Assembly: GCF_036321535.1 (NCBI RefSeq)
Contig: NC_087461.1
Location: 13,020,001-13,084,000, forward strand
DNA: 64,000 nucleotides
Reading direction: 5' to 3'
Origin: Camelus dromedarius
Taxonomy: Eukaryota
Position numbers and translations under genes: made by a program. This document shows, piece by piece, positions 1-64,000 of this stretch. Each line of letters opens with the position of its first letter. Position 1 is the first letter of the stretch. The notes under the pieces are model-generated. The model was not told the DNA's origin and did no database searches. It was given only the letters and a program-made list of their open reading frames with translations.

Positions 1-430
1 TGCACGTTACAGGGGGGAAACCTTGAGGAAGAGTGACTCCAAGGGGTGGTTAGAACTTGGGCTTATGTAGCATCTTAACAAAAGGACAGTATGTTGTCCG
101 AGAAGTGACAAGACAGAGGAAGAGGAGTTTGAGTTTCTAGGATGACAGATTGTGAGAAGGTCGATATCTGGGGGAAACTAATGAAGTAAGGTTTGTTTGT
201 GAAGGTCCATGTTGGCCCCAACTTTTCCATCATCTTCATGGCCATAAAGCATCCTTGAAATAGGGGACTTACGGTAGCTCCTATTTTTCCACAGTTTCTA
301 CTTTTAGTCACTTAAGGGAAGCTCCAGGAAGGTGTTTTTCTGTATCTGTTGATTCTCATTTGCTCCCATCTCAAAAGAACTCTTCTGCCAGTGTGGCATA
401 TTTGGGGAGGCATATTTTGGTCCCCTACAG
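1..430 (-). mobile_element. ERV1 (MER4-group-like) LTR fragment
   Basis: Ends ggcatatttggggaggcatattttggtcccctaca, typical of antisense MER4-group LTRs; weak recall. Confidence 0.45.
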
Positions 431-689
431 AGGACATAAGTGGAAAAAGGGGTCTTAGGTGAGATGGGCCATGACTGTGGGGTCCTGTGGTCTGGGGATG
501 GTGTCAGGGCAGCAAAAACCATCCAAACTCCTTTAGTGAAACTGAGTAAGAGAACCCACAGCCTCCACTGCAGAAAGTCATGAGGAAATTGATGAGATGA
601 GACTAAATTACTGTTTCAGCCCAGGCAGAGTCACAGGGGACAGGGGAGGTGGTCTGAGGTGAAGGGCAAGCACTTCCAGAGCTCTTTGC

Positions 690-850
690 ATGTACTGACT
701 CCTGTCATCCTCACAGGGACCCTATGAGATTGGTATTATCATCCCCACCTTACAGTTCAAGAAATGAGGTAATGAGAAATTAAGTACTTTCCCAAGCTCA
801 CACGATTAGTAAAGGATGAAGCCAGGGATGGAATCCAAGCAGCCTCTGGG
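690..850 (-). mobile_element. MIR (further MIRs at ~5225-5360+, 16930-17100-, 18080-18215+, 24760-24900+, 34780-34960+, 41560-41690-, 47780-47880+)
   Basis: MIR core atcctcacagggaccctatgag...ttatcatccccaccttacag and cctcagtttcctcat motifs. Confidence 0.75.
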
Positions 851-2906
851 GAGCTTGACAGCATTGCACCAAGCTTACTTGGCACTTTGGCTTTCCCTTA
901 TCCTTTTGCCAGATCCGTTACCCGGGAGCCAGTGCCTGATGAGGAGAATGCCAGCCCCAGGGACTTGCTTTGCACTGCATCTGAGGGGCTGCACTCCATC
1001 TTACTGTCTCATTCCAGGGCTCCTGTTACCTGGACGTGGTGGGAGGACACGGGCCAATGAGAATAGAGAAGGGGCCCCTCAGAAGTGTCACCCTCCAGTG
1101 CCAGGGTTTGGAACAGGAAACAAAATGGTACCAAATGGCCCAGAGTGCAGACGCAGAGCCTGAGGAAGAGCCCCTTCTCAGCAGAATGGAAGGGCGGGGC
1201 AGGGGCATCAGAGTGAATTTCATCCGCTCAATGACACCAGTTCTCTTCTGTGTAAAAATAAAATGTTTGCTTTTTTTTTTTTTTTGTCTGTTTCTTGGGT
1301 GTTGGTACTGCTCAAATTAAGAAGCCTGTAATCCCCAGAACTGTGCTATGAATGCACAACTCCAACAATCTTGAGGGATGAATGGTTTATAACATACCCG
1401 TGTGCTGCATTTCTCTTTATGTCTGTCCTTTTTTAAAAAGAAAGGTACAGTGATACTGAATTATGGGTCTGAGTGGAAGAAACGCTTCCTCCTACCCCAC
1501 GCCCACAGACAGCCAGGGCTGAAAGCATCCTTTCCCCAAATCCATTCACTCGTTTTCTTGCTAGATATTTTGGATGTGTTTTACCTGGTCACCTAAAAAC
1601 CAGTGCTTCGAGTGACTATTGAGAAAGAATACATAAGGAATCTGGTGACGAGGCAGCTCACCCAGGGTTGCAGCTGAAATAGAGTGTGGGTGGCAAGGGA
1701 ACCCCAAAAGCAGGTGCTCCTCACTTCCTGTGAAGAAAGCACTTCAGCCAAAGCAGGAGGGAGCAAAACAGTGCAAGAGGGACCCTCCCATGCTCCCATT
1801 TTCTTTCTTATAAAGGGAAAAAGAATCACAACGGATACATCAACATATTATGTAGGATATATTCCAGCAGCTATTGTAACACATAATCAGGCAATCAATG
1901 GCAAATTTTGTCATCTTAATCATAAAAGTGATAAAAATCTGTTCAAGTGACGGGATCACTTGTGTCCTGGATTAAGTTTGGGTGCGGTGGGGGTGGGGGG
2001 CGGGATTTGTGTAGGGCAGGGATTTGAGGGAGTAGGATTTGGAACCTTTGAGCATTTCCTCCATTTCTCCTTGCCTCTCAGCCCACTCAATGTGTCAAAA
2101 AGCCATAAAGAAACAGCCATTTGGATAGTTTAATCTTACAAATTTCCACTTGCAATTCTAAGAAAAGCTTTACAGTCATTCTGGTGGGTCTAGCATTATT
2201 GAACTGCTTAAACCCAAAAGTTCCCACTTGCCCCCGGCTTTCAGATTTTTTTCATAGTCTTTCTGTTATCAAGATACATCCAGTCTGTCATGTTGATGGA
2301 GCGCTATTTTAAACTAGGCTGAATAGAATTTGTTTAATGTGAAGTTCTCTTGATTAGGTATTTATCAAGAAACCAAGTGGCTTTCAAACTATGTTCATCC
2401 ACTGAAACACCTCTTCCCCTACAGGAAACGTTTGGCCATCTTTTTCATTGCTTTTCCCCCATAGAAGAGGGAGGCTTCTCACAAGTAAGAGCTCTTCCCA
2501 CCATGGTCCCCTCCACCCAAGTATATGGGGTATGCCAGCCCTCTGTCATAGCTCCATCTGTCCAGGAAATACTTTTGCTCCTCATCACCACCAGTGGCCA
2601 CCTAGTCCACTATCAGCACTACACATACAGACGCACTAGAGAAACCTCCATTTTCATTGCCTTGACCTTTGAAGGCCTGTATATATCAAATAGAATACCA
2701 GGTCACAATGTCCCAGTCAACATCAAGGTTGGGCCCCATTTGTTACACCATTACATGTTCTTCATGATCTATTGTGGTTTTCATTTCAACTTTTTAACAG
2801 CTGTATAAATTCAGATCTCCAAGGGTAGAAGAGGTGGTCCAGACTCACATCTGATCTTTTCACCTCCCCCACCCTCCACACCCCCAGTGCTCCATTTCCA
2901 ACTCTT

Positions 2907-3104
2907 GTGCCTTAGTCTGTTTGGGGTCCTGTAATGAAATACCATAGACTAGTTGGCTTATACACAACAGATTTATTTCTCACAGTTCTGGAGGCTGGAA
3001 GTCTGAGGTCGTGGTGTCAGCATGGTTGGGTTCTGGGGAGCACCCTCTTCCGGGTTGCATATGGCTGTTTCCTTAATGTCTGGGACAGAGGGTGAGACGG
3101 CTCT
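2907..3104 (-). mobile_element. MLT1 LTR fragment, runs into N gap 3105-3243
   Basis: tttatttctcacagttctggaggctggaagtctgaggtc. Confidence 0.8.
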
Positions 3105-4061
3105 NNNNNNNNNNNNNNNNNNNNNNNNNNNNNNNNNNNNNNNNNNNNNNNNNNNNNNNNNNNNNNNNNNNNNNNNNNNNNNNNNNNNNNNNNNNNNNNN
3201 NNNNNNNNNNNNNNNNNNNNNNNNNNNNNNNNNNNNNNNNNNNAAACATTAAGGCCATAACATCCTGTAAAAATTTCCATCTTGCTAGATTGTTCCTATG
3301 TCAGTAAATTAAGTTCTTCTGGAACAAGCCCAGGCATCCATAAATAACACTAAGCAGAAACGTAGCAGCACATTTTCAAGGAGAAGAATCTAGTCAATGA
3401 TTATGTCAAGAAACTGTCTTAACACTGATGTTTGCAATGATAGAGGTTATCAAGACTGGTCTTAGGAACAGAGATACTCTCTACCTAGTAAGATTTCTAT
3501 ATCTCTGTTCACCAAAAGGGTTCCCTGTAACCCCACCAATACCCTGACTGCTTCTGTGGAGTCTAGTCATTCCTTAGTGAGCCTACCTTGTGGAGACGTA
3601 CCAGTGTGTCAATAATTGGTGCAGATGAACTTTGCTGTATCCCTCCCTGACATCAGGCTCGGTGAGGGGACTGAGACGGTGTAGTCAGAGACTGCCAAGT
3701 TTACTTCCTCCACACCTTGGATGACATTCAGGCCTTGATGTTACAGAAATTCATGCTTTGGGGAGAAGCTCATTAGAGCCTGTGTTGTGAACCAAAGGCA
3801 ACTTTCAGAGAAAGAAAAAAATCATCCTTTCCTTTTCCATTCCTTCATCATAAACCACACTTTTAAAAAATTTGCTTTCTTTTGAGAATTAGAAATTGTG
3901 TGGCTTTTGCATGTGCACATGGGCTTTTTGGTCAAATGACTCAATAATACTTGAATTTTACTTTCCTTGTAATATTCCCTTTTAGGTCAAATCAAAACAG
4001 TGGTTCAGCTGATGTTTATCGTCTACCTAATATTTTCTCCAGTCCAGTGGTCCTCAAAGCG

Positions 4062-4235
4062 TGGCCCCCAGTGCAGTAGCATCAGCATCACTTGGGAACT
4101 TGTTACAAATGTCAATCTTTGGGCCCCACCCCAGGTCTGTTGAATCTGGAGTTCTGGGGGTGAGGCCCAGCCCTTGTGTTTTAACAAACCCTCCAGCAGA
4201 TTTTAATCTGCACTGATGTTCGAGAGCCACTGCTG
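4062..4235 (+). mobile_element. MER5A-type hAT MITE (related copies at ~16120-16275, 18960-19085, 57185-57340, 61495-61665)
   Basis: cagtggtcctcaaag...gcatcagcatcacttgggaacttgtt...gagagccactg terminal inverted ends. Confidence 0.8.
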
Positions 4236-4652
4236 TAGTAGAACTTATCTGTGTGTCTTCCGGCCCTAGTCAGCTTTATTGTACAGCTTTCCTAATTCAC
4301 CACCTTCAACTAGTCGAATTTTCAAATTTCAAAGTATTTTTTTAATTGCTTCTTGCCTTTGAAATAGACTCTCACAAGTTTTGCAGATGACTTATTTCCC
4401 TAATAAGTTGGTAAAGAATTTAACATATTAATAGTTGAAGGAGAAGTTGAGATTTTTTTTCTATCAACTATTTAATCACTGCATTACAAATAGTCCCAAC
4501 TATTTAATATACACATTTCCACTGTGATCATTTAACAACACCATGGTTAACAGAATTTCCTTGTCAGAAAGTGCCTAGTGTAAGGACAACAGAAGTCTCC
4601 CTAGAATAAGAATTATTATTTATGTGGTCAGGTTGCTATAACAATAATACTT

Positions 4653-4775
4653 GGGAGGGGGGCGGGTATAGCTCAAGTGGTAGAGCGCATGCTTAGCATG
4701 CATGAGGCCCTGGGTTCAATCCCCAGGACCTCCTCTAAGAATAAATAAATAAACCTAATTGCCTCCCCCCACCAA
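4653..4775 (+). mobile_element. Vic-1-type tRNA-Ala-derived SINE
   Basis: gggtatagctcaagtggtagagcgcatgcttagcatgcatgagg...gggttcaatcccc A/B-box head plus aaataaacctaattgcctccccc tail. Confidence 0.9.
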
Positions 4776-5809
4776 AGAAGAGTAATAGTTGGAAGAATCA
4801 TGGCATTGAGCAAGGAAGTTAAATTTACATTTGGAAATCTACTTTTAAGTAATTATAAAATTAAACACCGTTCTGTTTTAGAATTAAGAATTATGAACAA
4901 GGTGATTCTAGTAGCATACTGAGTAAAAAATGTAACTTAAACCTGGCGAGAAATTAAGAATTCATCTAGTAAGCTCTCTCACTTATGTTTGAAGAGAGTT
5001 TCATCACACTCATTCCACCAACTTTTATTAATGGTCCGAATATACATAAGTCTGTGCTTTGGAGACTCTCAGAATCTGGTAGAGAATTCTAGAACACTTA
5101 GAGGACATGCCCAAACCTAGACAGCCTTTGTTGGAGCCTCAACTCTACCATAAGTACGTCAACTCATTGCTTGGCTTTTGGGGGGAGGAAAGATTGGCCA
5201 TGGCTTAGAAGGGTTTTACTGTCCTAGGGTGAAATTCTGGCTGTGGCTCTGACTAGCTAGTTGTATGATTTTAGACATGTGACTTAGTTTTAGATCCTCA
5301 GTTTCCTCATTTTTAAGACAGGAGAATAATAACTATCTCTAGATATTGTGAAGATGCCGTGCCATGATGCTTCCTTCATCAAGAAATTTGCATTGATGAT
5401 GAGTGGCTGACAATACCCAGTTTTGATGAGGATGTGGTATAATGGGGTGTGATGTCATGTTCATGGCTGGTGAGAATACAGTGGTAGGATGGTGTCTGAA
5501 TGCACTTTAGCATCTTTTACTAGAGTTGAAAATAAACATTGCCTATGACCCAGCAACTCTACTTCTGGAACATAAACAAAAGAAATGTACTCACATACAC
5601 ACAAGAGACATGTACAATAATTTCCTAATAATGTTGTTGGTAATAACTAAACTGGAACAATGCAAATATCCTTAACAATAAGCCTAAACATGCAACCGGA
5701 AATAATATCAACATCCAACAATTTCACAAACATGAAAAAGATTTGCATTGAATGCTAGCTGCATGTCTGGCAATGTGCCAGGGATAAAACCAAGATAAAA
5801 ACTCACCTC

Positions 5810-6545
5810 CATGAATGTCACCACCACCACCCAGGTGCTCAAGCCCAAAGCATCCTCTGTTCCTCCCTGTCCCTCTCCTGGGTTTAGACAATTTGTGTCC
5901 ATCCACTTGTCTCCATCCTGCTGTTCCCATGCCAGTTCGTCCCACTGGGACTGGAATTCTAGAATAGCCTTCCAACCTGCCTCTTACTTACACGGTTGCT
6001 TCCCTAGTCTTCTCTCCCTGCAACAGCCACAGTGATTTTCTTAACACTTCAACTGGGTCTTGTCTCCATCCCGCCTAAAACCTATCGTGACTTTCCACCA
6101 CTCTAAGGTAAATCAAAACTTACTGTGGTTGGCAAGGCTCCCCTTGGCCTGACTGTCCAGTGTCATTTCCTGCCCATGGTCTCCCTTCATTGCCTCCATT
6201 GTTCTATACCCCAAACTTTTTCTGTGTGTCTCCCAGGCTCGGAGTCCCTTCTGTCCATTGCAGAGCTGAATCCCCCCTTATCTTCCACATCCCAACTAGT
6301 CATCAACTCCTCAGAGATTTCTTCACCACTGTGTTTCCTCCCACTCTGCTTATTTCTTCCACAGAACATTAAATAATTCATAGAATGTGTCATGTGTGTG
6401 TTTACCTGTTCCTTGTCTATCTTAGTCACAAGCAGGAGGCGAGTGCTGGGAGGTGAGGGTCCAGATTTGACTTGTTTTTCACTGTTCTTCCAGAGCTGAG
6501 CCCAGTGCCTTCCTCACAGTAGGCACCCTACAAATGTTGAATGAA
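5810..6545 (+). mobile_element. L2 3' fragment
   Basis: acagccacagtgattttcttaacac...cagtgccttcctcacagtaggcacc...tgttgaatgaa. Confidence 0.7.
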
Positions 6546-6809
6546 GGAAGATGGCCTCCCTTCTCTTAAAGTAAACAGAGGAGTGAGGGGATAAAGTCCA
6601 ATGGGCGATGCTAACATAATGTGATGGGTGCTGAGATGGGGGAAGACTTCAATCCCCTAGGAGCATCCAGGAGAGGTTTTGCCAAATATTTAGGAATAAG
6701 AGAAAGCTTCCAAGAGGAAATGATGTCTAGAGATTTCAAAGATCCCTAGGAAATAACTGTATCTGAGGTTACAGTATTACCATTTAATTTCTCATAATCT
6801 TTATATCAA

Positions 6810-7056
6810 AATAGTATGTTTCAACCTTTTTCATTATTGCCTCCTTAAGGAAGAGCCTTTTTTTAGACTATTTTTGCCTAATCACTATGCCCTCCTCCCA
6901 TTGAAATTTTATACCACAAATATATATATATATAGTTTATGTACTCTTTATAGATACATGCTTTATACATAAAAGGAGTAACTTTTTTTCTTCTCCTAAG
7001 AGCAAAGTTTTGCCCCTGGGGGTGGTGAAATTTCCCCCATTGAAAATGCAGGTATT
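6810..7056 (+). mobile_element. hAT-type MITE (MER96B-like)
   Basis: gtttcaacctttttcattattgcc...cccattgaaaatgcag inverted ends. Confidence 0.5.
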
Positions 7057-7212
7057 GGGGGGGTATAGCTCAAGTAATAAAGCACATGCTTAGTATGCAC
7101 GAGGTCCTGGGTTCAATCCCCAGTACCTCCTCTAAGAATAAACCTAATTCACTCTCCCCCCACTGAAATAATTAAATAATACAATAATAAATAAATAAAA
7201 TATTTTTAAAAA
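7057..7212 (+). mobile_element. Vic-1-type SINE inserted at the end of a hAT MITE
   Basis: Same head and tail; diverged TSD gaaaatgcaggtatt / gaaaacacaagtatt. Confidence 0.88.
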
Positions 7213-8123
7213 GAAAACACAAGTATTAAACCACTTAATATAGACCGTTGGGCCAAGTTTTGAAGAAAATGCAGTTGATACCATCACTGTAGTACTTGCT
7301 TTTTAAATGTCAAATAGACTGTATACTATTTTATAACAATGTTTTTTTTTTCTATTGGGAGAAAAAGAGATGAAGGGTTTTTTTTTTTAATGTGCTCTTT
7401 GAAGCAAAAAGTCACCATTAAAATCATAACGAGAGTTCACATAATAATATCCACCAATATGTAACGGGGCACCGACCTCCATCAAAAGCATTAAAGGATG
7501 TATCAGAGGAACTTGTATTTTTAGGGGAAAATGTGACAGACAAATGCACAATACTCATTGCACAATTTGGAAAGGAACATGTGGGGGCTGGTTGATGCTG
7601 AGAGTGGTTGGTGATATATTGGGACGATGACTTACTAAGAAGGTGTTACCTAAGAGATGATTTAGAAATGGTAATTAAATTATTAGGTAAATGAGTGCTG
7701 ATCAAGTTGCCTAGAAGAATTAGGGGTTGGAGAGCTCAGTGCTGAAGGTTCATGGAGCTAAGAGAACATTTTCAGAGAAAGGGAGTAATCTGGCTTACAT
7801 CTGACTGTAACTGTCTCAGGAGATGACTTCTGTTTGGAAGGCATTCATTAAAGCAGGTAGATACCAAGTGGCTATTCCTTGGAGGATAGAGAGTGTATGG
7901 AATTAGAGTGGAGAATACTGGGAAAGGAGTTTTCTCATGGAAGTTAGCCCAAGGGCAAACTGTATCTCACTCGGCACTTTTCACCAGCTTATCTTTCAGG
8001 AATTTTAAGAAAGTTAAAGCATTAAGGTTGGCTAAATGGTTTAACTCCACAGGCTCTATGTATATTCTGGCTCTTATTTTTGCACCTGCAGATGGATTCT
8101 GATTCAGTATTATAATGAGGGCA

Positions 8124-8124
<1 letters not shown>

Positions 8125-8162
<38 letters not shown>
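8125..8162. repeat. (CA)19 microsatellite
   Basis: Direct count. Confidence 0.97.
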
Positions 8163-8165
<3 letters not shown>

Positions 8166-9289
8166 CAAAAGTGGTGGGCTTCTAAGTCTGCCTTTTTAGC
8201 AGAGTTTCTTTTCATTAGCTAAGTGGTATTGAGCCTTACTGATGTTCAGTGAAATGAGGCATGACCTAGCTTGATGGTCCATGAAGGATGCTCAGTCAGG
8301 GTGACATTTCATCCCTTTAAAGTGGATGTTCCTATTTATACCAAGGATAGGTTTTGCAGTTATCCAGGAGACAAGGTATTTGCTGGTTTTACAGATAATA
8401 CAGATATACATCGTTTGCTTTTATTCCACTTCCCACTTAACCAGACTCCTTATTGCCAATTATTCTTCCTCATCTATTTAGTGTAATCTTCTCTTTCTTG
8501 ACAGGTTAATGTAAATCATCACTTCGATAATGCATCCCCCTTAAGAAACTTCCTGCCAATCCATATTGCCTGCAGACTGCTAAACTCCTTCATTAACTAG
8601 CTGACCCATGTTACTCTCTAATGAAGGTTTTCTTCTTCATTATTCTTCCCAAACACAAACTCTGCGGTCTAATCTGTTTCTTTTCCTTAATGCCTGTTCC
8701 CTTCAACCATCCCTTAACATCTCCGCTTCACGTGTTTGCACCCTTCCTACTGTTCTTTCTCTCCTCCAGAGCCAGACCTCTGCCTTCTATTACTGAGCAT
8801 ATTATGCATACTGACCTTGGATTAAATATAGAATGCACCCTTTCATACTAACTTCAAAACAAGGTGAACAGCCCTTACTCTGAGTTCCAGCAGTGTTTGG
8901 ATATGTGCTTATCACCCTATTTCAGTCTTCCTTCGATATTGTAGAAACTAACCTCCTGAGTTCATTTAAGACTCAGCCTGTGCTTTTGTGAAGCCAGTGT
9001 TCCAGCCCTGGAGATGGTTTGCCCCTGTGTATGTTGACATGCTAGATACATATAGCCATGGCTGCTACATGAATGTTAATGGATGTTACGTGAATTTCAT
9101 TTGTTAATTGAGCATTTAACTAACCAATGAGAAATGATATTGGATGACAGTTGTTTGGATGAGCGTATAGACACAGAGTTTGTCCCTTAGGAAAAATTTC
9201 TCGTTGCTTACAAGTTCACAGATTATTAATGTGATGATTCACCTCTAAGATTCTTTTTTTCTTTTTCATTTTTGTGTCATGTTGGAGGG

Positions 9290-9790
9290 GGTTGCAATTT
9301 TTTTACTGTGGTAAAATGTGCATAGTAAAATTTATGTTTTTAACCATTTTAAAATTTACTATTCCACGAAGGGTATTCACGTTGCTGTGAAACCATCACC
9401 ACCAGCCATCTCCAGAACTTTCTCAAATTCTCCAACTGAAACTCTGTCCCATTAAACACGGACTCTCCATTCCCCTATCCCCTGACAGTCACCATTTTCT
9501 GTGTCTAAAAATCTNNNNNNNNNNNNNNNNNNNNNNNNNNNNNNNNNNNNNNNNNNNNNNNNNNNNNNNNNNNNNNNNNNNNNNNNNNNNNNNNNNNNNN
9601 NNNNNNNNNNNNNNNNNNNNNNNNNNNNNNNNNNNNNNNNNNNNNNNNNNNNNNNNNNNNNNNNNNNNNNNNNNNNNNNNNNNNNNNNNNNNNNNNNNNN
9701 NNNNNNNNNNNNNNNNNNNNNNNNNNNNNNNNNNNGACCATTGTAAATAATGCTGCTATGAACATGGGTGTACAGATACACTGCCAAGAA
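9290..9790 (-). mobile_element. L1MA/MB 3' fragment spanning N gap 9515-9735
   Basis: ttaaccattttaaaat...aaccatcaccaccagccatctccagaact...aataatgctgctatgaacatggg. Confidence 0.8.
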
Positions 9791-11081
9791 CTTTTAAAAG
9801 AACTTTTAATTATATTCAGAAAAACTTATGCTATTACCTTAGACTGTATGGCATAAATTGAATTCCTCCTACACAATGTAATGCCGCATTTTAAAATGCT
9901 GCTAGGTAGCAGTGCCTTTCAATTTAAAGATGTTCTGATTCCCCTTGGCAAAATAGTGATATTTTTCAGCAACTTCTTTAGAGAGTGAAGGAAAATTAGG
10001 GGCAAATGTTTGGAGAACTAAATATGAAAGTCAACTTATCTTTGGTTGAACATATTGTTCTCAACATGGCTAATTAATTTTAGATAGTCACCAATCTTGG
10101 ACTACACATCCATTTCACTAAGTCAGCAAACTAGTTTTGAAATATTTTAATGATGCAGAGGGGAACCATTTTACCAATTCTGTAACTTTATCGGCTTTTA
10201 TCCCTTTAAATGTATACAAGCATATTCACTGTGCAAACATTTAAGTTTAAAAATCAGAAAAGTCCATTAAGGTGTTCAGTTGCTGGCAAATTCATATCCT
10301 CTTATGCAGTAGCAATTTGAGATAAAAATATTGAGCTCTTATTTAAAAACATATTTGGCAAAATAAATATTATTTAAGTCTAGAAAACATGTGAAAACTG
10401 TATCCTAATTCACTTTAATGTTCCACCATCAATTTGCATGTAGTGAATTTCTTCTTGTATTGATTCTAAGAGGTTATGTAAATTCCACAAAGATGGAGGT
10501 TTTCTCTGTTTTGCTTATTGCACACAGTAGGTACTCATTAGACACTGGATACAAACAAATGAATAATGGTATCACTTGGAAACTCTTCTGTAGACTTCCT
10601 TTATGTCTTAAAGTGAAATTAATAAACAGAATTTTAAGAAATATCCTATAAGGCCAAAAAATTGCAAAGGACTTTAAATAATAATACCAATAAAATTGAG
10701 ATTTTTTTCCCACTTTTTTATTACCAATCTCACTCTAATGACCAGCTAATTCAAGGCCTTCTTATGCTAGGATGAAAAAAGAAAGTTTTACTAAGCTCTT
10801 TCAAAAATTTTGCTCCTGATGGTAACTCAGCATTGAAGATTGATTCTCTTTATGAACTTTTATGGGACTTTTTTAATAACCTGTAGTTTTGGCTTTTGTG
10901 AAAAGAGGGCTATTTGCTACCTCGGATTCACACCTGCAGCTGTGAATACTAAAATATCCTGCACTGATGGCATCAGCAACTTTAGACTGGTTATCACTTG
11001 CCCCTCCCAGCTAACTTTGCTGTATTTCTTCTGCGGAAATGTCTCTGTCCTCTGGAACAGTTCTGCAGGAAGGAAGTGGCC

Positions 11082-11129
11082 AAGATCATGCAACTGGCCA
11101 TGTACTTTCCTGGCCAGTTGGATGATCTT
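11082..11129. repeat. Inverted repeat, 18/19-bp stem with 10-nt loop
   Basis: aagatcatgcaactggcca - tgtactttcc - tggccagttggatgatctt. Confidence 0.93.
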
Positions 11130-11499
11130 TTGTTAGAGTTCCATGGGGGCAACCCCAAACGACAGACCCCCTCTGTACTGTGGTGTGCCAAATCCTTCAG
11201 TTTTTAGAAAGCCATAAAATGGTGCTGCCTGTCAGGAGCTCAGAATTCCTTACCTGGGCAGTGTTCCATGGCATGGCCGATGCTAGAATGAAATTCACCA
11301 AACATGACAAATAACCCTTTTTCCCTTTTGTCTTGGTATCTGTGTTATTCCTAATTTAAAATATCCATAATATTCTAGACACTGTGTATAGTAATTTGGG
11401 CAGTTCTTACTCCCCAGCATTTTGTAAAAATAGAGTACTGACATAATCAGGGTTTCTTTTAAGAAAATCATATTTCATTGTGTGTGTATTTGTATGCAA

Positions 11500-11607
11500 T
11501 AAAGTATATATACACATATATGTGCACATATGTACATACAAGCATACATATGGACACATATACACACACATACACACATACATTATATATATATATATAT
11601 ATATATA
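11500..11607. repeat. TA/CA-rich compound repeat ending in (TA)12
   Basis: Direct reading; pure TA run at 11584-11607. Confidence 0.9.
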
Positions 11608-13019
11608 TGTCTTCTCTAATGACCAATGAAATCATCAAAATCCATAATAAGACATAAAAGAAGAGTGTGGGTGAAATAAGGCATGTTGTGTTAATTCAGG
11701 TTTTTTCTCCCTGTTTAGGGCTCTCGAAATACTAGCATACAAGCAGGTTGGGAAGAACCAGAGATAGTCTTGTAGCCTGAGATTCTACACCCTGCTCCCA
11801 CATTTATAGTCTTTGTCTCAGCAATGAGTCCCCAGAGGTTGGGTAGAGATTTGTTCTAATGGAACTTTCTCGACTCTTAGTTTACAGGGTTTATGCCATC
11901 ACAGCTCTGATGTTTAAGTAAGACTGATTTTTTTTTATATAACTGTAGGAATATTTCCAATTATTCATCTTTCTTGCCCGTGGGAGTTCTGATGTACACA
12001 AGTGTGGAGGTTGAGTTCAGTCATTGTTCCAGGTAGAATTCTTTTTGGCAGATTACTATGTGTTTGAATCTCTCTCCTGAGAACAGATCCCTGTGGTTGT
12101 TCTAATTCTCAGCACCAGTGTCTCTTCTTCATTTCTAGAGACCGTGATCCTCAGGGCAGGTTGTCCAGCCACATCTTCTGACCTTGGTCCAGAATAATTT
12201 TGTGGCCATGGACATATTTCTCTCTGGACTGACCCCTTTCTAATTTGCTTGTCTGATAGCACTCTCCCTTTCTAGTTCCCTGCATATCCAACATCCATGT
12301 TTATCCCCTGGATTCTGTTTAGATAAATGTATGTCTTCAGACTGTACATCTTTTGTTTTAAGCATATTGATAAAACCTCTAATTTGCTACCATTATACTT
12401 CTACCCAAGTCTGGAACTCCTCAGACAGTATGATTGGGAAACGCCAGTGGTCTCAATCTAGCCTATGTCACCCCAGGAAGGAGTTCAGACATAGCTGTCT
12501 CAGGATACTGAAATCTCCCTGGAGCTCTGGAGAGAGGGCTAAGTTTGCATTTTTTTTTCCACCTGGGATCCAGGAAGGGATACCTCTCCACCCTCACAGT
12601 CAAGAACTCATCCAGTTCTGGGGAACTGGTCCACCCTCTTGGCCATTTTCCCCTGCAGAAACCACTAGCAGGAGATTTCCAGCAGCCTTGATCACACAGT
12701 CTTTTTCCAGAACCCTGCAAGATATCCAAGGATCCCAGGAGAGAAGATTCACAATAAAAATTCATGAGAATGCATAAAAATAGAAATAGTTCTCACATTG
12801 CCCATTAGACAGCAAATAAGAGCTATTTATTCATTTAAACAAGATAGTTCGCTTTCATATAATCTAAGATGATTTTCCCACCTTCTCCTCTTTCCTCAAG
12901 CTTCTTATACTCCTTCAGTTTTAGTTGCTTTTTTTTTTTTAAACACTTTTTGCTTATTTAGTTTCTCAGCGCTCACTGCGCACTTCACTGAGAAAACACA
13001 GGCTCACAGACGGTCACAG

Positions 13020-13920
13020 GATCATCTTGCCACCAGCCACCTTCATCTGTGCTCTGTGTTTTCCACCTTCCTTTCTGTTAGAATGGAAGAGGCATCTCTC
13101 CTTTTGTCAGAATCCTCTTGTCCTGTTTCTCACCTTCCAGGAATTTCCTGCCTTCAGTCATCTCTTTTCCTGCAGCATCCAGTCTCTCCCTCTCTACGGG
13201 ACCATTTCATTGGTATGACACAGTATGGAGGTGCCCATCCTAAAAGCCAAAAAACCCTGTATCCCAGATCCTCCAGCCACAGCTTTGTATCTCCACCCTG
13301 CTTCCCAGCCACACTTCCTCAACCAATCTGCCTGCACTTAACCTCTGCCTTCCTCATCCCTCACCAGTCCAGACTCTACCCCTAGAACTCCAGCAACTCC
13401 AACAAATAGCTCCATGCAAGGTCAACCCTCTCTGTGCTGTCGGATAAGTCGTAAGTTTTGTCTTATCTTACTCAGGCCATCAGCAGCATTCAGAATGGTT
13501 GATCACTCTCTCTAACTTGAAATGTCTCCTCTTGGCTTCTGTGACATAATGATTTTTGGCCATCCCTTGCCAGTTTTGGGGGGGGTAGGGAGGGGGGCAG
13601 GCTCCTCCCTCTCTTCTGAACCTCTCAGTGTTGGAATTCTTCGGCACTCAGAACTTGGCTCTTGTTTCTTTTCTCTCCACCCTTGCAGCTTCCTCTGTAG
13701 CCTCTCCATGTGTATGGTCACACAGACCTCAAATTCATCTTGTCCAAATCCGGAGTGCTTGGTTGCCCACCTCTGCATCCCAACATGCTCCTCTCTCAAG
13801 TTCCCCATCTCAGCAGTGGCCTCAGCCACCCATAAGTCCTATCGTTTCCATCTCCAAAATACACCCAGCTGTTCCACTGCAACACTCGTCCAAGCCACCG
13901 TCACCTCTCATCTGGGTCCT
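13020..13920 (+). mobile_element. L2 fragment (a second, antisense L2 piece follows at ~14030-14370)
   Basis: ctcaggccatcagcagcattcag...cttggcttctgtgacat...tgtccaaatc L2 ORF2 text. Confidence 0.65.
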
Positions 13921-16604
13921 TCGTCTACTCTTGTTCCTTTCCAACTTGTTAAAGAAGTAAAATTATAGAAAATGGCAGCATCTCTAATGAGCAGCATCTG
14001 TACTTAAACAGGGGCAGTAGGAGTGAGAGAGAAGGGGAGACATTAAAAATACATATATTTGGCAAGCAGGACAGACAGACTATATAGTAAGCCAGTGGGA
14101 GGTGGAGAAGGACTAAGAGGAAGAAGTCCAGGTGAAGGTGCTGTTTTTTTCAATGGGGAAAATATGAAGGTTTGGACTAGATGCCTTGGTCCTTGGACAT
14201 GCTGAGCTGTGGATAGGCTGATGGATATTCCTGGAGGTATTTGGATGCCGACCACTAGAACCAAGCTTTCAGGGCTAGATGTATTGAGATAGGAATCATC
14301 CATTATAGGTTATACCTGAAGTCATGGAAGAGTATGAAATTGCCTTGGAAAAGTACAGAGATGAGAAAGTGACAGTGTCAGTCCTTCTTCTGAGCCACCG
14401 GTTGACTTCTTGTATCTCCCCTCTGTTTCTTTCAAGACCCAAGTCCTCATTTCTCCCATCTTCCCAGCTGCACAACACTTTGCATTGTCCCCTGGCTCTT
14501 CCCTCCCCAGGATGCCTGCAGCATGAAACACAGTGTCCCGTGTACCTTTTCAGCCCTGTTATTCACAAAAATAAGCACATACATCCACTTTCTTGATAAG
14601 GGATTTGTTGCTGAACATTTTGGCACTTAATAATCTCCGGTTATCTAGACCTAGCAGGAGTGTGACAGCCCTTGACAAACAAATACGGTTACACCTCCCC
14701 ACCCTGGGCATGACTTATCTGACATTCCAGTTATGGTGCACGAAGCCAAGAATCTCAAACCAGCAGAAAGAACCTTTCAGCCATCAAAGTAATGGTAGCA
14801 TCTAGGCACTAAAACTGGGGTCTGTTTCCCTCTATTTTTCCTCTACTCCTAATGAGCTTGGTTTTGTGAGTGTGGCTGCTAATTTTTGCATTGTAGGGAA
14901 GTCCCACATGGAAGGTTCCATCCTGGAGTTTTGGCAGAAGGAAGAAAATCAGATTCCTCTGTAGCCACTTAATTTAATTTGGTCTTCCATCCTGGGTATT
15001 AGCATGGTGGTAAGACAAGGTCTAGATCGACAACTGTTAGAAACATGTTAATAAACTGGACCCCAGGTTTAAATAAGTCTAAACAAAATGTGAAATTTAA
15101 TGCCAAAAAATGCTGACATAATGTTTTAAGTGGGATAAAATGAAGTTGAAAGGCATTCTTTTTGAGAGTCTGAAATAATCCGTTCTAAAGTCATTCCATT
15201 GAAATGATAAATTCACATGGCACTTTCCTTTAGTAACATTTACTGAGTGTGGTCAGCACTAGTATTTAAACTTCAGTGTTAGACACTTCACACTTGAAGA
15301 CCATCTGTATTCTCAGGGATGGATAAGTCTAACTTGGAGGTCAAGGTAAATTTACTGAGTGCCCAGCCCATGGCAGGCACTGGGAACACAATGATGTCCC
15401 TACCTCTACAGGCTTAGAGTGTGATGTGTTTACAGTCTAGTAAGACAAGACCTGCATAAAAGATACAGAGCATTGCAAAGAGGTCAAGGTCAGGTGCCTT
15501 GGAGTGGAGTTGCATATACGTTAAATGCTACAGGATTTCACAGCAGGGAGAATCTGGTGGGTTACAGTAAGAGTGGTTGGGGAATAATTTTTTCCTTCCA
15601 ACAGCAGCTGCCAGGAACCTGGGTGCCCTCCTTGTCGGACTTCTTGCCCCACTCAAATGGCTTCACCCTCAGGAGCTTTTCCATCAACCTGCTCCTTCCT
15701 CTTCTCAACCCCTCACCAGGCAGTTCTCAGTCCCTTCTCTGGAACACAGACACTTCTGTTCTTTCTTCTTCACTCTGCTCAAGTACCTGGGGTATATTGC
15801 AGCTGTTGTTGGCATGTCTGCTCCCCCTCGAGATTCTGATCTTGTTGAGACTGTAAGTTTTGTCTGGTTCATCTTGAAATCCATCCTGCCCCGATGTAGT
15901 ACCTAGAATATTGATAGGGTCCCCCCAGAAAGTGTTTCTTGCCTGAGTGAACAGAGATACGAATGAATTCACAAGGCATGCGTTGAGCCCTGCAGAAAGT
16001 TTGCAACCTTACATTTTTAAATCAATAAAATAAAGACCTGTATCATGCAGGTGGTAATCAAAAAATAAAGAAAATTAAGTAGCCCAGAGAAAAGGAGTTC
16101 TCACACCTCACTCAGTGTGTCTCAGAGTTACTTAACTGTTAAATACATGGATAATATAAACTCACCCCAGATTTAATAAGTCTGCATCTCAGAGCATGAG
16201 ACCTGGGCAGCTGATATATATGATTTAACATTCCCTACCTGGGTGATGTACCAGCAAGTTTGAGAATCATCATGAGACATGAATATCTTATTAACTTGAT
16301 GTCTTTGGGAATGAGGTGCTGCATACTGGTTTTATAGATAACTGGTCCTGGCTCTTGTGAACAGATATTTTAAATTTTGAAGGAAGTGTATGTAAAATGC
16401 TCTCTTGCCTTCTTAAACCAAAGTGCCAAGCATAGTTTGGTATTGCCCTTGGGAGTTCAGGGTCAGCTCTATGGACATCACCATTGGATGTCTTGGGTTT
16501 TCTCATTCCTTCTTTCATGCCAGTCTGTCAGTTATCCCAGCTCCTGACATCACTGTTATGTTACTAATATTTCCGCCTCTCTTGTGCCATCTTACATATT
16601 GCTT

Positions 16605-16725
16605 TTCTTAAAAGTTGAGGTATAATTGACGTACTAGTCTCAAGTGTACAACATAATGATTCGATATTTGTATACATTTCAAAATGATCACCACCACAAA
16701 TCTAATTCACCTCCATCACCATCAT
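16605..16725 (-). mobile_element. L1 3' end fragment
   Basis: gttgaggtataattgac...gtgtacaacataatgattcgatatttgtatacatt. Confidence 0.75.
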
Positions 16726-17403
16726 CATATTACTTTTAATATGCTATTGGCTAGGACAACAGATAACCCAACTTGTCAGCAATTATATTTTGAATGAAAA
16801 TCAGTGTCATGGATTTGAGTGACTTTATAAAAAAAAAACAAAAAATGATTTTGGGTGCTCTACGGCTCTTTTGCTCACTTCTGGCTAATTTTTGAAACCA
16901 ACCCAAACCTAGAAGTCTGACCCTAAGTAGGGAGTTCATGCAATTACTTTAGAAGAGAGTACAAGTAGTTTGTTTCTAACCTCCTTATTTTATATTCGAG
17001 GAAACTGAGGCTTAGAGAGATTTCATGACTTTCCTAAGATGGAGAGTTATTGTTAATAAACCAGGTTCAATAGAATTTGCATGATTTGAGCCAGGAGTCA
17101 CTATAAAATCTTAACTATATCCATGGAAGGAGTATCTAGTTACCAGTAAGAATCAGTTTAATGGTTAGTACAGTTTCTCTGAATTCCCCCAAGCACTTTA
17201 TTAAAACCTATTTGATCACATCTGTGCTTATTTTTGAATTTTTTTCCCACCCTGACAAGGCATAAGTATCTTGAAGTTCTTTTGATTTTGAGACCTGGTT
17301 CTTTGGATCTTTGTTTGTAGCCCAAAAATTTAAACATGCTTAATATTTTTTTTTTTGCTTTGTCATACTATAAATCCATTTTGCAATCAAGAATTTATAT
17401 GAA

Positions 17404-17536
17404 GGGAGAGGGTACAGCACAAGTGGTAGAGTGCATGTTTAGCATACACAAGGTCCTGTGTTCGATCCCCAGTACCTCCTCTAAAAATAATAATAATTAA
17501 ATAAATAAACCTAATTATCCGCCACCAAAAAAAAAT
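17404..17536 (+). mobile_element. Vic-1-type SINE
   Basis: gggtacagcacaagtggtagagtgcatg...gtacctcctctaaaaataa...aaacctaatta. Confidence 0.88.
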
Positions 17537-20261
17537 ACCTAACCTGATTTTCACAAGCACTTAAGCTTGTCTTTGGTCTGGCACACAATAAAATAATAGC
17601 CTTTCCAGTGTTGGTTGAAATCTTTGCTGAATGCTGGGTGTGGAGGGCGGTGGTGGTGGCAGAATAAAAAAGATAAAGGAAAAACCATCTTCCCTGAAAG
17701 GAACTTAGTCCAGAAACAGACATGCCAATTTCCATTCTCCTGGTTCCAACTCTGGGCGTTAATGCTAGGACGGACACCACTTCAAGTCCCGCCCATGTAA
17801 TGTGGCCAACAGTAAGATGTGAGGTGTCAGGCTTGGAAGTTGGTACAATGAGTATTTCTATTAGACCTAAAAATTAAGGAATTACTTGCAGAGGATAAAA
17901 AAAGAACAACTGTTCCCCTCACCAAATGTTACTAAAAAAATTATTGTAACATCTTAACCATTTACTCGTGTTAGTATTGTTTTCTCCAGGCTAGGAAGCC
18001 ATTATCTTGCTACCGCTGGTCTTTATTAAACCGCCCTTAGTTGAAGCCTTTGGATTTTCCACTTCCTCTGGAGCACTAGTTAGCAGAAATTATGGTGCAG
18101 TGGAGGTGGAATTACAGGTTAGAGTCTGACCTCTGCCACATACAGCCGTATGACTTGAAGTTTGCTCTCTGGTTTTCCTCATATGCAAAGTGGAAGTCAT
18201 AGTACTTAATTTACCCACTGAAAGCATTTGACATGCTGACTCAGAAGGAATCTTGAAATTTGCAGTTTACAATCAAAGCACAGAAGAAATGGCTAGGTGG
18301 AGAGATGTGTGTAGCAAAGGATGAAGTGTCAATAAAGATGTCTTATGAATTGCAAGTCTTTATGCAAACACCATGCACCCACCGCCTGACATTATAGCAT
18401 CACCACACATTTGTTTTCTGCTTAACTGTCTTTAGCGTATGTATTGATAAAGCCAAAATATGCTCCACCCCAGAAATGCTAAATTCCAGTATCTACCTGT
18501 GTGACTACAGTCATGTCTCTGTTTGGCTCCTTCATGACCATCTTTCCTGCTACATCAGCTCTGTGATCGCACGTGCACTTTACAAGGATAGGTTCTTCCA
18601 TTTTCTTTTGTGGACCATGCCCTCCTGGCTTCACTTCCTTTTCTACCTTCTAAAACCCCATGTTGACCAGCTGAACCATTTTTGAATAGCGTTTCCATTT
18701 CTTGGACATTCAACCCATCCTTCCACGCTACCTGCCTCCCTTGGTTCCGTGATGTAAGCCACCTCCTTGCCCTTATGTTAACGCAAATAGTAAGGGGTTA
18801 GGGGGTTAACAGAAGAGCTTTAATGACTCTGCTATCAATTAGGTCTGGTTTAAAATTGTGTCTGACACAGTTCCATCTCATAATAACCTTCCTGGTTTAC
18901 TATTTTCAGTTTGGTTTTTAGAAACCAAGAGGCCTTTTAGGAAATCTTCCAGAAAGTTTTAGTCCTTCAGTTCTGTGTGTTTCTGAGTCTTCAGCAGAGC
19001 TTTGTTAAAAATGCAGCTTTTTAGGTTTGGGGAAAATTTGCCATTTGTATTTTTAACAAGCCCCACACCCAGCAGCTGAATCTGAAGCAAAAGCAAAGTT
19101 TCAGCATTACTGCCATAGAATACGGTCTCTCTTCAAATGGTGAGTCCCATTCCTGAACATGGGGAGATTGGGGAGATGTTAAAGTGGGAAAGCAAAATTT
19201 GCATCGTGTTCTCTGGATCAGTGATTTTTCCTCGAAGACAGGTGTCAACCATGGTGCTTTTAAAGGCCAAAGATGAAAACGATCCGTGGTTTGGTTCCAC
19301 CTGCTGGCAGTTTCCTGCAATCGTTTTCAGTAGGGGCCCACCACCTCTTGTTTTTTTTTAATGCATCACAATAATTCTATTTCATATACTAAGGTGTGAT
19401 ACATCTGCAGTGGAAATAAATGCATGCTTTGGAGAGCAGTATTCCAATTTGTTTTAAGTTAATAGGTTAATAAATATAAAGGCAATATTGAAGTTGTTCT
19501 TCAAAGAACTTATAGAAATAGTATCTTATAAAAGTCTCTTGATTTACTACCAGTCCTTTTTTTTTTTTTAAATATTGCTACCACCAAGCCCTGAAAATAA
19601 TGTTATGCTTACTTCTTCCCTCAATGAAATTACATTTAAATTCAGAGCCACCAGCACTAGTTTACATTCAGTTCAAGACAGCAAGCCCTAAAATAGCTTT
19701 AATGACGCATGCAAAGCATTTTCCTAGGAACAGACTCTGGACTTATTAGTGTCTGAAGCCATCAGTCAATACTCATCTGGTGCACTGGTGTGTTAGGAAG
19801 TGATGCCAGAAATGTGTGCTCTTTCCTGTCAGTTACACCGCCGCTCGGAGAAAGGACGCAGCTTGCTTTAAATAGACGAAGTGGAGAAAGAAATGGACTT
19901 TTCAGTTGTTTTCACTTCTTCAAAATGCTTATCTTTTTCTGGCTGTAAAACAGCAATTGAAAACTACCATATAAAGTTAAAAATAATCTCCTGAGGTTTC
20001 CAGTTTATTTTCCCTGTGTTTTAACCAGAGGGACAAGGAGCTGGGAGCCCCAGAAGCTGCTCCTGCCACACGACAATCTGTGACCTTGAACGAGACCCCA
20101 AATGGCCAGGCTTCATCTTTTCATTTTGAAAATGAGGGAGCTGGCCTCACTGGCTAAAGGCTGTCTTAGCTCTAAACAGCAAGATGATGAAATATTATTC
20201 CAAGATATTTCACTGAAATGTCTCACGTAGAAAATGGGCCTTTTAAAAATATATAATGTTA

Positions 20262-20460
20262 TTTTAAAAATGCATTTCTTCTGTATAGTACAGGGAACTA
20301 CATTCAATATCTTGTAATAACCTTTAGTGAAAAAGAATATGAAAATGAATATATGTGTTATATATGCATGACTGGGACGTTACGTTGTACACCAGAAATT
20401 GACACATTGTAACTGACTATACTAAATTTTTAAAAAAGAAAAAATATAAAAAAATAAATA
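20262..20460 (+). mobile_element. Young L1 3' end fragment
   Basis: gggaactacattcaatatcttgtaataacc...gtacaccagaaattgacacattgtaactgactatac plus A tail; TSD aaaaatatataatg (20245-20258, 20460-20473). Confidence 0.88.
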
Positions 20461-21214
20461 AAAATATATAATGAGACTTTGAGGTAGGAAAAGGTGGGGG
20501 CAGGGGGGCAGGGAATACTGCGAATCCAGACCTCACCACAGCTCGCAGGATTATCTCATGTTAGAACTGAGGAACATCCGCAGACCTGTCACATCCAAGG
20601 ACGTGGGGGACAGAGAGGCAGAGTGCTTTTCAGGGACTGTGGACCCTGCTCCTGTGGTCGGTATCTGGCAGCAGGCTCGTGAACTAAGTTACCACGAGTC
20701 AATCAGTGTGAACCATCAGGCTGTGTGAAGGTAGAAAAGGAAGACATTCTCTGGTTTCTGAGTAATTGGCAGCAAGTTTGGGGTTTGTTTTTTTAAGAGA
20801 GAATACTGGAAGGAAACGCCTTTTTTGTATACATTTGCTAAAGTATATATTTAGGCAATTGCAAACAGACTGCTGTTGTATTAAGGGACCTTATAGAAGG
20901 ACAAACACTGCCATCCTGGGCAGGAACGTGTCAGCTGAGCCTAGATGTGTGAGAAAGGGCAGCATTTTATGGCATTGGGATAGAGGATTTCTGAGCCCCC
21001 CACCCAGAGAAGGAATAAGTGGCAATTAATATGAAACCCTGCAATATACCATTTGTAATATATTTATACATAATCATGCTTATGTTGCAACAAGATATGT
21101 TGGACATATTTTTCATTCTGTAATGGAGGTTCCTTTTTTCTTAATATTTCTGTTGTCTATAGAAAGTCCTCCAGGATTATCAGTAGCTATTCTGGGGCAT
21201 TAAAAAGAGTCGTT

Positions 21215-21535
21215 AGTGGGGGAAGGGGTGGAGAAAATAAGGAGATGTTGATAAAAGAGTACAGACTTTCAGTCATAAGATGAATAAGGTCTGAGGGCCT
21301 GATGTACAACATGGTGACTCTAGTGGACAACACTGTATTGTGGGATTAAAATTTGCTAAGAGAGTAGAACTCATTCTAAAAAAAAAAAAAATAGGTAAAA
21401 ATATGAGAATGGTTAGATATCTTCATTAACTTGATGGAATTCTTTCCCAATGTATGTGTGTCTCAAATCATCATAGTGCACATTTTAAGTAGCTTACAAT
21501 TTTATTTGTCAATTAGACCACAATAAAGTTGGAAT
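21215..21535 (+). mobile_element. L1MA/MB-like 3' end
   Basis: aagagtacagactttcagtcataagatgaataaggtctgagg...catggtgactctagt...caataaagttgg. Confidence 0.8.
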
Positions 21536-21834
21536 TTTTTTTTTTAAATAGAGGTGCTTAGGGGGAAAAAAACCCCCTCTCTTCAAGGCTGTTTCCTCCA
21601 TGGATGCTCTACAAATTACTTATCAGCCTAAACAATTATGGGATACCTAGCACTGCTGGATTTAAATAAAATGAGCAAGAAACACAAAAGGAAAGATGTT
21701 AATTATAGTTCATTTCTCCATTACTACTTCTCTCAAATTCTTCTACTGCATCTGAGAGGGGAAAAAAAATCCTATAAATCTGTGACTACTTGAATGCTTA
21801 AAACTGTGGTTAATATTTAGCATTTCTTCTTTTT

Positions 21835-21955
21835 ATTCTTATTAAAGAATAATCAGTTTACTATGTTGTGTCAATTTCTGGTGTACGGCATGGTGTTTCA
21901 GTCAGACAGGAACATACGTGTGTTCATTTTCATATTCTTTTTCACCGTAAGTTAC
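21835..21955 (-). mobile_element. L1 3' end fragment
   Basis: gtgtcaatttctggtgtac...ttttcatattctttttca. Confidence 0.8.
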
Positions 21956-23299
21956 TAATATTCAATAGCATTTCTTTTTAAAAGTAGGAAGGTTTAATTT
22001 TGTTGGATGAATAAAGATATAGATATGTATACGTCTGTAGATTCCTGAAATGTTTTCCCTGATTTTTTTCTGCCAGAGGTAAACACAAATAACCACAGAG
22101 CCCGTGATCACATCTCCTGACAGTCTTGTGCTGAGAAATTTCAGCAGGCATACCTGGAGTTCTTGGTAAAAATTCCAAGAAGACAGCCTATGGGAACCAT
22201 AAAAAGAAAATTAAGAAAACTTCTGGGATCCATGGCAGGGACTGGTGTTCTCTCAAAAGGTGTGGGCACATTGTTATGACTGTCCTCTAAGGCACTGCAT
22301 AAAGTACACAAAATAACTCATTACTTTTAGAATCAAGCACTGTTTTTAATTTTAAAAGTTTATCTCTCAGATTGTTATCTGTTAAACTTGGCCTTGAATG
22401 ACTCTGGGCTATTTCAGATAAACTAACTTGTCCTGAAAGGAAAAATGAGTTATCAATATTTAGGGCATTCAAAATGTTATACTTTTGATTTTGTTGACAT
22501 TTTCAAAAATTTAGTTTTACATAATTTTAAAATAGTGGAAGAACTCGAATAAATGTACATTTTTTCCCCCAAGAATGCCTTCTGGAAGGGGTCACAACTA
22601 ACTTGGATAAGTTTATATGTGCTTAATTAGAAAAAAAAAATTCCTCAAATTTTTTGAGGATAACAATCCATTTTTAAATTTGTGTTTTAAATATTTTTCA
22701 AAATTTGGATTTTTTTTCTTTTTGGGTTACCAATCTGGTTACTTAAAGGCTGATTCTCCTTGACCCTCTGGAACAAGGCAAGCCCTTCTGTTTAAACCCT
22801 AACTACAGTGCATAGCCACTACATACAATGCATCTCCTCTGTAATTCTTATCACAAGTGCGGTGAATAATGTTGTTATAATGTCATTGTTTCTCTCCTGC
22901 TGGGATATCAGCCTCACAGAGCAAAAAAACGGTATCTCTCATGCTGACCTCCCAAGAAGAGGGCATATTACACATGGAAGAACTCAATAAATACAGGATA
23001 AATTAAAGAGGAAATTATTTGGTTACTGAGCTAGTTCTTACTGGTGTAAGTGGTTCAGCTGCAGATAACAGAATTCATAATTTTTATATCTCTAGCCTGT
23101 CATCTTAATGGCCACAGCTTAGGCTCCACAGTCAGAGCTAAGAGGAGATGGAAAATCTTACCCCCTGTTTGTGGGCGAGAGAATTGGCACATCTTTCTTG
23201 GGGGAAGTTTGGTAATACGTATCAGATCGTTTCAGGGATAAACACTTTTTGATCTAAAAATGTATGTAAGGAAATAACTAAGGATAGAATGTTTCAGGT

Positions 23300-23678
23300 G
23301 TATGCAGTGGACTAAATGTTTGTGTCCCCCGCCTCCAGAAAAAAAAAAATTTTTATATGTTGGAATTCTAGACCTGCAGTGTGATGTTATTAAGAGGTAG
23401 GGCCTTTGAGAGGTAATTAGGTCATAAGAGTGAAGCCTTCATGAATGGGATTAATGCCCTTATAAAAGGGACCGCAGAGAGATCGTTTGCCCTCTTTTGT
23501 GCCCATGAAGAAACAGGATGGCAGTCTGCCACTGGAAGAGGGTTCTAATCAGAACCCACCCATGCTGGCACCCTGACCTCAGACTTCCAGCTTCCCGTAG
23601 AGTGACAAATACATTATTATTGTTTATAAATCACCCAGTTTATGGTACTTTGTTATAGCAGCCTGAACTCAGAGAATA
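23300..23678 (+). mobile_element. MLT1A-type MaLR solo LTR
   Basis: tgcagtggactaaatgtttgtgtcccc...atgaatgggattaatgcccttataaaagg...cccagtttatggtactttgttatagcagcc...aataca. Confidence 0.85.
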
Positions 23679-25150
23679 CACATTTTAAGTAGTGCAAAAT
23701 TAAAAAATCTCACAGTCGTGCAGGGGGCTCTTATGCACCCTGGGGATGCTCTGACCTCACCTGCCTCTTGTTCCATCCATCTCTTGTGGCAGTCCCTCTG
23801 CTCGGGCTCTCCCTGCACCTTGCCTCATGTTCGCTTGGGTCCCCACTCCAGGTCATCCCTGTTGACAGTGGTGAGGTGTCCAAGGGTCACGTCATCGTGC
23901 TCATCATGCTGGGTTCACAAAAGCAGGGGGAGTCATACCCAAGGGGGCACACCTTTGACCAGTGGGTGATTGAAGCAGTGAAATAACACCCTCCTTCTGA
24001 CCAACTGTCCCAAGATACAAAGTGGCATCTCAGAGGATGGTCCTGGAGGATTAAGCGATCAGTCGTAGCTGGTGGTGGCCTAGTCAACCATGGCTCTCTT
24101 GTGGTTTCCTTCTCTCTCCTTCTTCGCTTTCCTCTCGTCCCTCCCCTCCACTCTCCGGAATTGCACTCCAATGTGAACACTTTGCCTCAGCTTCTGCTTC
24201 CTGGGGGCCTGAGAGGTTTTCTAATCCATTAAATAAGATGTATGATTTATTCAGTGGGTAGGCACAGCCATTAAAAGTAACGTGGAAAGACAACAGCTTT
24301 TAAATGAAATAAACTGGTTAAATTGTGTGTTTAATATGATACCTTCTTGTTTTTTAAAGAGCATATATTTAGTCTCTAAAATGTTAGCTACACGATTAAA
24401 GTCTAAATGACATTTCCTCTCTTTCGTTGACTGTTCGTAGTTAAGTTTTTAAAGGGGAAGCTCAGTGTGGTATATATTTTATAAGAATTTCAACTAGGAA
24501 ATATGAAAGAAACAAATGTAAATGCTGTAATCAAGAAACTCTGAATTTAAATTATTTGAAGAGCAGTCACAAATATGAACTAGTGAAACATTATGAGAAG
24601 TTGTGAAATAAGTAAACTTTACAGTGTTCCTTGGAATATCATGATGTGTCACAGGAATTTCGGGGTAACTTAGAGAATGAGTAGAAATAAATAAAAACGA
24701 GAGTGCTACAGAAGAGGCTGTGGTCTGTCTCGATGACAGTTCAGCGACTACAAGAGAACACATGCTTTTGTAGCCAAAAAAGACCAGGACTTGGATCCTG
24801 AATCCTCACTTCCTAGACGCATGACCATGGGCTTTTATGGAGACTAAAAGAGAGATGGTTAAGCCCAGTTGCTTTTATGCAGTAAGTACTCAATGAATTA
24901 AGGCAGTTATTAATTGCCTAATATTTGAGAAAATCAGTTTGTTTACCAAGCTAAGTCGTATCTTTCTACTGCTGCAGATATGCCCAAGGAAGTCAAGTAG
25001 ATACTTCATTCACACCCAATAGCCAGCTGCTTCCTCTGATGCCTTGACTCACAGGAAGCCATAGGGGAGTTGGCTGTATCCCCTAACTTGACTGAAGATG
25101 TCTTGAATAGATATTTGAGATGCCTTTGAAGCCTTTAGAGTAACTACAGG

Positions 25151-25520
25151 TGTTAAAGTAATTAAACCAGGAGGCCATTGGACTGAGGTAGTGCTAATGA
25201 CTTAGGAACCTTCGGAAGCACAGCAACACCTAAACCAAAGGGACTTCCTATCCGTGGATGTTCTCCCAGAGAATAAAATTTAAGAACAATCAGTCACCAA
25301 CAGCCAATGAGGTTTTCCCACACAAGGGAGCCACTACAGCTGTAACCAGTCAAATCCTTTCCTTGCTTTGCTTCCATGTCTTCTCTGTAAAAGCCGTTCC
25401 CCCCAGCTCCTACTGATGGAGTGTCCCTAACCACTTGTAGGGTGGTGCTGCCTGATTTGAATCAATGTTTGCTCAGATAAAACCATGAAAGTGTCTATAT
25501 GCCTCGGTTTATCTTTGAAT
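25151..25520 (+). mobile_element. ERV1-class solo LTR
   Basis: Starts TGTTAAAG; has a CCAAT box, ctaaccac and gctcagataaaac U5-like text; cagg on both flanks. Confidence 0.6.
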
Positions 25521-27029
25521 CCAGGTTATTGTCAGAGTTCAGTTGTAGATGTTCAAATGATAACATTGCATCTAAAAATACAACCCTGGCAATATTCAGC
25601 ATTTGTCATGATCAGAAAATTTTTCATCCATTAGGCTGATTTCTGCCTTCCTTCCATGTGGACCCGTGGGTCCCTGTTCTGCCTTCTTATCATGCTGCCA
25701 GTCAGTCACAAAGCTTGGCTTTGGAAAGTCTTACAACAGTGGAGTGCACATAGCAACAAAGGTTTTACTAGTTTCTAGAGAAAAGTCAGACAGGATCTCC
25801 TGTTCAGAACTTGCCACCCACAGCCCTCTGCACTGATTTATTCCCTGCCAAAACATTTGGTTTTGGTCCTGGAGATACTCTACTCTGGTTTTCTTTTCTG
25901 TTTAAGAAAAGCAAAACACTTCGTGTGAAATAAACAATAACAAAATCAACACATGCAGACTTGCATGACTTTCGATCCCTAGGACTGGGTGGATGTGGCT
26001 CAAACCACAGCTGTTGGATTGAAAAAGAAAGTGAAGATTACAGAATTAAAACAAAATATAACATGTCTCCCTATGTGTGTCAGCCTGTACTTTGTAAAGG
26101 CTTTCCTCGCGTTTGTTTGGAATGCTTCTTTGGAAATTCTCTGTAGTGTATAATTTTCTAAGTAAGTACAGAAGAGACATTTTTATAGCACTTTAAATGC
26201 AAAGCAGTATTTTGGAAGGGATACCACCATTAGTGCCTGTTATGTCTTTCATTCCCGTCCTTGTCGTGGGATAAAGTTATGAGCAAAAGCGTAGTGGTGA
26301 CGTGTAAAACCACTCAGAGTTAGACTTCTGGAAGTTTCTGAGCTGTCCACTGTGGACTGAGGCATTTCATAGAATGTGCCTGGCCGCTGTTGAGATGGTC
26401 CTACACCATCCCAATTTTTGGTTTTTAAACTTTTGCACTTTCAGAAAATTAGAAATAGTATAAATTAAGGAAAAGCAGCTAAGAAATGGGACAGCGGTGT
26501 GGGCGAAGTCTAACAGATAAGCAAAGAGAAAGGATGGAAATGTGAAGTTGTTATTCAGGACTTGGAAGCAGCAGGTCCATTTAAAAGATGTAGCCAGCCA
26601 GTAGCCAAAGAGAGTGAACAGGAACATTTGAACCCAGCCACACAGGAATCCAAACTTCTCAACTGCCTTATTATATAAATATATTATATATATTATATAT
26701 ATTATATAACTAAAGTATTTTAGTCTGGTGTAAACACAAGCTCCCTGACTAACGTCTCAGTGGGCTTAACCCTACAGCATCATGTCCTGTGAAGTGTGCA
26801 GTGATGGATTTTAAACAAAATAGATGCTAAGTAAACACGTGTTAGAAAAAAAAAAGGAGTGAATTTTTATTGGCTTGGTCTTTTCCTAATTTTCTCTGAA
26901 AAGTATATAGGAGTTTTGGGTAAAGAGTCTTTCATTGTGGACAACTTTGATATCCAAATAATACAGGTGGAACTTGTGTTTTTCTTTGGAAGCATAGACC
27001 CTTCATATTGGTTTGGTTAGGGCAACTGT

Positions 27030-27305
27030 TTTAGTCTACGTGGGCCACCATAACAGAAGGCCATGGACTGCATGGTTTCAACGATGGAAACTGATCCTCT
27101 CATAGTTCTGGTCATAGTCTGTTTCAGGTGAGGGTCAGTTTCTGGTGAGGCCTCTTCCCTTGGTTTGTAGATGGCCGCCTTCTCCCTGTCTTCACATAAT
27201 CTTTCCTCTGTGAGTGCCTAGACAGAGACTCAGGTGTCTCCTCTTCCTCTTAAAAGGATACCAATCCCATCGGATTAGGGCTGCACCCTTATGACCTCAT
27301 TTAAT
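27030..27305 (-). mobile_element. MLT1 LTR fragment
   Basis: ctcatagttctgg...gtagatggccgccttctccctg...cccttatgacctcatttaat. Confidence 0.8.
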
Positions 27306-28644
27306 CAAATATTCAGACCATAACAACAACTGAAGGAAAAACAAATTTGGGCTTTTGGGTGTTGTTTTTGTTTGTTTGTTTGTTTGTTTTTTTACAACAA
27401 GCCTAAAGTAAAAATCGCTTGCTCCCTTTAGCTCCTAAATAACTTAAGAACTACTGTTACCCTGCTTGGTAAGACCAAGCCATAGTAAAGTTAAATATAA
27501 ACAATTCATTTCTTCTTAAGAAGCTGACTTAATTGAAAATTACTTCCCCTTTCTGCTAAGGCAGGGAGACAGCTATTTCATTATCCAGAATAAATAAAAT
27601 CAAGTACTTTCTCGCCATATTGGTGGTTTCTTTCCCAGTGGCCTGGAGGAGTTGCAACGCCCTTTGAAGATGCTGCTCTTGGGAGAGACAGCTCCACTGG
27701 GGAGATGAAGCCGGTGCACTTTTATTGAAGGAGAATGCTGTACTAATACTAAACGATGTAAGGGACAGCAGACTGCACCAAAATTACAGATATCATCTCT
27801 CTTCTTCGTATAAGATTTCTCCTTGGATAAATTTATCCATGGATGCTTGCTTTTCCTGGTGACTGGTAATTAATCCCTTATATACCTTAGTTGAAGACCT
27901 CAGGTCCAAAGTGATAAATTCTCTGATAAGCAAATTGAAAGGGTGCTACATTCTCTCTCTGTGTAGACAGATGGATAAGTCTGTGTGTCATTATTATTTT
28001 CATCTTTACCCTGCATATTGATTCTGCAACTTTGAGTGCTACCTCAACCTCAGCATTCACATAAATGTTGCCTTTGTTTTTGTATTTCAATTCAGCTTTT
28101 TAAGGAGAGTCTGATATTTTAAGGATTACCATTATTTATTCCCCAAAACATTTCTGTAAGAGCTTGCCTACTTTAATTATCTGTTGAAAAGAAAAAAAAA
28201 ACAACAGATATTCCTTATCTTTTTGCTTCATATGTAATTTGAACTTATTTTATATTGCGATTGTGAGTCATTTCAGTGACTTTTAGGGTGATAGTAGTTC
28301 AAATTTTGTTTTAAACATTTGCTCCTTTGTTTAATTCTAATTAATATAGCTATTTTCAATCTAATAAGTGTATATATACACTGTACTTACATATATGCAT
28401 ATTAATCATATAAAACAAAGTCCTCATCAGACCAACCTTACCTCTGTAATGATTTTGCCATTCAACTTTTGTGGGCTCTGGAGCCATGGTAACAGAACTT
28501 TGCATAGAGTTAGGTGCACCTGTAATTGATTCCTCTAACAGAAAGGAATCAATCCTTTACTTGAGTCCTTCAACAGTTATTAATGTATACCTAGCACTCT
28601 GGTAAATGCTTGGAGGCTGGCATAAAAAAATATATAGGAGTATA

Positions 28645-28795
28645 ATAGCACAGAGAACTATATTCAATATCTTGTAAAAACCTTTAATGAAAAAGAATAT
28701 GAAAACAAATATATGTATGATATATTACTGGGACATTATACTGTACACCAGAAATTGACACATTGTAACTGACTATACTGCAATAAAAAAAAATA
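28645..28795 (+). mobile_element. Young L1 3' end fragment
   Basis: gaactatattcaatatcttg...ctgtacaccagaaattgacacattgtaactgactatac plus A tail. Confidence 0.85.
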
Positions 28796-29510
28796 GGGAT
28801 ATAAATCATTTACCTGAAAAGGGTTATAAATTCATGGAGAGATCAATTCAGGAAAGTAGATGAAAATGCTTCCAAATACATAGAATGAATTTGTATCTAT
28901 ACTGTAATACACACTTCTACGAAATTGCTGTAGAAAATTCAAAGCCAGATGGGAAAAGGTAATTTCAAGACCATGATATTTTAAAGGTGAGGAATGATGG
29001 GTTTAACTCTGTTATCTCTGCAATGATGCTCATTCCATTTCTGCATGGTGTGGCCGGCTTACTATAAACCCATGACCCTGACTCTCAAGTGTGCTTTTAA
29101 TACAGCCAGGCAGCCCCACCACACTTCCCTTGTCTGACTGATCTCCCACGCTCTTGCATGACTGTATTGCGTTCTTTCCTCCCTTCTCAAACCTCTAATA
29201 CCTTCTTCCCTGTCTTCACTCCCACCGCCCTATTCCCCTGGGAAACTGAAACAGGAGATGACGGTACATCACCTCAGTACCACTTTCTGCACTTGTACAT
29301 GTTGCCTCCCTGCCCGTTTTCAGAAATACACTCCCTGCCTCTGTCTAAGGCTGTGTCTCCTCCTTAAATACTGGACCCCTTGCCTCCTCTGCCAAAGCAG
29401 AAACACTGCCCCAGAAGTTCTGTCTTGAGTTCATATAGCATCACTTTTTATTCCCTCTTTACTGCCTCAGTCCCATCAGCATCAATTCTTGTTAATGCTC
29501 CTAATTTTTT

Positions 29511-29653
29511 TCTTTTTTTTTTTTTTTTTTGAGGAGGCAGGTAATTAGGTTTATTTATTAGTTGTTTTTTTTTTTTTAATGGAGGAACTGGGGACTGAAC
29601 CCAGGACCTCATGCATGGTAACTACGCATTCAATCACTGAGCTACACCCTCCC
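29511..29653 (-). mobile_element. Vic-1-type SINE inserted in an L2
   Basis: Reverse-complement head (ggggactgaacccaggacctcatgcatg...gagctacaccctccc) and poly-T; ctaatttt on both flanks. Confidence 0.88.
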
Positions 29654-31109
29654 TGCTAATTTTCTTACTTTCAATAAAAGAATCTTGACCCATTTCTCCA
29701 ACCACCAGTCACACCATTTCTTTCTTCCCTTTGTAGCCAAATCCGTTAAAAGAATTGCCTATATTCACCGTATCCAATTCCTCTCTGTCTTTCCTCTTTT
29801 AATTCCAATATGGCTTTCATCCCCCGCAAGCTGTTCCCGGGCTCTTGTCCGTGCTGACCTGCAGGTTGTAAAATCCATGCGGCAGTTGTCAGCCCTCATC
29901 TTACTTGACCCATCAGCAGGTTTGACACAGTTGATCACCTCCTGCTCTTTGAGACACTTACTTTCTGGAAAGCACAGGGTTAGCAGTCATTCTCCACTGT
30001 TGCTTCTTCTGAGGCTCCTTTGTAGTTGGCATGGCCCCAGGTATGTTGATTTCCTTGGCAGTGTCACCCAGTCTCATGCCTTTAAATGTCATCAGTGTGC
30101 CTAAGACTTACCACCTTATATCTTTAGCCCAGATCTTTTCTGCCAAACTTTCAGACCTTAAGCACTCTTCCAGATTCTACTTGGATGTTTGGTACGTCCT
30201 CAAATTTACATGTTCAGAACATGTAAAATTTCCATATAATCTATAAAAATAATTGAGTCACTATGTTGTATGCTTGAAACTAACATAATATTATAGGTCA
30301 ACTATATTTCAACTTAAATGCAGTGTAAAATATTTTTATTTTTGCCTCCTAACCTCTGTAGCCTGCCCCACATCATTTGATCAGTGCCCAACCCTTCTCA
30401 TCACTCAGACCCAAAATATTTGGTATCATCATTCACTCTTTTTCACACCCTCATCAAATCTGTCAGCAAATATGGTTGACTCTACTTTGTTGTAACCAGA
30501 ATTGAACCACTTTTTTAACCACCTCTTTCACTGCCGCCCTGCCTTAACCACCATCTCTCCCCCTGGGTTGCTGTGAGCATCTCCAATTGATTTCCCTGTT
30601 TCCACTTCAAAGTCCCCAAAGCCTCTTTTCAGTTCAACAGCCATCAGAGTCCTTTTAACATGTCAGACCACATCACTCCTCTGCTGAAAACCCTCCAGTG
30701 ATTTCTCATCTCACTTAGAATAAAAGCCACAAGTCTTGACTAGGACCTGTGAAGCCAGGCATAACCTGAGAGCTCTGACCTCATCTTTTGTTCTTTCCTC
30801 TGGTTCTCTCCACTCAGCCATTCTGACCCCCTTGTCTTCTTCCAGTACATCCAGCCTGCTCCCACTTTAGGGCCTTGGCACTGGCTCTTCTGCCTGGAGT
30901 TCAGGTACCTGCATTTCTCACCTCCTTCATGCTTCCATCCAAATCTTAACCTCTTCAAGGCAGACTCCCTGCGCTCCCATTTAAAATTGTCCCTGCTCTG
31001 TCACCTTGCACCTGGCTTTCCTTACCTTGTTTTTTTTTTTTTTAAAGCTAAAAATTATTTACTTTTTTTCTGAAATTCAGATTTAACTCTGTGCCCTGTA
31101 TTTTTATTT

Positions 31110-31612
31110 TATTATTTTTTTTAATTGTAGTATAGTCAGTTACAACGTGTCAGTTTCTGGTATACAGCACAATGTCTCAGTCATGCATATACATACATAT
31201 ATTTGTTTTCATATTCTCTTTCAGTAAAGATTATTACAAGATATTGAATATAGTTCCCTGTGCTATACAGAAGAAATGTTTTAATCTATTTTTATATACA
31301 GTGGTTAACATTTGTAAATCTCAAACTCCCAAATTTATCCCTTCCCACCCCCCGTAACCATAAGATTGTTTACTATGTCTGTGAGTCTGTTTCTGTTTTG
31401 TAGATGAATTCATTAGTGTCTTCTTTTTCTCTCTTTTATTTTTTAAGATTCCACATATGAGTGATAGCATATGGTATTTTTCTTTCTCTTCCTGGCTTAC
31501 TTCACTTAGAATGATGATCTCTAGGTCCGTCCATGTTGCTGCAAATGGCATTATTTTATTCTTTTTTATGGCTGAGTAGTATTCTGTTGTATAAATATAC
31601 CACAACTTCCTT
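31110..31612 (-). mobile_element. Young L1 3' fragment nested in L2
   Basis: Minus-strand ORF YYSAIKKNKIMPFAATWTDLEIIILSEVSQ (L1 ORF2 C-terminus) plus 3'UTR. Confidence 0.9.
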
Positions 31613-32848
31613 ATCTTATTTTTATTTTTATTTTTCCATGGAACTTATCACCTTCTAACATATTGTATACTTTATTTTCTTATTGTATCTTTTACTTATG
31701 ACCTGTCTCTCTCCCCTCTAGAATGTAAGCTCTTAGAGGACAGGAAATCTTAGTTTCTGTTGGTCACTGATACAGCCCATCTGTCCAGAACAGTGCCTGA
31801 CACAGAAATAATGGATGGATGAATGAGCAGATCATTGAGAAGTCAAAAGTAGCTTTCCCTAACCACCTTATTTCCAGTTGCCTGTCCATCCTACCCCTGA
31901 GGTTACTCTGTACTCACGTAACTTTGTTTTATTTTATTCATTATTTGAAATTATCAATTATCTTATTAATGATAGATCCTCTAGTAAAATACAAGTTAAG
32001 CTGTGTGAGGGTAAAAACTAGAGATAGTAAGCATGTACTTAATCAATTCTAGACAAGAAACTTGACTTTCTCAAATCAGTTAACTGCATATGTAAATCTT
32101 ATCTTATGACAAATATGTGATTATTTGTTTATTCAGTCTGATTCTGTATTCAGTTATCAGGACACATAATTGGTTGTTACGTTCTTTTTATCACCGTGGT
32201 TTGCTTTGGCTTGCTCTTAAAGAATTCTCAGACTACCCTTGATAGCTGATAATAAATTAAGCAAAGATTTTCAAAAAGTTCAATGATTGGCAAGTATTAA
32301 TATGTAACAAATAAAGCAGATAGCTCTGATCTTATTCCTGAAAGTATTTCACCGTCTCTTTGACTTCCATTCTAAAACTCAATGGCTATATTCCCAGTTG
32401 AGTCATTTAAAATTATAGAAGAGTATGGCAAGTTTTATAGGAAATTATTATGTACAAGAAAATGGATCAAAAACTCATTAGAGTTTTAAGCTCTCTTCTC
32501 TGTAGTCTCTTAAAATAGGAATCTGGGTCATTTTTTAAAATTTCTTTTAAAAAATACTACAAGTTGGGAGTAGTTAATCTTTAAGACAAATCCATTATAG
32601 ACATTAAAACAAACTATGGATTTTTTGTATGTTATTAGACATTAATGATTTCCCAGTGAAAACAAAAAAAATAATTTTCCATTTAGCATAATAAAATGCA
32701 ACTATATTTAAAAATGAAGAAATTGATGCCTGAAAGTTCTAATAACTATTAATCATGATCAGACTTCTATTTTTATTCTTTTTTGACTGAATTTCAACTT
32801 GTTTTTTAACAGTAGGTAGTCTGTCATTAGCATGTTTTTAATAAACTG

Positions 32849-32967
32849 GAGGTAAACATTCGTTGTATCCATTAAAATGACTAGTTTCACTATTAGCTCA
32901 TTAAATCGAGGTAAACATTCGTTGTATCCATTAAAATGACTAGTTTCACTATTAGCTCATTAAATCG
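32849..32967. repeat. Perfect 59-bp tandem duplication
   Basis: gaggtaaacattcgttgtatccattaaaatgactagtttcactattagctcattaaatc twice (32849-32907, 32908-32966). Confidence 0.97.
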
Positions 32968-33019
32968 TCGTTTAGGAAGAAAACTCAAAAGAGTGCTGTG
33001 AATTTGTGATCATTTATTT

Positions 33020-33460
33020 CATCCAACTTTATGACCAGAGTTTTTTTGGGGTTTGGTTTTGTTTTGATTTGTTTTTGAGATTCCACATACAGGTGAGATC
33101 ACACAGTGTTTGTCTTTCTCTGCCAGACTTATTTCACTTAGCATAATACTCTCAAAGTCCATCCACATTGTTGCAAATGGCAGGACTTCCTTCTTTCTCT
33201 TGGCTGAATAATATTCCTGTGTGTGTGTATACATACACACATTCTATATGTGTAATGTATACATTACATATTCTTTATCTATTCATCTGTTGGTGAACAC
33301 TTAGGGTTCTTAGGAAACACTTAGGGTGTTTCCATGTCTTGACTATTATAAATAATGCTGCTGTGATCATGAGGGTCTAGATAATCTTTGACATCATTTT
33401 TTTGTTTGTTTGTTTCCTTTGGATTTATGTCCAGAAGTGGAGTTGCTGGATCCAAAGAGT
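33020..33460 (-). mobile_element. L1 3' fragment
   Basis: Minus-strand YYSAKRKKEVLPFATMWMDFESIMLSEIS; gtgtttccatgtcttgactatt. Confidence 0.85.
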
Positions 33461-35134
33461 TTTTTTAAGTTAATTATCTCCTCCTTACAATAATTGTTTT
33501 CTGACAGCCTTAGGTCTAATGATTCTAGAAGACTGTGAGAGAATAATAATTGCTCCTGATAGAAACTTCAAACATATCTCTGGCAGGAGCCTGTGAGCGT
33601 CCAGAGGCCTGGCCTCCGTGGTGCTGATGGAGCTGCTTCTGGTTGTGAGAAAAGGCAAAGCTAGTCATGAAACCCCAGAGCTGTCTACAAACTGCCCCCA
33701 GACCTGCCAGATGGGCTCCCATACATGCTCCCTGTTAAGGACCAGGCCCAGGCAGAGAAAAGCATGTAGCATCATGGTGAGGGATGAAAGGTAGGGGTTA
33801 GCGGGCATGAGTTAGAGCAGAAACATCCAGGACGGAAGTTTGGGAAGGTTCAGTGGACTTCGCTGGGCCATCCTTCTGGGTCTTTAGGCTGCTGGTGGTC
33901 CTGAAGTTGGAGTGAGGAGAGGGTGGTGAAAACAGGGAGTTTGGATGTTGGGCAGACTTCTGCTGTACTTTCAACTAAGTGCAGTCATCCATAAAAAGAA
34001 GTCTGTCCTAAGATCCATAAGCCGAGTAAAAACTCCCCAAGCAACCACCGTTGAAGCCAAAGAATCTTCAGTGATACCGCAAAGAGCTGACGCCATGGCA
34101 GCTGCTCCCGGACAGGTGCACGGAAAAGGAATCTTTCCAAGAGCAGTAAACTTCCAAAGCGAACTTGAAATGTTTCCCAAATAACTTTAAGGCTAGTTAA
34201 AATCTGTAAAGGGAGCCCATGAAACATTTCACCATAAGGAACTTTCCAAGACCTTTTCTTACCTTAGTAGGTCTGTAATAGCCGGGAGCTCTCGGTTCTC
34301 CCAGTGCAGCGACCCTGGTGGCACTTTTGGAAATGATGAAACTACGTGTGTTTTAATATCTCAAGCCTCTTTGCATGAAATAGAGCTTTCTGTGTTGTGA
34401 AAAAGAGATGTGAAGAAAGAAAAGTCTTATCCAAATAAACCAAAACCATGCTTTGACATTGTTTTTGATTTAATGGACCACAAATTGATGGAAGGGCCAA
34501 GATGCAGAAACACATGACCTTTGTAAAGAATGCCTGTAGTTCTAATGTGTAAAACTGCTCATTTAGTATTTTATGTTTTTTTTTAATGGACTAAATTAGG
34601 CAACAAGGCAGGCATAGACCTAAATTTTTACTTTTTTTTGGTACCAACCTATTTCTGAGCATCTCGTAAAATATTAATTTCCAGTATTTAAATTTTCACC
34701 CAGACATCTAAATTCTCTAAAAAGGCCCATTTGAATGAAAAATGTACCTCCATTTGAGTGAATGGCCAACTAGTACTGCAGAAGGGAACTCGGGATTGAG
34801 TCAAACAATTGGATTTGAAGATCACCTCCATGGCGTGTGGCCCTCGAGAACTTTTTCTGAGCCTCAGTTTCCTCATCCAGGAAGAATGGTTGTTGCTGGG
34901 ATGAATGAAAGGCAAAAATCTATGCATAATACACAGCACACTGCACCCTACTTCGCAGACATCCAAAGCTGTAGCTTGTATCATTTCATCCTAAGTTGTG
35001 CCAGGTACAAGACAAAGAAGGGCCTGGAAGAGGAGAGTAAAAATATCTTTCCATCTGTGTCACTTAACTCATTCCCTCCTTCTGAAATGTTATTTGAAAC
35101 CAGACTGCAGATCGTGGGGTGACACGACACACAG

Positions 35135-35825
35135 CCTTAGTGTATGTATTGCGTCGTATTCCATTGTGTGTACAGGTACCACAACTTCATTATCCAGCCA
35201 TCTGTTGATGGACATTCAGGTTGTATCCACGTCTTGGCTGTTGTAAATGGTGCTGCTATGGACATTGGGTGCATGTACCTTTTTGAATTAGAGATAGCNN
35301 NNNNNNNNNNNNNNNNNNNNNNNNNNNNNNNNNNNNNNNNNNNNNNNNNNNNNNNNNNNNNNNNNNNNNNNNNNNNNNNNNNNNNNNNNNNNNNNNNNNN
35401 NNNNNNNNNNNNNNNNNNNNNNNNNNNATTCATCTGCACGATTTTGTGTGGACATGTTTTCAGCTTACTTGGGTAAATACGTAGGCCCGTGATTGCTGGA
35501 TTGTATGATGAGTATGGTAAGAGTGTTGTAAGAAACCANNNNNNNNNNNNNNNNNNNNNNNNNNNNNNNNNNNNNNNNNNNNNNNNNNNNNNNNNNNNNN
35601 NNNNNNNNNNNNNNNNNNNNNNNNNNNNNNNNNNNNNNNNNNNNNNNNNNNNNNNNNNNNNNNNNNNNNNNNNNNNNNNNNNNNNNNNATTTTTATTAAA
35701 GTATAGTTGATGTATAATATTATATAAATTACAGGTGTACCATATAGTGATTCACAATTTTTAAAAGTTATACTCCATTTATAGTTACTATGAAATATTG
35801 GCTATATTCCCCGTGTTGTACAGTA
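35135..35825 (-). mobile_element. Cluster of L1 fragments broken by two N gaps (35299-35427, 35539-35688)
   Basis: catctgttgatggacattcaggttg..., gattgctggattgtatg..., gtatagttgatgtataatatt... are all L1 3' text. Confidence 0.75.
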
Positions 35826-38246
35826 GGTTCTTGTGGCAGCCTTAGTGTCTTTAAAAGCACTTTTGTATTACTGTCTGGACAATGAGATGCCATTCTTCTA
35901 CAAATTGGTACTTAATTGATCTGTTTTGAGAATCCGTTCAGTTTTCAAGCTGAAATGCAGCACACATTTAGTTCTATGTCAAAAAGGCTGCTACCACATA
36001 CATACACGTGGTTTACCAGCCACCTTTAGGCTCTGTATCATATGCTAGATAGGGGGTACCAGAAAGGGCATAGAACCAATCAGAACTTTTCTGTTGGCAC
36101 AGGAGAGTGAGAAGCAGAGACTGGCAGAGTAGTGGGCTTCTCCATCACATATCCAGAGACCCACCACCACAACACAAGTTACCAGGTAGAAAGAGACAGC
36201 AAAACTACATGCAGGCTAAGGCACTGGCCTGGGAATAAAGTTCTTAGGATATTAAAGGGGTTGATTTAAAAGAAAGACAGCGGACTTAAGGATCATAATG
36301 TCAACTCAGTATCCTAATGATTCTGTAGAACCTGTTATTTCAGGCTAACCTTCACCACCCTTTTATTTTTGTTTTCTCAGCATTCCCCCTTCCTGCTACT
36401 CTAGTGTTTGAAAAGTTGATCATTGTGTAAAAGACATTGTATTTTCTGTGGGGTCCTCTGCAGAGTTGCACATTTGAAATGTGTGTCTTCCATAAGTGAT
36501 GAAACAAATATATATGCTGCATTTAAACTGTGTCCTCCAAGAAAGAAAATAAAGTCCCTGGGAGAAATGAGAGATAATGTAGCTTTTAAAAAAAAATCTT
36601 GGATTTATATATTTGTGGTCAGAAACTCTCCTGAATAATCCTATTTCTAGTAGTAAAACTGAGCCTGATTAAGACTACATCTTATTGCAAAGGGCATCAA
36701 TAAGCTATTGCTGGTTGCAGTTTAAAATGGTGCAGCCCATTTGGACAGTGGTTTGGAATAGAATTTCAAAAGGTCTTGATAACTCATGGCTTACTCATGC
36801 TACCTCTGGGAATCTATCCCAAGGAAAGAATTCTAAATAGACAGAGGCTTTTGGTACAAATATTTTTTTCAAAGCAGAGCATTTATCATAGTGGGAAAAA
36901 AATGGCAAACCTAAATGTCAAAAAAAAGAAAAGGGCTGAATGATTGAGGTAAGTTTTTTAAATAATAGATTAAAAAAATGCATTGTGTGAAAAATACCAT
37001 GTTACACTTAAGATTGGACAAAAAATATGATTATAGTTATGAGAATAAAATTTATATTTTTCTATAATTTCAGGAAAAAATGGAAATACCATTATATGAT
37101 CAAGTATTGTGTTTCAGTGATAGAACTGTGGGAAACTTGTATTTCTGTTTTTTTAAGTCCGTATTTCCATACAAGGAGCGTCCCCTCTTAGATTATTAAA
37201 TCTTGCAATGGATACCAAGGATTGGATTTCATATATTTAAGTCTGCTTCTTGTCTACCATGCCTGTATCCAGGGGCTGGTCCTCCTTTCCCGTTCTGCAC
37301 ATTGTGGAGGGATCTGAGTAACTGCACGGTCCTCACCTCAGTCCTCAACCCAGACAACAGTCAGATTAACCATGGAAGGTTTGGAAATGAAGACTGGTTC
37401 TTTCTACTCCAGTTCCTCCTTGTCCTTCGTGACCAGTCCCAAGGATGAGCTCTTTGAACAGGGAGAAGCCACTCAGAAGAATCCACGTGCCCATAATGTG
37501 AAAGAAACCCAATGCCAGATAGAACAGTACCTCTTCCCCACATTTCTGAGTTTACCTGTTTTTTTTCACCTTGTGGATTAACAGGTGTTATCTAGATAGA
37601 GGACAGACATGTATCTGTAAATTCACAGCACACCAAATAATGGAGGATAGCTTAATGAATGTTATCATCTTTACTGGCTGAGCGAACTCAAGGAGGAGAA
37701 ATAATAGAAGAAAAAATCTTTGCTTTCATAATGCCCAGGGGCCACGACTATAGTTGCTGTAGGCATAAGCTATCTTCCATGGTTCTTTCTTCATCACAAA
37801 CATTGTACCTTTTGGACTTCTGTCATTGATTATTAATTAAAGTAGATGTTCGGGGTGGAGGTGGCAGCTGCTAAGTGGTTTTCACTGAAATTGAAGAACT
37901 GGGCATTTCAATCCTGTGTTTCCTAACTTCCATTTGCTACAAGCTATTATGTTATAAACACATATTTCAGTAGTTCGTCTTCACCTTCATTATTTGTGCT
38001 TTCAAAGAGCACAGTGGCCTTTTTCTAGCTCAGACATGGATGGTATGTAGCTGAGTGCTTGCGGGTTTTCCGTGGTGTGAGTACTAATAAGCTGTTTTGC
38101 AATAAAGGACCAACTGAAGTGGGGAAGACAACAATTACAGCAATTATTCAGCGTATGGTTGCATTTTGAGGGGAAAAAAGAAAGAACACTATTGTTTCTT
38201 TTTTATTATTATTAGTATTATTTCTCTCGTCTTTTTCCCAATTTAG

Positions 38247-38369
38247 ACAAAGCCCGTTGCATTTGCCGTTCGGACAAATGTCAGCTATAGTGCAGCCCAT
38301 GAAGACGATGTTCCGGTGCCAGGCATGGCCATCTCATTCGAAGCAAAAGATTTTCTGCATGTTAAGGAA
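38247..38369 (+). CDS. CACNB2: CACNB2 exon 4 (123 nt), SH3 domain N-part: [41 protein letters not shown]
   Basis: Acceptor ctttttcccaatttag|ACAAAG, donor GAA|gtaagg, phase 0/0; the translation matches the recalled CaV beta-2 sequence. Confidence 0.97.
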
Positions 38370-40051
38370 GTAAGGAGAATAATTAGAGTTTCTATCTGTG
38401 CGATTGTTCTTTTAACCTTGAAACATCCTTTCTCATTTCTCACTGCTGTGAAATAGCATTGCGTGTAACTGCAGTTGTGTAACATACACATGAAATCAGT
38501 GTCTCTCAAGCTTTTCTAATATAAATATAACATTTTTAATGAAGAAAAAAGCCACAGGCCTCTTGGAATAACCTCAGGGCTCCCCTGGGCTCTATGACCC
38601 AGAAATTGGGAACTGCTGGAGGAGATGATCCTTTTTTTAATGCTTAACTTATACTTTGTCTTTTAATGTTTAACCTTGACTATGTGTTCTTTTCCCCTGG
38701 TATCCCAGGCTTAACCATCTGGGGAGGGTTTAATAATAATATCTAGAATTCATGATCTCTCCTCCCTGTTAACAAGGTCTAAACTCAGGCCACTGGTGCC
38801 CTTTGACCTTCTTAGGTGGCAGATTGCTACAAGGGAAGGGGAAATGGATGGAATTGGAGCCAACGAGGCAAGAAACAGAGATCAGAAAAACCCCTTCTCC
38901 ACCATGTCAAATGCCTCTACCTTTCATTAACAGTGACTCAGTGTGTTAATCAGAAAAATTCCCTCTTATCAAGGTCTATTTTGAGTCAATATTTACCAAA
39001 TGCCTGCTGTGCAGAACACTGTACTGAATAGCCAGAAATTCCCCCTACATACTGTTCTCAGTGTGTGACCGTGACGTTGTCTTGAACCTGCAGGAGCTGC
39101 ATACTGAAGCACTCTCATCTGGGGGATGTTATGTCCCAGGGAGCATGTGTAAATTTCACTGCTCAGGCACTAAAGACAGTGAGCAAGAGGTGATGACTGC
39201 CAGTTAGAAGCAGCTAGAGACAGAGCCGCCATTTAGTTCTTTAACTTTTAAAAAGTGACTTAATGTCTATTTGACTAGAAAGGAAAGACAGAAAAAGTTT
39301 TCAGGAGTACGGTGTGCCTAGAATCTCACTTTACAATGGGAAGTAAGATTAATCCAGGCCCTTCTCCCAATGGCTGATGCTTAAAGAAGTCAAAAAAGAA
39401 AAACAGAGTGGGTATCCTTCTTTGAAGTGTCCAAAAACAGACTCATAAAATACTCTTCAGTGGAGAGACATAAAACCAGATCATAAAGATTTAGGATACC
39501 TATTCCATGCAGAAGAGAGAAGTTGCCAGCATCAACATAAGCAGAGAAATCATCTGTGAACACCATGTCATGGTTATTGTGAAGCTGTTTGCCCAAAGGT
39601 AAATTTTGCTCTGACACCAAATAGTTCAGGTGGATTTCAGTATTAATCACTCACTCTTAATGCTTCTAAGTAATCTGATTACGTAAGAGGAAGATCTCTG
39701 TAACACTGCTACGTTCCTAATGGTCTCTTGCTGGGAAGACCTGTTACTCTTCGAACAAGGAGAGTTTATCCCGCTCACGGTGACACCAACAGCTGTGATG
39801 GAATTCAGGCCAGTCTCAAGGCCAGGAAAGTGAAGGCTGAGTCAAGCCTGAGAGGCCTTGTTGAGAACATCAAAATTCCTTCGCTCATAATGTGCTAGGG
39901 TCTCTTGACTCGTGGGATTTGAAGCATGGTTCGCTGTAATTGACATAGTATTTCTCTCCACTGAAAATCATTAATGGGGAAGAAAAAGGATTTGAAGATT
40001 TAAACTTCTATGCACTGGTTTTAACAATTTTGGCTTTTTTTTTTTTTTTAG

Positions 40052-40188
40052 AAATTTAACAATGACTGGTGGATAGGGCGATTGGTTAAAGAAGGCTATG
40101 AAATCGGATTCATTCCAAGCCCAGTCAAGCTAGAAAATATGAGGCTACAGCATGAACAGAGAGCCAAGCAAGGAAAATTCTACTCCAG
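40052..40188 (+). CDS. CACNB2: CACNB2 exon 5 (137 nt): [45 protein letters not shown](S)
   Basis: Poly-T acceptor ttttag|AAATTT, donor CCAG|gtagga; contains the SH3 WWIGRL and GFIPSP motifs. Confidence 0.97.
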
Positions 40189-43100
40189 GTAGGAGAAAAC
40201 TATCAAGTGTTTGTGTCAAAGTTCAGATGCTTCTGTCATTCATGAGCTGTTGGTTGCCGTAGTCGACAATCTTTATTATGTATTAAAAAGCAGGCTGATG
40301 GTAGGGTTTATTGCAGGTATCACAAATCCTGCATTTTAAAAACTTCATCCAGCATTTCATTTTCATCCTCTTCAGGAGAGAATCAAATTAAGTATTATCA
40401 TGAATGAAAATAGCTAAGTTCATAGAGTATTAAATTTGGGCTTCAGGGCAGAGGAAATTCCCAAGTCCTAATATTTTGCTTAAAATACTCAGGTATCGCA
40501 CAATTGTGGTGACTAATCCCAGTGTCTGTAGCTGCCTAGCAAGGCAGGAAGATGTTTTAGAAATGACCATCTCACACATCAGCAAACAGGAGCTGTTGTG
40601 GTCTCAGTTTCATTTTCACTTAAAAAACTCAATTTTCAGTTCTACCTACTGCTAAAAACTTAAGGGAAACTCAATCTGAAACCAGTTAAAATTGACATTG
40701 CAGATAGCAGTTAGATGGGTTATGTGGTAGGCTGGGGCCAAATGATTTTTCTTAGGACTCTTATGGTTGTTCACCCCTCACCAAAAGAATCATTAGAAGG
40801 GCTACTCAGATGTGGAGTGATTTTTTTTTAATTGAATCCTATGCAGACAACTCCAAGAATATGGCTTGCTTCTCCCTCTGTAACGGGATGTGATATGGGC
40901 AAGTCTTCTCTTTAATATGAATAGTGAGGCTTCTGTTTTCTTAAGCTTATATTTTATTTGTTTCTATAATGATGCAAAATCCTTTGTCAATGACCATATG
41001 CTAATGTTAGCAAGAGTTTTTTCCAAGGGTCCACCAACAAGTAAAACTGAAGATGCTTTGGGGGTTGCAACATCCATCTGCATTAACTAGTATCTTATAA
41101 CTCTGAGGCTCTTTTAGTTCATATGGATTCCTCCCTTTTTTGAGACCTCTAGCCCACATTTGACTTTTATTAATCCCTGAGTTATTGGGGACCCTCAGAT
41201 TTTGAGTTGTATTTAGTCATATAAAATTAGACACATGTGGATCAACAAAGCTTGTGCTTTTTTCTTGCAGGATGTTGAAGATCTGATACTATTCATTCGA
41301 TTTCTAGTGTTGCATTGGCTTTATTGTATATTTTTCTATTCTAAGTATTGATAATGGTACCTTAATAGTAGTTAACAAAATCTTTCTCCGCTTCTTCATA
41401 AACAAACTGGGAAAGGAAAACTGCTCATCAAAAAGTAGGAAGGGAGAAGTTTTCCCCAAAATTGTTAAGAAAGCATGAATTCCTTTGCCTCCCAACTGGG
41501 CATCCCTGGTCTAGTGTTAGTGATCAGCTCAGCTTTATGAGAACCTGAAGGAATGGTAGATATTTGAGCCTTCACTTTACACATGAGGAAACAGGGTAAG
41601 AGAAGATAGGGAACTTGGCCGAGGTTGCACAACTCATAAGATAGAATCAGGATGAAGACATAATCAGTCTGTCTGTAGCCTGACCTCAGATGGACTCACT
41701 GTGAGCTACACTGCAAATTGTGCAGCCAGGGCCTGACAGAGCAAGCATAGAATAAATCATTATTATTATTGCCATCTGTTGTTATTTACTGTATTCAACA
41801 TATTATTTTGCTACTGCATTTTTTCCTTAAAGAACTATAAATCATCTGTATTTGAGGAGTGTAACATCTCATACCTTATTCTGAGGAACTGGGTTACCTT
41901 TCCTGTGTATAACCATATACATTTCCCTTTGATTTTTCTTGATTTGATTTTGCCCTGTCCCTTGACCTACACATTTGCCTAAGTATGTGGAAATGCTTTT
42001 ACTGGGTTTCAGAGTTTTTACATTTGTTCCATCACGTTTTAAATACACTTTTGTTTGGAGGACATAAGTTGAATTCAGCCGTATTTTAAAACTCTGAAAT
42101 ATAAGTTATTTTAAAAAAATCAGCAGCAATCAAAGGCAGTACAATTGGAGCACAGCTCAAGAACATGGCATTTTTATAGAATTAAACCTGAAGGGCAAAT
42201 TTGCATTCTGAATGTTTTGATTCTTTGCAAGGTTTGGCATAACTTTACACAATTCAAACAATACTTTGACTGTTATTAAAATTCAAAGAGAATGTAGAAC
42301 AAACCCAAGCTGGAACTGGAATTAGAGTTAGTAGTTTAGAAAAAGAGAAAAAACAAAAAAGAAAAAACTTCTAGAAGAAAAAGTTTTAGTCTTGGTAATG
42401 GATATTCTTGTATAACTGCCAGAAAGTGCTTCTCTAAATACTGCCTTTATTACTTTAACATACTGTCTGGTGTCCTTGTTAAATGTGCTGGGGTATCTTT
42501 CAAGAACCTTAAAGAGATACAGAGGCCTTCTGGTAGTTACTTGGAGCTTTTGATGTTTGTCTGTTTTCTACATTAATACTGCCAGAATAATAGCAAATTC
42601 AGCCTGTTATTGGTATTTTAGTGAAACTCATATTTTCACATTCATATTTATGAAATAGTCAATATGTATAAATGTTTACAAGGTATTAAATATTACCCTT
42701 TGATGCATAGACTCTGTAACAGATTCTTTCCACTAGACCCTGGCTTGGCTGTGATCATATATGTTTGGTAATAAGATTGTCTTGCTGAAATTCCCTGTCA
42801 CTCTTTTAAGATGTTTCTTCCCAGCCTCATCTCTGAAGGGGCCATTTAATGTATTCTTTAGCGTGCTGGTAGTACGCTAGTAAAAACAGAAATGCCACTG
42901 TTCCAGTTTAACTCCAAAGTTTCTGAGACACTGAAGCATGTCTTGGATAAACTTTAGGATTCGGTAAATCTGAAGTGTATGTTCTTCAGAACATTCCTAA
43001 ATTAACCAAGTTGAGTTCCTCCATGCTAGCCATGCTTGAGAAGTGTTCCAGATTCTCTTTGAGGTTTAAATCGTGTAACACCCTGTTGAGTTCCTTTCGC

Positions 43101-43631
43101 GTGTCTTTTAAAGGTTGGCAAGTTTTCGTATTGCTGTGTTGTTGGTTTTTTTTTTTTTTTAATAGGTTGCTCATGAAAACTTGAATACTTTGTATCTTGG
43201 TTCACTAAAAATAACCAAGATAAGAGAAACTGCGCAGGAGCCAAACAAGAAGGAAACAATAAGTGTTGGTGTCAGCATTAAGGTTCCATGTGTTGCTTCC
43301 AAGAGGCTCTAAGAAGCAAAGGAAATCTTTGCTCTTAACCTATCTGTGATCCTGGCAGAGAATTTGAGGGCTGTAGAAATTACCCTAGTTTTCTTCCATT
43401 CTCTCAGGGCCTTTTAAAATTAAACCTTGAATTTGAAACAGAGACCATTACATGGCTGTTTCAAGTCCTCCAGATATCTCCACTGGGAAATGACTGTTTG
43501 CCGCCTGGTAAGCAAGACAGACTTAAAGTTCAATAAAAACACAATGAATGAGCATGTTTATTGAGCAATTGCAAATCTTTCAATATCTGAAATAAGTGTC
43601 AGATGTAATATAAATTTTTGCTTTACTCCAG

Positions 43632-43708
43632 TAAATCAGGAGGAAATTCATCATCCAGTTTGGGTGACATAGTACCTAGTTCCAGAAAATCTACGCCTCC
43701 ATCATCTG
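43632..43708 (+). CDS. CACNB2: CACNB2 exon 6 (77 nt), HOOK region: (S)[25 protein letters not shown]
   Basis: Acceptor ctttactccag|TAAATC, donor CTG|gtaagt; phase 2 in / phase 1 out fits exon 5 and exon 7. Confidence 0.96.
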
Positions 43709-44780
43709 GTAAGTCGGTAGTAAGTGCTGAATGGACCTACTGCATCTCATGCTTTCCCCAGTCTTTCCTAGTTGTGTGAGTTTACATAGACTGCGTTACT
43801 AGGTTAACCCTCAAGGTGTTAAAAAAAATCAGAAATAAGAATGGCCATGTGGAGTGAGGAACAACATGGGGAACTTTTGTTCTGGCTTTGGAAAAAAAAA
43901 AAGGAAACTAGGTCAGTGTGTTCACTGTAAGTTACTTTGATGATCAAAGTGATGCTCAGTTTTAATTTTCTATGCCACCATCCACCATGGTGCCCAGAGC
44001 ATGTCATGGGCAATAAATGAATGAACGTTCACCATCAACCACAGTGCATTGTGAGGTGTTGGCCTCAATATTCAATTAAAAGGGTTAAAACCTTTAGAAA
44101 GGTGAGGAAAGGAGAATGAAGTGATGATGGATTGATTGGCCTGACATGAGCTACACCCAGGAGGCTCTGTGGAACACGTAGAATGTGGGCAGAAGTTCTG
44201 AACAGAAGAGGGAAACACTTGCAGAAAGAGTAACTGTTTTCTTTCCAAAGCCACGGAGAAGGACACCAGGTGGAATTTAAATTTCTGACAAACAATGACT
44301 TCTTAGTCTAAGGAAATATTGTATGAGATCTACTTTAAAAAATTACTTATTGTTTACCTGAAATTCATGAACTGATTTTTTGTTTGCTAAAGCTGGCAAC
44401 TCTGCCATTCTGCGTAGAACTCGGAGTTCTGTATGAATAGAAGACGAATTGGTCGAATTGGATAAAAGCCCATGATCAGAGTCTCAGTTTGCTAAGAAAT
44501 GCAGTTGGCAGTCAGTAAGATTTTAAGGATTGGCCAGTGGAGCATTTGAGCAAAATAATTCCATCTGATGTCTAGGAAGCTGGAGGCGGGCAGAGGGCAA
44601 AGACAGAAAATCATGCACCTGTGGAGAAGTTGAGGAGCTACGTAGTTGCACTGTGACTGCTGTCTTACGAACAGGTTCCCTGTTACTGATGAAGGTGCCT
44701 CCTTCCTGGACGCTGGCAGCTTTTAGAGACCACTCACGGCTTCTTAGTAAAAACTAGAGAGCTTTTTCTCCTTGCTGGGT

Positions 44781-44922
44781 TTTTTGTTTTGTTATGTTTG
44801 AGTTGGGGGGAATAATTAGGTTTCATTTATTAGTTTATTTTTTTAATGGAGGTACTAGGGCTTGAACCCAGGACCTCATGCATGCTAAGCATGTGCTCTA
44901 CCACCGAGCTATACCTCCCCCC
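44781..44922 (-). mobile_element. Vic-1-type SINE
   Basis: Reverse-complement head; TSD-like agagagcttttt / agagggcttttt. Confidence 0.9.
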
Positions 44923-47900
44923 AAGAGGGCTTTTTAAGTGAGCAAAATCTGTGCCCAATAAGAAATAGTTTGGGAATGCATATTGATTTCCAAAACCATG
45001 TACTTACAATTAGCAGTAATTCTAAGCTGCCCAAAATTAAGTAAAGTAGTATGTCTGAAATGAAAAGCGAAGCCCTTTAGATATTACATGAGGAGGCTTC
45101 TGACTTCCCTTGATTGGTGGTGAGTAGACACTCCCTGAATGCACGGGCAGAATGAGGCTTCTCTCTGCTCCTTCTCAGATGTGTGCAGTTGTAGGGATTA
45201 TGATACAAACCCTATACTGTTTCTGTGTGTCTTACACACTGTCTCGGGCATTCCTGAGGACTGTCACTAGGCTCCTGAAATGGGAACAGGCTAGTTCACA
45301 CTGTGATAATACCACATTTTGATAATTGTCCAAAGCCCTGCCCAGAGATGTCAGCCCCACTTCTGTAAATCAGGAAGAGCCTTCCGTCCCCTGTAGTGGA
45401 AATGTAGCCTTCTCAGCCTTTCAGCAATGAGAGCCCACATGTACATTTTGAAGAATACGTGAGTGTGTTTGGAAAATAACATTTTATGTATGTAGCCAGA
45501 TGTTAGTCATTACTAAAAATCAAGTTCAATTAAGAGTTTTATGTAATCAAGATTATTTTAAACTTCCTCCAAATTTTTTACAGAGACAGGGTTTTGGAAT
45601 AACTTTTCTGAATACCAAGAGCAGAAAACACTGTGACTAAGGGGACTGGAAACACTAACCAACTACAAAACGTGTAACTGGCCCATCAGTCTCCACTATG
45701 ATTTCCATATCAATGCTACGACTTACCTAATGGAAAACATCCGAAAATTCTACAGAGAGGTTCCCCCCACCCTACCTCCAGGGAAAAAACCCACTAATCT
45801 ATCAAATGTGGATTGGCCTCCAATTATAACTGTCATCTTGGTTTCCTGAGGCCCTAGCTATAATTCCCCTCACCCATTGCTAGACCGAAGAAAAGAAACA
45901 TTTGCCTAAACTAAATATACGTGGAGGTTCTCAAGGATTTGGAAAAGGAAACATTTCCACTTCACCCCTGGGTGATGAGGTAGTGGCTGGTTGGGCACCA
46001 CACACCCCATATCTGTATGTGTGGTATCCATACATTTGTTGCTCCAGCACACCACTCAACTTGACCCAACTGTCTGAGATTAAATTAAATTTAGAGTTCA
46101 AAAAATGTTCCCAAGGCTCTCTAACAAGAAAAACAAACAAAGAAACAAACTTACTAGTGATGAAGAAAAGAAACTATTTTTAAATTTATGGAAGCACTTT
46201 TTCCCAAGTAAATACTAATGTTTGCCAAGGTATGCAAATACAAGTATGAAATTAACATCTCTCAGTATAAGGAGAACCATCTGATCCCAATAAAATATAT
46301 AGAACTAGAAAAAGAGTTAACAGGCTTCTTAACTCTTCATAGATTTCCTTAATGTGTTTTGAAAGTAGCCAAATGTCTTAGAATCCTGTGTTTCAGAACA
46401 AACCCAGATGCTTTTAGGTTTGAGTTAACCAAAGGCAGGAGTAGTAAGCTAGAAAGTTCTCAGTTTGGGATTTTGAGCCCTTGGGTCCAAATGCAGGTAA
46501 ATTTCAAACCTGACTCAGGCTATGTGGCAGGGGAGAGCCAAACATCTGGGCAGTGTCCCAGCTAAAGTTTTTATGCATTTCCACTCTTCCTTTAAATAAA
46601 TAAAAACCATCTGCTGATCACAGCAGACGGGATTCAATGGGCAAATCATAAAATTCAATTCATGAACTTTGCCATCCTTATCCCGAGGTCCTGTCAACTC
46701 TGACAGGCAATTAGGTATCCTCAGTTTCAGAGAGGCTTTCAATGGGTGCGGTCCCTTGAATGTGGCCTTTATAAGCCCAATAAAAGATGAGAAAGGTAAA
46801 AATTTATGGGAGTTTGCCACCAGAAGGGAAACTTACTTGACATTGCTTAAGATGTACTATAGAAATAATGAAAAACTGGCCGAGGTCCTCTCCATCTCAT
46901 CCAGGAAGACACTAATGACATACATCCTCCCTAAATTGGAATTCAAGGAAAAGCACCATCAGGTGGTATGACAGTCAGCATCAGTACAGACCACTAGGCA
47001 CGGGGTATAATGTTTCATTGTACAACACATGCTGAGCCTTGTAGCTTAGCAAAATGCAGAGATGGGGAAAGAGAAAGGGAAGAGATGTTTACTAGGTATG
47101 TGTAACTGCATACCTGGAATTAACTCAGTCCATTGTTAACTTTCACTGGAGGAAGAGACTCCTCCATCATCTTCATGCAAGCAGTAGCTGATATTCGCAA
47201 TACTGGGCAAACAGTGCCAGCTATTCACTCCATCGCAGCTTTTCAACCTACTCAAATGAAGAGGAACAATTAAACCAGAGAGCCTAGTTTTCGCAAGTCT
47301 GAGTGAGTCATCTAATGTCCATAATGAATTCAAAATTGAAAAATCGCGTGATGCCCATCAGATGATCTCCTGTCATTTGGAAAGGTTAGCAGCAGCTGTC
47401 ATGAGCACCAGGGCAGCTTAGGGGGGCTCACAGGGAGTGGAAGCTAAGATTGTGCAACACTGGGCTGTCTGTTATTTCACAAGAGCAGTGTGGTCCTTAA
47501 ATCTGATTGTAATTCTAAATTGTAGTTTTCATTAAGAGAACTGTATGTGTCATATGATGCTTTCCTGGGATGAGTCGATTTCCTCTCTTCTGCTTGACCT
47601 CAGCTACAGTGCAGCATCATTTGCTAGTGAGCTCCTCTCCATAGCATCTTCCTGAATCCTCACACTGAGGATGTGACCTGACTCGGGAAGCTGAGGAAGT
47701 GAATGAGGGCACCAAGGCTTGCTAAGGGACCTCAACCGGAGTCTCAGCCTCAGGGAGGGATGGGTTACAGAGTCCTGGAGGCAGAACTGGATTCCCAGTC
47801 CTGGCTCTGCTGAGTTGCTACCAAAAACAAGTCCCTTCATCTGTGAGAGTTTATCTTTTTAATCTTGAAAAATAAGAGAGTTGCCGTTGGTCATTAAAAC

Positions 47901-49137
47901 GCTCTGATTCTCCTGATGATAAAACTCTCCAGGGATGGCATGTGGAAGCATGGTATAAACTTCACAATGAGATTGTGGACTTTTTTCATGGAACACTTAA
48001 TTTTTAAGTGCCCTATTTTCAAGGCAGAAGAGTTGACAGCGTGTCACACCACAAACCTAAACCTCTCATTCTCCAGATGGGGGATCAGTGGCATATTCTC
48101 TTGGGTCTTTCTGCCCTTCTGTGCTGCCTCTCATGTAAATCCAGTGGCTTTATATAATATCATCGCAAGGCTCCTTATGTCACTATGTAAGGTTCATTTC
48201 ATTTGGAGATCGTCAGATCCAGCATTTTCTAATTAGTCTTCGGTCAGAACTGCCTCTGGTGGGGGAGGGTGCCCAGAACATGAAATCATTTTAATCCTGT
48301 CCATCTTGGACTCCCCTGGAATCTGCCTTGTGTGTAACTTTTTGTGTTGCTGGATTTAGGATTTTCAATTCTCTCTGTCCCTCAGATGCCTCTTGCAATT
48401 TCAGAGAACCTTTTCACATTGCCTTTATTTTCACCCAGAAGCAAACACAATAAGGAATCAGAGTTGCAATGTGATACAGGTTTCCAATGGAGTTGCTGAT
48501 TATCTGAACGCTGGTTTAAGATATGGGAAGATGTGAAGCCAGGTGTCCTGCCCTGTCCTCATATCCAGTTGATTCAGAAGAATACTGATATTATATTTGA
48601 AACAAAACTACAAATTGAAAACTTGTTTCCTTAAGAAATATCATTCGAGAGATTTAGCATGAAGCGGATTTGTCCAAGCAAACGTATTATGAGAGGGTCT
48701 TTCCGTTTTGTTAAGATTTGATGACATTGCATTCTTCACGGGCTTTAACCTTTAAATTTTACTTTGTTGACTGTGCTGAGCACTGATGATAGATCTTTTA
48801 CTGTGGTTAGTTTTGTTTGCTTTTCATTTTATTTTTTTTTTATAACCTATTTTTCCTCTCCTGTCTACCTGATGATTTTTGAATTGTTTGTNNNNNNNNN
48901 NNNNNNNNNNNNNNNNNNNNNNNNNNNNNNNNNNNNNNNNNNNNNNNNNNNNNNNNNNNNNNNNNNNNNNNNNNNNNNNNNNNNNNNNNNNNNNNNNNNN
49001 NNNNNNNNNNNNNNNNNNNNNNNNNNNNNNNNNNNNNNNNNNNNNNNNNNNNNNNCCCATCTGTCCACGCGCTCAACTGCACTGCGTCACATTTCTGGTC
49101 CTGTGGACTGTCTGCGTCCTTGATAAAGCCAATAACA

Positions 49138-49493
49138 TGCATGCTTTGTTGTTCTTTGTTTCTCTTCCACGCTGCTGTAGCTAAGCAGAAGCAGAAATCG
49201 GTAAGTGGACATTGACATCAGCTCTGTGTATCCTGCCCCTGGCATCATTAGCATTCAAACCCACAGTTCTATTCGATACAGTCATGTCTGTCCTCAGAAA
49301 CGAACCTATCAAGCAGCTCATTGAGTCCATGCATTTCAAACCAGCTCAGTTCAGTGAGTGACCTGTGAAAGCACCATTACAGTATTTATCCTTTTTGATG
49401 GAATAATATCGACCACCCAGGGAATTCGCTCCAACATTTCCAGGAACGGCAAACACTGACAAAACTCCATATAATGCACCTCTACTGTGCATG
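49138..49493 (+). promoter_or_regulatory. Splicing-regulatory motifs around microexon 7B
   Basis: TGCATG (RBFOX) at 49138-49143 and 49488-49493; TGC at 49173-49175 just upstream of the 3' splice site (SRRM4-type). Motif match only. Confidence 0.55.
49181..49200 (+). CDS. CACNB2: CACNB2 alternative exon 7B microexon (20 nt): (A)KQKQKS
   Basis: ttctcttccacgctgctgtag|CTAAGCAGAAGCAGAAATCG|gtaagt. It restores frame between exon 6 (phase 1) and exon 8 (phase 0). AKQKQK is the known short HOOK exon of CaV betas. Confidence 0.93.
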
Positions 49494-52400
49494 CGTCCTG
49501 TCTGTCTCTGTCTCTCTTTTTTTTTCCGGAAATTTAACTGATAATCAAGCATATGAAAACCATGATTAGATTCTGATTTATGATATCCAGATACATAGCT
49601 TGTACTAAAAAAATTTTTTTTACNNNNNNNNNNNNNNNNNNNNNNNNNNNNNNNNNNNNNNNNNNNNNNNNNNNNNNNNNNNNNNNNNNNNNNNNNNNNN
49701 NNNNNNNNNNNNNNNNNNNNNNNNNNNNNNNNNNNNNNNNNNNNNNNNNNNNNNNNNNNNNNNTACTCTCCCAATGTTCTTGCCTCCTTCATCACTCAGA
49801 TGTCAGCATCTCACCTGTCGGATGATGGGGGTGGCTGTGCGTAGAGCCTTTGCCACTGGCCAACCAAGATGCTACCCAGTGATGCTCCTTGTCCCCCCGA
49901 CTAGAAACGAGGGTATTCATGAGCTCTCTTTTACTCCAAAGTCTGTTTTCTCCCAGCACATTTTGTAACTCTGAAACATTATTTTTTAAAGATGCCTCCC
50001 CTCCAATTCCCATTCTTTCCCTTCTTTTACACACCACTTTCCACCGCCTACCGCGCTTTTAAAGTCATTCTCCCTGATGTCAGCAAAGTCCGGCACAACC
50101 ATGAGTCTATCGCAACATGTAGGTGTGCAGTAAAATCCACTCTGCCTTAAACTCTCAATGCCCTGAACTCTTTTCCTCTGCGCACAAGTGTTCTGCTCCC
50201 TGGAGGAACTCTCAGGTCATCAGCGAGGTGTCAGATGCTGAACTGTGTTTTGTTTTGGTTTTTTAAAAATAAATTATGGTTGATTTAATCATGGAAAGCC
50301 TAGCCACTCCAGGCAAAAATTAAAACACGTGGATTTTTGTATTAACACCGTAAGCCCCAGCTTGATGTACATACGTGCACAACAGCAGGTCCATTTCTCT
50401 GGTCCTGTCTTCTTGTCCCACCTAAAACTTGCAGCCAAGTTTTGACTAACAGCATTTATAGCCGCAGAAGGCTGGAAATTCAGCATCGCTCAGCTGCTCT
50501 GGGCTTTACAGAACAGTAACGCGAACTAAAACCACATTCATCAAGATAGAGTGTTTTGAAGTTTGCTGACTCTCAAATTCCAAAACTTTAAAAATCTTTC
50601 TTATAATTTTTCCACTCAATAATCCAAACTAATTAAATTTAGCAGGGAAGGATAGCTAACAATGATGGAGTCATTATCAATAGGGCACAGAGTACCACTA
50701 TTCCATCAAATAAGGTAATTTCTGTAGTACCCTATTGATTAAGAAGCTGATTGACTACCAGCATGGGTAACCCTTTGCTAGTTGGCAGTCACCAATCAAA
50801 GGAATTGAAGATCTATCAAATAATGGGCCACTTAATATTTAAAGACATGAAATAAAATTTCTTGGGAGCTGGGACTAAAATACAGGCAACTTACATTCCT
50901 CGTTGTTGTAACGGTGGGAAAGGTCTTCTCAGACGGCAGAGTTACAAGGACTTGGCTTCTAAACATTTTCAGCATAATCCCAGGTGGTAGCAATGTCGTA
51001 ATTTAATGAACATGCTTATGATGCCTTCGGCACTGGTATTCATTCTTCTCATGTTATCGATTATGTGGTCAACTTCACTGTAGAGTTCAAAAGCCAAAAA
51101 AAACCTGAGATTCAATGAGAAGACTGTTTTCCATGTTTTTGGTTGCTTTTCGAGTGGTGCTTGTTGGCATTTGTGCTGTCACTGTATTATGTTTGTCTTG
51201 GGTTTTTTTTTTTTTTCTGTTTAAAAATGTACTCTACCTTGATTGTGTCTATTAAAATTAATTTTGAAAGAAAGTCTTCTTTAGAAAACTAGAGAAGGTT
51301 TTAAGCAGTGAAATAGGACAGCACCGTCACAGTAGCATTTTCTCCCCTCTGATTACATCGTCCGTGTGACTGTTGGCAAAATCTCAGATGGAAGCTTTTG
51401 AATTTGAAATGCTTTTGAATACCCCCTCCCCTTTAGGCAAGTTGAATTCTGTCAAAGTCAGAAAGTTTGAAAAGGGCAATTTCAAGCAACAGGAAAATAC
51501 TCTTGAGTGACAGCCTGATGTAAAAATTACATTCACATTTGCAGTAAGATTATCAAATTTTTGAAATAGTTTAAAGACTTTTTTCTCTTGGGCTGTGTGA
51601 TTCTTAAAATATATTTTTTCAGATACTCCTCAGTGCAGGAAGAGTCATATCACAATGATTTGTTTATCCCAATGTCTACCCATCTCTCTCTCTTCTACAT
51701 GAAAAAAAAAAAGGCACTTTTGGGGTCAGTTTAACATTCTCAGCTGTTAAAATAGCCAGTTTTAATGTAATCAAACGAATTAGTTATCTAATTTTTTGAA
51801 AAAATGTTATTTTAGTCATTTTATTTGAAGCAGTTAAGCTGAAAATTTTTGCCAGTCTTAGAAATGGCTACAAAATTAGGTCCTCCTCCTGCTCTTCTAA
51901 AAAAGAAAGAAATTGTGGGAAGACGTGAGTTAGTTACTTAACAGAAGCACCGCCTGAGCCGTGCTTGAGAAGCGTGTTAGATACACAAGGTGACCGTGAG
52001 CCTTTCAAGGCCATGGACACAAGCTTGAAATGTACTATCACACGGGGAGCACTTTCCCTCCAAGACACATATTCTGACGTGTTAAGTTTTTAAGATCCAA
52101 CGTACAGAAACCCAAAATCTAAAAATATGAATCACTGAGTTATGAATCATGATCATGATTACCATTTACTAGAACAAGCACTCAGGCGAATTTAAACTCT
52201 CGCAGTAAAAGAGACAGGGTCAAGCATTTGACAATAAGTTAACAATGTTTTGAAGTTAGGTTTTATGCAGGTAAGGCAAACATCCAAGACACCAAGGTGA
52301 TAAGACCTTTCTTTTCCTTGTAATTAACCACCTTAGGCCTGATCATTCGACTTTTCAGGAAACTCAGATGCATCTGAAAAGCCATATTAACCATCAGCCA

Positions 52401-52741
52401 AGCCTAAAAGCACCTCTTCTGCATGAGGCATGTTTCTGTCTGTTCTGCTGAGTAGTTTTTTTTTTTTTTTTTTGCTCAAAAGCAGCACGTCCTACTTGAG
52501 GAACTAATATCTCAGTAGAATTCCTTGAGGAGAGCGAGAAAACTGTAGACAACTCAGGAATTTCAACATATTAGGGAAATCAACCCACCCATCTTGGATT
52601 GGGTTTATTTAGAAAAAGAGGCAAGTGATTTAAAAAAAAAAAAAAGGAAATTTCTGGAAAGTTAGTGCCTCATATTACTGAGTTCAGAAGAGCAGTTGAA
52701 ACATAAAATATTTCAGTTCCCTCCGCTTTTTAACCATCTGA

Positions 52742-52885
<144 letters not shown>

Positions 52886-53253
52886 TGAACTGCTTTGTGA
52901 CATCACCTCCCTCTCCAGACTCTTGAGCTTAGAATTTAAAGAGCTGGGAGCAACAGAGCCGATTTTTCTCAAGCTGCAGGACATACGTGGCTTCCTGTTT
53001 TGTTCTATTCTGTTTTCTTGGCTGTTGCTCTGGAGAGTTCCGCTAGCCACAGTGAACTCCCATCTGGGGAAGGGGTATCACCTGGAGAGGGACCGAAAAA
53101 CCACTTGAAATGTCATCTCTTGTCCCTACAAGAGTGAGTTCACGGAACCTTGTTAATTGTCATCAGATCAGAACGAAACGGGTGGCAACCTCACCTAATG
53201 GGAAGTCCCGGTTTTCAGACACTCTCTAGAGGAATAAAAGTCTTTTAGCCTGA

Positions 53254-53361
<108 letters not shown>

Positions 53362-53519
53362 TGAGTATTTCAGAATACTGGGGTTTGTGGATTTGGTCTT
53401 GAAGATGATGAAACCTGAGTGAGACAGGCATGTGACCTCGAGGGAAAAGTAGCTTCTGATGTCTGGGAGGGTTAACAGGAGATAAGTTCCATTCTGTTCA
53501 ATCTGATTTAATAAATATT

Positions 53520-54720
53520 TGTCATACCTGCTCAGCCCATCCTGAACACTGGCTATTCCAGCCCTCTGACTGCACCTGTGTCCATAAACTGAACTTGGTC
53601 AAATCCCTGCTGACTTGTCTCCCCCAAATTCATAATCAACTGGTCCCCGGTGCTGTCTAGGAATCATTCTCTTCCACCCAACTTTCTCCTCTTCTGAAAG
53701 ACTTTCACACCATTTCCTCTCTCATCAAACCCTTCTCATCTCACGCCCCACCATGAACTTACTTCCTATTTCATTAAGAAAACATTGGCAGAGAAGAGCT
53801 TCCACCACCTCACCCATGCCACTGTGTATTTGCCAGGATGCTCTGCTTTTTCTCCTGTGACTATTAGCAGTGGTCAACTCCGGCTTCGGCAGTGGATCCC
53901 AGGCCCCATCCCCACCCCAACACAACTCTTAACAGTCCTTCCCTCCCTCGTCATCAGTGTTTCTCTTTCTAATGGAAATACCATCAGCATGTAAAGATGG
54001 AGTTGTTGCTCCCTTTGGCAGAATTTGACCTCATGCTCCCCCCGGCTGTCCCGTTTCTCCCCTTTTCTTTACAGAGCTCTCCTTGAACAAGTTGTGTCTA
54101 CATGCTCTCCCCGTAGTCTCCTGAGCCTACTCACCCCGAACTAGTCACACCTGATCACCAGCGACCTTCACGTTGATAAATTCAGGAAGAAATCCTCAGT
54201 CCTCCTCTTCATTGACATGGTGGATGACTCCATCCTCTTTTAAATTCTTCATTTGCTTGGTTGCTAGAACCCCACTTCCCTGGCTTTCTTCTCTCTGACT
54301 AGTCACTCTGTGTCTCCTTTGTGGTTCTTCCTCACCAGCTAGACATCCCAGAGAGCCCAGGGCTGTCCTTTGTCTTCTGTCTCCACTCACTCTTTTGGTT
54401 GATTCCATTCAATGTCAGACTTTTATTTTTTTTAAATAAAGTACTGGGGATTGAATCCAGGACCTCGTGCATGCTAAGCAAGTGCTCTACCACTGAGCTA
54501 TACCCTCCCCCAATGTCAGACTTTTAAATAGCATTTCTTTGCTGGTCTCGCCTCTGAATCCCAGATCCCTATGTCCAACTATCTATGCTGCATCCCCACT
54601 AAGATGTCTAATGGACTCCTCAGACTTAACCTCCCGATTCCACCCCCCTAACCTGCTCCTCTCCGTCTTCCTTATCTCAATCAATAGCTTCTTCATCTTT
54701 CAGTCCCAAGACTCTTCAGC
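53520..54720 (+). mobile_element. L2 fragment with nested Vic-1
   Basis: gtcaccagcgacc..., ctcagtcctcctcttcattgac..., ctatctatgctgcatccccactaagatgtctaat. Confidence 0.7.
54426..54510 (-). mobile_element. Short Vic-1-type SINE (tRNA head + A tail only) with perfect 16-bp TSD, inside an L2
   Basis: caatgtcagactttta at 54410-54425 and 54511-54526. Confidence 0.92.
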
Positions 54721-56565
54721 GCCGGGCAGCTCAGCACAGGCACATCTAAGATACAGGTAGCATAAAGGGAGGAGGGATTAACACTGACTTAGGGATGTCA
54801 GTAGCCAGGAAGGGTTTTGAAATGGTACCTAAGGTTTCATCAAGTGAATTAGGAGGAGAAGGACATGTCCCACAGAGGGTGTGAGGTGTGTGAAGGCATC
54901 AAGGTGTGACACAGCATCACGCAGAAGGCATGCCACCTAGAGGTCTTCAGGTGAAACTGCTGGGGAGGGAGGGACTGGTAACCAAGCCGAGGCCATGTCC
55001 AGTGTGTCATGTCAATCAGCTGGGACTTAATCCCTTCCCTCCCCGCCTTAAATGCTTTAATCAATATTTATGGAGCCTAATCTATGTGCCAGCCATCACG
55101 AAGAGCAAAGTCACACAAGGGCCTCGGCTTCATGAAGCTTAGTCTCTGGAAAGGCAGCCTGGAATCAAATAGCCAGCGGGCGCCACAGTAAAGGTTTGGC
55201 CAACTTCTGAAGCCTCGGAGACATGATCAGTGTCTCAAATGGAAACTTCAAAATTTAAACTAAGAGTAGGTGATGGGAGACCTGGGAACATACAGGGCTA
55301 GGGTATATTTCTCTATTTTTAACAAGAAAAATACGGTGCCTCTCTTTCCCATGTTTCTTTCCTTTTCCTGTCCTAATAATACAAGCACAATAGATGGTTA
55401 TCTATAGGTTTCCGTGTTCTTGTAGATTTCTCAGTGTGGTACTTTCTTCCTTGACCATATCTGCTCCTACAACTGTTTCTTATTTACATTGACTTCTCGT
55501 AGGGGAGGCAGGGCAGGCAGGGAAACTGTGATGGCAGAAGAGATATTGTCAGCTGGTGATCAAGCAAAGGACTGAAAGAGACAGAAAAAGGAAGAATCTG
55601 TGTTTCAAGGCATTAAAAAAAAAAAGACTTTCGAATCAAAGCCTGCCTAACCAAATGCTCCTAATCAGGGATTTTTGTTTTTCGTAACTTTATGTAATGG
55701 GTTTTATTTCGTGCCAGGAAACACAGCTTGGTACTTGGGGCCTCTGGCTCGGTCCATGGCTCTCAGGCTCTGGCCAAGCATAAAAGGCATCCCTGTGGTC
55801 AGGCCCGTTCAGCTTTCACTTCTGTGTTCCTGACTTTTCATTTATCACAATTTGAAATTGTCCACCCGAGCCTGCTTACCCAGAAAATTCCTCTAGACCA
55901 GGGACTTTGCTTTCTGTGACTGAGTTAACCCACTGCCCTTTTCTAAATGCAAAAGATAGGGAAATGAAATGGGGCTTCCTGACTTAACTCTATTTAAACG
56001 AGTTAAGTTTTGAATTTAGAAGATAGATTCCAGCTATAGGGTGTATCTTGGACCCATGTTTTCAAATATCAGCCGTCCAGTTTGATTTCACTTAAGAAAC
56101 AGACAAAATACCTGAATGTTTCTGGCCAGAAGTAATTTCCATATGGCTTTATTATTAGACCTGCCTTGTTTCATCTGGATGCAGAGAGCTGGAGTTCAAC
56201 ATTCTAGACCTGGGATCGCCAGTTAAAAATGTTCAAAGGAAGTCATAGGGCCCAGAAGGCAGAATTTCAAAAAGGCATGCAAAACTGTAGCTTTTTTTAC
56301 TCAAGGCAAGACATGCAGAATTACTGAATCATTCAGTGTCTGCTTCTGGTAAGCCAGACTGCACGAGAGGGTGGAAACTCCTCACAAGTATCAATCAGGT
56401 GTGTCTGATTTGAAATAGATACAGGAAAAATGCATTACTCCTTAATTATCTCTTAAATAAGCAAAACGTATTTTTTAAAAAATTTCAAAAAGAGGGAGAA
56501 AATATGAAAAGAAGTGTTGTTGATGGAAAGATTTTAGACAGGAATTCTTTTCTGTTTCTTTTCAT

Positions 56566-56697
56566 TTTTTTTTTTTTTTAACTTTGGGGGGAAGGTAATT
56601 AGGTTTTTATTTTGTTAATGGAGGTACTGGGGATTGAGCCCAGGACCCTGTGTGTTCTAAGCAAGTGCTCTACCACTGTGCTATTTCCATAGCACCC
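56566..56697 (-). mobile_element. Vic-1-type SINE
   Basis: ggtaattaggttt...ggaggtactggggattgagcccaggacc...ctctaccactg. Confidence 0.87.
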
Positions 56698-58340
56698 CTT
56701 CCTTTCTCTTCTTAAACCCAGCTAGGTTCATTTGTTGAAGCCCCAGGGAGTTGTCAGAATCGCGATCCCAGTTAAAACAGTGTTAAGTGTGTCAGGTCAG
56801 AGGAGAGATGCTGAATCATTATCCTCTCTGTGATGGGCGGCACCAGAGTAGCCCATTTAAATCGGACACACCCTAAACGACTGTGTCACCCTGTACACAA
56901 AGCAGTCTTCCTACTCACTTTGTAGGACAAGGACAGGTAGATAAACCAGGAAATCGGGGACAAGAGGGAAAGCCACCATCAGCGATGAAATCCGTTGTCC
57001 TCTTCAGTGATTTTGAAGATGTCAGCTCTGGGCACAGAAGCATTTGGAATGGGTACTGAATTCTGCCGGGGTATGAACATGCTGAGCCTTGGGTTCAGCA
57101 CAGGACTCTTACTGGAAATCAACCATCCTGGGAACCATGACATCACTTTATTTTGTCGTGTGGCAAGTTTACTTACGTATGAGACAACTTCTAAACTGGT
57201 GGTTCTCTACCCTGGCTACATATTAGAATCAGCAGCAGAGCTTTAAAAATTAAAATAAAATTTTTTAATAAAGAAAAGAAAAACTAAAGGCGTGTATCCC
57301 ACCCATGACTAAGGGAAACCAGATCTCTAACTGTAAAATCTTCTGTGGCAATTTTGTTATACTGTGAGGGTTGAAAACCCCTCCTCTACACTGACTTGTC
57401 CCCAGAATTTTGCCCTTAGGAGTTTCAAGGTAGATTTTTTTGGTGGAACCTCAAGTAGGAACAACTCAGGAGTTGAAATAAGCTAGCAGCTGTCTTCACA
57501 CAGCCTACGAAGCTAACCATGCAGGCAGGTCAGTGGAAGCCTGGCTGAGTGATACCACGTGTAGAAAAAAACAAAGCACATGAGACAAAGAGGAAGTTGT
57601 CTTGTTGACAGAAAATCTGGTCCTTCTGCTGAATCCATCCCCTGAGGCTGACGATGAGAGGCTCCTGACCGGGTCTTTTCTGTCTTGTCACTGCTGCATC
57701 CTCATGATGGTTGCAACTCAGGGCAGCCTGTCTCCCAGTGAGTATCCAGGGCTTGTAGATTCTGGTCCTCAGCAAGGCTTGGGCCCCATCAGCTGTAGTG
57801 ATACAGTGCCCATCACTTCAGGTACCAACTCCTCCGCCTCGAACACCCTGCCCACAACATCCATGTGGCTCATCCCTCATTTCCCTCCGGTCTCTGACAA
57901 AAGGTCGCCTTTTCTGAAAAGTCTTCCCTGAGCACCCAAAAGATACCGTCCCCAGCCCCCCATCTGTATCCCCATCAGCCTGCATTATTTTTTAATGGCA
58001 TTTAATACCACCTGACATCAGACATGTTTGCCTCCATCCCTCTGCTCTCCCTCCATCCAACAAGAATTTCAGTTCCATCACAGCACCCTGGATGGTGATT
58101 CACACATAGTAGGCACTCAGTAAACCTGTGTTGAGTGACTGATTCCCTCCAAGGCATGCAGGTGCTCAGCATGGGGGCACTATACCATCACTCTCCTCAG
58201 CCACACTCACCTCCAGATAAGTAAAACAACTACTAAACATGGGATGGTCCCCACCTGTAGTCTGCTTTAACCTGTGAATGCACCATGAAGTAACAGTGAA
58301 ATTGGTGGGCTTAGTATCTCTTTTCTGGTTATTGCTTTTT

Positions 58341-58665
58341 TTTGGAGAGGGGAGGTAATTAGGTATTTTTTAATGATATGTGCTAAATATTTAATCTTTT
58401 TTTAGTTTTCATATATGTGCTAATTATTGTTTCTAAGAACAGATCTTTAGCTTTTTAAACTTGCATAGTTATCAAAGGAATAAAGCCAACTACAAAATAA
58501 GAATCAACAGAATGCAATAATCCAATCATAAAGGACAGTCAAATGTGCTTACACATATTCAAAGTGTATTTTTTTTTTAATGGAGGTACTGGGAATTGAA
58601 CCCAAGACCTCGTACACGCTAGGCACATGCTCTGCCACTGAGCTAGACCCTCCCCCACCCCCACC
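58341..58665 (-). mobile_element. Vic-1-type SINE interrupted by ~190 bp of non-SINE DNA (58376-58565)
   Basis: Tail at 58341-58375 and head at 58566-58665; perfect outer TSD ctggttattgcttttt (58325-58340, 58666-58681). Confidence 0.87.
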
Positions 58666-58744
58666 CTGGTTATTGCTTTTTGCATGTTAAGTAAAATTTT
58701 TATCCAAGTACAAAAAGCTTAATCAAATAGACTTACTTTTTTAA

Positions 58745-59085
58745 ACGTAGGAATCCCACTCAGCAATAAAAAGGAATGAAGTGTTAGTAAACGCAACATC
58801 GTGGATGAATTGCAGATCCATTGTGCAAAGTGAAAGGAGCTTGGCTCAAAAGGCTACAGTGATACATTCTGGAAAAGGCTAAACCATAGGGATGGAAAAC
58901 AGCTCCGTGGTTGACAGGGGTGGGGTGGGGGCAGGACTGACTACAAAGGGGGCAGCACAAGGGAATCGGGGAGGCAATGGAACTGTTGTGCATCAGGAAT
59001 GTGACGGTGGAGACAGAATTTTATGAATCAGTCCAAATTCATGGAACTGTACACAGTAAAGGATGGATTTTATGGTCTACAGATA
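58745..59085 (+). mobile_element. L1MB/MC-like 3' end
   Basis: cagcaataaaaaggaatgaagtg...gcaacatcgtggatgaat...ggaactgttgtgcat. Confidence 0.75.
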
Positions 59086-59632
59086 AACATCATTTTTTTT
59101 TTGTTTTTGCAAAAGTAATTCCCTTTCCATGCTTTACCTAGTGCCCTGCTCTCCAGATGAGAACCCCTTTTAGCAGTTTCAGTTGTATCTTTTGGTATTT
59201 ACTCCTTGCCTCTAAATAATGTGCTTAATTTGCTGCTTGAGTTTTCGGTGTCAGGCATTATGTATCGACTTCCGACCTCAGTGAGTATTTAGCTTGTCTC
59301 CTGTATCTTTCTCCTCTCTCTCATCCCCGTGACCCTGCAGACATCTCGTCCTCCAGTCTCCCACGAGTTAAATCATAATTTTGAGTGGTTCCATATTTCA
59401 TATGTGTTATGACCATGTAAATAACATTTAAATAAGCCATGTCCTACACTGTCATTACTTTCTCTTACATGTTTTCTTTGTGGTTTCTGCGAGATTAATA
59501 ATTGTGCTTTTTACTCCTGCTTAATTTTTTATATCATTGGCACCAGTTTAGCCCCCAATTCTCCCCTGGTTGTCTAAAGCTCCTCACAGTATATTCATAT
59601 ACCTCCAGCAATCTCACAACTCTTTTTTTTTT

Positions 59633-60275
59633 CTTTTCCTGCCTCAGGTTTATTTGTACAAATAGCACAGGTAGACATGAGCGCCATGCAGACAGCAGCC
59701 CAGGGGTCAAACTAGTCCTTATATCCTCACATCAACAGACAAAAGCCTCTACTCTGGAGCCTTTGCGGGGGCCTGGGGGCCTTTGGGAGCCTGAGCCTGA
59801 GCTGCAGCTGCAGCTGCAGCTACAGCTATGGCCTTGGTCTGAGCCTTGTCCTTGGCCTTTGGCCGACAGAGCCTGAGACCCTTGGCGATGCAGGCACAAG
59901 CACGTTTCCCGAGCTTGGGGTGAGCAGTGTAGGCAAGTCGGCTGAGCTTGTGGCTGCTGCCCTTTGGGACCTTGGGCTTGACCTCCTTGGGCTTTCTGAG
60001 AGCCTTGACAGCCTCAGCAAGTGCGCTCGTGGCCTTGGCGTTGTTCGCCTGCATCTTCTTCAGGCCCTTCTTGTTGTGCTTCTTGGCAAAGCGCGTGTTC
60101 CTCAGGAATTTGGGATCCACCCCCTTAAGAGATTTGTATCACTGCGATCAGGGCTTTCTGATGCCATTTCTGTGCCTTTTGTGGGACTGGTTGTGTGAGG
60201 TGTGGTTCTTTGACTTGGCCACGCCTGCACCGGAGCCGGGAGATCCCGAATTGCCTGGGACCGGAAGAGAAAGAG
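59633..60275 (-). pseudogene. RPL29: Full-length processed pseudogene of ribosomal protein L29
   Basis: Intronless. 5'TOP-like start CTCTTTCTCTTCCGG (60275-60261). Pseudo-CDS 60222-59749 begins GTG GCC AAG TCA AAG AAC (start ATG->GTG) and has two in-frame TGA in the N-terminus (CCC TGA TCG CAG TGA). Continues DPKFLRN...[12 protein letters not shown], then AATAAA (59654-59649), an A tail and a TSD A10GAG. Confidence 0.96.
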
Positions 60276-60278
60276 CTC

Positions 60279-60890
60279 TTTTTTTTTTTCATTATAAGTT
60301 ATCACAAGATACTGAATGTAGTTCCCTCTCCTATACAGTGGAACTTTGTTGTTTATCCATTTTGTATATAGTAATGCATATCTGCTAATCCCAAACTCCT
60401 AATTTATCCTTCCCCCCTCCCTTTTCCCTTCGATAACCGTAAGTTTGTTTTCTGTCTGTGAGTCTCTTTCCATTTTGTAAATAAGTTCACTTGTATCTTT
60501 TTTTTTTTAGATTCCACGTGTAAGTGCTATCATATGATACTTATCTTTCTGTCTGACTTTGCTTAGTATGATAACCTCTAGGTCCATCCATGTTTCTGCA
60601 AAAGGCATTATTTTAGTCATTTTATGGCCAAGTAGTATTCCATTGTATATAAATATACCACATGTTCTTTATCCAGTCATCTGTCAATGGACATTTAGGT
60701 TGCTTCCATGCCTTGGCTATTATAAATAGAGCTGCTGTGAACATTGGGGTGCATGTATCTTTTTGAATTAGAGTTTCCTCCAGATATATGCCCAGGAGTG
60801 GGACTGCTGCATCATAGGGTAACTCTAAGATTTTTAAGGAGTCTGTATACTGTTTTCCATAGTGGCTGCACCAGATTACATTCCCACCAA
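60279..60890 (-). mobile_element. 5'-truncated young L1 3' fragment, 3' end shortened to an internal A-run
   Basis: L1 3'UTR/ORF2-end text (gacatttaggttgcttccatgccttggctatt, gggactgctgcatcataggg); the minus strand encodes ELPYDAAVPLLGIY...TPMFTAALFIIAKAWKQPKCP. TSD CACAACTCT at 59615-59623 and 60891-60899. Confidence 0.9.
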
Positions 60891-61235
60891 CACAACTCTG
60901 CCTTCCTGATCTTCCTTCTAGGAATGGCTGGTCTGTCCTGCTCCAGTCTGGCTGGTTTGTTCTCTGTGCTGAGTGCACGTCTGTCGTTCTGGGACAGCCC
61001 TTCCATTATCCTTGGGACGCCTTTTATCTTCTTTTTGGGTGGGAACCCCTTTTTCCTAGATCACTTGAACTCTTTCAAGGTTTACCCTGTCATTTCTGTC
61101 AACCACATACTCTAATAGTTCCTTAGAAAGAGTACATAAAAACTTTTTGAGACCCCGAATGTCTTAAAATCTCTTTAATCAACCCTCCCACTTAATTGAT
61201 AGTTAAAGTGAGTATGGGAGTCATTTCTTCCCAGA

Positions 61236-62596
61236 TTTTTTTTAAAATAAACATTCCATTTATTCACTTTTAAGCTTGCTCAAAGTGACAAGTAAAAAGA
61301 AGATATTATCCATCTTGAAAAAAAGTCACTATTATGACACAGAACAAAGAAAACTTTGAAGAAAATAAGACTTAAAATATCTATTTTCAGACAAATAGGG
61401 AAAGGGGTTTTAGGATTTAGGATTATATGCAGTACAATTTTACATAATCATATATAATGTAGGGATCAATTTCTATCAAATATTCCTATGCCCTGGAACT
61501 TTGTTACTCAGAAAGTGGCCTGACACCAGCAGCATCAGAGTCATCCAGAGCTTATTAGAAATGGTGCACCTCAGTCCCCACCTCCTACCTACTGAAATCA
61601 GAATCTGCATTTTAATTCATTCCTGTGAGATTCACATACCTATGAAAGTGCGAGAAGCGCTGACTGCACCAGAAAACCACCTCAGTAACCGTACTATCCT
61701 GGTGTCCTAGAACCCTATTTGGTTTTTGCCTACTACATTTGACACATAAATTTTACATATCCATACACTGAAATCACAATTGTATATAAATGATATAAAG
61801 GTATATATATTTACCAACATAGATTATCATGTAATTAATTTTTTAAAAAGCATTGAAATATTTTATATGGTTCCATTAAGAAGAAAATATACAAATGTAA
61901 GTTTACACAGAAAGACATCTAGAAGTCTCTACTCCAAATATTAAGGGGGGATCACAAGTTTTTTTTCTTACTTTTCATTGCTTTCTAACTTTTCAAAAAT
62001 TAGCACAAATTACTAGTATAGTTTTTAAAATAATAAAAGTTTTAAAAAAAAACATGGAAAATTGAAAATGGGATAGAGTTGCATCAGGACACAGACGGCT
62101 CAGCAAGCATCAAAGGCAGTGCATTCTCTTGTATCTTGGATGGACGGTTGAAGCCCATGGCATAGACTCTCTGGAGAAGCTGTGGCTTCAGGCGTAGCTC
62201 CTCGAAGGACTTCACTGAGTAGAGAGGGGAGTTTGGATCCCGCTGCAGGACTTCCACTTGGTTGGTGTTATCAAAAAGGTTGCTTCTGATCAGCTTGTTG
62301 AGTAAGGATTGGGCGGCTACGTCCTTTCTCTTCTTCATCTGTCTTCTCTGCATTAGCATTGGTCTTGACAACAGCACCACTGGCATCTGGCTTGATTTTC
62401 TCTTCCTTAAGATTCAAGTTGCTCAGGGACTCGGCCGCCGCTTCCTGCTCGCCCACCGCCAGGGCGCACGAGTCGGTGGCCACGGTGCCGGGCGCAGCTG
62501 AGGCGCTGGTGCTGGCGACCTCGCCGGCCAGCGCGGCGCGATGAGCGATCCGCGATCCCGGGCAACTCCGGCCCCGCCAAGGGGGAAGTCATTCGC
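61236..62596 (-). pseudogene. DDX19B: Processed pseudogene of DDX19B: 5'UTR + spliced exons 1-5 (62483-62097) + ~850 nt putative intron 5 + AATAAA/poly(A)
   Basis: Translation (M)ATDSCALAVGEQEAAAESLSNLNLKEEKIKPD...AAQSLLNKLIRSNL...KSFEELRLKPQLL...KIQENALPLMLAEP; the AAAESLSNL N-terminus matches DDX19B rather than DDX19A. Start is GTG and there is a 2-nt frameshift at 62324/62323. TSD 61226-61240 / 62597-62612. The coding part is certain; the extent to 61236 is inferred from the TSD. Confidence 0.9.
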
Positions 62597-63283
62597 TCCT
62601 CCCAGAATTTTTAAGGCTCTTTTTTGCTCCGTTATCACCTGGCTTCCAGTGCTGCTGTTGAAAAGTACAAACATTTCAATTCCTGACACTTTATATGGGA
62701 CCTGCCTTCTCCTCTGGAAGCTTTTAGGTTTCTCTCTGTTTCCAGTGTCATGAAATTTTTAAGAATATGTCTTGATATGAAAATTGCAACCTTTGTACTG
62801 AACTCCCACCCCCGTTCGTTCAGTTTGGAAAATCGGACTCTTCTAGAATTTTTTTTTTTTTCACTTTGCTCTCTTGTGTTTTCTTTATTCTCTTTTTTTT
62901 TTTTTTTTTTTTTCTGAAACTCCTGTTATTTGGAAGTTGAAGCCTCTGGGTAATTCTCTAGTTATTATGCCTTTCTTCTCCTATTTTCCATCTCTTTGTC
63001 CTTTCTGTTTTACTCTTTAGATGCTTTCTTTAACTTTGTCTTCCAGACTGTCTTTTGAATTTTCATTTCTGTTTTTATATTTTTAATTTCCAAAAACTCT
63101 TTCTTATTCTGAGTTTTTAAATAGAAGTTTGTTCTAGTTTCGTAGATATAATCATCTCTTAGCTTTCAACTTTGGGTGTTAGTCATAGTTGATTTTTCTG
63201 TTTGTTTTGGTCTCTTATGTTAGAAGTTCTCCTAAGTTGCCCACGGAACACTGCTGTGCTCACATTGAAGAACAGGGCATCAG

Positions 63284-63417
63284 TGGGGAGGGCAGAGCTC
63301 AGTGGTAGAGTGCATGCTTCGCATGCACGAGGTCCTGGGTTCAATCCCCAGTACCTCCTCTAAAAAGAAATAAACCTAATTACCTGCCCCTGCCAAAATA
63401 AAATAATTAAAAATAAA
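63284..63417 (+). mobile_element. Vic-1-type SINE
   Basis: agctcagtggtagagtgcatgcttcgcatgcacgagg...; TSD aagaacagggcatca (63268-63282) / aagaacaggccatca (63416-63430). Confidence 0.92.
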
Positions 63418-63904
63418 GAACAGGCCATCAAATAATCAACTGGCAGCTCTGTGTTCATAGGTAGAGCTTGTCACCCTTATGCTTCCCTGAAGGACAACCT
63501 CACTGGACCATCTACATAGGAAACCAGCAAAGTCATTATCTTTGGGTCTTTTCTATGTGGTGGTCAGATGCCCCAGAGAAGAATATTCCATTTGAGTGCC
63601 TGGAGGATATAAACTTGGCTACCAAAATTCCAAGATGAGGAAGAAGGCTAGGGGCTCAACACTTAGAATTCTTTTTTTCCTCTGTCCCTGCTCTGCCTAG
63701 CATCTCCTGGTCAGATGCCTCCCATTTTATTGGTTTTACATCACATAGGAAAGGGATGGCCACCTCATGGCTTGATGGCTCAGAGGGCAGGTAGAGGAAT
63801 CTAACTATGAAACAGACTCTTCACCAAATCTCATTTGTTTTTAGTCCCCCCTTCACCTCCTTCTTCAGAGGTTTTGTGAGCCTTCTGGGTTGTTTGTTTG
63901 TTTG

Positions 63905-64000
63905 TTTTTATTATAGTATAGTCAGTTACAATGTGTCAGTTTCTGGTGTACAGCACAATGTCCCAGTCATGCATATACATACATATATTCATCTTCATAT
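63905..64000 (-). mobile_element. Young L1 3' end running off the window
   Basis: tatagtcagttacaatgtgtcagtttctggtgtacagcacaatgtcccagtcatgc. Confidence 0.85.

What the first reader, a model, noticed from the sequence alone, without database searches (positions are those of the whole stretch)
61226..62612. DDX19B retrocopy looks like a fossil of an intronic-polyadenylation isoform (exons 1-5 + intron 5 + polyA)
Seen on the minus strand: 5'UTR plus intronless DDX19B coding sequence stops at ...GCT GAG CC (62097). It is followed at once by a donor-like GTCTGT and a stop three codons later (SVS*, TGA 62086-62084). About 850 nt of non-coding DNA follows, containing a MER5A and an L1ME-like tail. 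Then comes AATAAA (61264-61259), 15 nt and A8. One TSD brackets the whole 1.36 kb (tcttcccagattttt 61226-61240 / tcctcccagaattttt 62597-62612) at a canonical TT|AAAA L1 endonuclease site, and the host L1M resumes on both sides. Recalled knowledge: DDX19B exon 5 ends at c.389. The copied coding stretch is 387 nt, i.e. 389 minus a 2-nt deletion. Inference: the germline template was spliced through exon 5, read into intron 5 and was polyadenylated there. It would encode a ~133-aa DDX19B with the N-terminal regulatory extension and Q-motif but no helicase core. I do not know of this isoform being described.
Basis: partly seen in the sequence, partly recalled or inferred. Interest (0 to 1): 0.75.

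Follow-up and report, generated by a model that had tools for sequence, protein, structure and literature searches.

The report
DDX19B retrocopy ending inside intron 5
A dead, RNA-derived copy of the first five exons of the helicase gene DDX19B, which runs on into intron 5 and stops at a poly(A) signal there, sits in a camel CACNB2 intron; it records a short intron-terminated transcript, and is a tidy but ordinary kind of genomic fossil.

Summary

- **What the copy contains.** On the minus strand, window 62599-61244 holds the DDX19B 5'UTR and coding exons 1-5 with introns 1-4 precisely removed. These are followed without a break by about 850 nt that align to DDX19B intron 5 of cow and red deer (75-77% identity, E=0), starting at the donor.
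- **Where it ends.** Homology stops exactly at the A-run, 15 nt after the only AATAAA in the stretch. Cow and deer keep that hexamer at intron positions +823 and +796, followed by GU-rich sequence and no A-run.
- **Insertion marks.** A 13-16-nt target-site duplication at a TT|AAAAA site brackets the insert. The copy lies antisense to CACNB2.
  - The TSD shares five of the eight A's, so only about 3 A's of tail remain.
  - The open reading frame ending in intron 5 (…LAEPYVS*) is already annotated in UniProt/Ensembl for pig and a lemur.
  - The signal-bearing block is inverted in badger and absent in a capuchin monkey, so this site is not pan-mammalian.
  - Camelus ferus carries the same retrocopy with an intact frame, annotated as EPY77174.1.
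- **Limits.** The camel parent intron could not be fetched.

This is a new member of a known kind, a semi-processed retrocopy. An earlier scan note reports a similar intron-ended retrocopy (CIC) elsewhere in this genome.

The parts
62600..62612 (-). 5' copy of the target-site duplication (AAAAATTCTGGGA). It is preceded by TT, giving a TT|AAAAA L1-endonuclease-type site.
   Evidence: Cow and badger 5'UTR homology starts at 62599, which sets the inner limit.
62484..62599 (-). DDX19B 5'UTR, reaching about to the parental transcription start. It is still CpG-rich.
   Evidence: blastn to cow L003 3651-3822 and badger L004 890-1062; alignment.
62426..62483 (-). Coding exon 1 (limits +/-3 nt). The start codon is mutated to GTG at 62483-62481.
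62376..62425 (-). Coding exon 2 (limits +/-3 nt).
   Evidence: Separate HSPs in deer 12301-12351, cow 12506-12556, badger 7798-7848 and Cebus 15522-15571.
62325..62375 (-). Coding exon 3 (limits +/-3 nt).
   Evidence: HSPs in deer 13150-, cow 13403-, badger 8675- and Cebus 17149-.
62190..62324 (-). Coding exon 4. A 2-nt deletion at its 5' edge (about 62326/62325) shifts the frame in this genome only.
   Evidence: C. ferus keeps the two bases (P0122).
62097..62189 (-). Coding exon 5 (93 nt), ending ...GCT GAG CC at the 2nd base of codon 130. It holds the Q-motif region and stops before helicase motif I.
61244..62096 (-). Unspliced 5' part of DDX19B intron 5 (853 nt). The donor reads GTCTGT (62096-62091; GTATGT in cow, deer, badger and Cebus). 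An in-frame TGA lies at 62086-62084.
   Evidence: Collinear alignment with cow and deer intron 5.
61259..61264 (-). AATAAA poly(A) signal. It is the only one in the 853 nt and lies 15 nt before the A-run. It is conserved in cow (intron +823) and deer (+796).
61236..61243 (-). A8 run: about 3 A's of residual poly(A) tail plus the A's that begin the 3' TSD.
61229..61241 (-). 3' copy of the target-site duplication (AAAAAATCTGGGA).

Best explanation
This is an L1-mediated, semi-processed retrocopy (a pseudogene) of a DDX19B transcript.

Shown:
- The template started at or near the normal start site.
- Introns 1-4 had been removed. Intron 5 had not.

Inferred:
- The template was cleaved and polyadenylated about 15 nt after an AATAAA roughly 830 nt into intron 5. 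That makes it a 'composite terminal exon' (intronic polyadenylation) mRNA.
- L1 endonuclease nicked a TT|AAAAA site inside an intron of CACNB2, on the strand antisense to that gene.
- The T-run primed on the poly(A) tail, and the cDNA was fixed with a 13-16-nt target-site duplication.
- Insertion happened in a camel ancestor, roughly 10-25 million years ago.

The template mRNA would encode DDX19B residues 1-130 plus three intron-coded residues: the N-terminal extension and Q-motif, with no P-loop or helicase core.

In this genome the copy is dead: ATG has become GTG, there is a 2-nt frameshift, and it carries no promoter of its own.

Its value is as a record that this short DDX19B transcript was present in the germline or early embryo of an artiodactyl ancestor. 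The same signal is still in place in cattle and deer.
For: - **RNA origin.** Exons 1-5 are contiguous in the window but separated by 0.3-9 kb introns in deer, cow, badger and Cebus.
- **Intron 5 retained.** Exon 5 and the following 853 nt form one uninterrupted HSP with cow (77.5% over 967 columns) and deer (74.9% over 972), E=0. The donor GAGCC|GT(A/C)TGTGTCCTGA is aligned base for base.
- **End at a real signal.**
  - Homology stops exactly at the A-run.
  - The hexamer and its context (GAATAAATGGAAT.TTTATT) are conserved in cow and deer.
  - The next ruminant bases are GU-rich (…TGTTTCTAATTGCCACTTGTATTT), not A-rich.
  - Only 1 AATAAA occurs in the 853 nt and 3 in the 2118-nt cow intron. 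A random end point would therefore fall 10-30 nt after one about 3% of the time.
- **Independent annotation.** Pig and lemur UniProt/Ensembl proteins of 131 aa end ...LAEPYVS, which is the same read-through into intron 5.
- **L1 hallmarks.** TSD and TT|AAAAA site.
- **Weak donor.** The donor context (CC|GTATGT) and a short distance to the signal fit the known architecture of intronic poly(A) sites (established knowledge; sequence).
- **Age.**
  - The copy is shared with Camelus ferus. Flanks differ by 0.33% and the copy itself by about 0.44%.
  - About 5-7 replacement changes sit at sites invariant in four outgroups.
Against: - The camel's own DDX19B intron 5 could not be fetched. The identity of the 853 nt rests on ruminant and carnivore orthologues at 75-77%.
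- A camel-specific A-rich tract at the end point cannot be excluded.
- Only about 3 A's of tail are not accounted for by the TSD.
- The signal is not conserved outside artiodactyls in the two species checked: inverted in badger, and the block is absent in Cebus.
- The pig and lemur annotations show only the ORF end, not the transcript's 3' end.
Confidence: 0.82

Rival explanations
1. Internal priming on an incompletely spliced pre-mRNA. The template was a nuclear splicing intermediate with introns 1-4 out and intron 5 still in. L1 reverse transcription started at a short A-rich tract in the intron, not at a true poly(A) tail, so no intronic polyadenylation isoform is implied.
For: Only about 3 A's lie between the last intron-derived base and the TSD. 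The camel parent sequence at this point is unknown. The stretch is AT-rich (69%) and has internal A-runs.
Against: - The end point lies 15 nt after the only AATAAA, about a 3% chance.
- Cow and deer have no A-run there.
- The two longer internal A-runs (A8, A6) were not used.
- L1 trans-mobilisation depends on a poly(A) tail (established knowledge).
- Pig and lemur annotation carries the same terminal ORF.
Confidence: 0.1
2. A full-length DDX19B retrocopy was later truncated or rearranged, or is an RT template-switch chimera. On this reading the ~850 nt is DDX19B 3'UTR, another RNA, or host DNA rather than intron 5.
For: AATAAA followed by an A-run would also be seen at a normal mRNA 3' end. 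Other DDX19B-like retrocopies that continue past exon 5 exist in whales (P0014, P0016).
Against: - The 853 nt align collinearly to intron 5 directly after the exon 5 donor in cow, deer and badger. There is no break at the exon/intron junction.
- A single TSD brackets the whole unit.
Confidence: 0.02
3. The copy is, or recently was, a working retrogene in camels, making a ~133-192-aa N-terminal DDX19B fragment. This is as annotated in Camelus ferus (EPY77174.1), where an upstream exon is spliced into the former 5'UTR.
For: The frame from the former start to SVS* is uninterrupted in C. ferus, and a gene model exists.
Against: - The original ATG is GTG in both camels.
- This genome has a 2-nt frameshift and an extra replacement.
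- Replacement and silent changes on the retro lineage are about equal in number (about 7 versus 7-8), with no sign of constraint.
- An open 400-nt frame is expected by chance at about 2% divergence.
- The gene model is a prediction with no expression evidence seen here.
- No Pfam domain is detected.
Confidence: 0.05

Closest known systems
Semi-processed (partially spliced) retrocopies and processed pseudogenes made by L1 in trans. The textbook case, recalled from memory, is the rodent preproinsulin I gene, which kept one intron.
   Same: Introns removed from an RNA template, insertion at an L1 endonuclease site, TSD, A-run at the 3' end, and part of an intron carried along.
   Different: Here the retained intron is not internal. 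The copy ends inside it at a poly(A) signal, so the template was a truncated mRNA rather than a full-length one with one unspliced intron. The copy is dead, not a functional gene.
Processed pseudogenes used as 'genomic fossils' of transcript isoforms (Shemesh, Novik, Edelheit & Sorek, PNAS 2006). The citation was seen in the reference list of PMC7290577. The paper itself is not held.
   Same: A retrocopy is used to infer a splice or 3'-end variant of the parent gene that was present in the germline.
   Different: This is a single locus in camels, for a gene and site not discussed in the literature I could search.
Intronic polyadenylation / composite terminal exon isoforms of mammalian genes (general phenomenon, established knowledge).
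   Same: A weak 5' splice site (CC|GTATGT), a canonical AATAAA within about 0.8 kb of the donor, a GU-rich downstream element in cow and deer, a stop codon a few codons into the intron, and a truncated protein lacking the catalytic core.
   Different: Use of the site is inferred from DNA only. No 3'-end reads were examined. The site appears to be lineage-restricted: present in camel (via the copy), cow and deer, but not in badger or capuchin.
Annotated short DDX19B products: pig A0A8D0U2L5 and Prolemur simus A0A8C8ZNJ8 (131 aa, ...LAEPYVS).
   Same: The same C-terminal read-through from exon 5 into intron 5, with the same stop codon.
   Different: Those models use an alternative second coding exon (…ESVNVILNDGHFVSDK…), whereas the retrocopy carries the canonical exons 2-3. 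Their 3' ends are not visible to me.
Unspliced CIC retrocopy in RDM1 intron 2 of this same genome (scan note s1-207546).
   Same: A retrocopy of a transcript that ended inside an early intron, in the same genome.
   Different: A different gene. That one carries promoter, exon 1 and intron 1 with no splicing at all. I did not check it.

Membership tests
L1-mediated processed/semi-processed retrocopy | Introns of the parent gene precisely absent | tested here: met
   Exons 1-5 are contiguous in the window but separated by introns in deer, cow, badger and Cebus.
L1-mediated processed/semi-processed retrocopy | Target-site duplication flanking the whole insert | tested here: met
   13 nt with 1 mismatch (62612-62600 versus 61241-61229), extendable to 15-16 nt.
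L1-mediated processed/semi-processed retrocopy | Insertion at a TTTT/AA-type endonuclease site | tested here: met
   The 5' flank reads ...GCCTT|AAAAATTC, so the bottom strand reads TTTTT/AA.
L1-mediated processed/semi-processed retrocopy | 3' poly(A) tail not templated by the parent gene | tested here: inconclusive
   A8 (A9 in C. ferus), but 5 A's are shared with the TSD. Cow and deer have no A-run at that point. The camel parent was not available.
L1-mediated processed/semi-processed retrocopy | Parent gene elsewhere in the same genome | not testable with these tools
   Only this window of the genome is readable. Camel DDX19B could not be fetched.
Intronic polyadenylation isoform of DDX19B | Canonical hexamer 10-30 nt upstream of the transcript end | tested here: met
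   AATAAA at 61264-61259, 15 nt before the A-run, and the only one in 853 nt.
Intronic polyadenylation isoform of DDX19B | Signal present in the parental intron, with a downstream U/GU-rich element | tested here: met
   Cow intron 5 +823 and deer +796, followed by TGTTTCT...TGTATTT. Not met in badger (inverted) or Cebus (block absent).
Intronic polyadenylation isoform of DDX19B | RNA 3' ends observed at the site | not testable with these tools
Intronic polyadenylation isoform of DDX19B | Annotated transcript or protein with the same terminal ORF | tested here: met
   P0001 (pig) and P0002 (lemur) end ...LAEPYVS.
DEAD-box helicase (functional protein) | RecA-like core with motifs I-VI | tested here: not met
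   The copy stops at residue 130, before motif I (AQSQSGTGKT, in exon 6). No Pfam hit.

The most novel reading that the evidence does not exclude
The intron-5 poly(A) site is a conserved, regulated switch in artiodactyls. It would divert part of DDX19B transcription into a stable mRNA that escapes NMD, because its stop codon lies in the terminal exon. That mRNA would encode a 133-aa N-terminal fragment (autoinhibitory helix plus Q-motif) that modulates mRNA export or DDX19B dosage in the germline. The camel retrocopy would then be the first physical record of it.
Probability: 0.1. Interest if true: 0.5.

Novelty: new member of a known kind. Interest (0 to 1): 0.3.

Why it matters
The locus shows, from DNA alone, that a truncated DDX19B mRNA was abundant enough in an ancestral artiodactyl germline or early embryo to be retrotransposed. 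That mRNA was spliced through exon 5 and ended at an intronic poly(A) signal.

It also gives the exact site to look for in cattle, deer, pig and camel 3'-end data. This helps annotation: the short pig model gains an independent 3' end, and the Camelus ferus 'DDX19-like protein isoform 3' is best relabelled as a retrocopy.

It does not reveal a new mechanism. Intron-ended retrocopies and intronic polyadenylation are both well known.

Tried and rejected
- **Reads.** No DNA or RNA reads could be laid, and read laying was not used.
- **Camel parent gene.** I tried a full-length homologue search, a cluster listing and a look-up of a Camelus bactrianus DDX19A-like protein. None gave a camel DDX19B locus.
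- **Other look-ups.** Look-ups of P0123, P0240 and P0244 also found no record.
- **Literature.** 'DDX19B' with 'intronic polyadenylation' gave 0 papers. 'DDX19B' with 'alternative polyadenylation' gave 13 papers. I opened the two most likely; one concerned 3'UTR shortening and the other CTIF binding. Shemesh et al. 2006 is not held.
- **Repeat labels (MER5A, L1ME tail, host L1M).** There were no other copies in the window or in 125 kb of loci and no inverted repeat, so these stay unverified.
- **Longer TSD.** A ~26-nt TSD suggested was rejected, because cow and badger show that GGAGCGAATGACTTCC is DDX19B 5'UTR.
- **Bacterial promoter/terminator scan.** It is irrelevant to a mammalian locus and was ignored.
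- **Pfam on the two ORF pieces.** No hit, as expected for the region before the helicase core.

Full report
**What is in the sequence**

Read on the minus strand, window 62599-62097 carries a GC-rich leader followed by a DDX19B-like coding sequence.
- The two ORF pieces translate to VATDSCALAVGEQEAAAESLSNLNLKEEKIKPDASGAVVKTNANAEKTDEEEK... and ...AAQSLLNKLIRSNLFDNTNQVEVLQRDPNSPLYSVKSFEELRLKPQLLQRVYAMGFNRPSKIQENALPLMLAEP.
- The second piece matches residues 57-130 of human DDX19B in solved structures at E=8e-41, with two replacements.
- The former ATG is GTG (62483-62481).
- A 2-nt deletion at about 62326/62325 separates the two pieces.
- After ...GCT GAG CC come GTCTGT, three codons (SVS) and TGA (62086-62084).
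- About 850 nt later lie AATAAA (61264-61259), 15 nt, and A8 (61243-61236).

**Is the 850 nt really intron 5?**

The camel parent gene was out of reach, so I fetched DDX19B loci of other mammals through their annotated proteins:
- red deer L002
- cow L003
- badger L004
- capuchin L005

blastn of the retrocopy against these gave two results.
- Coding exons 1-4 hit as separate, widely spaced HSPs. In cow these lie at about 3762-3822, 12506-12556, 13403-13468 and 14678-14814.
- Exon 5 and everything after it form one uninterrupted HSP:
  - cow 15090-16026 = window 62189-61243 (77.5%, E=0)
  - deer 14839-15745 = window 62189-61246 (74.9%, E=0)
  - badger 10062-10911 = window 62189-61319 (76.6%)

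The three-way alignment shows three things.
- The deer acceptor sits before exon 5.
- The donor GAGCC|GTATGTGTCCTGA lies opposite the camel GAGCC|GTCTGTGTCCTGA.
- Homology then continues through the whole stretch.

tblastn with a full-length DDX19B places exon 5 at residues 100-130 and exon 6 (residues 131-164, containing motif I) 2.1 kb further on in cow and deer.

**Where and why the copy ends**

- Homology with cow and deer stops exactly at the A-run.
- Both ruminants keep the hexamer and its context: GAATAAATGGAATATTTATTA, at intron +823 in cow and +796 in deer.
- The ruminant sequence then continues with GU-rich, non-A-rich sequence (...TGTTTCTAATTGCCACTTGTATTT...).
- The retrocopy's 853 nt hold a single AATAAA, 15 nt from the end. 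The 2118-nt cow intron holds three. An arbitrary end point would lie 10-30 nt after one only about 3% of the time.
- Two longer internal A-runs (A8, A6) were not used as end points.
- Together with the weak donor context (CC|GTATGT), this is the standard anatomy of a composite-terminal-exon poly(A) site.
- I therefore infer genuine cleavage and polyadenylation.

**The insertion**

- The 5' flank reads ...GCCTT|AAAAATTCTGGGA and the 3' end reads ...TTATTTT AAA AAAAATCTGGGA.
- A local alignment suggested a duplication of up to 26-30 nt.
- Cow and badger show that GGAGCGAATGACTTCCCCC... is DDX19B leader sequence, beginning about 40-50 nt downstream of a conserved CTGACGTCAC motif.
- So the copy starts at about 62599 and the TSD is 13 nt, with 2-3 ambiguous further bases.
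- Consequently only about 3 A's (4 in C. ferus) remain as tail. That is a weak point I flag.
- The CACNB2 exon at 40082-40192 is on the plus strand, so the copy is antisense to its host gene.

**Relatives and age**

- An exhaustive profile search returned P0122, 192 aa and 99% identical to the query, ending ...LAEPSVS.
- P0122 is EPY77174.1, 'DDX19-like protein isoform 3 [Camelus ferus]'. It is encoded at L001.
- L001 is the orthologous locus. 6.9 kb of window and flank align with 0.33% mismatches. The retrocopy itself differs by 6 substitutions and 2 indels.
- In C. ferus the frame is intact (EEEKEDGAAQ). The 2-nt deletion and G106R are private to this genome.
- Projecting the four outgroups onto the coding part gives about 7 replacement and 7-8 silent changes on the retro lineage, at sites where the outgroups agree.
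- Five of the replacements hit otherwise invariant residues: M1V, W6C, D11G, R56G and V71F. That is about 0.02 per replacement site.
- This suggests roughly 10-25 My, depending on the rate assumed (inference, rough), and shows no sign of constraint.

**Is the isoform known?**

- A length-restricted homology search found UniProt/Ensembl proteins of 131 aa from pig (A0A8D0U2L5) and Prolemur simus (A0A8C8ZNJ8). Both end ...LPLMLAEPYVS.
- That is exactly exon 5 plus GTATGTGTCCTGA read through. The ORF is therefore already annotated, although with an alternative second coding exon, and I cannot see the 3' end of those models.
- No paper in the held library links DDX19B to intronic polyadenylation.

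**How widespread is the site?**

- In badger the segment carrying the hexamer is inverted and interrupted by SINE-like insertions.
- In Cebus about 850 nt, from roughly +47 of the intron to just past the ruminant signal, are absent. The TGA reads TGT there.
- The site is thus documented for camel (through the copy), cow and deer only.

**Verdict**

This is a semi-processed L1-mediated retrocopy of an intron-5-terminated DDX19B mRNA. Internal priming on a splicing intermediate is the main residual rival (0.1).

The mechanism and the class are well known. The use of retrocopies as isoform fossils goes back to Shemesh et al. 2006, and a scan note (s1-207546, not checked by me) reports an intron-ended CIC retrocopy in this same genome. 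I rate it a new member of a known kind, with modest interest.

Noticed in passing
window 61216-61228 versus 62581-62596: The host sequence just beyond the 3' TSD (AGAAATGACTCCC) resembles the first bases of the retrocopied DDX19B leader (GGAGCGAATGACTTCCC). It may be chance, or microhomology that helped attach the cDNA 5' end.
   Followed up: partly
L001:5001-16974 (Camelus ferus KB017504.1): The orthologous retrocopy is annotated as a two-exon protein-coding gene (EPY77174.1, 192 aa). An exon 12 kb upstream is spliced into the former 5'UTR. It is probably an annotation artefact and should be labelled a retrocopy.
   Followed up: partly
L004:10911-11712 (badger DDX19B intron 5): Two or three SINE-like insertions and a ~130-nt inversion disrupt the segment orthologous to the ruminant and camel poly(A) signal.
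   Followed up: partly
L005:19744-19800 (Cebus DDX19B intron 5): About 850 nt present in cow, deer, badger and the camel copy are missing. The intron jumps from about +47 to sequence that lies just past the ruminant signal. I did not determine whether this is a deletion in primates or an insertion in Laurasiatheria.
   Followed up: no
P0014 (Balaenoptera physalus), P0016 (Balaena mysticetus), P0035 (Heterocephalus glaber): These predicted short 'proteins' look like other, degenerate DDX19B retrocopies. Two continue past exon 5 into exon 6 sequence, so they are independent events from fully spliced mRNA.
   Followed up: no
window 40082-40192 (+): The CACNB2 exon reads VKEGYEIGF... (Tyr where the scan note s1-191752 expects Cys). 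I saw it while checking the host gene's strand.
   Followed up: no
window 61218 versus L001: An 11-nt indel (CCATCAGAATT is present in C. ferus and absent here) lies in the host flank just 3' of the TSD.
   Followed up: no
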